From the NCBI GenBank assembly GCA_964057225.1, contig OZ059894.1, forward strand, positions 17,422,001-17,486,000: 64,000 nucleotides of DNA. Reading direction: 5' to 3'. The notes beneath the pieces are model-generated. The model made no database searches. It was not told where the DNA came from and saw nothing but the letters and a program-made list of their open reading frames with translations. Source of the DNA: Auanema rhodensis. Taxonomy: Eukaryota > Animalia > Nematoda. Made by a program: the position numbers and the translations under genes. Below, in pieces: positions 1 to 64,000 of the stretch. How positions within the stretch are numbered: the first letter of the stretch is position 1; every line of letters starts with the position of its first letter.

Positions 1-511
1 TTCTAATACCGTGTTTGTATTTGCATCTTACAAATGTTTTAAGTTTCTTCCGGAAATGCTTTAGGAATATATGGTGCCTTGTTTCACTTTTTTAGTGATT
101 TCATATCTTCATACGTCTACTGTCTTTCCTTCATCCAGCATGTAATAATTCGTCTTGCTAGGTTGAGCTGAAGTTTATACATTACCCTTCATTGAAATCC
201 TTTGGTGAATGTTGGTTAGCTTTCTCATATGTACATAACATTGATATTATTTTAAAGATAATTAGTTCTTTATTCTGTATTATCCGTAGGATTGTGTTTT
301 TGTTACCATTCGTTTAGTATTGTGAATTCTATGCGAAATTGAATAAAGTCTGCTTCGGCAAACTATGTTTTGTATGGTGCTCCTTCACGCTCGGTGTGTT
401 TTATATTGGTCGCAAGCTGGATTTGAAATATCTTTATAAGTAGTAAATTCGATAGTTATATTAAGTATCAATGAGTTCTTTTATGAAATTATTATTTTTT
501 CTGTTCAGCTC

Positions 512-3500
512 ATGTTCTTTCGATATAAATTAAACCATAGCATATGTAGGAGATTTTGTGTTGATAATGTAAGCAGGTTAGAAAATGATTCTTGGTTTTA
601 TGTTCAATCATTTTGGTATTTAGATCATTCGATGTCGATTTAGTTAGTTCAAACTTCGCAAAAAGAACAGAATGGGCTTCAGCCAACTTTGGCAATTCAG
701 GTAACGGCATATTTCATGATAAAGTCATGTAATATTGTTTCCAGGAGCTCCATTTCGTATGGTTCTTCCTCCGCCAAATGTTACCGGAAAGTTACATATT
801 GGACATGCATTAACTGTAGTAGTTGAGGATTCAATTTGTAGGCATCATCGAGCGAAAGGAGGCGTTGTAATATTATATTTATTATGTGTTGCTTTATAAA
901 TCTTTAGGCTATATGGACACCTGGATTTGACCACGCTGGTATAGCTACTCAATCAGTTGTTGAAAGAGAGTTATGGAAGGCAGAAAAAAAATTACGACAT
1001 GATTTGAGTCGGGATGAATTTATATCGGAATGCAAAGCTTTTTCGACCAAGTATTTTATATTGAAACATATATATTTCATTATTCTTTTAAGAAATGCTG
1101 AAGTGATATCGTCTCAATTGAAACGCATGGGTGCTACATTAGATTGGGAAAATTCGTACTACACTTTAGATGATGTAAGCCTTTATATTTATAACATTGA
1201 ATTTATAATCACCGATTTGATAGAAATTCTCTTCTGCTGTAACGAGAGCCTTTGTCAGCCTTCATAAAGATAATAAAATATTCCGTGATAAAAGAATTGT
1301 TCAATGGTGTCCCCAGCTTCGAAGCTCTCTCTCTGATCAAGTAAGATAAGTTTTAAACTCAATTAGTGGGGAACAGAGTTAAGGAAGTTGAACGACTCGA
1401 TGTGGGTTCTGGAGAAGTTCTAACGATTAAAAAATCTGAAGGAGGTAGTAGATCAGTTAAGGTTGGGGTGATGCATAAAGTGAAATATATGGTGAAGGAT
1501 TCTCGTGACTGGTTAGCCAATTTGAAAATTCTTTTTATTTCAAATGTTTAGCTTAGAAGTGGGGACAACACGTCCTGAAACCTTATTTGCTGATGTTGCT
1601 CTAGCTGTGCATCCTTCCGATTCCAGATATTCAAAGTTTTATCTCGTAGTAATGCAATTACGTTTTGAAATTTTTTTAAGGTTTATTGGGAAGTTGGTGG
1701 AGCATCCTCTTATCGGTGGTCGCTTCATGCCTGTAATTGCTGATGAAAGCGTTAAAATGGATAAAGGAACCGGTAAAAGTTTAATAGCAATGCTTTCATG
1801 ATTTTTCAAATTAAGGAGTTGTAAAAATTACTCCTCATCACGATGGTCTAGACTTTGCAATTGCTTCAAGACATTGGGACGAAATTTCTTCTGTTGATCT
1901 TTCTAGCAAAAATAGGTTAGTTTTTACTTTATCACTTAGGCTGTAAAGTTTTTAAAAGCTTTAATATTCACGTTAATTCTAATTTTACATTATTCATCTG
2001 TAATTAGGGTATGTATGAATGAAGATGGGAAATTGATTAACGTACCTGATGAGTTCTTATTGATGGACAGGTTCGATGCTCGAGAAAAGGCATCTATAGT
2101 ATTTTTAAAAAATATATTCTATAATTCTTGAGGTGATTGAACATTTAACTGCTTCTAACCATTATGGAGGATGTTTAAAGCATGAAAATGCTCAGATAAG
2201 CATATGTTCCAGAACAGGTTATTCTTTTCTGTATGATATTATTTTAAAAATTTTCTATTTTTAGGAGATATTATCGAGCCCAGATTGACCGAGCAATGGT
2301 TTTTAGATACTAAAGATATGCACAAGGATGTTGAAGAAGCCTTGAAAAGAGGAGAAGTAACTATAATTTATTACAAACTTAATGAAATCCTTCAAAGATT
2401 AAAATTACTGCAAATTTCCATGAACAACGAATGATTGATTGGTTATCAAATGTTGAACCCTGGTGTTTAAGCCGTCAAGTTCTTTGGGGTCACCGTATTC
2501 CAGCCTATACCACGGATGGGTTTGTTATTATTTCTAACTGTGGGTTGAATACCTTTTCTTAGACTTAATTGGATTATATCAAATAGTTTGAACGAAGCTA
2601 AAGAAATACTCAAATCTGATAATGTGGTTCAAGATAATGATGTGCTTGATACGTGGTTCAGGTTAAGCACAATTTCGTTATTAATATATTACATGTCGCT
2701 TTGAATTTCAGTTCTTCTTTGGTCCCACTTGTTACTGCTGGATGGATGGATAATACTCTTGATAAAAATCAGCCACCGCTCCATGTCATGGAAACAGGAT
2801 GGGATATTCTTGGTTTCTGGGTTATTCGTATGCTTATGCTAACTCAAAAGTATCAATCATCCTTTTTTCGTTGAAGTACATGTCTATTCAGATTATCTGG
2901 TCAAGTAGCATTCCCTCAAATAGTTTTGCATGGACTTGTTAGAGATTCCAATGGTCGAAAAATGAGGTTTGCTCTTTTCTTTATACTATTGCGTATTGTT
3001 TCTTAGCAAGTCTCTGGGCAATGTGATTGATCCCATGGATGTTTTGAATGGAATTTCGCAAGAGAATATGATTATTCGCTTGAATGAAAGCTCTCTGGGA
3101 GCAAAAGAAAAAGGTATATTGTATTTTATAGATTCTTATCTAGTTTGTTTCAGAAGCCAGCATTTCTGAGATGAAAAAAAAACATCCAGATGGAATTCCA
3201 AAGTTTGGAGCTGATGCTTTAAGGTTTGCTTTATTGCGTCACGATGTGCTTTCAATGGATGTCCCCATCAATATAGTAGAAACAGCTGGAGAAGTATGTG
3301 AAATCCATAATTATGAACAGAATTATCACATGCTGAAATAGGGTTATCGCTTCTGCAATAAAGTTTGGAATTTGATCCAATATGCTGAATCAGTGAACGA
3401 CAAATGTAATTCAAGTAAAGAATTTGATACTGAACATCCTGCGGTAGTTTCACACTAACTTTGATTTTCTCAATATTTATTTTTTTAGGATTTGTGGATA

Positions 3501-4581
3501 CTTTCGAGATTAGCTGCTGTTTTGAAGGAAGTTGATGAGCATATGATGAATCATTCACCTCATATTGCTTTCACTACATTACAGAATTTCATTTTGTCTA
3601 ATATCTGTGATGTATATCTGGTTTGTGAATATCGTTCATAGACAATGTTTGAAAAATCTATACAGGAAGCTACAAAAAAAGATGTTTGGGATGAGTATTC
3701 TAAAAGAACTGAAGAAATCCGCTGTACATTGACTAGAGTGCTTCAACCTACTCTTGTACAACTATCTGTATTTATGCCATTTGTCTCTGAACATCTATAC
3801 GAACGGTTATTTAAAAGAGAAAAAGGTTCAATATATTTTGATTTTATTAAGGTAAATATTGTTTTCCCCTATATCATCATCATCATATATCTTATAGGCT
3901 TCGTATTTTCAATTACACAGAGATACGGATCTGGAAAAAACTATGAACTTAGTTTTATCTATTGTAACAGCAACTCGTTCCGTTCGTCAGCGTCTACAAA
4001 TGCCAGCTAAATTAGTTTTTGAAGGTTTGTAATGCTTTTCTCTCTCGTTAATTATTTGATTTTAGGAATTCTTTTCACAGATAAATATGAAATAGCTCAG
4101 ATGAATAAAGTTATTTCGGACTTAGGAAATATAAAAATTACAAAAATTTGTGATCTCAATGATGAAGTTCCGGCAGGATTCATGCCATCTTGTCTACCAG
4201 GATTTGATGATCGCTTAGCATTGAAAATTGAGGTACTTTCCAACCCATGAACGATTTATATACAAATTATTATGTTTTATAGGCCGAGCACCAAAACGAA
4301 TTTGTTGGAAGATTAGAAGGATTGCTAGCAAAGGCCGAAGAAAGACGAAAGCTTTTTGACTCGAAAGCAGAAAAATATGAGGAGATCGTCAAACGAGATG
4401 AAAAAGATGAAAAGGTTTGTTATTTGTTCATGTTTATCAATCTTATAACATATATGCGCAGGTTAAAAAGAATGTTTTGGAGAAATCAAAGAAGAAAGCG
4501 GCTCAAGCTAGAAAAGTTGCTCAATCAGCTGCAGTTGAAGCTGAACGAATAAAAGCATTACTATTAGAATTGAAGTTATAG
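512..4581 (+). CDS. vars-1: Valyl-tRNA synthetase, probably mitochondrial (multi-exon, >20 short introns)
   Basis: Spliced translation gives [21 protein letters not shown] (HIGH motif, ~753-815), [65 protein letters not shown], an intron-split KMSKS (2959-3012) and GADALRF. The N-terminus [15 protein letters not shown] is Arg-rich and presequence-like and follows the acceptor TGTTCAG (502-508). Stop TAG ends at 4581. The symbol is from recollection of the C. elegans mitochondrial ValRS that lies next to algn-12. Confidence 0.93.
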
Positions 4582-4680
4582 TAGTTACTAATTATTATAT
4601 TTCATTCGTGAATATAGAAAATTATTATTATTCATTATAGAGATTTTATTTTTGTTATATAGAAAAAACTGATTATGTTC

Positions 4681-4781
4681 AATAAATATATTCGATATGA
4701 AATATTTTTAAAGATCAAAATGGGTCTAAGACCTTGTACTTTATCATTCACAAAGTGATTCAAATATATATTATTGTTCAG
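4681..4781 (+). promoter_or_regulatory. Operon-type intercistronic region: AATAAA poly(A) signal followed ~90 nt later by a trans-splice acceptor
   Basis: AATAAA at 4681-4686; TTGTTCAG at 4774-4781 directly before the ALG12 ATG at 4784; both genes on the same strand. Confidence 0.65.
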
Positions 4782-4783
4782 AG

Positions 4784-6856
4784 ATGGACAATATAGAAGG
4801 AACAGAATGGCTGGTGTTAATAGCTATGATGGTTAACTTGCTTATGGCCCCAGGTACAAAAGTTGAGGTATTGAAATAAGAAGCAATAATACATTTTCTA
4901 AAATATTTGAATTAATTCAGGAAAGTTTTAATGTTCAAGCTACTCATGACCTGATATATCACACATATGACATTTCAAGCGTTAGTTATTATTTCATTTA
5001 GCAGTAATCATATACTTCAGTATGATCATAATGATTTTCCTGGAGTTGTTCCTAGAACATTCGCGGGCCCCCTGTATCTGTCTGCTTTTGGCATTCCCAT
5101 GAGACTCATCATGGCAATGTCTAACATTCCCAAGTTCTGGATGTTGTTCTTTAGTTAGTACTAGGTAATATTTTTAACTCTTATTCAAATTTCAGTACGT
5201 TTTATTCTTGGCACAACAACTGTGATAGCTTTTCTAAATTTTGCTCGTTGTATTCGAAAACATTTTGGCGAAGAATCTGCTACATTTCTGAGGTTTTTTT
5301 TCTTTTTCTATCTCACCAAACTTGTATGTTTTTCAGGATTATTATAGCCTCACAATTTCACTTTATGTTTTACTCTTCAAGAACTTTACCAAATACTTTT
5401 GCTTTAATTTGCGGTAAAAAATTGAATGTTTATATGTTCATCTTCTAAATTTTTCAATTTTAGTTTTGGTGGTTTATCAGAGAGTTTTGGATGAAAGATA
5501 TCAATCGGCTGTTCGATGGGCTACTACTGCCACCATTCTGTTCAGGTTTTTGATCTTCAATAAAACTAAAAATTAATTTTAGGAATTTTCAGATGCGAAC
5601 TTGTAGTTTTATTCGGACCTTTGTTCCTTCCAATTATCCTCAGTGGAAAACTTCCATTATTTGGTTCCGACGGTGCTCTCATAACCGGAATTAAATCCGC
5701 TGCAAAAGCTTTATGTAGGTTTCTAACTAAGTTCCGCTTGAATTTAAAAATGTTTAAGTTATCACTGTTCCAATAGATTCCCTTTTATGGGGTCGCCTGA
5801 TTTGGCCAGAAGCCGAAGTAGCTTGGTTTAATATTCTTTTGAACAAAAGTCAAGAGTACGGGGTTTGAACTCAGATATGCTGTATCTACTTTAAAAGCAA
5901 AGTTTTCAGGTTCAACCATTCTTTTGGTATTTCTATAGCGCTCTTCCCCGTGCTTTATTAGCTTCAACTGTGTTGATTATAATTGGTCCATTAGTAGACA
6001 GACGTTTAACGGCCCTGCTTATTCCATCCATCTCTTTCATCTTTCTATATAGCTTTTTGCCACATAAGGAATTAAGGTGTATTAAATATGACCTTAAACC
6101 CTTAACTCAAATTTCAGATTTATAATCTATGCATTCCCCATGCTCAATGTATCAGCAGCTGTATTTTGTGCTCGAATGTAAGGGATTTAGTTTGATGCAT
6201 TCAAAAATTTCCTTTGAAGGTACATCAATAGAAGTAAGTCTTGGTTACGTCTCTTCCTTTACTGGGGATGTGCCTTGCATATTATTGCCAACCTGCTAGC
6301 AACTTGTGTTTTCGTGTACACCGCCGCGAGAAACTACCCAGGAGGAGATGCTATTGGTCATCTACAGGTGTGAATTCTGTTTTTGAACTTTCATAGATGA
6401 ATCTTTTTTACAGTGGACTCAGCGTATTGATGCTAATAAGCCAATTTCTATGTATATTGATAACGCATGTGCTCAAACTGGTGTTAACCGATTCATGCAA
6501 CTCTATGATGCTTGGGAGTATGTAAAATTATATTATTTTTCCCAAACCTTTCCTTTAAAGGTATAACAAGACTGAAAACCTTAAACCTGAAGATATGGAG
6601 AGATTTGAGTTTCTACTTATTGGTACATACGGTACGAATTTGAAAGAGATGGTTATGGCAAACTATACTAAATGGCACAAAGTTATGTATGCTGTCCCAG
6701 CATTTCACAAATTCTCCTTCAGGTAGATTAAAGTTCAAAGTTATATGATCGTTTTGATATTTCTTTTTTTACAGAAAATCATCCCAATTCCCATATTATA
6801 TTCCTGAATTGGTAATGAAGGAAAAAGTTGCCGCTCTTCGAAAAAAATACGATTAA
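4784..6856 (+). CDS. algn-12: ALG12 Dol-P-Man:Man7GlcNAc2-PP-Dol alpha-1,6-mannosyltransferase (GT22 family), multi-exon
   Basis: Spliced translation contains [107 protein letters not shown] and YNKTE. The C-terminus RKKYD* is a KKxx ER-retrieval-like motif. Confidence 0.95.
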
Positions 6857-9800
6857 GTTATTTTATTGAAATTTATTTTATAACTTTTCTATTTTTGTAT
6901 TGAGTTTCATCGCTTATTTTGGGAAACATTCCGAACGATTAAACATGTCATCATATGATCTATTGTGTTTTACATGAACTGGCCCTCATATCAATGTAAA
7001 ACTGTTAAAAGGTCAGAGATATCAAATTTTGTTTCTCACGATGGAATTATATTGAATTACGTGTTGTAGTTTATACTAATCTAACATGCATATGCAATTC
7101 TACAGTGAAGATTTATCTCTTTTAGTACGAAAGTTAATACTTTACCCCATCATATACAACCGCTTCTTATTTAGCCGACAATGTAAATGAGCAATTTACG
7201 CAACACCCCACAGCCAAGTCTGTTGGTCACAGTAATGTCATATTGAGCATATGGTTCGACTAGATTGAGAATGAAATATTTCAATATTCAACTTCCTTTT
7301 TTTGAATTTTCAATTTCATTTCAAAAATATGTTCTATTCAGCCTCACGGATATGATTTGTCCAATTGTCAAGAGATATTCATCCTCGCAATCAACTTAGG
7401 CTGCTCTTCTTTTTAATGAAACGGAGGAAGTTCCTCATTCATCTCATAGGTAATATCAAATATTTTTATGAAACTAATTTCATTACATATTTGAAATATC
7501 ATTTCAATTTCATTATTGAGAGACTTGATTAAAGTGAAATTTGATATAAAACTAGAGAATATTGCGATTTATAGGATATTTTTAATTTTTTAAGTGGTCA
7601 TGTTATTTGTGCTAATGAGCTTCATTAATACGGACATTTTTTGTCAGGTTCCGGTTGAGTTAGCTGTTTACATACATACATTTATTGGAAATTAATGAAG
7701 GCAGTTAATTTCAATGATCAAAGTTGAACCATGTAGGTAAAATATACATTTTTCTATATATAATTATAGGAATCATACATTTGAGATTAGGTTAAGTTTT
7801 GCTATAAACATTTACAATTTTTATTCTTTTTTTTTCATAAAATAATGAAAGAAAGTTTTCATGAGTCATATGCTCAGAATCAATGCAATTATAATTATAT
7901 ATCCTTATTATAAATGTAATTTTCTTTCAAATTTAACATTAATTATGCTATTCAGCAAGAATACAAGTCGTTCACCGCATACTATATGAAGTATTTCACA
8001 AATAAAAGAAACATATTCAACTTTCTTTAAACAATTAAATATTTCCAATTTTTGTTATCATACTCATATATAATACATTCATATTATGCATATATATTCT
8101 TTTTAATTCCTTTTTTACTGATGGCTCATACACAATTAATTCATCTAATAAGGTGTTCAACCGATCAGATGCTAAGAGGTCAATACCAGCTCAGCAGGAT
8201 AGGTAACACCTGTCTTTAGAGCAATTAAGCTCAAATCTGCCGAAGTTATAATCCCCCCATGAGGAAACTCAGTCTCTGTTCCTAATATAAATGTCGTGTA
8301 ATTCATAGGTTTCTCGCCCGACTGCTTATCTGGCATTTCCGATCTTATCTACGGTTCTGAGCAATTCCGCATCTGTACCCCCCACTGAAAGCAACGCCTC
8401 TTATAAGCTGTATCTTAATGTGAGCTATGAGCCAATATAAGCATCTCATTGCTGCAAATCCCTACGAAGTATTAGTACCTGTTTGATATTCATTGAGGTG
8501 ACTGATTCTTCACCGTTGTATTTCCTTGGCATTATTTAGTCATGTGGAAGTCTCTGTGGATAAGACTGGCGGTTACAACTAGTAAATTTGTTTATTAACG
8601 AAATTCCTAAGAGAAATTAGCTATATGATAATATTATATAATTACTCTTGAGATGATTTATATGATATCTAAAATACTAAACGCTCTCTTGTGATGATTA
8701 TCATATAATAAACAAAATTTTCTATTGACACATAAATAAAGTTCTGTCAATCTCGATTTATAATCTATCATTCGACAGTAAGTTTTTTTGCAAATTGTTC
8801 ACATTTTCTAATTCCGAGTATAATTATTTGCAATAATTTTTATAATTTTTCGTATGACAATGTGTTATATTAGAATTGTATATTTTCAAATTTTCAATCG
8901 TATTTACGATATGAAAACATTGAATTCACATAAGGAAAGCAGTTCTAATTTGTACGGTTTGTCTCACCAAATTTCATTTTCCAAATTCGTTAAATTAATT
9001 TCCCTGGACATTATTTTGTATCTCTTCTCATCTAGCTATTGTTCTCTGTTTTTCTCACATTCTCATGTTTGCAACATTTGAGTCAAAGTAACAAAAACGT
9101 TGTGTAATCATATGAGTAATCAGCAATAACATTTTGCTCATAATCTAAGAATTTAGGTTATTCTTTCTTCTACCTTCAAAAATTATAAATTTTGGAAATG
9201 ACATAAACGTCATATTCGATTATAGAACTTGGAACTTGACGTAGATTTATCTAGTTTTCATAGTCTTTCAACCACAAAGGTGATTCCCTATACATGATTT
9301 CTCAAAACTTACCATGTTTTTGAATACATTTGGTTGGATTGTATGATTGCTGCTACGAGTTCAATTTCAATATTTTCCATTGAATACATTGAGATTATAT
9401 GATAGTTTCATCAAGCACAGCTTCTTTCGAAATAATTAAAATCATAAAGTATTTTAATTAATTATACAATTAAATTTTATTAAAAATCTATTCAAATATT
9501 AACTAACACGACTATTTTTATATATTGTTCCTTTTTTTTATTTCAGTAGCCTTTATGCTTTCTTTAATTATTCTTCAATTAAGTATTGATTGAGCTAATG
9601 AGTTCACAAAATATGTTAATTAAATCTTTCTATATATGGAAAATGATGACGTTTAATGAGCATTTTCTCAGTTTCCAATAAATAATTAAAAGGAATAAAC
9701 ATGAGATTCTTCTGCTTCTTCCTCATTCTCGTAATTATTTTATAAAAATAATCATTTCGTTTTCATTTTCTTTTTTCAACTGATTTAGTTTTTTTTTTTT

Positions 9801-10436
9801 GAAAAATATAATTTATTACTACTGTTTTAAAGCTTATTAATGTATTCTATTAATTTATATAAGATATAAATTAAATAGAAAAAAAACTAATTAAATTATA
9901 ATGATAATGATAATTATATAATATAATTTCCTTTTTATAATTGCTACATTAGTTTTGATTTATCTCCTTTTGAATGATTAAGCAATGAGCTAACCAGCAA
10001 TGTTCCAATTTTTCTTTGAATTTTGATTCTTTCGATATATGATATACGTGTAATACTATGCATGTATTATGAACCTAATTATGCCTAATTAAATTTATTT
10101 TTAAATAAAATATAATTAAATGTATTAATAAGTCCAATTTGTGATAAATAATATCATGATTACAAGAATTTTTCATTTTAATTTAGTCAATTTAATTGCA
10201 TTGTTGCCCACATCATGAATAAATATAAAAAGAATATATGATTCATTTAGATTAATTAGAAACCCACGTGCATGTGAAATCAAAATTGCAACTCTTGATC
10301 CCCCATCTCTCTATCTTTCTCTTGCTTGCTCTCCCTCTCAGCTCATTTCTGTTTTCGAAGTCGTACAGAGAGGTTGTATATCATAATATTTGCCTAATTA
10401 GCTTCATTAATATTATTTCATTTGATTATAAACATT

Positions 10437-10443
<7 letters not shown>

Positions 10444-10469
<26 letters not shown>
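10444..10469. repeat. (TA)n microsatellite
   Basis: Perfect TA dinucleotide run. Confidence 0.9.
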
Positions 10470-10476
<7 letters not shown>

Positions 10477-13400
10477 GAAAAATATGTATAAGTATGTATA
10501 TATAGATAATATTATGATTCATTAAAGATTTATTTCATCATCTTTATGAATTGTATTTTGATTTATCACCTATTACTATATAAATATATGTATGATACTA
10601 TATATATTTTAAACTTTTGTTTTAACCTAAATTTTATATGAACAATTCTAAATCATTTCATCGTCATTTCAATAACATTTCCAATTGTTGAGGCATTTAG
10701 TTTTTTTTCTCTGAGCCATCTCTTGCGAGTCATGCACATCATACCTGACTCAGTGTGATCGAAAAAGTAATCTGAACATAAATCATTCCTAACTCTCAGA
10801 AAAAAGTCAACTTCTTATTGTTTATCTTATTGAAAACCTGTCGGCTACTCATTTGAGAATTTTTTTTTCTTGCCTCATTGGTAGCAGATCTCCATTCTTT
10901 TTTTTTTGCAAAGAAAAACTATGAAAATAGAAATGTGAGTCAAGACACTGATCATACAATAAGTAGCATTTGCCGTTTTCTTCTATTTAACGTTCTTCCT
11001 TTTTCACACAATGACGATAAAATATGGAATATTTTGGATAGCAATGAAATAGTTTTTTTCTTGTTTTATCACTATTTAACGAGCTTTTAATTATTTTTTT
11101 AGTAAAAGAAAAAAATATTTCGAACTAATTGCTCTATTTTGCTATTTGGTATACATGAGATATGCTGTACAATGCTGTAACTTAAGTTGTGGACAGTTTT
11201 TTTTTACTGAAGGATACATCAATTCTATAGTGTGAACTTTGATATTTTCGTAATTTTGCCTATTTTTCTCGTGAATTGAATGTGTTGAATCTTCAATCTA
11301 TCCCCTTTTTGGGCTAGAATTTTCATCATTTGATCCAAAGATCATCAAATTCTTGATGAGCAATGTTTAAGACTAAAATAGCAGATGTTACAACCTATTT
11401 CAGAATATCATAAAATTATAGTAAAATTTTATTTGCTCTAATGAAAATTCACGTGTAAATGACTCATACATATACAAAAATATTCGATGAAAGTTTTGAA
11501 AACACACTCTATGACATCATCTATGGTCAGCTTAATTATGTTTCATCCTTATTGCCCCATTAATATGTGCACGGAACGAAAGCAACATTTAACTTTCCTT
11601 TTATGTTTTTTCCGCTTTTCGAACTTTGCCATCATAAGCCATGTTCATTATTCAGAGCATGAGAACTGCAGTTGAATGCTGGACATAAGCTTAAGCTCAA
11701 ACCTTCATTTAATCACTCGAAGTCATAAATTTGAAGTCGATTCAAATATAAAAGCTTTTGCTAATACTTAAGCTGAAACCAAAAAATTTTATTTTAAAGA
11801 TCTAACGTTATTCGAAATCTGAATGTATTATTCCAATCTTCCAGCTATTCCGTAACATTAATGATCATTTTCCTTAATCAACAGCCAGCGCGAATCAATC
11901 GTCCGAACTTTATTCAATGGTGTTTCCTTGCAAATTCGAAGACGTAATTGAATAATCGCTATTATTAAAGATATTATAGATAAGGTTCTTTGATTTGTAA
12001 ACAATTAATATATCAAATACAAAATTTGTTATCTCGATAGTATTCAATTTTACTATTTTACTTAGTTCTTATCTTATACTTATTCTATTCAACTTTTATC
12101 TTTTATCTTTGCTTCATTCTTTGTGGTTAATTAAATTTAAAAAAAAATTATATTATGTAATCTTTAATTAATTTATATAAATATATATTACGTATAGAAA
12201 ATCTAATAATATACAATATGAAGTTTTTGCAAGTTTTCTTCCTCCAAATTCTCATTATTGTCTTCTATACTCTAATAAAATGTTCCTTGTTTTTTGATCA
12301 TGCTGTTCAGCCATCTAATGAGCTTTTCTTGGATTTTTATTCGTTTCCACACATTCATGACTCATTGATAGCTTAAGACCATATCAAGGAGGCTTCTCTC
12401 TTCTCACCGGCATCATTGTTTGGTAAACTCTTATGGCTTCTTCACAATCCATTTGATCCATTTTACACCCTCAAGTATTTTACTATATAATATTTATATA
12501 TATATATTTATATATATATATATATACATAGTTATGTATATGTATATAAATATAAATTTCAAGACAAGATATAATCATCATTACTTTAATGTTTTCAAAT
12601 ACAAGAAACAATTTGCGTAGTTTAACGTTTCGTTTTTTTATAATCTCCATTTTATCTTTCTTATTTATCTTGTCTTTGTTAGCACTTTTTCAGAAAAAAA
12701 ACTAAACATACTTTTCAACTTTTATTTGTAAAATCTTTCAAATATTCAATACTTTATATGATTTGAGCACTTTTTTTGGATGTTTCTAAAATGGAATATG
12801 AGTTTCATTTGAACAGATGCATGTTCACAAACGCTTCAATAAACTTTGCAACCTTTTTCTTGAATTTAAACATAATAAACATTGTAATATTAATTTAGAT
12901 CATAATTTCTTTTTTAGAATCATATTCATATTCTAATTTTTTCTTTTTTTAACTCAAATCTTATTAAATAAATAAATTTTGCTATTATTATCTGATCAAC
13001 TTTTAATAATAGTTAAAATGATTCAGAATGAAAAAAATATATAGAATGATGATTTATTCCTATTTAACATTTTATTTTTATTTTATAAGCCATTTAATAT
13101 CGGATAATCTTGCATTTTTTTTTTTTATCATATATCATGGTACTTTTCTTTGTTTTTTTCCATTTTTCACTAATCTTAATACCTTTTCTTTTAAATATCA
13201 TAATATACGTATATCAAGATCCTTTTTATATAATTATCTCATGAATTATATCTTTTTCTTACGAAAAGGACTAAAGATGAACTTGAATAACTTGGTGACA
13301 TTTCGATAAAAAATCTTTTATTATGATTTTTTTGATAGAATTTGTTTTTATCATGCAATATAATCACTTTTAATTACAAAAGACGTCGTAATCAGTATAT

Positions 13401-14514
13401 ATAGAAACTTTAGTTCACATAGTTTACACCTTATCTCAATTGCCATTTAATTCGAATTATCATTCCATCCAGGTAATGTGATGCAATGAACACTGCCTTA
13501 TCTACAATGTGATAGTTGTCTGGATTTAGCATTTTGTAGTTAGCTAGTGAGCTTGTGTCATATAGTTTCTTTTATTGTAAAAAATTTTGATAAGATGACC
13601 ACATGATTCTTCATTCTATTTCTGCCTATCTTTTATCTTTCTTGTCTGTCAACTGATATAATTTCTTTTAATTCTATTGAACTGATACTCCTTGTTGTAG
13701 ATGTTTTTTTTGTTGACGTCATTTATCTCTTAGTTAGCATGTTGCTGTACTTCCGTGAACTTCATATTCATTTGTTGATATATTAGTCATAGGAACGGTT
13801 GTTCACAGATCTGACATTTTATTTCTCCGCCTTCACTTTCTCTCTCTCTCTCTCTTTCTTTCTTTTTCTCTATTTCTCTATCATTCTCTCACTCTCTTTA
13901 TCAACATATTACTCTGTTTATCTTCCCGACTCTCTATTATTTCAATTCTAATTTCAGAGTTTCGTTATCTTCATATCTATTCTCATTCTTCTCTTCCTCC
14001 TCATTCTTTATTTTTTCTTTTATCTCATCTAGAATAATTACATTTTAACATTTTTCGTCACACAAAAGAAAAAAAATGTCTGCATTGCATTATTTTATGT
14101 TTATATAAACTATTCTTCTTAATATACACATAAAATTCATTCAAAATATAATTGCTAAATATTCTATATGATTACTTTTGAAAGATGATTGTAGTTTTTT
14201 GATCATTTTTCACTAGAATCTGAGACTCTAATTAGATTCATATCTCTTGTCTTTCCCACACTTAAATTTTAAAATTGAGTAAATTTACTAAAAGATTGAA
14301 ACATTTTTTTATTTCTCTTATAACTATTATTCATCCTGAAAACTAATATTCTCACGAAATTAATTCTTGTGAACATTCAAAATTCTCATAATGTTTTAAT
14401 TATGTTAACTTATGGAAATTATGACATACTATTGCTCTTTTTTTTCTGAAATCTTTCACAATATACTGTATGTATTCAACTGTTTGGTTTATCCATATTA
14501 TATTTAGAAAAGTA

Positions 14515-17500
14515 ATGGAATCACAGTCGTCGGATAATATTTCTAAAGAGACTAGGATCATGGAGACAACAGAAGAACCAGGAGCTAAGCGTATTAAGCT
14601 TTGCGAGCCAATTCCGGGTACTGCTGATATACTTCCTCTATCTCACCCAAATCAGGATAAATGTATTGCAGGTATAATTGAACTATTTATCAAAATAATG
14701 TCAAATAATCAGCTATAAACTCTACTTATTCTAGTTTTATGATAGTTTCATGAGAAAGTGTTGTCGTACTTTTGTAATTGTCATGTCCATGTTTGTTTTA
14801 CGTATGCTTCACATATGTTGACCTCTGTCTACTTTCCTGCAGATTGAAACCATGCTGAAACAACAATTCATGATCTTTCCTCTAAATTTCAATTTCATTT
14901 TGAATTATTAGCAGACTATTGAATAAAGCATTTCGATATCAATAATTGAAGGAAATTTCATCAAACACCCTCAGGCTTTTTTCAGGTCCAACTATTTCTA
15001 ATTCTGGTTCCTTAGTAAAAGATACACCTGCTACACCCACAGAAGAGAAATCAGTAGAAGAAGCATTTGAGAGTTATGGTTTAACACGTGAGCAAACAAA
15101 AGAATTAATAGTAAGTATTTCTTTAAATCGCTTTTTTTCATGAAGATAAAATATTTTATGTATTTTAATCATTAAAATGCTCAGCGATGATAAAACGGAA
15201 TTATTCATATTCATTCTCGAAAATGTTTCTTATCTTAAAAAAGATGATGGAGATCTTATCTTTTTTTTTAACTTTTTTGCAAATGTCTTTCAAACTGAAT
15301 AATATTTTAAAAAATCAATGACCTGTTTATCTGTCTAGAACTGGGTCTATGTTATCAAAATTATCATAAAGACACGTCAAATGATTATTCTAACAAACTT
15401 TCAATAAGAAAATTATTAGTTATAAACAATTTTAATGAGTTTTTTAATTAAAAATGAATGTTTTACAGATACAAATGAAAAAATCGGGCAATTATGATCT
15501 GAATGCATTCATAAAGAAGGTTCTGGATACACCCATTATAACAAGAGTTCCAATTCAAAAAGATAATGACTTAGCCAGTGATCAAGAAAGTCAAAAAGAT
15601 CAAGAAGTTATAATATTAGATGAAAAATCATCTGAAAAGAAAGCTTCAAGTAAGCGTAAAGTGTCTATAAACTTTGTAATATTCTTTTTTTTCTAAGATA
15701 TATCAACATCTGCTATTCGAACACAATTGATGGCACAAAAACAACCTCAACGTATGGATTGTTTGACACTATTTCAAATTTCTAATAACTTAAATTTCAG
15801 TCATACAATCTACAGACACCCAACAATTACAGCAGCCAGAAGAACAAAAGGTACGTAGTTAACGATTATTCCCTGAGGCATTAATTTGATTTAGGTTCCG
15901 GCATTAGCTGTAGTTCCACCCCTAGCTCAGATATCACTTAGAAACCAACATGAAGTAAAATTATCTCCACAGGTGAGAAGCTGTACCAATTCAATGATAA
16001 GACAAATTTCAATGCAACTGCTTAATTCATCATTGAAATTAAAATTTAGAAAAACATTTCAAATTCAAAAATGATTCATTGATACACTGTACTGTAATTT
16101 CTATTTATGAATTTCAGCAACATTCAATGAATAGGACGTTATTACCTCAGCATATGATTGCTTTATCTCCTCGACCTATGAAAGATTTACAATCGGAAGC
16201 ATTACGTTTAAGACAGCAAGAAGTTCAAATCGAGCACAATCAAACAGCTCGGCAATCTTCATCTACTGCGCCTCTTTCTTATCTTCAACCATATTTTGCT
16301 ATGAATCGAATGGCTAGACCATCCGGAGCCAATGAGCAACATTTTATGCAACATCTTAAGGTTGATAATCATATATTTAATTCTTACCTAGGAGCTGTTT
16401 TTCAGAACTCACAGACAATGAGGATGCAGCCTAACCAACAGCAAATTCAGAGAATATATCAATCAAATCCCCCTACTCAGCAATCTCCTACTAGCAGACC
16501 TGCACTGATTCCTGAGCTCTCTACATCTTCATTGCATGTACCGTCGCAGTCACAAACATCCGGTGTGCAAATGCAAGTCGTACCAACTATTTATACCTCG
16601 GCTAATTCGCATGTTGCTATAAATCCACAACTTCATGCTACTACTATGGCAAAATCGCCATCGGAAGTTCAAACGGCTCCATTACTTGCACAAGTGCAAC
16701 CTATTCCGCAAACTATCAAATCACATACGCTACCTCAGATTCAGCAGCAAGTTCTAGTGCAACCCAGACTTGCATATCAAGTTCCGGCAAACCACCATGA
16801 TATACTTCAAGCTCGTGCACAAGCTTTAGCTCAAATGCAGGCGCACAATCAAGCTCAAATGCAACAGATACAAGGACAACAAATTCCTATTCACCTACAA
16901 ATTCAACAAGCTCATCTTCGACTGCATCAAGCTCAAGTCCAAGCAAAAGCTCAAGCACAATCCCAAGCTCAAATCCAATCTCCAGTTCAAACGCAAGCAC
17001 AAGCTTTGGCTCAACTAGAGAATCATCAGGCTCAAATTCAAGCTCAAATGCAAGCACAAGCAAGAGCTCAGGTTGCTCACTCTCAAGCTCATGCTCAAGC
17101 CAGAGTTCAGGCCGTTCAGTCTCAAGCTCAAGCCCAAGCTCAAGCCCAAGCTCAAGCCCAAGCTCACGCCCAAGCTCACGCCCAAGCCCAAGCCCAAGCT
17201 CACGCCCAAGCCCAAGCTCAAGCCCAAGTCCAAGCTCAAGTGCATGCCCAAGCTCAAGCCCAAGCTCAAGCCCAAGCTCAAGCCCAAGCTCAAGCCCAAG
17301 CTCAAGCCCAAGCTCAAGCCCAAGCTCACGCCCAAGCTCAAGCTCAAGTTCAAGCCCAAGCTCAAGCTCAAGCCCATGCCCATGCCCAAGCTCATGCTCA
17401 AGCGCAAGCCCAAGCCCAAGCCCAAGCTCAGGCTCAAGCCCAAGCCCAAGCCCAAGCCCAAGCCCAAGCCCAAGCCCAAGCCCAAGCCCAAGCTCAAGCT

Positions 17501-19161
17501 CAAGCTCAAGCTCAAGCCCAAGCCCAAGCCCAGGTCCAAGCCCAAGCTCAGGTTCAAGCTCAAGCTCAAGCCCAAGTTCATTTCAATGCACGTGCAGCTC
17601 AAGCTCTGGCACATATTGAAAACCAAGCTCAAGTACAAGCCCAGATGCAAGCACAGAGAGCTCAAACCCAAGTCCAACTGGAAAATCAGGCTCGGCTTCA
17701 AGCTCAAATACAAGCACAGGCTAAAGTTCAAGCTCGTACCCAAATTGAATCTCAAGCTCAGAGCAAATTAAAAACAGGAGCGATGTTGCCTGTAAATAGT
17801 GAGAAAGGAACCACAAGTCCTACAGGATCAATTGAAAGGCTTCAAAAATCTACTGTACAAGCCCTATCACCACAATCACATGCACAAATGCTTGCTCAAG
17901 CCCAAGCCCAAACCCTTGCACAAGTAAAAGCACATGCTACATTCCAAGCACAGGTTGGTTAAAGATTAATGATTTTATAGTGAACATTTTTGTTTTTAAG
18001 ATGATAGCCAATCAACAGAGAATTAAAGAAAGGAATTTACTCCAACAACAACAACAACAACAACAACAGCAACAAACAGTTAAATCATTGCCTACAACAT
18101 CATCTTCGTCTGTTTCGAATATTGTAATTCAACCAACAACATCAATGATAGAATCACCAAAAGATATAGATAATTCGATAATAACCCGATATACTTGTTT
18201 GGATCCTGATTACTATATACTTCTTGAAGAAATGAGAGTAAGTTATTTATATTATTATGGATATTTACAAATATATATATTTAGCTAAGACAATTACAAC
18301 AAGCTGTACAAGATGGTAGCAAACAGATTAATCCCACGGTAGCTAATTATTTTTTTCTTTTTAAAAACAAAATATTATTTTAGATGACAGTGTTACCATC
18401 TAATTATAATAATTCAGCTGTAAAGCAACCTGTTACAGTAGGAACAACGGTAAGGATGGAAGGAAATAAGTAAACATCATTTACATATTTATTGATACCA
18501 TTCTTAATGGTTTCAATATGCCATTCATTGCTTTTTCCTATATTATTTACCTTTGTTTACTGCTTATACATGTTACTTATCCTTCAGCCTGATGTAACGG
18601 AAGCTCTTAGTCTCCCAAAATACTCTGCTCCTATTGTTGGTCAATCCGATCAAAGCATTTCTCGAAGCCTTTTACCTGGTCATCCATATGTTTTTCAAAT
18701 GAAAGCATCGGACTGTGATACTCAACTCTTACCTGGGTTTGCTCGCTTGGTATGTTACAACTCAACCCAATACTCATATCAGTATTCACAGTCTAATTGT
18801 CTACAATATGTTGTAGAAATTATGAAAAAATGATATTAACAGTAACAAAAACGAATTGTATGTCCGTTGTTTTAGATCTAAACCGCCTCATCTATCCTAC
18901 TACTCTTTACCCAAATATGGAGTTTCATGATCGAACAGAATTTGTTAGTTCTTAATATACAATTAGAATCATTTTGTAATTTTTTCAATTTAGAGCGTCT
19001 CTAAGTCATTTGAGCCCCAACAATCTTCTGAAGCTTTACTTTCGCCAATAAATGGAGTAACGGCTATAGAAACTGAAGCAAGACCTTATAACCAGTGGTC
19101 TGTAGTGACTATTTCTCTTCCTACAACATTACACGTCAAATGTAATTGTTTTCCGAAATAA
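14515..19161 (+). CDS. Uncharacterised Gln/Ala-rich (prion-like, low-complexity) probable nuclear protein, about 14 exons
   Basis: Phase-compatible GT-AG exons include 14515-14671, 14986-15110, ~15469-15660, 16118-16360, 16406-17953, 18001-18237 and a last exon ending ...VKCNCFPK* at 19161. The core is the 627-aa ORF 16079-17962. Motifs: NLS-like [11 protein letters not shown]-like EVIILDE, long QA tract and Q11. Some small internal exons are approximate. Confidence 0.8.
17123..17578 (+). repeat. Coding hexanucleotide repeat (CAAGCY)n encoding ~150 aa of (Gln-Ala)n with His/Val interruptions
   Basis: Directly visible blocks of (CAAGCTCAAGCC)n, (CAAGCC)n and (CAAGCT)n. Confidence 0.97.
18043..18075 (+). 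repeat. Coding (CAA)n polyglutamine, Q11
   Basis: [14 protein letters not shown] in exon 18001-18237. Confidence 0.9.
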
Positions 19162-19764
19162 CGTTAAAGAAGAATTTTTTTAACAAAAAATATTCCAAAA
19201 TATAAATTAAAATTAGCAGAGAATTTTTTTTTTTCAAACAAAAATTGTTGTTCGGTAGCCTAAAATATTAATATTTTGTTATTTGTATTGTTTTTTATTA
19301 TATTCATTCCATGTTTCTGCTTAAATCTCCCTTTTTCTTTCATTACATTTAAACAAAAAATTTTTATTGAAATAATTGATCTCATTTGGTCCGAATATTG
19401 TTTTATTTTTTTTTATTTTTAGTATCCCCCAATTATTCATAATATTATATCAATATATTTCATTAATCTTTTATTTTATAACCATTACAAGAGGTTTAAG
19501 TAAATTTTATTTCTTTTTTTTTAATAATTTTTTTTGAAAATAATATATAGATAGATAGATATATGGATATAAGATATAGTGCATATATAAACGTTTTGAG
19601 AGGGACGAGATATGTAGCTCGGACTGAACTTTTGCAACTAACCTGCACTACTAAAGCGAAAGAGGGTGGGAAAAAGATAAAGAGAGATATAGAGATAGAT
19701 GGATTAAAAGAAAAAGAGCAAGAGAAAGAAATAGAGAGCAAGAGAGAGAGAAAGAAATAGAGAG

Positions 19765-19916
<152 letters not shown>

Positions 19917-22900
19917 TTTGCTCTATGTTCATTGAGAAGAGCACACACACTGCACAATCTCTTAGCCACACTCAAGCATGCAAGTTCTTCACGTGAGAAG
20001 CACATGAGGATGTGCAGACTGATTCAAATAAAGTTTTTTCTTTTCATATTTCCTCATCATAAATCGTTAAATGCGGAAAATATTGAAATAATAAACTCTT
20101 CAATGTATTTTAACTATTCTATTTAAAAGAAGAAAAAGTCCATATGTTTGAAGTAAATGGCTTATATGCTGAACTTTCATATATGCATATATGGAAATAT
20201 GCTTCCATGTGACCATTTTATTGACATCTAATCCGTTTGACATCGGAAGCTTTCAAATTAATTATTACAAGATTATATTCTATATTGACATAATTTTCTG
20301 GTATTTTATGGTTTTTAGTTGATTTCTGATTAACCATCTATTCCATTTTTTTCTCTCACTTTTTCTTCTATATATACATAGACATATTCTTAACTCCCTT
20401 CATTTTTCTTTGAAAATTAGGAAAACTGAAGCATAGACATAGTATTCTTTTGTGTTTCAGGTACACTTGACTCACATTTTCTTTGTCAAAATAGCCTTTT
20501 TGCTTTTAATTAAACGAAGAAAGCTATGTTTAAGTTGCATGCCAATATTACTTGTTCCCTATTTGCCCTTTTTTGTTGCAATAAGTCTCATCCTAACACA
20601 AAATTCTTCTTTTTTTTTTGATTTTAAAGCATCCGATGACTCAATTTCATGTTTCATTTTTCATACAACATCTCGCTTTTAAAAAGTTCAAATTCCCATA
20701 AAAAAAAGGAAATTGAATAGATTTAAGAAGAATTTTAAAAATTACAATGATAGAATGAGCGTGTTTAAAGTATTTAAATTTTATCTAAAATATTTGACTA
20801 TTCATCATAACTCCTTCATTAAACAATAAAAATATAATTTCTTATCAGATTTCTTCTAAATATAGATAAGAATATCCTTTTTCACGAAAAAATCTAATAG
20901 ATTAAAGATCATTGGTGCTCTGCTAATTGAAATAAACAAGAAATTGATCATTAAACTCAGGAATTAGGTTCATATACTTAAAGCTGAAAAGATGAAATGT
21001 CCATACTTAGTACTTAAATGTCCCAGTTAAGCTATTCCAAGTTATACAAAGTTTTATTATTTTTTAATTTTCTGTGTCTTTATCTTTCTTCAAAGTTTCA
21101 AGTTTCATTTTGAATGAGCAGAGAGAAACGATGAGCATTTTCTAAAATTTCAATCTTCACGCATTTCCACATAATTTCATATATTCCTATATTGTTATCT
21201 TTTCCAAGAAAAATTTATAAAAATCTCAACAGATTATTCAAAAACGGAAAAAATCTCAGAAACTCAGAAATTGTGAAGTAAAAGTTATTATTTTCCATGG
21301 AATTGAGGATGATAAAAAGAAATTTTTTGCTTGAGGCTAATCGTCTCTCTCTTTTTACTTTGCCCAAGTATTACTTCTCCTCCCCTTCTTTCTCCTTTTC
21401 ATTTTCTCTTTTTGTCTTAAATGTCTCTCCCTCTCCCAGCATTATTTTCTCTTTAAAGTTGCCTTGATCTCAGTTTTTCTTCAAATATCCAGCTTCTCTC
21501 GTTGTATTCATTCTCCAGCTTTTCTCTCCCCCCCTCTCTCTCTTTCTCTTTTTCTTCTTCCTCTCTCTTCATGTAGCCCCAATTCTTCACCATCATCGTC
21601 ATATCATTTTAAAGTTTCAACTAAAACTCAAAAAGTAGTCCTTCGTTGTCTTCTTGTTGGTCTTTGGGGGCTCATACTCATTCTGTCTCCATCTTTTAGA
21701 TTTTTTTGTTTTACTTTTCACAAAGTTATTACTCAATTTATCGAGATATGTATATTTCTTTTGAAAAACGATATAGATGATGAAGACGATGACGAAACAT
21801 TCATAGGAAAGAGCCACATCCGTTATCCCCAGAACACGAATGTGCAAATGTAGTATGACGTCGTCGTCATCTTCGGCTACATCTTCATCGTCCTTGTCGC
21901 CGTTGTCTTCATAGCCATGGAAGCGTCATAGCCTCCGGATTGCATTAGGAGCTGCCGGGATAAAACTCTAATTCTATCAAAGACCGTCTGCTTCCAACTA
22001 GATGCTCCTGAAGCTCCAAAAATAGAAATAACATGTTCACCAGATTCTGGACAACAACCTCAGGCTGCGTTTTCAGTCGATTCATTTAATGTCGCTATGC
22101 ATACCGTTGTTTTTTTCTTTTATTCCTTAGATTTTCTTTTTGAGTACGATTTATCACCACCCGGAATACGTATAGAGTTTCTGAGGAGGAATTAAGAGGT
22201 TGTATGCTTGAAAGGAAACTAAAAGGAAGGAGCTGGAAAGGAGATGAGGAAGTGAGAAAGCAATGAATTGATATTTTTAATTACGACTTAGTTAATAGTC
22301 ATTGGAAAGATTTAGTCAACAAATCAACCCAAACAGAATCGAACATGTTCAAGCTTGATCAGGTGCTTGTTCGAGCTTTAGCTTACAATCAAACGACTTC
22401 AGTTTCCATTTTTACCAAGTCAATAACAAACAAATCTATGATTTATCTTTAACTCATGGAGAGATTCTATTGAAAAATTCTAAAATCTTCTATAAAGTAC
22501 CTAAATATTTCCAAGTAGTGTATCCATGTTGAATTGAGATTTTTGGTTTTAGCAAACGAGTTGAAAGCAAATTAATTATGTTTGAAGTCAAAGGATCTGA
22601 AAAGATAATAACCTGAATCGGGAGTACAAACACAATATAATTACTTGAATATCCAAAAGCTTTCCTCTTGTGCTTCCGAACTCTTCGATGTCATCGTCTC
22701 AGTAGCGGAACGATTACGAATGTCCTTTATATAATAGGATCATTTCTTCATTACCCTTTCTGTCCTTAGCATCTTTTTTTTAAAATTTTCTAGTAATGAA
22801 TTAGCTTGAGAAATTGAAAAAAAACACTAGGAAACCATTTATATAATGGAAAAAAAATGTATGAAGAAAAAGAAAAAAGAAAAAGAAAAAAAGAAATGAT

Positions 22901-23805
22901 GAGAAAACTAATAGAACATTTCAAAAATTTAAAGAGAGAGAGAGATAGAGAGACAGAGAGAGAAAGAGAGAAAACAATATTAGAAAGAAATATCGTTTTG
23001 TCATTAGAAAGACATTTGTATGTAAGGGTTTACAAGGCTTTTGAAACATACAAATGTATTTGTTTAAGAGATATTATTGTCATTTTCTTCTTTACTTTGA
23101 CCGTATTTAGCTGAAATATCAAAAAAGAAATCCATCACCTTTGGCTGTAATTACATCGATTTTTTATTTTTTTTTGTTTCAAAATATTTTTATTTTAATA
23201 TTTTAAACTTATTTCATTTATTCTTAAAACTTAATAATATGAAAAATATACATTTATGTCTTTATATACTAGATGTAAGGGTTTTAACACCGTTTGCTAT
23301 TGGTTCTTTAAGATTTTTTTCATTTTTCCCGGGAACATCCGGAGAAAGGCAACTTTAGTTGAAGATCAATCATGCCTAATCCATTTCTGTCTAAATTTAC
23401 TATGTGCTTTCAAGCACATAAGAACAAGGAAGTTTGATAAACATTTCGGATATCTTATGTCGTTATGTTTTTTTTTTTTGGAGGAAGAAAATTCGAGCTT
23501 CCCGTATGCGCCCTCTATCAGCTATACATTTAACAAGAAATTTATTTTCTTGATCTTCTATATATCAATTTTTTAATTTTAGTTTTCTTTTTGGCTTTAT
23601 TGCACTAAGAATATGTTTCAAAAACGTTTGCTCGAAAGGAATCGGGAGTCCATAAAATCTATTTTCATGCTCAACACATTCCATGATTGACAAGCTTCAT
23701 AGTTCGTTTTTCTTTTAGTCCAACAAGACGTTCACAAACGTTTTCCTCCCTATCTTAACTCTGTCTGTATGTTGTTTCTCTCTGTCTATTTCTCTCTCTC
23801 TATCA

Positions 23806-23816
<11 letters not shown>

Positions 23817-23866
<50 letters not shown>
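23817..23866. repeat. (CT)n microsatellite
   Basis: Directly visible. Confidence 0.95.
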
Positions 23867-23869
<3 letters not shown>

Positions 23870-24542
23870 GTCATTCTTTGGCATTCTCTTTTCTAGTTCT
23901 TCATCTAATTCTTGCAGTTCTATTTCCTATGATGGTTAGTCTTTCACCTCAGTCTTAAACTATTCTTCGCCTTTTTGTCTTCGATGGTTCACATGATGTT
24001 ATTCTGATCTTTCTTCGGTTAATCCATCTTGTTGTTCTTGGTACTGAGCTCAGATCATCATCGGTCATTCCCTGTGTTTGTCTCTTCTCACTTCTATGTG
24101 TGGGCTGTGGCTACGACTTTCAACTGAATTCAAACCCAATAGCTTGAATTTTCATGATCTCATTTGCTTATTCATTTACTGAATCCACTCAATTCTGATC
24201 TTCCATATCTTCAGATTACATTGTGTCTTTTGAATTACCAATTCACTTAATAGAACAATAAACTAATTTTGAATATTCTGATTTTACAGAAGAACGGCAT
24301 CCAGCAGTCTAATCTCCGTCAGTTTAATTTGTATTCGTTCTCTTCTATCTGCACCTTCGTTGTCATCTTCTTCATCAACATCGTCGTCTCTATTCCAGCA
24401 GTCGTCGCCTCTTCTTCGCCCTCTTCAGCTTCATCTTCATCGTCACCATCTTTGTCATTCTCATCATCGTATTTTCTCATAGTTACTCAGATTCTTTCAT
24501 TAAACGACGTGTTCATTTCCTTCATAGCCTATTATTCCAACT

Positions 24543-27500
24543 ATGGGCAACTCACAATCTGCTAGCCATCAACAGAAAAAGGAGAAGGTAAAAGCAAGTT
24601 AAGTTGCAAAAAACTTACATTTATGTGATCAATTGCTTGAAGTATTTCTACTAAAGTATCAGAATTTAATACCTTTTTCCCTTTTAATCATTTAATTATT
24701 TTATATTTTATATAATTTTAATAGCTAACTAATTTTTATGTATGCTTAGCATGAGTCATCAAAAGTTCAAAATACAAATTATAGTTTTAGACTTTCAAAT
24801 AAAGAAAATTAATTTAATGAAAATAGAGAAAAACAAATTTATCATCAGAATGTATTTATTGAATATAATTTTTCTTCTAATATTTTTAGGTGGAAAAGCT
24901 ATTTCGTCAGAATAATCGGTCCAACCGTAGCCGTAGTTTAGATGTAAGACAAGATCGACCTGTTCGACCTGTGGGAGCCAGTCATAGTGCTCGATACAGT
25001 AAAAGCCGATGTGTTAAATCAATGGATGACGGAGGTATTTTCTATTCTTTATTCCATCTCATAAACTCTTTTCCTGTTGTTTTGCCTTCAAAAATTTTAT
25101 TTGTTTATCATGTATTCACTAGAATAGTCTCTACTCATCAAATTATTCCATTTTCTACTTTATTCTTAAGTTACATTACTTTTCACCAATTTGTTTGAGA
25201 TATGTTAGTATATACACCCAAGAACAAATTACTATTTTCAGAAATTGTTAAGAACAAAATCAAATTTTAATTTCTTCTTTTCATTTAATTAATCCAAACT
25301 TTGATTTTAATCAATCAATTCATTACAATAGTTTCATATTTTTTTAGCTTTGATTTAATACTTTCTATGAAAAGTTGAAGAAATATGTTTTTACGTTTAA
25401 CATGGCTTAGTCATGTCATAATTCTTCTACACCTACTCTCATGATTTATTTTAAGAATTTAAAGTCTAAACAAAAGATTTTTTAAAAAGACAAAATAATA
25501 TTTATAAATATATATAAAAACTTAAAAAAGAAAAGAAAAAGAAAAACAATATTTATTATGATATCTATAAATTTTTTTCCATTTCTAAGACAGTTTTATA
25601 GCTTTAATGTTGCTGAAAATGAGCAGTTAAATTTTGAATTATTAGAAGAATCATCTGTATTGCTATGATACTCATGGGAAAAAAAGAGAAAGTCGTATGA
25701 AAAGTTAAAAGAGAAATAGTAAAAGTTTACATAAAAAAACAAAGAAAAAGAGGTAAAAATAGAAGAAAAAGATACTTAAAACGTTCTTATAATCTAGTCT
25801 GTTACTAGATTCATTTATGAAATATTTAAGTGATTTTGCAATCGGTCTACATGAAATCTTTTTTTTCTATTCGCTTAATTTTACACCATCTGACATATTA
25901 GTTGCTCATTCTACGAATAGTAATGAACCAAAAATTAAAAAAGAAAAAAAAGAGAACGAAATATGAAGAGAGTATCAGAGAATGATGATCGAAAATAGGA
26001 AAAATCACTTTGCTCTCAAGACAGAATAGATAAATGAGAGGTTTTAGAGAAAGATAGATTTTTGAGAAAGAGAGAAAGAGAGGTTAAGAACAAAGAAAGA
26101 TATGGAGAGCAAAATAAGAAGAGAAATGAGCTTAAGATGGAATCTCATGTTACTAAATTTGGAATGAGGATGATGCAGCTAAGAGTTGTTCTCAGTATTG
26201 CCTGTTGGGAAAGGAATTGAAGGGAGTGAAACGGTTCCACACCGATGACCAACAAATTTGAGATGAATAAAAGCTAGAACAATCGTCTTATATATTCCTG
26301 CTCTTCGATAAGAATTTTGAAAACTTACATTTGAATTAAGCTTTTCTGCGAAAGAATTGCAAAGATTTTTTTGATAATTTTTTATATAAATTTACAACAA
26401 ATAATATTTCGAGAAGTTTACCATATCATCCTATGAATTATTATAATTAATAATTAGATGACGTCATCTAACAATTAACTTTAGCAGGATGAGACAGGTT
26501 GAGATGTATAGTATACATGTATAGATACAAATAACCATGTACGAATATCGCAGATTGTTTACTTAATACATATTTGAATAGAAAAATACTAAAGAATTTA
26601 TAATCTAAATAAGAATAATTATGAAAAAAAAACCAAATAACTTGTTATAATTTTATAAAATATTCATATAAATAAGATTAAAGATCATTATATTATATTT
26701 ATCAATTTGAATATTTTCATGTTACTTATAATTTTTGTTTCAGCAAATGGATCTATTTCTGGATTAAGTATGGAAGAAAAACGAATGCTAGAAGTATTTT
26801 CTTTATATTTTTTTATTTTTTGAAATAATTATTTTACAGTTTTGTTGGTTTAAATGCTCACAGAGACAAGTTAAAAAATGTGCAGAAGATATATTTTTGG
26901 ATATTTTACATACAGACGAAGAATTACTTACCTTATTTAAATTAGTTTTGTTAATTTATAATTAATATATTTAAGCTTTTCGTATTTCTAGGAAGGCACT
27001 CCAGCTAACAGATTAAAAGAAAATGAGTTTTTCAAATCACATACTGCTAATTTTGCTATTGTTTTAAATCTAGTTGTTACAAATCTTCAAGATAATTTTG
27101 AACAAGCTTGTGAAGCACTTCAAGTAAGTTCTTTTGTATTTTCTTTTTATCTTTTTGTTTTTTTCCTTTAATTTATACTATTAATTTATATTTTTATATA
27201 ATTATTAAGATAATTGAATTTATAGACACTTGGTTCTCAACATATTAATCTACGTTCTCGTGGTTTTCAATCCATGTATTGGGATATATTCACAGATTGT
27301 TTTGAACGTAATCATCCACCATCTTTTCGAAAAGAAGAAGAACGAGAAGTGAGTAATGTTATATGAAATTCTTTTCTTTTCATTTCCTAAAAATAAATTA
27401 ATTTGAATCTAATAAGGACAAAATAAAGATTTTCACTTTACAGGCATGGAGTCGAATGATCTTATTCATTCTATCGCAGATGAAAATTGGATATCAGAGA

Positions 27501-27557
27501 GCATTGTTGGAACAGAAAAAAGAAGAACAAAGACTTAGTGTTCCTCAAATCTTTTAA
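24543..27557 (+). CDS. Nematode globin (glb family) with N-terminal extension and N-myristoylation motif, ~237 aa, 7 exons
   Basis: Exons 24543-24587, 24890-25034, 26744-26793, 26840-26944, 26992-27123, 27226-27348 and 27444-27557 splice in frame. Globin hallmarks: LSMEEKRMLEFCW (A helix), LLTLF (CD1 Phe), FKSHTANF (E7 His), LQTLGSQH (F8 His), GFQSMYWDIFTDC, EAWSRMILFILSQMKIGY (H helix). Starts MGNSQS. Confidence 0.9.
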
Positions 27558-29723
27558 TTTTTTTTGATCGTTTTGAGAATTTTCATTTGTTAATATCAGG
27601 ATGTGAATATAATCCAGAATTTTAAATTTTAAATTATATTTTTACTACCTACATGTACATAAACTATGATTTCAAAGAAAATAAAATATATTTGTGATGA
27701 TAAAGTATTAATTTTTAATTTTTTTTAAAATTTTTATTGAAATATTTTGGGATTGGGAGAATAAAATTTGAAGAACTTTTTGTTTTTCATGTTTTATAAA
27801 GTTTATTCATCATATACATATATGTATAGTATGTATATAAACACAATCGTATTGTTGTTTTCTTCATAACTGAATCAAAGGTTATTTTTTTATTTTTTTA
27901 AACTTTAATCTTGAACTTGTATTCCCTTAAGAACATATATATATAAACTAAAAAATATATGATATAACTATATAGTATGTTGTTATATGTATATATGAAT
28001 AACAAAAACTTATTTTTTGTCCTTTTTTTTTCTTGTAACTTTGATGCAACTTCACCGCATTTGATGAACGAAATATAGGACAACCAACAGTGTCCTCAGT
28101 CTTTCTAATCTATTGAGGTTTTAATGTAGAAAATGAATCAAAGTTGAAATTCAAATTGTCAGAAAAAAAAAGAGAAATGTGAATTATTTATGGAATTTAA
28201 ATGATCTCATCTTTTAACTATTGAACATACATACATATATAAATATTTCTACAACTAATTAAAATAAGAAAATTGCTGAAAGAAGTGCAGATACATGGAT
28301 AGTTTTTGATTTTCTTTCTCAATTTCAGAATATTTTCCATAAAATGAACGCAAAAATTCATTTTTTTTATTTCTGAAAAGGACAAAGATATAACTTGAAG
28401 AGAAAATTTCATCTGAAATTAAGATTGTAAAATCGAAGTGTATAAAGCGATACTTTGACTTAATTTTTTATGGATATATTCAAAGTTTATTTGAAAAAAC
28501 GTTGGCAGAAGTTTTACAAGGTACTTAAATGCCTTCTGATACTTGGAGTTCAAATGATTCTTTGTCAGATTGTTAACCATTTATTACCGAACGACAACAT
28601 TTATGACATTTCGTAGCTCAGATTTCAACTATCAGAGGTTTATGAGATACATATTTGTTGAATATCGATGATCAAAAATCGATTATACAATTTAATTGTT
28701 AAATTTATTAATAAACTATATAATAATATATGAAATAGTTTATATATTTATTTAAAAATGTTAAAAACATATACAATTTAACAAAATTAGATAAAACCTA
28801 TCTATAGTGAATTCGATTTGAAATGCAAGATTTGACCTTTAAAACTTTAATTCGTTTCTTTCTTCAAATTCAATTTAATTCAAAGAAAAAATCAGAACAA
28901 ACAATATGAAAACGGATTATCTAAACGTAAATAATTCTTTTTTCAAAAGAAAACTTTATGGAAAATCCCAGTTTAATCACATAATGTTAAAAGAAAAAAT
29001 TGGTTTTAGCATCATTTCATTGAATAAGCGTGTTGTATTTCAATTTAAAAAACTGTCGTATAACTATAATAAAATTAAAAAAATTGAAATTATTGGATAA
29101 ATATATGTTTGAAAACAAAACAAAAAAAAGGGAATCTTTGAAATATTTTTTTTTATTTTAATTTATCATTTTGATATAAAATTATTATTCAACCGCATTG
29201 TTTGTCTGTTTTGTGAAAATGAAATTTCACGTAAATTTAGACGGAAATCTTTTAATCAACTTCAAGCTTCACGTTTTTTGAAAGTTTTTAAAAAGTTTCT
29301 TATATTTATAATTCATCAAATACTTCAAATTCTTTTTTTGAAACAAAGGCAATCAGAAAACGAGTTAGTTTAACCGTTCATTTCAAGCAAATTCTACACC
29401 TCAAAGTTGAAAATGGAAGATTCTTTCCATTCTCTCTGACGAGTTTGTCCTCTTGTTTCAACATTATTCTCTCATTTTCCTTTTTGTGACTGTTTCTCTC
29501 TCTTTTACTTAGTTATATGGCTATGTAATCGCCAAAACTGAAGCATCTACTTGTAGTCTCAATGTCCAAATGTCTTAAAAACGTCTTAAAAAGGTCTCAG
29601 CCCCACCCAGGAAATCAACCACTTTCCTTCAAAGGTATTGAAGAAGAAGAGTAAGGCAGTAGTAGACGTATTGAGCAGTAAGATACGGTCGTCAACTATT
29701 CTATTCCATTCAATTTCAAAGTT

Positions 29724-32700
29724 ATGTGGGTTATATCTATTTTAGGTGAAGTTCTTCTATTTATAATTTGTTATAAACTATTTATTTATAGTTTTATTAT
29801 GCTTTCCAAACTATGTTCTAGCTTTAGACTGTAAATCAGCCAACAGAGGAAGAATACAAGTAATTTTTCTTTTAACTTAAATTTATAAATTTTTATTTTA
29901 ATTATCAAAAATTTTATATAAAATCTTAATGTTATAGTGGTATTTTGATCCATCTCATTGGACATGCTTTGCTTATCCAGTTGATTGTAATACAAATTTT
30001 AATGTTGAATTTAAACTTTATAATACCGAAGAAGAATGTACATTGAAGAATATGGGTTAGTAAAATATTTTAACTATACGTATAATAAAATTATAACTTA
30101 TAGTTAGATTATGGAAAACATATACATTGAGTTGTGGTCCATATCAACGTATGGCAGTATATGAACGATCAAATGTTTGATTATACTTGAATTGAATTTT
30201 TAAAAAAAAAATTTTATTTAGGGTGATCATATTCCTTATATATTTTCTTCGTCATTATGTCATTCGGATTCTAGTTCAGATATATGTAATAATAATGAAA
30301 CTTGTATGTCATTTAATGGTTTTGCTTATTGCTGTGGAAATACTGCTTTTCAAGGAAATGGGCCAAGTATCAATATATTCTTCTAATTATTATTCTATAA
30401 TATTAATATTAAGCTAGAGGAATTTTTAATTTTACTGGTGTAGGAGGAAAATCCAAATATATTTTACAAAAAGCTTCAACAGAAGCTCCAGTACCAGCTC
30501 CAAGAGATTGTAATACTGATGGAGATCGAAAAGAAATAGAAGTAACAGCTTTCCTTCGTCTCATTTCTTTTATATTATTGTATTCTATAGTGGTACCCAA
30601 ATGGTAAAATGATGTGTTTAAGTCGAAGAAAAGTTTGTTCAACACCCCAATTTGGAAGAGAAATAGTGAATGTTACATATAATACTCAACAAGAATGTAT
30701 GGATGCTCATTTTCGTATGTTTTAGCTTTTTTTAATTTATAGAAAAATAAAATTTGTTATAGCTAATTGGAAGATGTCATATCGATTAACTTGTTCGCCA
30801 GGATACTCAGCCGCTAAACAGGATGCAGCACTTATCTTCAGGTAATATTTTGAATTCAAATTATATATGTATTGATTAATTTTTTTTGTTGTTATAACAA
30901 AAATCTTGAAACATTAGAAGAATATATACAAAAATTTCATTTGTTATTACCATAGACATTAAGATTTGTCAAGACATTGGGTGTATCTGATATGAAAATT
31001 GAGAAATTTATTCTTCCTCTTCTTCTTCTTCATATTCCTCTTCATATGCCTTGGCTTCAGCAGCCTGAAAAAGAGATTTTTTGAAAATTGTTTTCGTTTC
31101 AAATTTTGAAAAAATTATAATTTCTTTATGAAATTATTTTGAATTATTGAAAGCATACTTCTAATTCTTCCTGAATTTCATGGGCATATTTTGCTATCAC
31201 CTTCTCGAACAAAGTGGGTGGAGGTGGAAGTCCAGGGAACACGGGGTAGGCATTTTTCTAAAAATGCCATGTTAGATATACTTCTGTAATTTGGAACATA
31301 CAGTTTCAAAGACCATTCTGCGTTCCTTGAAGTTTCTTCTATCAATTTGACGATCATACTTGGAGGAAATTTGGACTTTTGGCTGAAAATATGATATTTC
31401 AAAAAAAATTCGTGTTGGTTATGCTAACTGGATATCTTCCGCCGGTATCATCTGGATTTTGTCCAGTCTTCAGGTTATTACGAGCAACTTGACGAGAACG
31501 TTCATTCAACTCACGAAGCTGAAACAAATATTAAATAGATTTTACTCAAAGTTAAAAACTAACATCGTATTCTTGTCTTTCGTGTCTCTTCTCTTGATCG
31601 TATTTCTCAGCCTCGAGCTTACAAATTCTCTGATGAAGCTCTTTGATCTTGGCCTTGAGTTCTGATGCAGCAAAAGCACTGCTCACGGGAATGCTTTTCT
31701 CGATAGTTTGTATGATAGCCTTGAAAAAAATTATAATTGTCTTTAAAAAGCTCATTTCACTTACTCTCTTGGCTTCTTCTTGCTGTTCCTTGGTCATACC
31801 CATTTCTTGTTTAGCTTGAACAATATTTCCAAATTTGTCTCCCTTGTCAGATTTACGTTCAATGACAAAGTTTCTAAAAAAAAGATTTGAAAATGATTTA
31901 TGAGTTTAGCACCCTACCTTCCTCCTTGGCCAGCTGGAACTCCGAAAGCAGCTTCAGCTTTCTTCTTCTTTTCTTCCTCCTTCTTCTTCTTTTCCTCTTC
32001 CATTTTCTGTCTGCGAGCTTCCTATGAAATAATTATTTTAAATATAAAAGAAACTTTAAGTTCTAACCTCCTCATATCGTCTTTTCTCTTCTTCAGCCTT
32101 TTTCTTCTCTTGAGCTTCACGTTCTTCTTGCTCTCTTTCCTGACGACGCTTCTCCTGCTTCTCCTTCAGCTTGCGAAGCTCTTCCTCTTCCTAATAAATA
32201 GCAATTGTTAACATACGTTATGTTTTTTTATATATTTCTACCTTTCCTCTTTCCATCTTTCTTCTCTCTTCGTAATCCATCAGTTTGGCCTCATCGTCAT
32301 TATCGTGACGCTTCTTGGCAGCCTACAGCATACTTGTGTAAACGTATTCATCTTCAAAACCTACCAGCATGGCTTTTTCAGCTTCATTGAGATCTTCTCC
32401 ACCTTCACGAGCAGCACTGAAATTTCTAAATTTTAATTATAAGTAATCTCGTTCTTCTGTTAAGAGTTGTAGCTTAAACGTTAGCGATGCAATTCATTGA
32501 TTAGGTTGTATGTGGAATGTAGCGTAACTGTAATGTTTCAAGCTGTTCAAAGCATGATTATCTAATTATTAAGCCTTAACAATGTTTTTAATTAGTAATT
32601 ATTATGAAAAAAGACAGTTAAGCTGTTTCTTTACTTCTTTTGCAAAAGATGAAAGGGTTGATTATTTGAGAATTATCAAAAATTCTTGTTTTCTTCTCCG

Positions 32701-34708
32701 TAGTTTTGAGAAATCAAGATATTTCTAAGCCAGGTTGAGACATAGCGATGATTCCCATCGACTTGAAGCTCTCGAACTGTATGGCAGAAGAAAGATCAGA
32801 ACAAACATGCAAGGAGAGAGGAAAACATACAAAGCGGACAGAAGATTCGCACTCTCTGAGTTCTCTGAATTCCTCTCTCGTAATCATTCTTTTTCTTTAA
32901 CCCTCTTGCTTGTTTCCTTTTTTAATTCTTAATCTCTTTTTCTCTCTTTTTCTTCAACATATGTTATTTCTCATCCCTCTCGCTCCGTCTCTCTCTCTCA
33001 TGCTTTCTCTCGATCTTTCTCAATCTTTTAAAATTGTTATCATGAATAATTAATAGCAAAAAAGTAATTTTATAGGAGAAGCAGGTTAAAAAGCGTAAAA
33101 AGGCAAAGGGAATGGGTAACATTAAATAATGCTTAGACTACGGTATCTAAGATGAAAAAAATGCGTGTCGATATAGTGCGGGTGCTGAACGAAATGTGTG
33201 TGCTCACCGTCGTGGAGGACTGCAAATAAGAACCTACAGACTATCAGCTTAAGCTTCAAAGCTTGAGCTCATAAAAGGATAAGAATCCATTAAAATAATT
33301 CTTCTTATTAAATACTATACAAATTTGTGCAAATTATAATAAGTGATAACTAATTTGGGAGTGAAAGATTTGAAAAATAAAAATATATTTTGAAAAATAA
33401 AATAAAAATGTTGTAACTTAAAAACGTACGCTTCTTCTTCTTCCTCTTCCTCTTCTTCTTCTTCTTCCTCAGCTGGATCTTCTACTACTTCTTCAACCTC
33501 AGCCTCGGCTTCTTCCTCGATCTCCTCCTCTTCCTCGTACTCGGAACTGAAAGTTTCAAGTTTTTGATTAATAGTTTTCTCTTATAAATCCAAATATTCA
33601 AATTCTTATAAATGATTGAAACAGAATACTCACTATTCCTCGTCGGACATGGCTTTGGCTGAAAAAAAAACCAAATCAAAATTCCAAAAAAAATACGAAA
33701 ATATAAGAAAAATTTATGAGAAAGTCATGCTTTTTCACAAAAAAATTAACAAAGTCAGCTTCTTGCTGATAAACTCTTAGAAAATTGGAAGAGCAACTGA
33801 ACAGAATCTGCAACAAAGCTTAGTGTAGACTGTTGAGAGCTGACTGTTTCATATGCGTAGGCCGACTGAAGCAGGACAGTGAAGGACGGAAGATAAGAGA
33901 GATATAAGAAAAAGAGGTAAGAGTGATAGAAGAAATGAAAGAGGAAGTGTGGAAGATGAACGAGTGAAGCTCAGACTGAATGAAAGAATTATGAGGTTCG
34001 AGACAGGCTTCACTCCTCCCCGTATCCCCTCCTCCTCCACTTCGTTCTCGACGTCGTATACGAAGGCGATATGTTGAGTGCTCCGCACTGTTTGTTTTTC
34101 TAGATCTGCCAGAATCTGAATCTCACCTCATGAAACATTTCTTCGAAAAATCTCTCAGGATTAAGCTCTTTCTAATTATCTTTCATACTTAAAATCTCTC
34201 ACACATCTACACTATTCGAACAGTTTATATCTTCCAATCCACTTTCTCTCCTTTACTATCGTATTGGTCTCTAATCTTCGCCATGCCAATGGAACTTCTT
34301 CTAATCGTGTTCTTCTCTCATCCAGTAGCTGGATATGATTGGGATGTCTCTTCTGTGTTCAGGGGAATAATTGAATTTAGTTTCAATAGAAAAATGAATA
34401 TAAATTATATTTTTATCAATCTATATATACACATATCACATACAAAAGCATTTATTTTTAATTTTCAGTAAAGATAAATGTGGTTCTATGCATCATTCAG
34501 ATGTTTGTAATAGAGATGAATATTGTGCTTACAAGAGTTCTTCACCATTTGCTTTCTGCTGTAAGCGAAGTTCAGATTCCTGTACGTTTCTGAATCTTTT
34601 TTTAAAAAAATTATATTTGTCATCATTCTAGATGTGATCTCATATGTTGTTTATGGAAAAAATTATCGAAGACGTATCAGACGTCAAGCTGCAACAGTTG
34701 AAATTTAA
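29724..34708 (+). CDS. Uncharacterised secreted Cys-rich protein, ~314 aa, with two tandem [degenerate Kunitz-like + lustrin/WR1-like] units; host of the nested troponin T gene
   Basis: Exons 29724-29745, 29792-29859, 29938-30055, 30104-30174, 30222-30366, 30414-30541, 30591-30714, 30763-30841, 34469-34581 and 34632-34708 total 945 nt with no internal stop. Signal peptide MWVISILVLLCFPNYVLA. Unit 1 IFSSSLCHSDSSSDICNNNETCMSFNGFAYCC aligns with unit 2 IFSKDKCGSMHHSDVCNRDEYCAYKSSSPFAFCC. Confidence 0.8.
31008..33650 (-). CDS. tnt-4: Troponin T (most similar in my recollection to the tnt-4 type), multi-exon
   Basis: Spliced translation: MSDEEYSEYEEEE (acidic N-terminus), [117 protein letters not shown], poly-E tail. 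Family call is firm; paralogue assignment is less certain. Confidence 0.93.
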
Positions 34709-35283
34709 CATTTTCTTGAGTAAACATATGTTTTTTTTATAATTGTGAATATATTTCTTTCTAATTTTATTATTATTTTTTAAATTAAAATATAAAAATT
34801 ATTATCGAATCCGTTTATTTGTGTGAGCGCGAGATCATTTCAACGAACGTACGTGGAACGATACCGAAAAAAAGAAAAAAAACTTATAAAAATGAAAACA
34901 AAGAAGAAAAAAAAGAAAACACAACTACATACAGACATATATAGTCAAATAATAAGCTTAGAACCTATAAATACAACACCGGAATTCTTATTTCCTTAGA
35001 AGTAAAGGAAGGCTTTCATTAAATGTTTCCTACAGAAGAGAAAAAAACATTTTTTTTCAATATGAATAGTTAAATCTCAAAGTTAAATCCGGTTATTACG
35101 TACAAATTCTATTGAAATATGAATATTATTATATTTTTTTATAATTTAAATAATTTTTTTTGTTTGAAAACAAGAAATATGCAAGATATGTATGCCATAT
35201 AGATATCTCAGAACAGATAAAGTTAAGCTTTTTTCTTAAATCAAAAAGCTTTTTTGATTAAAAAGATGGAAAAATAAAAAAAT

Positions 35284-37259
35284 TTAATTGAACAACCAGA
35301 AGAGAGCTGGTCGAGGTGATTGAGGTTGTTGGCGTGGTGGTATTTGTACTAAAGGCTGAATACATTTACAATCATGAAGGAAAATATTTCCGAAGTCGTG
35401 ACATCGTCCACACCTGTAATTAGGAAATTCTCATAGTTTTCTTCAATTTTTTTTGCATTTATCATAACAATAATATTATTATTTAATACTAACCATCCTA
35501 AAGAAAATACATCTTTACATGTATTTGTAAGCCAATCAAAACTACAACCAAGTTGCTCCAATGATGAGTTGGCTGCTTGACCGTTAATTACCTAAATAGA
35601 CCAAATATATAAAAAAATATATTTAATATGTCTTAATAATGATCTAAACTCAATACTTACCTCAAACCGGTTTTCTGGTTGCGGAGGTGGTGGAGGTGGC
35701 GGTGGTGGAGCTATAGGTGGAGTAATTGGTGTTCCTAGACCATTTGCAAGATTATTTGGCACAAGCTGAAAGAATCGAACAAATTAATATATAGTCTTGA
35801 ATTATATTCTCACAGCAGTTGGAAGATTAGCTGGTGGCGGTAACATTGGTGGACTCAGATTTCCAATTCCTGTTAATTGAGGAAGTTGGCCCGTTAACTA
35901 AAATTTGCGTTATGTACTATATTACTTGATTATTTCAACAAACTTGAGGTGGAGGCCCAGCAGTTTGTACATCTTTAGTTGCACCCGGTTGTGGAACTTG
36001 TGGTACTGGAAGGAAGAGCTGACCAGCTTGTTGAAGTGGCGATGGTTGTGGAGGAGGTAAAGGAGGAGGCATACCACTCAAACCAATGTTTGGAATTATA
36101 CGATTAGGAATAACTGGTTGATTCTTAAATATAATTTTTTAATAAAATTGGATTTGAAGAGCAGAACAACTACATTAGTAGCTTGTCCAATAACTGTTTG
36201 AGCAAATGTTCTTGTTGTTGATGGTGCACGAGATAAGAGCATTGGCTGTACAAAAGCTGGAGGTGGTTGCTTGAATTCATGTCGCTCTTCTGTTATAGAT
36301 GATACAATAGGCTGATTCTAGAAAAACAATTATATTGATTATATGATGAATATATGTATTTTTACTTTAGCTGGTGAAGCTGTTGTTGGAATAGGCATTG
36401 GAGTTGTTTTCTGAATAATAATATCTTCTGTTTTAACAGCTACAGTTGTTCTTTCCATGCTTCTAGCATACTGCAAATAAATATTTAAATTTTATAAAAT
36501 AATATCAAATAAACCTCATTAGCTTCTGTCATTGTCAGATTATCTTCAGATAATTTATTTCCATGATGTTTATCCTCATCATAATTATAAGATATAATTT
36601 GAACAGATTCTGAAATATATAAGAAAATCGTTTTTAATTTCCATCAATAAAACGTTTAAACAACTTTTTCCGTGAAGTTCAGCATATTTAGATAGTTACG
36701 TGAAACATTTGAACGTCAGAAATAACCGTAAACTCTCATTTTATTTCGAAAAACGAAAATGAACGGTTGAATGTTTTTCATTTTTTTCAGTTTTTATAGA
36801 AATTCAAACGATGTTTAAGAAATTTTCTTATAAATTCAATAAATTATCAGATGTTTACCTGGTTTTTGAACTGCTAACTCATGAATAGGTACAGCTTGTG
36901 CTCTCTTTGTAAATCTACCAGAAGCTCTATATAACCTAGGTTCATCTATAATAATTTTAATAAATAAAATTAGAAAATACAAATATTAAACCACTGCTGA
37001 ACGATGCAATATGTTGAACATTTCTGAATACTCTTGATCTTAAAGGTCTCGAATAAGATGGAAATGTAGGCGAACTTCGTAGAATTCGTCTATATGCTGG
37101 GTATGAAGCTGCTTCTACATATATTTGGCCATTATATGCCTTTTCTTGTGCAAAACTCTAAAATATTGAATAAGGAATACTTAACAGTGATTAATCAAAA
37201 TATACATTTCCAGCTGCTTCGATTTGGCATACAAGCCATGCCACAAGGAATATCCTCAT
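35284..37259 (-). CDS. Uncharacterised secreted proline-rich protein with C-terminal 6-Cys module, 11 exons
   Basis: Signal peptide MRIFLVAWLVCQIEAA after TTTTCAG. In-frame GT-AG exons give a Pro/Gln-rich middle (MPPPLPPPQP, APPPPPPPPPQP) and the C-terminus GCSFDWLTNTCKDVFSLGWCGRCHDFGNIFLHDCKCIQP...LFWLFN*. Confidence 0.82.
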
Positions 37260-40200
37260 TGAGTGGGCTGAAAACCCCTGAAACAAATAAGAAAATTTGA
37301 ATAGTAAATAGAAAATATAAGAAGAAATTAAAGAGAAAACAATGATGCCATATATGTACGTGAAGGTTTAAAATATAAACACAAATAAGCTGAAAATGAA
37401 GCCGGTTCGATGAATGACAAGGAAATATCTTCGGTCGTCGGAGGTGGGGGGGGAGTCGATGCAATGAAGAAGGGGTTGGGGGATTCAAAATTGGTTCAAA
37501 CTTGAATGTTCTCATATGGTTGGACGATCAATTTAGAGACAATTCCATATATTTAAATTCATATCACTGAGAACAGAGAGAGGAACTTAGACAAGGCTTA
37601 GGACTAAATGGGCCAAGGCAGGCTTTGGAGTGGTGCATCACATTTCTCGAGGATAGAGCGAGATTTCAAACGTGAATCTATGTTTCCGTTTTCATATTTG
37701 GCCTTTGTTTTTATGTATAACTAATTAAATAATTCTATATGTAATGAGAATAAAAATGAAAAAAAAGAAAGTTAATATAATTAGAATGATCATAAGAGAT
37801 GATGCCAATTCTGAATCTCTTCAGTTTTGATGATCCTGACCCTTGAATAGCCACTTAACTAAGTTTTCAGAATATTATAAGATAAATTGATGTTACTTAA
37901 ACAATAAAAAAGGTGATTTGTGACAAAAACTGTAAGAGAAGCTTCAGACTTGAATTGCTGAGGCGGAGAAAATTCTTTGATGTCGCAAACTGCTGAAAAT
38001 AGCTCTTAGTCTTAGTCCAAAGATATGGCCGAAGCGAAGATTAACGGCCAGTATGGCTTCAATATCGGGAGAAAAAAGTCTGAATAGTCAAAAATCGAAT
38101 AGATTTTCATTATAATTATTTAAGAAAAGTATATAATTAGTAATATTATATGAAAAAGGTTAAAATATTTATAAAAAATGAAAATTTAAAGGAAAATACT
38201 AAACAAATTAAAATAAAATATGAAGAATTAACAAAGATATTTGAAATAATATCTAATGAGAATTCATTTAACATAAAGGCATGAACATGCTACGGTTAGC
38301 ATGGGAAACTTCCTGTAAATTCAACTCGCGACTATGAAGTTTTTCTTCTGATCATCGAAACTGACAACCAAATTTGAAAGGAAAAGCATCCATATCTGAG
38401 AGTTTGATCATTCGCATTGAGAATTACACCGTAATTCAAAGGCGTTAGAAAACTGTTGTAACATGATATGTGAGAGGATTCTTGATTCGTTTCCTTTTAT
38501 TCATACTTACAGTTGTTTATGTCTAGAAAGCTGATTTAACCTTTCTTCGATGATTTTCAGAAGGACATTCATTACGAAATAAGTGTAATATCAAAAGAAT
38601 ATTTGTAGTTAACCTCTTTATTGTCAAAAGGAATCTTTGCCAAAGGCAACAGTATAGTCTTATAAGATCAAACTTCAAATAGGCTAGTATGAGTAATCTT
38701 CAATTGGCAAAAACAATATATTTTAATTTTTTTTTACATCAAATGACTAATCTTACAAGAAAATCCATGTGTTCCATTTGAGGCGAATGAAAGATTGAAA
38801 TTTCGTCCAAAATTTCACCGTAAATGAGATAACAGGAAGATCGAAATAAATGATGATTCTAATGTTTCTTCTATTTGGAATTACGATATGAATTCTAACT
38901 GATCGAAATTCGAAATTTCAAATAAATATTCGTGGAATATAAACAAGAAAAAGTAAGAAAATTGAATGAATAAGCAATTGCATTCATAAAATCTTTGAAG
39001 TGTTTCACTTTTTTGAAGAAAAAAAGAATGAAATCCATTAAATTTACTAGATATATGTATTAGGAGTTAATAGAGAATATGAGAAAAGACTAGATGAATA
39101 CTAGGATATCCGGATAGAATGCACCTTGTCGTAGACAGGTAATCTGATGTTTGACGTCAACGTCAACGATTCTGTTGGCCTCAGTTACAATTGTATGTAA
39201 CGTGAAACAGCTCTGGAGGAACATTAGAATGAAGATCGAAGATGGAGGCAAAAGAAATGAAGTCGATGGGATGTTGAATGATTCGTCTTATTTAGCCAAA
39301 CGAGATCGACGTCAAAAGTGCGAAGAAGATGGTCTACGAACAAATCAGCTGCGTCTAAGATGTCTTTCTATGTTGGGTTCTAACTCTGAATTCTGTGTCA
39401 CCAATCCATTTGTCTTTCACTTCGGTCTCTCAGTATCTTTTGCCTTCTTCAAACGCTTGGAACGGATTCAGGTCAATCGGCGATTGCCTTTTGGGGTAAG
39501 GTTCAGCACTAGTTTTCCTATTGTTACGCAACTCGAGAAAAATATAGTGGAAATCGAGAGGAACTCTAAGCGATATCCAGTACGAACACAAGCAGAGAAC
39601 ATCAGTAATTTCATTCAAATTCAGACCATAGCACGTGGCGTCGATTAACATTCATCATTATAGAATTCAATGTTTGACTTCAATCCTTCAATAATATTAT
39701 TCTTATATCGTTAGATTCATGCATATAGACCTACTTCAATCAGGAAAATTCTCTTTTTTTTTCTAAAATATCGTCGAAAATGAGAAGAAGTTGAAGTAGA
39801 TGTAAGGTTAGCAAACAAAACAAAAACTTTTAATCTTTTGGATATCTTGAATTTTTAATGATAATGCTATAATGAATCTTTAATATTCTCATTCAAATAA
39901 CATTGAATAGTAAAAAAACAAGTTTTTTATAAGCTGGAACATGACTTCAAAGTTGATATTCTTATTCAAAAACCTTTAAGAACTTTTAACAACTGTTTAA
40001 GCAACAGAGCACCCAAAATTTCTTTTTATTAGAGGAAAAGTCTTATAATTGATAGTGAATTATCTTTGCCATTAAAAAATAAAAACAAAAAAAAATTATA
40101 TAAGTTAATTATAAATATAATTAAAGATATTATATAATTAATTTAAATACAAAATAAATTTCTAAATAATATGTATATTATAAATATATAAAGTATATGT

Positions 40201-40567
40201 AATATGTATATAAATCAAAAAAAAGAATCTCTCAATGAGATTCATATAAGATCTTAAAACTTTAAAAGGAATAAACTAGATTCTTTGTTGTTAAAAACAA
40301 CAGAATTAACTATTAGATATGGATGAGGAATAACTGTTGAAGGCAAATGAGATTGGATGAGAAAGAGAAACTGTGAGGAGGATAACCAGATTTCAACATG
40401 AATAACTTGTGGTAATGCCATTGTGCAGAAACAGCTTAAAAGAATAGTCGTTTTAAAACTTGTATAAGTTTTGCTTTCATTTAAAAACTTTAAGATTAAT
40501 TATTTTTGATCTACTTATAAGAAAGAAACAAGATAATAGAAATGAGAAGAATTTGTTATTAATCTCA

Positions 40568-40632
40568 TAATAATAATAATAATAATAATTAATTATAATT
40601 AATTATAATTAATTATAATTAATTATAAATTA
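40568..40632. repeat. (TAA)n followed by tandem copies of the palindromic decamer AATTATAATT
   Basis: Directly visible, 100% AT. Confidence 0.85.
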
Positions 40633-43258
40633 TTATAGTTTAATCTAACTATATATGTATAAACAATATATAAATAATATATTTTAATAAACAAATATCC
40701 AAACAGGTACATATGTATTGTCTATACATTGCTATGAGGTGTGACGACCAAAGAAATCATACTTATAACTTGCTTTATCTTGAATATGTCTTTTTACATA
40801 TATTTATATATATGTTATTATGATTAAACCTGTATTTATTCAAAATATTTTTCTGTTTACAAGTATATTTATATGTATATATTCTTTCTAATAAGATTTT
40901 ATGTGAAAATACATACATATATACATATCAATCTATAAATCTATCTATTTATATTATAATTAGTTATAATAAAATAATTATTAGGGAACAGTTATAAAAA
41001 ATATTTTTAATATTCATTATAATCGAAAAACATATACATATATGTATTAAGATTGACTTTAAATATTATTTTTTCCATATATTATAGATATAAGCACCGT
41101 TTTCAAGATCAATTCAAAAGTTCTTTCACTGCTATGTCGAATCACTCTTTGTTTTTCAATCGCCTTTCTCTTAAAGTTTTTCTAATATCTAGAACTTGTT
41201 TGAAATATGTATGTATATGTACATTTTAGCCTTATCTTCACCTATCTCGTCTCAATTCTAAACACTACTTTTACATTTTGCAGCGTTTATCCTTTAACCA
41301 CTTCTAAAAATCTTTTCGATTCCTTCGTTCTCAAACATTCAACCTAATCACCCATTCCTTCTACTAATGCTACCCTAACCATTTCTATGATCTAACAAAC
41401 CATTAAGTCCTGTTCTTCTCTCTCTTTCTCTCTCAATCTCATGAATTTCAGTGTTTATCGTAGTTTATCGAGCATGCTTCTATCTCACTTCTTTCATTTC
41501 AAGACAATTAAAAAGGATATAGAAATAAGAATGAGATGTTGAAATCATAGAAACTGATAGGAATACATAACGTCGTTAACCTGAGACAAGAAAATCTAAA
41601 CATATTATTCTTGTATATCAAATTAACTTTTATTTAAAAAAAAAAGAAAGAAAAAGATATTTATATACTTTTATAATTTAAAAAGAAATAATTAATGAAT
41701 TATGTATTTGAATTATAAAAAAATAAATTTATGAGAAAAGAAGTTAAATAAGGAAATAGAGATGTTCTTTCGAAAGATATTTTATAATCAAACTTATATA
41801 AACTGCAAGACGGGAATATTTTTAATAAAAAAAGAAACACAAAAAAACGAAATGATTGAATATCATTCATTTCTCAAACAGACAAGAATATTCTCATAAG
41901 TGCAGATAAAGCTTGAAGCAATATAGCTTTATCATTAAACATTATATGAGATCTCATGATTAATAGCTAAATAGAGGTGATAATAACAAGATTTTTTTCA
42001 TAACTCTCCGTTTTTTCATGATAATGGTGATTGAAGCAGAAAATGTTTATAATGAGAAGGAAAAAGTTTGATAGACAAGATTCTGATTGGACACACCCGA
42101 GCTTGCTTGCCATCCTCAGCGGGATATCATATGTATTGATATCGGCTTTTCCTTTATGATTTTCAAATTTTTATCCAAAAATAGATCAGAAAAGTAGAAA
42201 GATATTATGAATATGAAACTAAAACTCTAATATAAATTAGAAATAAATATAATAACTACCAAAGTAAGATCACCGTCAATGATTAGTCCTCTTGGTCAAA
42301 AAAAACTTTTTAAATGAGCGAAAGATAAGAGTAAAAACATGTTTTTTCTAAGAACAACAAGCTAGGAACTTGAGATTTAATAAAGAAAAGATGAAAAGTA
42401 AATATGAATTGAACTAGCAATCATAGTTTTTCTACGTAATATCTGATATTAATTGAATAATATAGAAGAAACTAGTAGAAACTAAGTATTTAGAATCATA
42501 GTATATCATATAAAGCATAGTTAATCCATATATGCAATGCAAATGAACTGAGATCTATATAAATTTGTGAAAAAAATCGTAAAATCAGATTTGTTTCAGT
42601 TTGGGTCTGATTGCCCTTTGGTATGTAAAGCACGAACTTTCTAGAAACAGGTTGCTGAGCCCTTGGCAAAGGTATGGAACTGACCGCCAAAAGACCCGAT
42701 CCTTCTATGATGTTGGAAGGAGTCCGAAAAGCAGAGGTCTGAGATGGGATAGAACGACGGAGAGGTTGGATATAAACGAGAGAAAGAAGCAAGGAGTGCT
42801 ATGGAAGGAGGGGGGGGGGTGGTGATTTCGATGACTTGATCACCATCAGTTTCAACAAGCTATGGATTGAAAAAGAGAAAGAGATATAGAGGTAATGGAG
42901 GAGAGAAAAGAAAAGAATGACTTCATCTAGTTGTTCTGTTATCATTACGATGTCTAATGAAGATGATGACTACATGAACAACAATTTCAAAGCTCGATTA
43001 TCTTTTTCCAGATGGTAATGAACATACACAGAGATCAGGTGTAGAAATAATTTTATGGCTAATCGCAAAATTATAAATATGTATGTATGTATATATACAT
43101 TGTTATAGAAAGATGAATGATAACACAGATATTTTTCAAAATCATAGATGATAATGGTGAAAAACATTGTGATTAAACAACATAATTAATGCTAATGATA
43201 AATTTTTATAAAAGTTTTCAAGTTTTATTCAGCAAATTCCTCATTATATGAAGCTTGA

Positions 43259-44881
43259 TTATGCTGCAGATTTTGTTTCAATGTGTGAAAAACTGTAGAT
43301 GATTTCATGACTGTAAATTTGATCTGGACTAATTGCAATTGATGGAAAATTGCTCTGAAATTGAAGAATATTTATTGAAATATTGAAAAAACAGATATTT
43401 TTCTTAAAGAAAATACTGAATAAACTTACATAGTTCACGGCAGCTGTGTGATATTGAGGCTCGATGGCTAAGCCAGCATTAGCACAGTAAACTTGGTTCT
43501 TCTTTCCAATCGTATTCAGATATTTGCCTCCGTATAGGTGAATGACCGGATACGAGGATGATATATTGAGCTGAATGCCGGATTTTGCCGATTTAAGGCT
43601 GTAAGTTTCAGAGATTAGACGGAAAACTATAAGAATGTGATGCAAACCACAAGATGCTATTTCCAGGAATTCGTGTACGATCTACAACAAGATCATGATC
43701 AACATCCACAACACCGTTTTCATCAACTAATTCAGATAAAAGCTTTTCACTTGAAAAGTCTAAATGTGTCCCTTTTAGCATTAATTGAGCTCCTAAATAT
43801 AGAAAAACTGAAATTTTCGAAAAGCAAGTCTCAGCAAGTACCGTACCTGTTGGGCAACAACTATCATCTATTGGTAAATATTCATGAGCATTCACTCGTA
43901 ATGAATGATCACGAATTGTTTCCTAAATGAATATCAATGTTATTTTTTTAATTTTTAAAAAATAAAATTTACACTTCCATCTAAATTCCAATAAGAATGG
44001 TTTGTTAGATTTAACACTCCAGCCTTTTTACAAGTTGCAAAATGTTCCACAACTAATTGATTACGATCATTGATTGTATACGTGACCTGTAAATTTTTTG
44101 TTTAAAATGAGACATTTATCCTAAAATCGAAATGAGCCATGAAATGAAAAAAAAAAGGTTTTTTTTAACACAAAGGACCTCAATGGTAGCATCACCAGGT
44201 AGATTATCAATACTTTCATCAATTTCAATTCGAAATGTACAGGATGTATTACTGCATCGAGCAATTTCCCATTCTTTCTGGAAGTAAAAAAAGGAATTTT
44301 AAACAAAAAAAATGTAAATTTTCCATTTAATCGTACCAATGCAATACCATTTTGACCACTATGCAAGAAGTGTGGAGGATTGTTGATGGGCAGATTATAT
44401 TCTTTTCCTTGAAAAGTAAAATGACCATTTCGAATTCTATTACATACACGTCCAACTGTTCGTCCCAAATAAGCAACATCCTTGTGATAACCTAAATTGA
44501 TAGAAATTATAATAAAAGAAGTAAATGAAATAATATTTATATTAAAAATTACTTTTAAAAAAAAACAATATAATTTAAATATAAATCTATACATAAAATT
44601 AATCGATTTTTCAAAATAGATTATCAAACTTTTAGAAGCTTATTGATAATAAATATTTATTTAATATTAAAATTATAACATAATTGTATTAAAAATCAAA
44701 GATAAATCATTAAATTAAAAAAATAAAAGAACTTACTTGATTTCGAATCAAAACCAAGTACACAATCAACTATATTTCCTTGGATATCCGGAAATAAAAC
44801 AGATACCAATGTAGCTCCATATGATGAAAGTTTTACAGATAATCCTTCATCATTACATAATTCAATGAAATTATCTTTCAT
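43259..44881 (-). CDS. galM: Aldose 1-epimerase (galactose mutarotase), multi-exon
   Basis: Spliced motifs SSYGATLVSVLFPD, DCVLGFD, YLGRTVGRVCNRIRNG, NNPPHFLHSG, DNLPGD, LNLTNHSYWNLDG, YLPIDD, DVDHD, HLYGGKYL, GLAIEPQ and NFPSI. Confidence 0.94.
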
Positions 44882-45779
44882 TCTTTATATTTTAATTTTC
44901 TAAAATAATTTTTATTTGTTTTTATTCTGAAAATTGAAAGAATTTAATTATAAAATATACAAATTTAAATTTTAAAAAATAATAAAAGAAAGAAAAAAAA
45001 TATTTTTATATTATTAAATAAAGTATTTTCATATCAAATAATATTAGTAAAGTACAAAACAAAAAAATCAATAAATTCATTTACAAAAAAAAATTGTATT
45101 ATACATGTTCATAGTATACATACATATATCATGTTATCATTAATTATAAATTTTATTTATTTTAGATTGATTATTATGAAAATTTATCTTTAAAAATAAT
45201 TTTAATTTTAATTTTTAAATATTATTAAATATAAATATATATAATTTGAAAATACTATATTCATATAAGATTGAAGTGTGTATCACAATACCTGGAACAC
45301 ATACTATTTCACGTGGCTGATATTTGCAAATTGATAAGAATGTTTCCTTTGTTATGTTTTTCAGAAAGTCAATTAACCAATTTGAATCATTTTTAGAATT
45401 TTGGTTATTATGTTGTTTGATTTTCCATTAGATATCTGGAATTTTTCCCTAAAGTATCAATGTACTTCCAAGATATAACTTTAAGCTTCTTGTTTTTCAG
45501 AAAATGATGTATAACCCCTTTGGTATGATCTATATGATAACTTTTCAAGTTTAGTTGGAACATTTGTCGTTTTCATAAAGCTTGTTATCCAATAGCCAAT
45601 GACATCAACATACATCGTCTTGTCTTCAGCTACAAAACCATGACATTAAACTCTGTGATATAGGTGAAAGGAATTGATGAAAACAGATTCCAAAGAATGA
45701 AGCCGACAGGGCGACGAGATTTACACACAGGTAGGAAAACATAGATTCTTTATTCCATCATTCCAAAGGTAGAGAATAT

Positions 45780-45788
<9 letters not shown>

Positions 45789-45846
<58 letters not shown>
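45789..45846. repeat. (GA)n microsatellite
   Basis: Perfect run. Confidence 0.97.
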
Positions 45847-45850
<4 letters not shown>

Positions 45851-46065
45851 TAACCGTATGACTACAAAGAATATAGATAGAAAATCGTAACCCCAATTTC
45901 AAAAATGCGCTCAGTAGTGCTGCTGATGTGCCTGTATGTCTTCTATGTGTATGTGTCTTTCCTTATCTGGGTCAGTAGGCAAGATGAAGATGTTAGATGT
46001 ACAGAAGAGGACTACGAGCCAGCTACTAAGGCTAGCGCTAGCCGGTCGAATCATCTCATCACCTC

Positions 46066-46068
<3 letters not shown>

Positions 46069-46131
<63 letters not shown>
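46069..46131. repeat. (CT)n microsatellite
   Basis: Perfect run. Confidence 0.97.
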
Positions 46132-46136
<5 letters not shown>

Positions 46137-47685
46137 CATATTTTTTATATTTCTATCCCTTTCCATCTACAGGGCTATATCATCTGTTCCTGTGTTTTCT
46201 CTATCAGTAATGATTTTCGCTTAGTCTTACCAATTCGGTTTACCTTCCTCATCCCTCTAACTTTACTTGTCTCTATAAAAAGAAGAAGAAAAACGATGAT
46301 GATTTCTTTCTATCTTACTTTGTCGTCGTTTTCTCAGTTAAATCAGAGCTACGGATAGTAAAGAGACTGTCTCTGCGGGCCTTGACCGCGAAAAAACGGT
46401 CATCATGATGGGTGAAAGCGCATCAAATACCAGATGGACATACATGGATCACTAGCTATTCCAGACAGTTTTAATCCCTATTCAAAACTTTAAGCTTATT
46501 CAAGCGTAACCAGTAGTTGATGCAAAATATTTATTTTACAAACTTTATTTTATAAAAATGAAACACAGAAAAATACCAAAATCTGAATGATTTCCGAAAA
46601 AAAACTCGATCCAACAATATTTGGATTTGTAAAAAGATTTCAGGTTAAACCTACAAATGAAACGATTTGAAATGCCCATTACAAATTATTTAATGGATTT
46701 ATTCTTTTGATAAAATGAAATTTAAAATAAAAATGTTTCATTTTCTTTGTAAAAGAGAAAAAACTTTCTGTGTTTATTGCTATCATCTACATATCATCTT
46801 AATATAAGAGTAGTATAAAGAAATGGATCAGTTTAAGTAGTGTTTTACCTACAAAATTCTTAGGAAATAAAAAAAATCGGAAGTTATCGTATTCACATTT
46901 CAATCATTAACTACTTTTAATGCACTTTTTGTTCTTTAACAACTGAAGACAAAAAAATAGTGAGAGATTGAAAAGAAAGAGAGTAATCGTGAGACATAAG
47001 ATCAACAACGAAAGAGTTGAGTAGAGATGAAGAAGACGTTCCAAAATCGGTCTACATTATTTCGATGTGAAGATGTCGTTGTCCATCGTCTTTTTGACAA
47101 TGTTCATGGCCGTATCAGCTTATCTCTGCTGACCTCCTCTTCTACAACGTTGTCGCCATCGTTGAATTTATCCGAGCATGATGACAACAACGTAGATGTC
47201 AATGGAGTAGGAGTACCACTGCATCATCATCAGCGTTATATCATTGGGGGGATTACAGTTTAGTTTACAATGATAGTTTTCAATGACTGGGTGTTCAACA
47301 TCGGAAAATGATGAAAGAGGAAAATGTGTCAATTATCAGTTGTTGATTGGTGTCTTGGCCAAAGTCAATGTTACTTTTTTCCAAAAAAATGATTGAAATG
47401 CAGGTCGTCCTATCAACTGAAACTTGTATTCTGTTCATGATTTCATCTTCTTCTAAACTAATTATTATAGAAATTTTAAGAAAAAATTTGCAATCTTTTG
47501 CAAGCCGGAATCATTTTTTCCTAATTTAAAATCTAAAAACTTCATAAGAAAATACATAGAAAAACAACAAATTATATGAATAAAGAGAAGAAAACAGAAA
47601 AAGAAACTCAGCTTGATTTCATTAAAACGATGTTTTCCTTTTACGTAAAATTAATCCGTTACCTCGCTTTTTAATCAAATTCATA

Positions 47686-47755
47686 TAAGATTTTTAAGAT
47701 TTTGATTTAAGATTTAAAATTTAAAATTTGAGATTGAAGATTTAAGATTTGAGAT
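47686..47755. repeat. Degenerate ~7-bp tandem repeat (TAAGATT/TAAAATT/TGAGATT)
   Basis: taagatttttaagattttgatttaagatttaaaatttaaaatttgagattgaagatttaagatttgagat. Confidence 0.65.
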
Positions 47756-47994
47756 ATAACTATAATATTTATTTATTTTATTCTAAATATTAGAAAATTA
47801 CTGTAATTGTTGATACCAGATTCATGTTGACTTATCAACGTATTCTAATGAAGTTTGCGTTAAATTTCCGACAATGATCTTAAAAACTTGGGATTTTCTC
47901 ATAAACGGTTTAATGTATTCTGAATGACTATTTGATTTCATTTTGTAACCTTTCCTCTTCTTTGTAATTTCCATCATTACGCTTGAAAAGTGCA

Positions 47995-49726
47995 TTAGCT
48001 AGGTCACAAATACCTAGGTATGTGGGAGGGTGAAATTGTGATATCTTCCAGCCTTCTGTGAAACTAGGTCGATGCTGCTGCCGTCTCAGCCAAAGGCGGG
48101 AGAGGTTGTTCCATCAGAAATTTGTCGCATTTTCACATTTGTCTTCATACCAGACACTCTGTTACTCAATACCTTATCTGACAGTGTGAGATTGTCAACA
48201 CATTCCAAAGTCTTGATTTGTAACGTCGCCATCATCTTAATCCATTATGGAATTTACTTCTTTATTTTTTCATGGTTGTTCTTGCTTGCGATTCCTTCAA
48301 ACCCTCTGCTAAGCTTCAAAGTGTTTGATCTGCTTAAAACAAACTTTGTCATGTTGAAATCGTTGATATTCTCTTAATAGATTTGATGATGCTTTGAATT
48401 CAATCGTTCTAAGCAATTTTTCAGCTCTATAGAAGGGTAATGGGCGTGAATACTTAAGGGTCAGACAGCTAGTACAACCCATCAATAGCAACGACGGTGA
48501 TACGATTGCTGATTCGACCTAGATTATTTTGGAAAAATCTCTGTCAACAGATCAACAAATCACATTTTCTTCTTTCCACATTCTTTATTTCTCTTCAGTG
48601 AGCTCTGTGATTCCAATCGAGGCTTCTCCAATTGTCTGAATCATCATCCAAAAAACCTGTACATTCCCGTACATTTCGTTAATTTTTATCCTTCCTGTTC
48701 CATACCACCTTACTTGTGCTTAGCTACTAGCCCAATATCTCATTCAATTTTCTTGAAAACCTATTTCTTCTTAATCACTTCTTATTTTTTCTAATTGATC
48801 GTCCTTAAGTGACCAAAAAATACTTTTTTTGTCCGAAATTTAGCTCATCTTGATAGAAATCTTCACCGGAACCCACAAATGTTTTTCGGCTTTCTCGAAC
48901 TATTCCCATTTCTCTTATATTTCGCAATAGATTCATTTAACTTAAATCTCGAATTCAGTGTATCTCGATTCCACGTCGAGGTTTCCAAGTGCGACTCCGC
49001 GACGTGGAATTCATACGATCCCGTCAAAGCTTCATTCTTAGATTATCTGGCGAACTCTTCGTCTTCTTTATTTCCTCTTCAAGTGCGTTCAATGATTTTC
49101 AGTTGTATGCTCCCTCTTTCAAGCCCGAAAGATCCGTCTTGAATTGAAAGCTGTTTTTCAATGCTAAATATTTCTCTTATCATTTTGAAGACAATTGGGA
49201 TCATTGTTTTAAAACAAAAAAAAATGAGAGAAGATCGCTAAGGTTTCGTAACAGTGACCTAGTTGACTAATTTGCGATACACATAAGATATACTGACAGT
49301 TCTTTCATTTTTGTCATTTTGACCTTGTATAAGTGAGATAAGCTTCTCTAGCTTATTCGCATGATTTAATCATTCTAGTTAATATAACTTTAATAAGAAA
49401 TTTATGAGGAAATAATACAGTTTTACGATTTTCTAGATACATACTCATGAATTGTAGAAAGATTATATTACTTTTAACTATTCTGTTCATAAATAGCAAT
49501 TAGTAAACATAAATTATATATTTTTAAATAAAATAGTTTAAAACATATAGTTTAAATCAAGTTTGTAAGCAACTTGGTGAAATTTTTAAACGACGAACAT
49601 TAATATTTTTTTAAAATAATATTTCATCATGATTTCTTGTTAATTCATCTAGTTTGTCCTTAGTGACCTACAATTGCTTATCTAAGATTTTTTTGTTTCT
49701 CTCTCTTTCTCTCGTTCATTTTCTTA

Positions 49727-49807
<81 letters not shown>

Positions 49808-52465
49808 TCTCGGAATGTTACCGACGTATTAATCTTTCTTGATCTGAACCAGCCGATTCACCAGAGTTTAGCTTACCTATGTATATTTATATATGATATG
49901 CTGTAACTAGACAAGAAATGATCCTCATTATCAAACAAGACAAAAAGAAATTTGTCAATTAATTTCCTTGTTAAAGAGATTGAAATGAATAATTTCTTGA
50001 AGAATATTGTCATTGTTCACATCATCGTTTGACGAAGATTAAGATGATAATGCTGTTTGCGCATTCAACTTATAAAGAAGACACCCAAGTGACTCATGAA
50101 GCTGTCGATACCATTTGTTGAGACAGTACATAGCTCTGTATTTTTCGTTCTGATGCTGTTCTCTTGCATGGTTGACATCATCACCATCAGAATTTTAAAG
50201 ATTAGAGTCTCACCGAGAGGTTGTGTGTGGGCTAAAGAAATCTAGCGCCAGTAAGTTGGTTATGCTAGGGTCAAGGCTGCCATAGCCGGTTAGATCTTTT
50301 CCAGATAACAAACACCTCGCTGGCTAGATCATATCCTTATCTTCTTATTTGGAACTATGTTCTCCGTTATGTATATGGATCATTTAAAACAATTCTCTTT
50401 TTATAGCTGTGTATTATCTATCATCCCTCGTTCTAATATCTCTTGTATTATTATCTCTCTCTCTCTGTCTCTTCCTCTCAATCATCTTGTGGATGTCCTT
50501 ATTCTTATTCTCTCCATATCTTCTTTCATTACCTTTTCTTCCAAAATAATAAAAATAAAGAAACATCAGTTATAGAGATTGAGAGAAAGACAGTAGCCAA
50601 GACTAAACATGACCTTTTCTCTTATACCGTAAAGGACAGCCGACTGATCCTGGAACATATCTTCCAGACCCAACTCTTTCCTCACTCTCAATCACTATTT
50701 CTCATCTCTTTCTCTTTCTCTCTGTTTCTCTTTCTCTCAAAAATTTCTCAACCGAGTGGCATTGTATCAGTCAGTCGTGCTGGTCCGCCGTCCACGGAGC
50801 CGGTCCTCTGGCCGGACCATTCTACTTGTTTCAGTTCGTCATTTAGCATCTTAACCAGTTTGACCCTCCAGTTATTGCTATTTGCATTTGAGACAGCTTT
50901 TAGATGACGTTACAGACAAATCGTATGAATCTTCAGATTCAATACTAATCCCATCCCGTATGGTCATGCATCAAAACTTTTATTCTGAACGCGTCATCCT
51001 TCATTTGTTTCTTACACATCTTCAGATGTTTCTGATGCGCTCATCCTCTTTTCTTCAAACTGTCGTTCTCTCTACAACGATCTCATTTGTGTCACTTTTG
51101 TCACCTCCGGAATCGCTTTGACGCGCTCCAATTAGTCTTCTCAGACGACTTCAACCTATAACTCTTGTATGCTTTCCCTCTCAGTTTCTGTCATCCGATA
51201 CAGAAACAATATCTATGAATGAAAATTAACGCAAAAAAACTTCTTTTCTCAATTCACAGTGTTTGTTGTATTCTAGACTGACCAGCTTAGAAGGTATACT
51301 TGTTGTCCACAGAAGGTTGAATTCAATTAAACCGTCTTACATGACGTCGTCATATCTAGATGATCCAGACACGACTATAACCTCTAATCTTGTAGAACTA
51401 AAAAAATGTTTTAAATCAGGCTTTAACTTGAACAAACTTTTTCATTCATGATCCTGCTTACATTTTCTCTGATAGTTCAGCCAGCGTACATGCTGTCAGC
51501 AATCGTACATGAAGAATGTTCGCTGAGTTAGCTCATCTAGCATTCTGAATTCCTATTGTTTTCGATAAACGTTTAACATTACTATTATCATTTTATATCA
51601 AAATTTAGATTATATACTAGCAATAAGCTTATTATAACAATTTGCCGAACATTATAAAAGATATTTGTGTAGCCTCATTTCCTTCTAAGGGCATGACATA
51701 CATTCAACCGTAATATTCTTTCTCGTTTCTCGCTTATTCATGCTCTTCACCTGTCTTCATCGTTGACTATTTTGAAAGAACATCACAGTTTTTAGTTTTT
51801 TTTTCTGTTGAAAAAACGTGTTCATATACATATGTATATCCTCAACAACTCATCTTGTCTCTTACTCTCTATTGCTAAGTTCTACTATACTAGTCATCGT
51901 CAATTCTTTTGAATAATTCTTTACTTCCTATTTACCTCATTGTTTCTTTCTATACTCTATACCAATTATAATCTTTTTTTTTCTCTTTCATTCATATTAG
52001 GGAACGGTCTAATAATTTTCTTCGTTCGTTCGAGGTCTCCTTCCTTAAATCTTCAGAACATTTGTCTTTTCATTATCTTTTATTCATTATCTTTAGTTTT
52101 ATAACCTTGGACATTCTATTCTTCAATTTTGAACACATCGCTCTATTACTCTATTTCACAAGTCTTATCTACCACAAAAACAAAAAAAAATTTTCCCCGT
52201 CTATCCGTCTGATCTTGACATCTTCGTCAATTTTTCTTGGCTAAACTCCCCCTTTTTTTTGGAAAAAATTAACACTTTCGCAATGTATTCATCTCACATA
52301 TTTTTTTGAAGAAAAAAAACCCAAAAAGAAAGGGAGAACGATAAAGAGAAACTCTCCCTCTGGTTCTGACCCGTAGCCCATAGCCCAAATTGCTTCGAAA
52401 ATTGTCTTCTATTTGAGTTTTCTAAAGTACCAGGTCATGTTTGGTACAATAGTAGTTTGACCCTG
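47995..52465. promoter_or_regulatory. Putative mlt-11 upstream regulatory region with RORE-like (NHR-23-type) nuclear receptor sites
   Basis: TAGCTAGGTCA 47996-48006, AAACTAGGTCG 48061-48071, TGACCTAGTTG 49255-49265, TGACCTACAAT 49664-49674, plus further RGGTCA/TGACCY half-sites near 49320, 50268, 50610, 50862, 52367, 52432 and 52458. Confidence 0.5.
49731..49802. repeat. (CT)n microsatellite
   Basis: Perfect run. Confidence 0.97.
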
Positions 52466-52606
52466 TATCTTCTACCAAGCTTTTCTACTTTATATTTTAA
52501 AATAATTTTTCTGAAATTAGTTCTTGAATGTTATTTTTTGTTTTTTTTTTCTCTTCAATATTACTCTCTTGTTCATTTATTTTTATTTTTAGTTTCAGAT
52601 CCACAC

Positions 52607-55600
52607 ATGAGGCGCTGGATAGCGCTTCTTCTCGCACTTGTGGCTGTAGCACATGGTAAGATCTAGTTAATTTTTATAAAAATTATAAACTATTTTCTAT
52701 TTTAGCCACTGTCGATCCCTGTAAACGTCAGCCATTCAGAGGGAGATGTCCTTCCGTAGAAGGAGCTCCACCAAAACGCAGTCAATTTGTTCTTAGATAC
52801 TATGCAAGAAACGGAGAATGTGTCAGTTATCCATACGGTATGTATCTTCTTTTTCTTCTTTTCAAATATAATTTCAAATAAATCAAATCTTCAATAATGC
52901 TTCTAAGCTTAATCCATTCATCTCGAACATTTTTTTCACAATATAATCAATTAGCGTAGTATAAACGATTATTTATACAACCTGAAGATGTAAGTGGAAA
53001 TATCAAGTTTGAGCTTAATTGCTGAAAGAAAGAAGATTTATAATGCAAATTCTAGCGATTTTTCGTTTTCATCACTCTGTCATGAACTCTTTTTTCCTCT
53101 ATACCGAATTATCTTATGCGCATCATTTGACAACGAGACGACAACGTTTGAAGAAGGAAATCTGGGTTACTAGGCGATTTTTGCCGATTTGATGTTTTCT
53201 TGAAGAACAAGCAAACGATATCGTTTTTCGGTTAAATGACGATGACCGGTTGAATAAAACGATTGATTATCATGTGAGAACATCTATCGAACATTCCCTT
53301 TCAATACCTTCTTATAGGTTTATCGTTTTGTCTTGAAAAGCATATGAGATTAGAAAGATATATGAGAAATCCATCATTTGATTCAGAGAAAACTTGAATT
53401 TTCTTTTTCAGGACACTGTGCTTCTGACTCGACTGAACCTCAATTGTATAGATACAAGGAAGAGTGCGAGGATGCTTGCATCACTTCACCACCAGCCAAT
53501 CTAGGATCTCCTAAGGACGGTTTCGATCAAACTTATGGAACTCTTGCCCCAACTAAAGAAACAGAAGCTGCAACTACTGTTGAAGAGGTAAGCAACAAGC
53601 ACGATTAATTGAAAAGCACCTTTATGGCATGATTTATCTCATATTTCTCATTAATATTGTTTTACTTGCTCTATTTTCTTTTGGAGAACACACTAAATTT
53701 CTATTCAAATGAAATTGCATGAATTCATCATAGGCACCATCCACCACAAGATCCACCACTACCACAACCACCACTACCACAACCACAACTACCACAACTC
53801 AAGCTCCAACCACTGAGGCTCCCACCACGGAAGCTCCTACCACCGAAGCTCCCACTACTAAAGCCCCAACCACTGAAGCTCCAACCACTGAAGCTCCAAC
53901 CACTGAAGCTCCAACCACCAAAGCCCCAACCACTGTAGCACCAACCACTGTAGCCCCAACGACTGTTGCTGCAACAACCGAAGCTACAACAACTGAAGCT
54001 CCTACGACCGAAGCTCCAACTACCCCAAAAACTGAAGTTCCTTCCACTGAAGCCGTAGTTGAGATCAAAACTACCCCAAGCACTACCCCAACTACTACTG
54101 AAGCAGTAACTGAGATTCAAACCACGGAAGCTCTCAAGGAATCTACTGAAACATCGACTGAAGATATCACTCCAGAGGCTACTTTAACCACTTCCTCTGA
54201 ATCTGATGAATCATCAACTGAATCAACTACCGAAGAAACTTCAGCTGAAACTGTTGTATCGCATGTTGAAACTTCATCTAGCACTGAAACACCACTTGTT
54301 GAAAAGAAGATTGAAAAACTTCCTGTTCTTCAGAGAGTTGAAGCTACTTCCCCAACAACAACTACCACTACAACCACATCAACTACTGAAGCTCTTCCAA
54401 ATACTCCAGCTCCACGCACCGGTAAGAAAAGCGTACACAATGCTTATCAACATTCTCTTTTTCAGATTGCGAACGCCGTCGTGCTGCCGCTTCTTCTTCT
54501 AAGATTCGCGGAGGATTTGTTCCAGTTTGCAAAGGAAATGGAGGTTTTGAGCCACTTCAGTGTGAACTTGATGGCCGTCAATGTTTCTGCGTAGACGATA
54601 ATGGAATTGAAATTGCTAACAGTCGTACTCATAACGGCGTAAAGCCAGATTGTGCTAGTAAGTTAACATGTTCTCTTCTTCGTAATTCAAGTTTGTGTGT
54701 TTTGCAGTGATTGAGGCTGCTGTTCGTCCACGTGTTCAGGAATGTACTGGCGATTTCGAACGCGGACCATGTGCTTCTCATATGGAGCGTTGGCATTACG
54801 CTGAAGCTGAGCAAAAGTGCAAACAGTTCTCTTATTCTGGATGTGGAGGAAATGGAAATAACTATGAAACTGAAAGAGACTGCATGAACCGTTGTGCCCC
54901 ATTGAGTTCAGCTCCTAAGTGTGCCAAGGGAGAGCCATTACTCAGCAAACAAGGATCTGTTATCAACTGTGCCAAGACTGAATGCCCATCTGGATACAAG
55001 TGCAATGTCGGTCAAACCGTTAGTATCTGTTGCCCAGAAGCTGAGAAGAACGGTAAATCATTGAGTTTTGTAAATTATTTATTTTATAATTTCAGTCGGA
55101 CTTCAACAAATTGCTCCTGTTGGAGATGTTTGTAAGCTTGACAAAGAACGTGGTCCATGTGATAAGTATGAACTTCGATTCTACTTCAATGCTGAAACCA
55201 AGGAATGCAAGTATTTCTTCTGGGGAGGATGTGAAGGAAACGGAAACAACTTCGAGACCATTGAATCTTGCGAAACCACTTGTGGAATTGCCAAGAGTAA
55301 TACTTAGATATTAAAATTGTGATTTTACGCACCTCGAATTTAGGCCGTGGAACTACCCGTCATCCAACTCCAAGAACTACTCAAGGATTCAGAATCAACC
55401 AGAACGGTGATAGAACTGAGCCAACAACTGTTTCGTAAGTTTAAACATGATTGAAAGAATAGTTGAAAGAGTATGTTTCTAGTACCACTCCATCTACAAC
55501 TGTAACTACTCCTCGCCATCACCAAGCTCCTACCGCTACTACTCATGCCCCAACCCCACGTACTACCAGACGTCCAACTACTGAAGCTCCAACTGACGAC

Positions 55601-58600
55601 GATGATGTTATCGTTTCCAATAGAAACAACAACTTCCAATCTCACCCAGTTGCTCCAGTTAACCCAGCTATACTTCTGGAAGGTAGTGATCTGTCTGAAG
55701 CTGCTGCCGACGGTAATTCGCTTTCTGTAACACACTTACCACCATTTTCACGCTGCCTAAGCGCACATCACTTTTCTTAAACTTTCCTAACTTCATATAA
55801 GAAGAACTGAATAATACTTTTCATTTTCGAATATAAAACTATTTCTCTAGGAATTCAATAGAAATAGAAATATATTATATAAGTAGCTAATTGAATCTTA
55901 TGCTAGTTTCATTAAAGCTCAAGAAGATGATCTATCTCTTCTATTTCTTCAAAGTCAGATTGTGGAAAAGAAAACCTTGGTTTGCAAACAATTCAAAATC
56001 TCTTCTTTTTTCCAATTTAACCTAATACTAATTATATTTCTTATAATAATATAATCTTTGCTCTAAAATATAAGCTCTTTTGTCCTTTGTATTCAACTTT
56101 TTCAAAGTCAAATGTAATATACTACTTCACAAAGCACATATGCACTATATTCACTTACATATATATTTCTAATCATAATTTAAACATATATAACTTATTT
56201 ATAATATATTTAGTTAACCGTTGTGTACATCCACGTGATACAGGATCATGCGGTGGACAATTTGTTAGATGGTATTGGGATGAAGAAAGAAAGGTAAGGG
56301 AAAATAAAAGAAAAACATATAAAACACAACCGCGCAAATCAATTTGTCTGAACAAAATGAATAGTCACGTGAAAATTCTGTGAACTCATTAGCATAATAT
56401 TGAATAATTAATTTAATATTATGTGTTACTTCTATATATAACATATTCAATAAACTTTAAATTCTGATTTTATTTCAGACTTGTGATGTTTTCACTTATT
56501 CCGGATGTCAAGGAAATGGAAATAACTTTGCCAGCCGCGAAGAATGTCTTGCTATCTGCCACAAAGAAAGTAAGTAAAACCATATAAACTATATGAACTA
56601 TATTTATATATTCATATATAATTATTTTCTTTATTCTGAATAACTTCAGATGCACCTGACTTTGCCAATGTCTGCCATCATGATGTTGATGCCGGAGAAT
56701 GCAACGGTGTCTTCCAACGCTTCGCTTTCGATTCTGAATCCGGAGAGTGCCGTCCATTCACATATGGAGGATGCGGTGGAAACGGAAATAACTTCGCTAC
56801 AATGGTTGAATGCCGCAGCAGATGTCAAGTTAAAGTTCAAGCTGTTGCCCCTGTCCCATCCAAGCCACTTGTTGTTCCAACTAATCTCTGTGACCATAAC
56901 ATTGATGTTGGAGAGTGTACTGGTGTATTCGTTCGTTTTGGATTTGACAAGGAAAGCAACGATTGTCGTCAATTCACATATGGAGGATGCGGAGGAAATG
57001 GAAACAACTTTGCTTCGATCTTGGAATGCCGCAATGTTTGCGTCAAGAAGGCTTGCCCACAAGTTAGCGCTACTTGCGATATGTCTCGTTGCCAGATTGT
57101 TGAAGACCAAAACGGTTGTCCATTCTGTAGCTGCTCTCCTGTTAAGCAACCACTTCCACCAGTTCCAACTCACTGTCCATTAATTGACGAAACTTCTTGC
57201 CGCGAACCATGTCTTCTTATCAATAACCGACGTGGATGTCAAGAGTGTGTCTGTCCAAAGCCAACTCATACTACCAACGCTCCTCTTCCACCTACTGAGC
57301 AATCTATTTTCGGTAGCCCACCCGGACATCAAGGACGTACTCCATCAACTCCAGTTAACATTGGACCTCCATCTTCTGCTACTCATATTGCCCCACCATC
57401 ACCTAACTCTATTGTCAGAGCTCGTATGTTAACAACTAATAATTTAAATTTTCTAATATCAATTCTATTCAGACGATGTAAAGACTGTTGCTACAGCTCA
57501 AAAAACATCCGAAATTGAGAATAGCCGTCCATTCATTCCACCAACCTTGAATGCTGAGCTTAACGAGAAATGTCTTCAACCAGTTGTAAGTACAACTTTT
57601 ATCTTTCAACAACTCTTAACTCTTTAAATATCATTTTTAAGGAGGTTGGACCATGTAAGAACTTTGTTGATCGTTGGTTCTTCTCTAGCGATGATGGAAC
57701 TTGTCGTCCATTCAAATACGGAGGTTGTGCTGGAAACCGTAACCACTTCTTCACTCAAAAGGAATGCGAGATTCACTGTGCCCGTTTCTTACGTAAGTCA
57801 CTTCTACAATTACTTTCCGTTTTCCTATTCTTCTCCTTATTTTTTTACCTGAAAGCCGGACATACATAGCTGAAAATCATTATAAACCTATGTATTTTCA
57901 TTTTCTATGAGATAATTTCATCTCCGGCTTTCATGGTACTAACTAGGCGATTTCAGTTGCATGAGTGGCTTTTTGGTTGTTGTTGCAGATTTTATGTTAC
58001 ACAATTGCGTTGCAAAAACAAAAAAATGCTTATAAAAAGATAAAGACTAATTCAAAACTAACCATGATGAATGAAAAGAAAGAGAAACTTCTCTCCCTCC
58101 CACACCTCCTCCCAATATATTAACTCTGCATGTTCTGTATGTGTGCTTCTGGCACCATAAACCCATATGTGTTTGAAAATAAGAATAAGGAATGAAAGAG
58201 CAGCTTTATCTACTATTCTATACTTTAAGTTTACACCTGATTCAGTTATCTGATAGTTCAAGTGTTGTTATTACGCGAATGTCTTCTATACTACAAGTTC
58301 TATTCGTCTGCTAGATGTTAGCTTCAGCTTCGTCTTTCTTTCTGTTTCCAAGCTTTATCTGTTGTATGTTCATACTTGTTGCTCTTGTTACCTGAAAAGG
58401 AACAAGACCTCAAGCACTCAGACCACAGTCGAATCAGCACAACTAGGCAGCTTTTTAGGTTCGCTTACAAGCGAGAACTCCGCCAATTCTCATGTGCATG
58501 ACAGTCTTCCATCCCTCAAAAACTGGGTGTATCATGTGGAAGCAACTCACCGTCCTTTGCCTGAACAACCACATCTCACGACACCACAACCTGTACCAGC

Positions 58601-61600
58601 TCCAGTTTATACAACCGTCAGATCGATAGATCAGATTTCGATTGTTTCGGATTCTAACACTCCTGCCTTCACTTCTCCACATCAACCTGTTCGCCAGCCT
58701 AACTTTGAGCTACCTTTTGAGATCCCATCACGACTAAGAGCTCAAGCTGCAACTAATTTCAATAATGTCGGTCAAGGAGAGCTTCAAAATTTCCCAGAAA
58801 CCTATGAAGTTAAAAACACCTTGATCAAGAAACAAGCTCATTCCGTTCCAACATTGGATAACGTTGATAAGATTCAACCAGTTCCAAGACTTCAGCAAAA
58901 TACTCAAGTTCACGAAGAGCAACATAGACCACAAGGAGAAAGACCACTACCACATCCAACCAGACAAATAATTCAAATTCATCACATCAACCACAAAGTT
59001 GCTCCAGCAGAAACTTCTCAGATTGTACAAGAAAAACGACCAAATCCCCAGTTTTCTACTCCAAAACAACATAATCATACACCACAAGAATTCGAGAGTA
59101 CAACTCATGTTAGAGTTCCAATACCCTCTAACATTCCAAGAGAGCAAGAAACTGAAGTCGTACAAACAACTCGTCCAAGAATCAATGTTGAAGCACCAAA
59201 TACTCCCGTATCAGTTAACAGCCATATTGGACATCGTCAAACGATTCATTCTGAACCTCGTCGACCAATCCCTCGTCGTCAGGAAGGCGCAAACTTGGAA
59301 CAAGCACAATACCCAATTCCTCTCAACCGTCCAGCTGCTCCAACTTATCCCATGTCTCATGTCGATAATTACGATCCATCTCGTAATCCTAATCTTGAAG
59401 GGTTATCTCCACCAGTTGATCCAACTTACTTCACGTACAATTCTCAAAATCTCGGAGGTAGACGTCAGTTTGCTGTTAACAGCATACCTTTTGATCGTCG
59501 TCCACCACCACCACCGCCAGTTCCTCAAACCAACTTCGCTCCAAGACCAGTACAGCAAAACCAGCAAAACATACCTCCTATTGTAAGGCAACAACCCAGC
59601 AATCGTGCTGCTGCTCCAAGAGTTGGACCAATTCCAAACAAAAATCGTCCTCCCCAGCAGCCTCGCGATGAAGTTGATCTCCCTGTTGTTACAAGAAACC
59701 AGCCTACTACTCACGTCGAACAAGCCAATCAACAAGAGAGGTTGATTCCTTTCCAACAGCCAGTTCACGTTGTTGCTCCTCCACAAGAAAAAGCAACAAC
59801 TCAGTTCGTACCGATGAGGCCAACACATCTCCGATTGGATACCGAGAACAAACCAGAACAGAAAAGGATCCAAAAACCACATACTCAGGAACCGGTTAGA
59901 CAACAAAGCAATCCACCACAAGAACATCCTCGTCAAGACAAAAATACAGCATGGAACCAAGGAGTTCGTAATGCTGTTAATGTTCCACAGCCTGCATCTA
60001 CTGTTGAACGTCTTGCTCAATCAAACACTATTCCTGGAATCCGAATCAATAGAACTCAGACAATCGATTTGACAATAAATGCACGACAATCATCACCAAA
60101 CATGGATGAATTCCATCAACGATCAAAGGAATTCCAAAAGCACGTGCTGCCATTCATGGATGCAGCTCGCAGTGCTTTTGAGAGTTACCGTAACGGAACA
60201 CCTATCACAAAGAAAGCCTTCATGCATGAACAACAACAGTTCCCATCCAATGCTCCACAACTCGTTGTACCTGATCAGAGACCACGTAAGCTTCACGAAT
60301 TATCTGATTCTGTTGATATGCCCTTGTTTATGCTTCCACCACCACAGCATCATTCAGCACTACCATCACAAAATGCACATTCAGATTCTTTAAATACAAA
60401 ACTAGCACGTCCTTTGGACTCTTTACCAGCACGAAATACTAGCCTGAATGCACGTCGCACGTTATCTAACTTACCACTTGACAATTTCCCAGCTGCAATG
60501 CAGCAAATTAACCAAACCCTACAGGCTCTCTTGCCTTCAGAATCTAATCCGAATGTCGTGTCTAACAACCGAGTACCGCAAGCATCGGTAGTCATTGCAT
60601 CAACAACTAGAAAGCCAATCGCAGCAATGACTTTGTTCAACCCTTCACCAACTCCTTCCGATCGCCATATTCAGGCAATCATTCGTGATATGCTTACAGA
60701 AGAACCAGACAGCCTCTCATCCGAAGAAGAAGAGTTCAACGAGGACGAAGAAGAAGCTACCTTCGCTGGACGTCGACGGCCAATTGTTGCTGGTGTCAGC
60801 CAGCACTCTGAACCCGTTCCATTGCCTGTAGATAACTACAAGTCCCCTGATCCAGTACTTCGTGGAAACCTTCCATCTCCTTATGGTAAGAAGGAGAACA
60901 CGGCTCTGCCTGTTCTCCAAGCAAGCACTCTGGAAGTCATGACACCATCTGGCTCCGCCAGTCATCCCGCTATTATCACCACACAGGGATATAAGATTTC
61001 CACCACGACTGCTTCCACCACTACCTCCACGAAGACACCTTCCACCACTACAACAGAGTCTTCTACCTCTACTGCCTATGTTACTGAACCAGCACGCACT
61101 CAGACCCCTTCTAGCACTCCTTCTGCCTCTACAATCACATCTGTCAGTTCCACTTCATCACCTGTTTCTCCAGATGCTTCAACCTCTACTTCTGCTCCAG
61201 TTACTTCAACTACAAAAGCCACGCCAACCACTGTTGTCGTCACAAGCACTACGAGCACAACAAGCACCACGAGCACAACTGCTGCTCCAACCACTACTGA
61301 AGCGCTGGAGAAGCTTCAGCTCCCAATCGACAAAGAGATTGTGGAATCATCTAAATTTTCCAACGAAAAGGTTTTAAAGATTACTGATGAAGAACAGACC
61401 TTTGAAGAAACCGCAGTCGAAGAGAGCGAAGAGGAAAAGATTGATGAGCACAAATCAGCTTTGAAAAAGGTTGAAATCGGAATTAAGCACCGTATCTCTG
61501 TCACCGCATCAACTTCTATTCCTGTCTCTTCCACTACAACCACAACCACAACCACTCCCACAACCACTACTTCTACTTCTACTTCTACTTCTACTTCTAC

Positions 61601-64000
61601 CACTTCCACTACCACAGCTGCTCCAGTTAAGGAAGAGCAAAATGAAGACGAAGAAGAGGAAGAGGAAATTCAAGATGTGCATGTTGCACAAACTGTTGTT
61701 CCAACCACCGTCACAACTCCAGTTATCACCAGAGCTGCACGACTCAGCACCACAACTGTGGCCAGCACGACGGCTCAAGTTTCTACTTCTACTTCTACTT
61801 CTACCACAGCCTCTCCTTCTACAACTACTGCACAAGCTACTCAGCTCAACTCTGACGAATCTGATTCAGATGAGGTAGCTGCACCAGCCGCTATCCCAAT
61901 CAATGCTGCCGGAGTATCACACTTCGAGCCTAAGCATGAAGATGAAGTACTTAACCCTGATCTCAGCGTTGGCCGTGAGCCAATCCCAACTGGACCAGTC
62001 GGAATCGGAAGAAACCTCGAGCCACTTGATCTTGATGGACTCGGTAGTTTAAATTTATCAGTAAATATAAAATAAAAATTATTTCCAGAAGAGCCAACTA
62101 CCATTGTTCCAGCTAAAAAGGCAACCGGATTCACTGCAGTAGCTCCACCAGCTCCACCAGCTCCAGCCCAAATAAACCCCAGCGTTCACACACTTCGCTC
62201 AGATTCATTTGACTCTCATGTTGTTTGCGCCTTATCACCAGAGACTGGACCATGTACTAACTACGTTCAAAGATGGTTAGTCATTTGTTTATTTTGAATT
62301 TTCGATAATTTAATGAATTTTATTCAGGTTCTTCAACGCTCAAAGTCTTCAATGCGAGCAATTCTCTTTCGGTTCCTGCGGTGGAAATCAAAACAACTTC
62401 GCCGACAGAACAACTTGCGAGCTTAAATGCATGAGCGGTAAGTTAGATTTAAAAAAACTCATAATTTTGAAAACCTCATATGATTTTTCTTTATTTTCAG
62501 CTCAAGGACCAGTTACTTCTCAAGTTCCAGAACGTTGCTCATACGATAAGGATCCAGGAGTCGGACATGGATACAACGTCAAGTGGTACTTCAACATGAA
62601 GAATTTACGCTGTGAGCAATTCGTCTATGAAGGACAAGGAGGAAACAGCAACCAATTCGAAACTTTGAGTGATTGTGAAAGATTCTGCGTTCCTCAGCCA
62701 CGCAGTCCTTCCGCTAGCAAGCCAGCTGTTGCTCTTCCAACATCAACTACTACTCTCGCTACTGCTGCTCCTACTACCGCTCCAACCACTCCAGCTGCTC
62801 CAACCACCAAGATTCCAGCTTCTCATTCTCTACGTCCTCTCCCAGAACAGCCAATCAATATTGCTATCAATGAAGACGAAAACATCGAAGACATCGATAA
62901 CACCGAAGACTATGATAGTTCAGAGGAAGACGAACATAGCCTCCCATCTCCATCCATCGTTGCGACCGGCCCAACTGCTCCACAAGGACTTCCAGAAGTT
63001 GCCCCAACTACTGATATCAAGCCACCAGCTCACGCCGCTAAGACTGTAACTCAGGAAGATGTTGAAGCCGAGACTATCAAGGAACATAATGCTAACAAAG
63101 ATAAGAACTACAAAGCAGAACCAATTGCTTTCCAAGATCCATCATCCGTAGATGAAAGCCTTCCTCGTGTAGGACCAAGTCCACCAATGAAAGTTGATTA
63201 CCAAACTGGACAAGTTGTAAGTTTATATATGCAAATGCTATGTTCAACATAATTTTCTTCAGAACCCAGTTGCCAGTGGAATTAAGATTTTCCCAGAAGG
63301 ACGTATCGCTGTTGATAAGACCAGTACGTTCTAATCATTGTCTTAACGAACATATGCTATTTTACTTCAGAGTTTACCGAAGAAGATGGAGCCGCTCGTC
63401 AGAACCTTCCATCCTGCCCTAATAGTCTTCAAGAAATGAGATATGCTGATGGACGCCCAGTTATGTGCTTGCCAGGAAAGAACCAATGTCCAGACAAATC
63501 TGTCTGCTACTTCAATGGAATCGACTTCTTCTGCTGTCCAAATATTGAAGATCCATATGATAAGCATGTCTTTGGAGGATATGATGGTGAAGAAACCAAG
63601 CACGGTTACAAAATCTTTGGACCACTTCGTGTTCGCCGTTTGATGGATGAAGTTCCTCTTAGAACTAAGAGACAGACTACTATTGACCGTGCATTCAACA
63701 CAGTTCCAGTTAGCTTTAGCATTGATTCCGTGATTGCCCCACTTAGATTTGATGGTATATAAGATTTATTGTAGTATTAATCATATATTTATATTATTTT
63801 TAGCTGAAAAGCCACGTGCTATCAGTCGTGCTGCTCGTATGCGCAAGCCCTCTGCTCCACAACACGGTAATCCAATGTGCCTTCTTCCTTTAGCTAAGGG
63901 AGAATGCGAGGAAGCTCATCTCAGGTATAATTCATGTTAGATTCAATTTCATAAACTTAATTATTCAGATACTATTATGACCGTGAGAGTGATTCCTGTC
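52607..64000 (+). CDS. mlt-11: MLT-11-like giant secreted protein with multiple BPTI/Kunitz domains, a thyroglobulin type-1 domain, lustrin-type Cys repeats and mucin-like spacers (3' end outside window)
   Basis: Signal peptide [17 protein letters not shown]; atypical first Kunitz; PTTEA mucin repeats; thyroglobulin-1 ([16 protein letters not shown]...[16 protein letters not shown], ~54466-54656); Kunitz domains with [15 protein letters not shown] motifs near 54740, 55130, 56220-56560, 56670, 56890, 57570-57780, 62225-62430, 62535 and from 63880; lustrin-like CAKGEP..CCP and CPNS..FCCP. This architecture matches C. elegans MLT-11. Confidence 0.88.
53800..54020 (+). repeat. Coding 15-bp tandem repeat encoding (APTTE/K/V)n mucin-like segment
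   Basis: About 14 GCTCCAACCACTGAA-type units, preceded by a poly-Thr run. Confidence 0.9.

Follow-up and report, generated by a model that had tools for sequence, protein, structure and literature searches.

Does the host gene on the + strand of this locus, whose first eight exons end at position 30841, resume 3.6 kb downstream on the far side of a troponin T gene carried by the opposite strand? We addressed this question in a window of 64,000 nucleotides of Auanema rhodensis DNA (the whole stretch analyzed, to which all positions refer). The locus is very probably a genuine nested pair of genes on opposite strands, from a rhabditid (clade V-like) nematode, with a 12-exon troponin T gene lying in the old intron 8 of a 10-exon host.

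The host gene (29724-34708, + strand) consists of 10 exons in two blocks, 29724-30841 and 34469-34708, which together encode a 314-aa secreted product (Table 1). This product is built from two homologous units, in each of which a divergent Kunitz-like segment precedes a beta-rich five-Cys module, and its MW start is common to the orthologues P0010 and P0014. An alternative start of exon 6 at 30444 (304 aa) was rejected, as the orthologues lead to 30414 instead, which gives 314 aa and regains two invariant residues. Intron 8 measures 3,627 nt, against 46-78 nt for the remaining eight host introns. The next in-phase acceptor after exon 8 is aattttcag, ending at 34468, and exons 9 and 10 beyond it have intact splice sites, an intact 50-nt intron and a frame closed by TAA. 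The initial annotation had described eight exons at 29724-30841, a phase-2 donor at 30842 with a matching acceptor at 34468, a 314-aa product and otherwise short introns, all of which are borne out on the sequence.

Table 1. Features of the host gene and of the troponin T gene inside its intron 8, in window coordinates
Feature	Position	Strand	Basis
Host exon 1: ATG, first part of signal peptide (MWVISIL)	29724..29745	+	sequence
Host exon 2: remaining signal peptide, first unit-1 Cys	29792..29859	+	GT-AG, phase 1 to phase 0
Host exon 3: unit-1 Kunitz-like segment (WYFD...C...C...EEC)	29938..30055	+	32% identity with exon 7; orthologues map here
Host exon 4: unit 1	30104..30174	+	pairs with exon 8; orthologues map here
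Host exon 5: unit-1 five-Cys module (C-x8-C-x5-C-x8-CC)	30222..30366	+	40-44% identity with exon 9
Host exon 6: linker, first unit-2 Cys	30414..30541	+	orthologue alignments begin at 30413
Host exon 7: unit-2 Kunitz-like segment	30591..30714	+	similarity to exon 3; orthologue mapping
Host exon 8: ends ..AALIF + AG, phase 2, donor TTCAG/GTAATA	30763..30841	+	sequence
Host intron 8: phase 2, 3,627 nt; encloses complete troponin T coding gene	30842..34468	+	
Host exon 9: unit-2 five-Cys module (SKDKC...HHSDVCNRDEYC...FAFCC)	34469..34581	+	exon-5 similarity, orthologue mapping
Host exon 10: basic C-terminal tail, TAA stop	34632..34708	+	P0012 residues 303-327 map to 34634-34705
Troponin T exons 1-6	33650-33634, 33546-33430, 32416-32365, 32322-32242, 32190-32068, 32021-31918	-	
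Troponin T exons 7-12	31873-31765, 31719-31564, 31518-31429, 31382-31302, 31257-31159, 31064-31008	-	
Likely trans-splice acceptor by troponin T ATG, tttttttcag/CCAAAGCC	33651..33665	-	consensus
Presumed troponin T outron and promoter, inside host intron 8, GC 0.36	33666..34468	-	position
Candidate troponin T poly(A) signal AATGAA	30941-30936	-	consensus, position

The proposal that 34469-34708 completes a second copy of unit 1 is now backed by repeat scores, orthologue collinearity and invariant residues. First, aligning unit 1 with unit 2 gave a score of 123, against 30 +/- 5 (maximum 64) in 2,000 shuffles, while the part encoded by exons 9-10 by itself scored 68, against 27 +/- 5 (maximum 53) in 5,000 shuffles. 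The repeat is not due to chance, and it is collinear across the proposed 30841/34469 junction. When exon 5 was searched against the 181-Mb genome, the sole match besides itself was exon 9 (E 0.039, 44% identity), which is single-copy in the genome. Additionally, a profile built from exons 5 and 9 matched six protein clusters, four of which contain two copies of the module within 266-312 aa.

Second, collinear mapping across the troponin gene is seen for orthologues from strongylids, Pristionchus, Mesorhabditis and Gnathostoma. Orthologues recovered at full length (316-328 aa) come from A. duodenale, N. americanus, H. contortus, T. colubriformis, N. brasiliensis, C. nassatus and P. pacificus. 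With no exons joined, the hookworm orthologue P0012 aligned with the genomic DNA at 29938-30839 (residues 39-263), 34458-34574 (residues 261-299) and 34634-34705 (residues 303-327, which include its last residue), so that the host stop lines up with the end of the orthologue. The joined host model aligned with P0012 from residue 1 to 314 at 49% identity (E 3e-110). Among family-invariant residues 31 of 33 are kept in the host, including all 11 that fall in exons 9-10, as are 30 of 34 nearly invariant ones. Exon 9 shares 51-68% identity with three strongylid-type orthologues and 43% with P. pacificus, and is conserved no less than most other host exons.

Third, the junction itself has counterparts in other species. 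Four strongylid orthologues have an intron at exactly the host intron 8 position, after ..L(I/V)F, ranging from 64 nt to 7.3 kb. P0001, from another species, derives from six contigs of RNA type, about 1.1-1.3 kb long, whose ORF is uninterrupted; one of them starts with the 3' end of SL1. These mRNA contigs span the same junction as ..PLIFSKTLCGS.., following the host pattern ..LIF-SK..C. Orthologue collinearity, the conserved intron position, the spliced mRNA of a related species and the retained invariant residues thus support the structural reading, in which exons 9-10 are predicted to be part of the host gene and to complete unit 2. We infer that the 30841-to-34469 junction is used in Auanema rhodensis, and word searches of the protein set returned neither a full nor a truncated host protein from its genome.

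The whole troponin T coding sequence (33650-31008, minus strand) lies within host intron 8 on the opposite strand, in 12 exons that are all GT-AG, with a closed frame of 361 aa; the antisense placement within a single host intron (30842-34468) that was originally assigned to it stands. Its exon 8 alone scored 26.1 bits against Pfam PF00992 (cut-off 26.2, E 1.1e-5, profile positions 35-79). Among solved structures the twelve best matches (E 0.003-0.03) are all troponin T chains, with troponin I chains ranking below by a small margin, and the translation has Glu-rich N- and C-terminal ends. The tnt-4 label used initially is tentative. The genome contains at least five troponin-T-like loci, and the best conserved exon of the nested gene shares 61-64% identity with four other loci, all on another contig. 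The genome contains no other close copy of the nested paralogue. The label 'highly expressed' may apply, judging by codon bias (GC3 0.385 vs 0.161).

Both ends of the troponin T gene may also be accommodated in the intron. The sequence tttttttcag is located 8 nt before the ATG, and by its likeness to the C. elegans trans-splice consensus it is presumably used as an acceptor. The promoter presumably also lies within host intron 8, where the distance from the ATG to host exon 9 is 818 nt, in keeping with the roughly 800 bp of upstream DNA first estimated. The AATGAA previously noted near 30936 is present as a candidate poly(A) signal. It lies 67 nt beyond the troponin T stop, at a distance of 95 nt from host exon 8, and from 31007 to 30842 the minus strand has no other poly(A)-type hexamer.

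In the nested-pair reading, intron 8 would be an old intron, at a position common to strongylid orthologues, that in this lineage gained a complete troponin T gene along with its probable trans-splice acceptor, some 800 nt of DNA upstream and a brief 3' end. The full host protein would then need transcription of its pre-mRNA through the troponin gene and splicing of 30841 to 34469. Reading through the exon 8 donor unspliced gives R and then TAA, and retention of intron 8 would close the frame immediately, leaving 252 aa from which the last Cys module is lost. Transcription of either gene may also affect the other, and the transcriptional interference or mutually exclusive expression first suggested would be possible forms of this.

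Conservation of the nesting in related nematodes had been suggested as a check, and it did not hold: troponin T is absent from the orthologous host locus in all seven other nematodes examined. The nesting therefore arose in the Auanema rhodensis lineage, and the insertion could be recent; a host put out of action only lately would not yet show it in its sequence. This is one reason to weigh the improbable alternative that the host now stops after exon 8, its transcripts either terminating or retaining the intron (..ALIF-R-stop, 252 aa), and that exons 9-10 are leftovers cut off when troponin arrived, since a lineage-specific nesting may be young and the host frame closes right past the exon 8 donor. 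P0006, a public model of another species, also stops at the intron 8 position, but that ending is a gene-finder read-through of the intron and is no evidence of a protein. What we see in exons 9-10 speaks against this alternative, with intact splice sites around a 50-nt intron, a stop aligned with the last residue of the orthologue, 11 of 11 invariant residues and an exon 9 that ranks with the best conserved. Furthermore, no canonical poly(A) signal was found on the + strand after exon 8, the sole poly(A)-type hexamer from 30842 to 31100 being TATGAA at 30991.

Misplacement of the 3.6-kb troponin segment between host exons 8 and 9 during assembly is very unlikely. The one point in its favor, an indirect one, is that none of the other species examined has the arrangement. 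There are zero N runs in 29000-36000, the contig exceeds 17 Mb within a 112-contig assembly, and the intron borders have only low-complexity matches and no long repeats able to mislead an assembler. The troponin segment also fits exactly in one intron and disturbs neither gene. It is scarcely credible that exons 9-10 constitute a small gene of their own with an independent start, although they sit within an open frame of 75 codons (34404-34628). This frame has no ATG ahead of the Cys module and would miss a signal peptide, and no 41-131 aa protein in a 5.8-billion-protein set shares words with it, so that no short stand-alone protein model exists. The corresponding stretch forms the C-terminus of a two-unit protein in all orthologues.

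A repeat search of the intron 8 borders gave low-complexity matches only, with neither target-site duplication nor terminal repeats, and Rfam had no match on 29000-36000. A Phosphodiest gene adjoins the orthologue in two strongylids, and its nearest copy here is 757 kb off, which makes synteny uninformative. We regard as possible, if rather doubtful, that an old, essential-type muscle gene moved whole, and solely in this lineage, into an intron that a gene for an unrelated secreted protein already had, and that through convergent transcription the two genes may now constrain each other's expression. If true, the pair together with the genomes of close relatives would provide a datable natural case of the origin of nesting and of its cost to the host.

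The host protein had been called unrecognised, which is upheld as far as Pfam is concerned and needs revision as to the fold. No Pfam family was found for the host exons at E <= 10, or for eight orthologues (seven full-length, one without part of unit 1) at E <= 1, including PF00014. Kunitz/BPTI domains have six conserved cysteines forming three disulfides, and their fold combines a beta hairpin with a C-terminal helix. In each host unit the Kunitz-like segment contains four cysteines, three of them encoded by exon 3 or 7 and the remaining one by exon 2 or 6, and so differs from PF00014 in cysteine number as well as in lacking a profile match. The predicted structure of P0012 (pLDDT 78.5) has strands at 37-42 and 47-52 and a helix at 69-76. 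With model residues 27-79, equivalent to the host exon 3 region, about 20 Kunitz chains top the list at Z 5.1-3.1, below the safe level of the tool; the alignments cover 39-48 residues, except for one two-domain chain with 67. The predicted-structure clusters nearest to P0012 consist of Kunitz proteins and include two from nematodes, and in UniRef one hookworm fragment of the host family is labelled a BPTI/Kunitz protein. A Foldseek search of the PDB with the complete two-unit model gave only meaningless antibody matches (TM about 0.14) and was set aside. Part of the predicted fold of P0012 resembles a Kunitz domain, with protease inhibition as a putative activity; the extracellular-matrix role first proposed for the host is likewise putative.

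The host family occurs in hookworms, trichostrongyles, Pristionchus, Mesorhabditis and a spirurid, and a family-profile word search gave no new members and no Caenorhabditis member. The main text of a hookworm cell atlas paper does not mention the locus tag of the orthologue. The analysis thereby brings to light an unnamed secreted two-unit nematode family (P0012, P0010, P0008 and relatives) with a Kunitz-like part and no Pfam entry. Known Kunitz/BPTI proteins include nematode combinations of Kunitz and Lustrin_cystein modules; in the host, each unit adds a beta-rich five-Cys module.

The locus also matters for annotation, as the last two host exons lie 3.6 kb away past another gene and automatic models are likely to shorten the protein. 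The prediction that gene finders would split the host is supported by analogy, public models of the family often being cut short in several other species, among them P0006 at intron 8. Troponin T genes of nematodes include C. elegans mup-2/tnt-1 and paralogues (PMC2120761), which the nested gene resembles in its Glu-rich ends and in having troponin T chains as its best structural relatives by sequence, along with its near-cut-off troponin family score. Nested antisense pairs are common in nematodes, with 567 opposite nested protein-coding pairs in C. elegans (WS290; PMC12274878), and the arrangement alone is therefore unsurprising; the layout, though real, belongs to an ordinary class of nested genes. 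It resembles ceh-10 inside polq-1 of C. elegans in that a complete gene sits in a single intron on the other strand and the coding sequences do not overlap. ceh-10 is nested in polq-1 in all nematodes analyzed in that study (PMC12274878), whereas the host/troponin T pair is missing from seven of seven orthologous loci, and with seven other species free of the nesting it could serve to study how such arrangements form.

Ten + strand exons close a single reading frame for the host gene (see table). Across the window the DNA is AT-rich and eukaryotic, its GT-AG introns are short, and the acceptors are of the TTTTCAG type. The product has 314 amino acids, the same length as in the initial annotation. 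For exon 6, the acceptor attaag at 30413 was adopted because orthologue alignments begin at 30413, which rules out a start at 30444 (304-aa product). Eight of the nine host introns span 46-78 nt, and intron 8 (30842-34468, phase 2) spans 3,627 nt. Inside it lies troponin T, with 12 GT-AG exons running from 33650 to 31008 on the - strand and encoding 361 amino acids that are Glu-rich at both ends. The layout first proposed, a troponin T gene nested antisense in one host intron, was confirmed on the sequence.

Positions of host exons, intron-8 equivalents and further troponin-T-like loci
Feature	Location	Strand	Length or remark
Host exon 1	29724-29745	+	
Host exon 2	29792-29859	+	
Host exon 3	29938-30055	+	
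Host exon 4	30104-30174	+	
Host exon 5	30222-30366	+	
Host exon 6	30414-30541	+	
Host exon 7	30591-30714	+	
Host exon 8	30763-30841	+	
Host exon 9	34469-34581	+	
Host exon 10	34632-34708	+	
Intron-8 equivalent	A. duodenale		64 nt
Intron-8 equivalent	C. nassatus		431 nt
Intron-8 equivalent	H. contortus (L012)		4,789 nt; ~7.3 kb in second tandem copy; no called gene inside
Intron-8 equivalent	T. colubriformis		present, same place
Troponin-T-like locus	C8:9214458-9214583	-	
Troponin-T-like locus	C8:9217952-9218077	+	
Troponin-T-like locus	C8:9183973-9184095		
Troponin-T-like locus	C8:5710747-5710878		

Six lines of evidence support assigning the distal exons 9-10 to the host. The protein is an internal duplication, in which exon pairs 3/7, 4/8 and 5/9 share 32%, 32% and 40% identity. 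Unit 1 aligns with unit 2 collinearly through the proposed junction (score 123 versus 30 +/- 5 for shuffles), and the exons 9-10 portion by itself scores 68 versus 27 +/- 5. Across the 181-Mb assembly (112 contigs), exon 5 matches only exon 5 and exon 9, and exon 9 is single-copy. Orthologues map collinearly onto the window without any exon joining: in the hookworm protein P0012, residues 39-263 fall on 29938-30839, residues 261-299 on 34458-34574, and residues 303-327, ending at the last residue, on 34634-34705. The source of another orthologue, P0001, is a set of six contigs (1.1-1.3 kb) that were assembled from another species' sequencing runs. The ORF is uninterrupted in each and one contig starts with CAAGTTTGAG, the sequence with which the SL1 leader of nematodes ends; the contigs are therefore spliced mRNAs, and over the equivalent of the 30841-34469 junction they give ..PLIFSKTLCGS... 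Of 33 family-invariant residues the host retains 31, and none of the 11 that fall in exons 9-10 is lost. In comparisons with three strongylid-type orthologues, exon 9 shows 51-68% identity (43% with P. pacificus), and it is conserved at least as well as most other host exons. Collinear orthologue mapping, the shared intron position, the related species' mRNAs and the retained residues bear out the earlier proposal that exons 9-10 complete a second copy of the unit, and the predicted nested pair is well supported by this comparative evidence.

Pfam returned no family in the host exons or in eight orthologues. The AlphaFold model of P0012 (mean pLDDT 78.5) is mainly beta, with a hairpin and helix at residues 27-79. 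In an exhaustive structural search, the list of matches to these residues was headed by about 20 different Kunitz chains, at modest Z of 5.1-3.1; alignments cover 39-48 residues, except for one two-domain chain (67). Among predicted structures, too, the nearest clusters consist of Kunitz proteins, and two of these clusters are of nematode origin. Because the scores are modest and the host segment has four cysteines instead of the six of Kunitz proteins, we describe it as Kunitz-like but leave it out of PF00014. The hydrophobic N-terminus ending ..VLA and the 21 cysteines of the translation are both in keeping with secretion; any role in the matrix is speculative.

The remaining line of evidence for the distal exons is a profile built from exons 5 and 9: in a set of 1.84 billion representative proteins it hit six clusters, and in four of these, two module copies occur within 266-312 aa. 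Starting from one of the clusters, a word search brought in further strongylid proteins that are full-length (316-327 aa). Family sources are Ancylostoma, Necator, Haemonchus, Trichostrongylus, Nippostrongylus, Cylicocyclus, Pristionchus, Mesorhabditis and Gnathostoma. Public models are often cut or split: P0006 ends at the equivalent of intron 8 with ten read-through residues, A. ceylanicum Y032_0001g453 (P0005, P0018) has the two units as separate products, and two trichostrongyle models (P0016, P0019) go wrong past intron 7. In L006, the SL1-bearing RNA contig of the related species, positions 1-10 are the end of the SL1 leader. The true frame there (region 125-215) opens with an ATG that precedes the called first residue, and it gains a signal peptide (MATKIAVLL..). 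The H. contortus locus L012 carries two tandem host-orthologue copies (754-12191 and 77230-90376), ~78 kb apart and separated by bestrophin and Phosphodiest genes.

With orthologues mapped exactly onto their own loci, ..L(I/V)F is followed by an intron in four strongylids, just where host intron 8 lies; in P. pacificus and M. belari introns lie a few codons off, and G. spinigerum has none at this position. The shared position and differing lengths indicate that the intron is older than the nesting and widely variable in length. The initial annotation asked whether the nesting is conserved in related nematodes: tblastn of the troponin model found no match in any of the seven orthologous loci (10-94 kb each). 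This absence is real, since the same search recovers own-genome paralogues at E 1e-11 to 1e-34. The origin of the nesting therefore falls within the A. rhodensis lineage. The borders of intron 8 carry no insertion footprints. The four further troponin-T-like loci, all on contig 8, are 61-64% identical in the best exon, and thus the nested copy is an old paralogue, not a fresh duplicate. The loci at C8:9214458-9214583 and C8:9217952-9218077, 3.4 kb apart in opposite orientation with identical tblastn statistics, look like a near-identical inverted duplicate.

The best conserved troponin T exon, taken singly, scores 26.1 bits against Pfam Troponin (cut-off 26.2), and the solved chains nearest by sequence are troponin T, with troponin I ranking below. 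A tttttttcag acceptor lies 8 nt upstream of the ATG, and AATGAA at 30941-30936 is the sole poly(A)-type hexamer downstream. The ATG stands 818 nt from host exon 9, an interval that probably holds the gene's own control region. Codon bias is stronger in troponin T than in the host (GC3 0.385 versus 0.161; Lys AAG 29 and AAA 15 versus 4 and 13), which suggests, by analogy with C. elegans, that troponin T is the more highly expressed. Its intron 2 (32417-33429, -) measures 1,013 nt, the other ten 42-94 nt, and includes a CT-rich, GC-richer block at ~32700-33250. Neither an Rfam match nor an open frame resembling troponin is present in this intron, which might contain a control element or alternative exon.

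The host is most likely transcribed through the troponin gene and spliced over it. Were intron 8 splicing to fail, the host frame would end one codon later, as the unspliced exon 8 donor (30842-30847) reads AGG TAA; any intron-retaining transcript would encode 252 aa, without only the last five-Cys module and tail. The opposite nested arrangement as such is common: C. elegans has 567 such pairs, whose co-expression is on average below that of neighbouring genes that are not nested, and induction of the host by its nested gene can occur there (PMC12274878). New here are the lineage-specific nesting and the unnamed Kunitz-like family.
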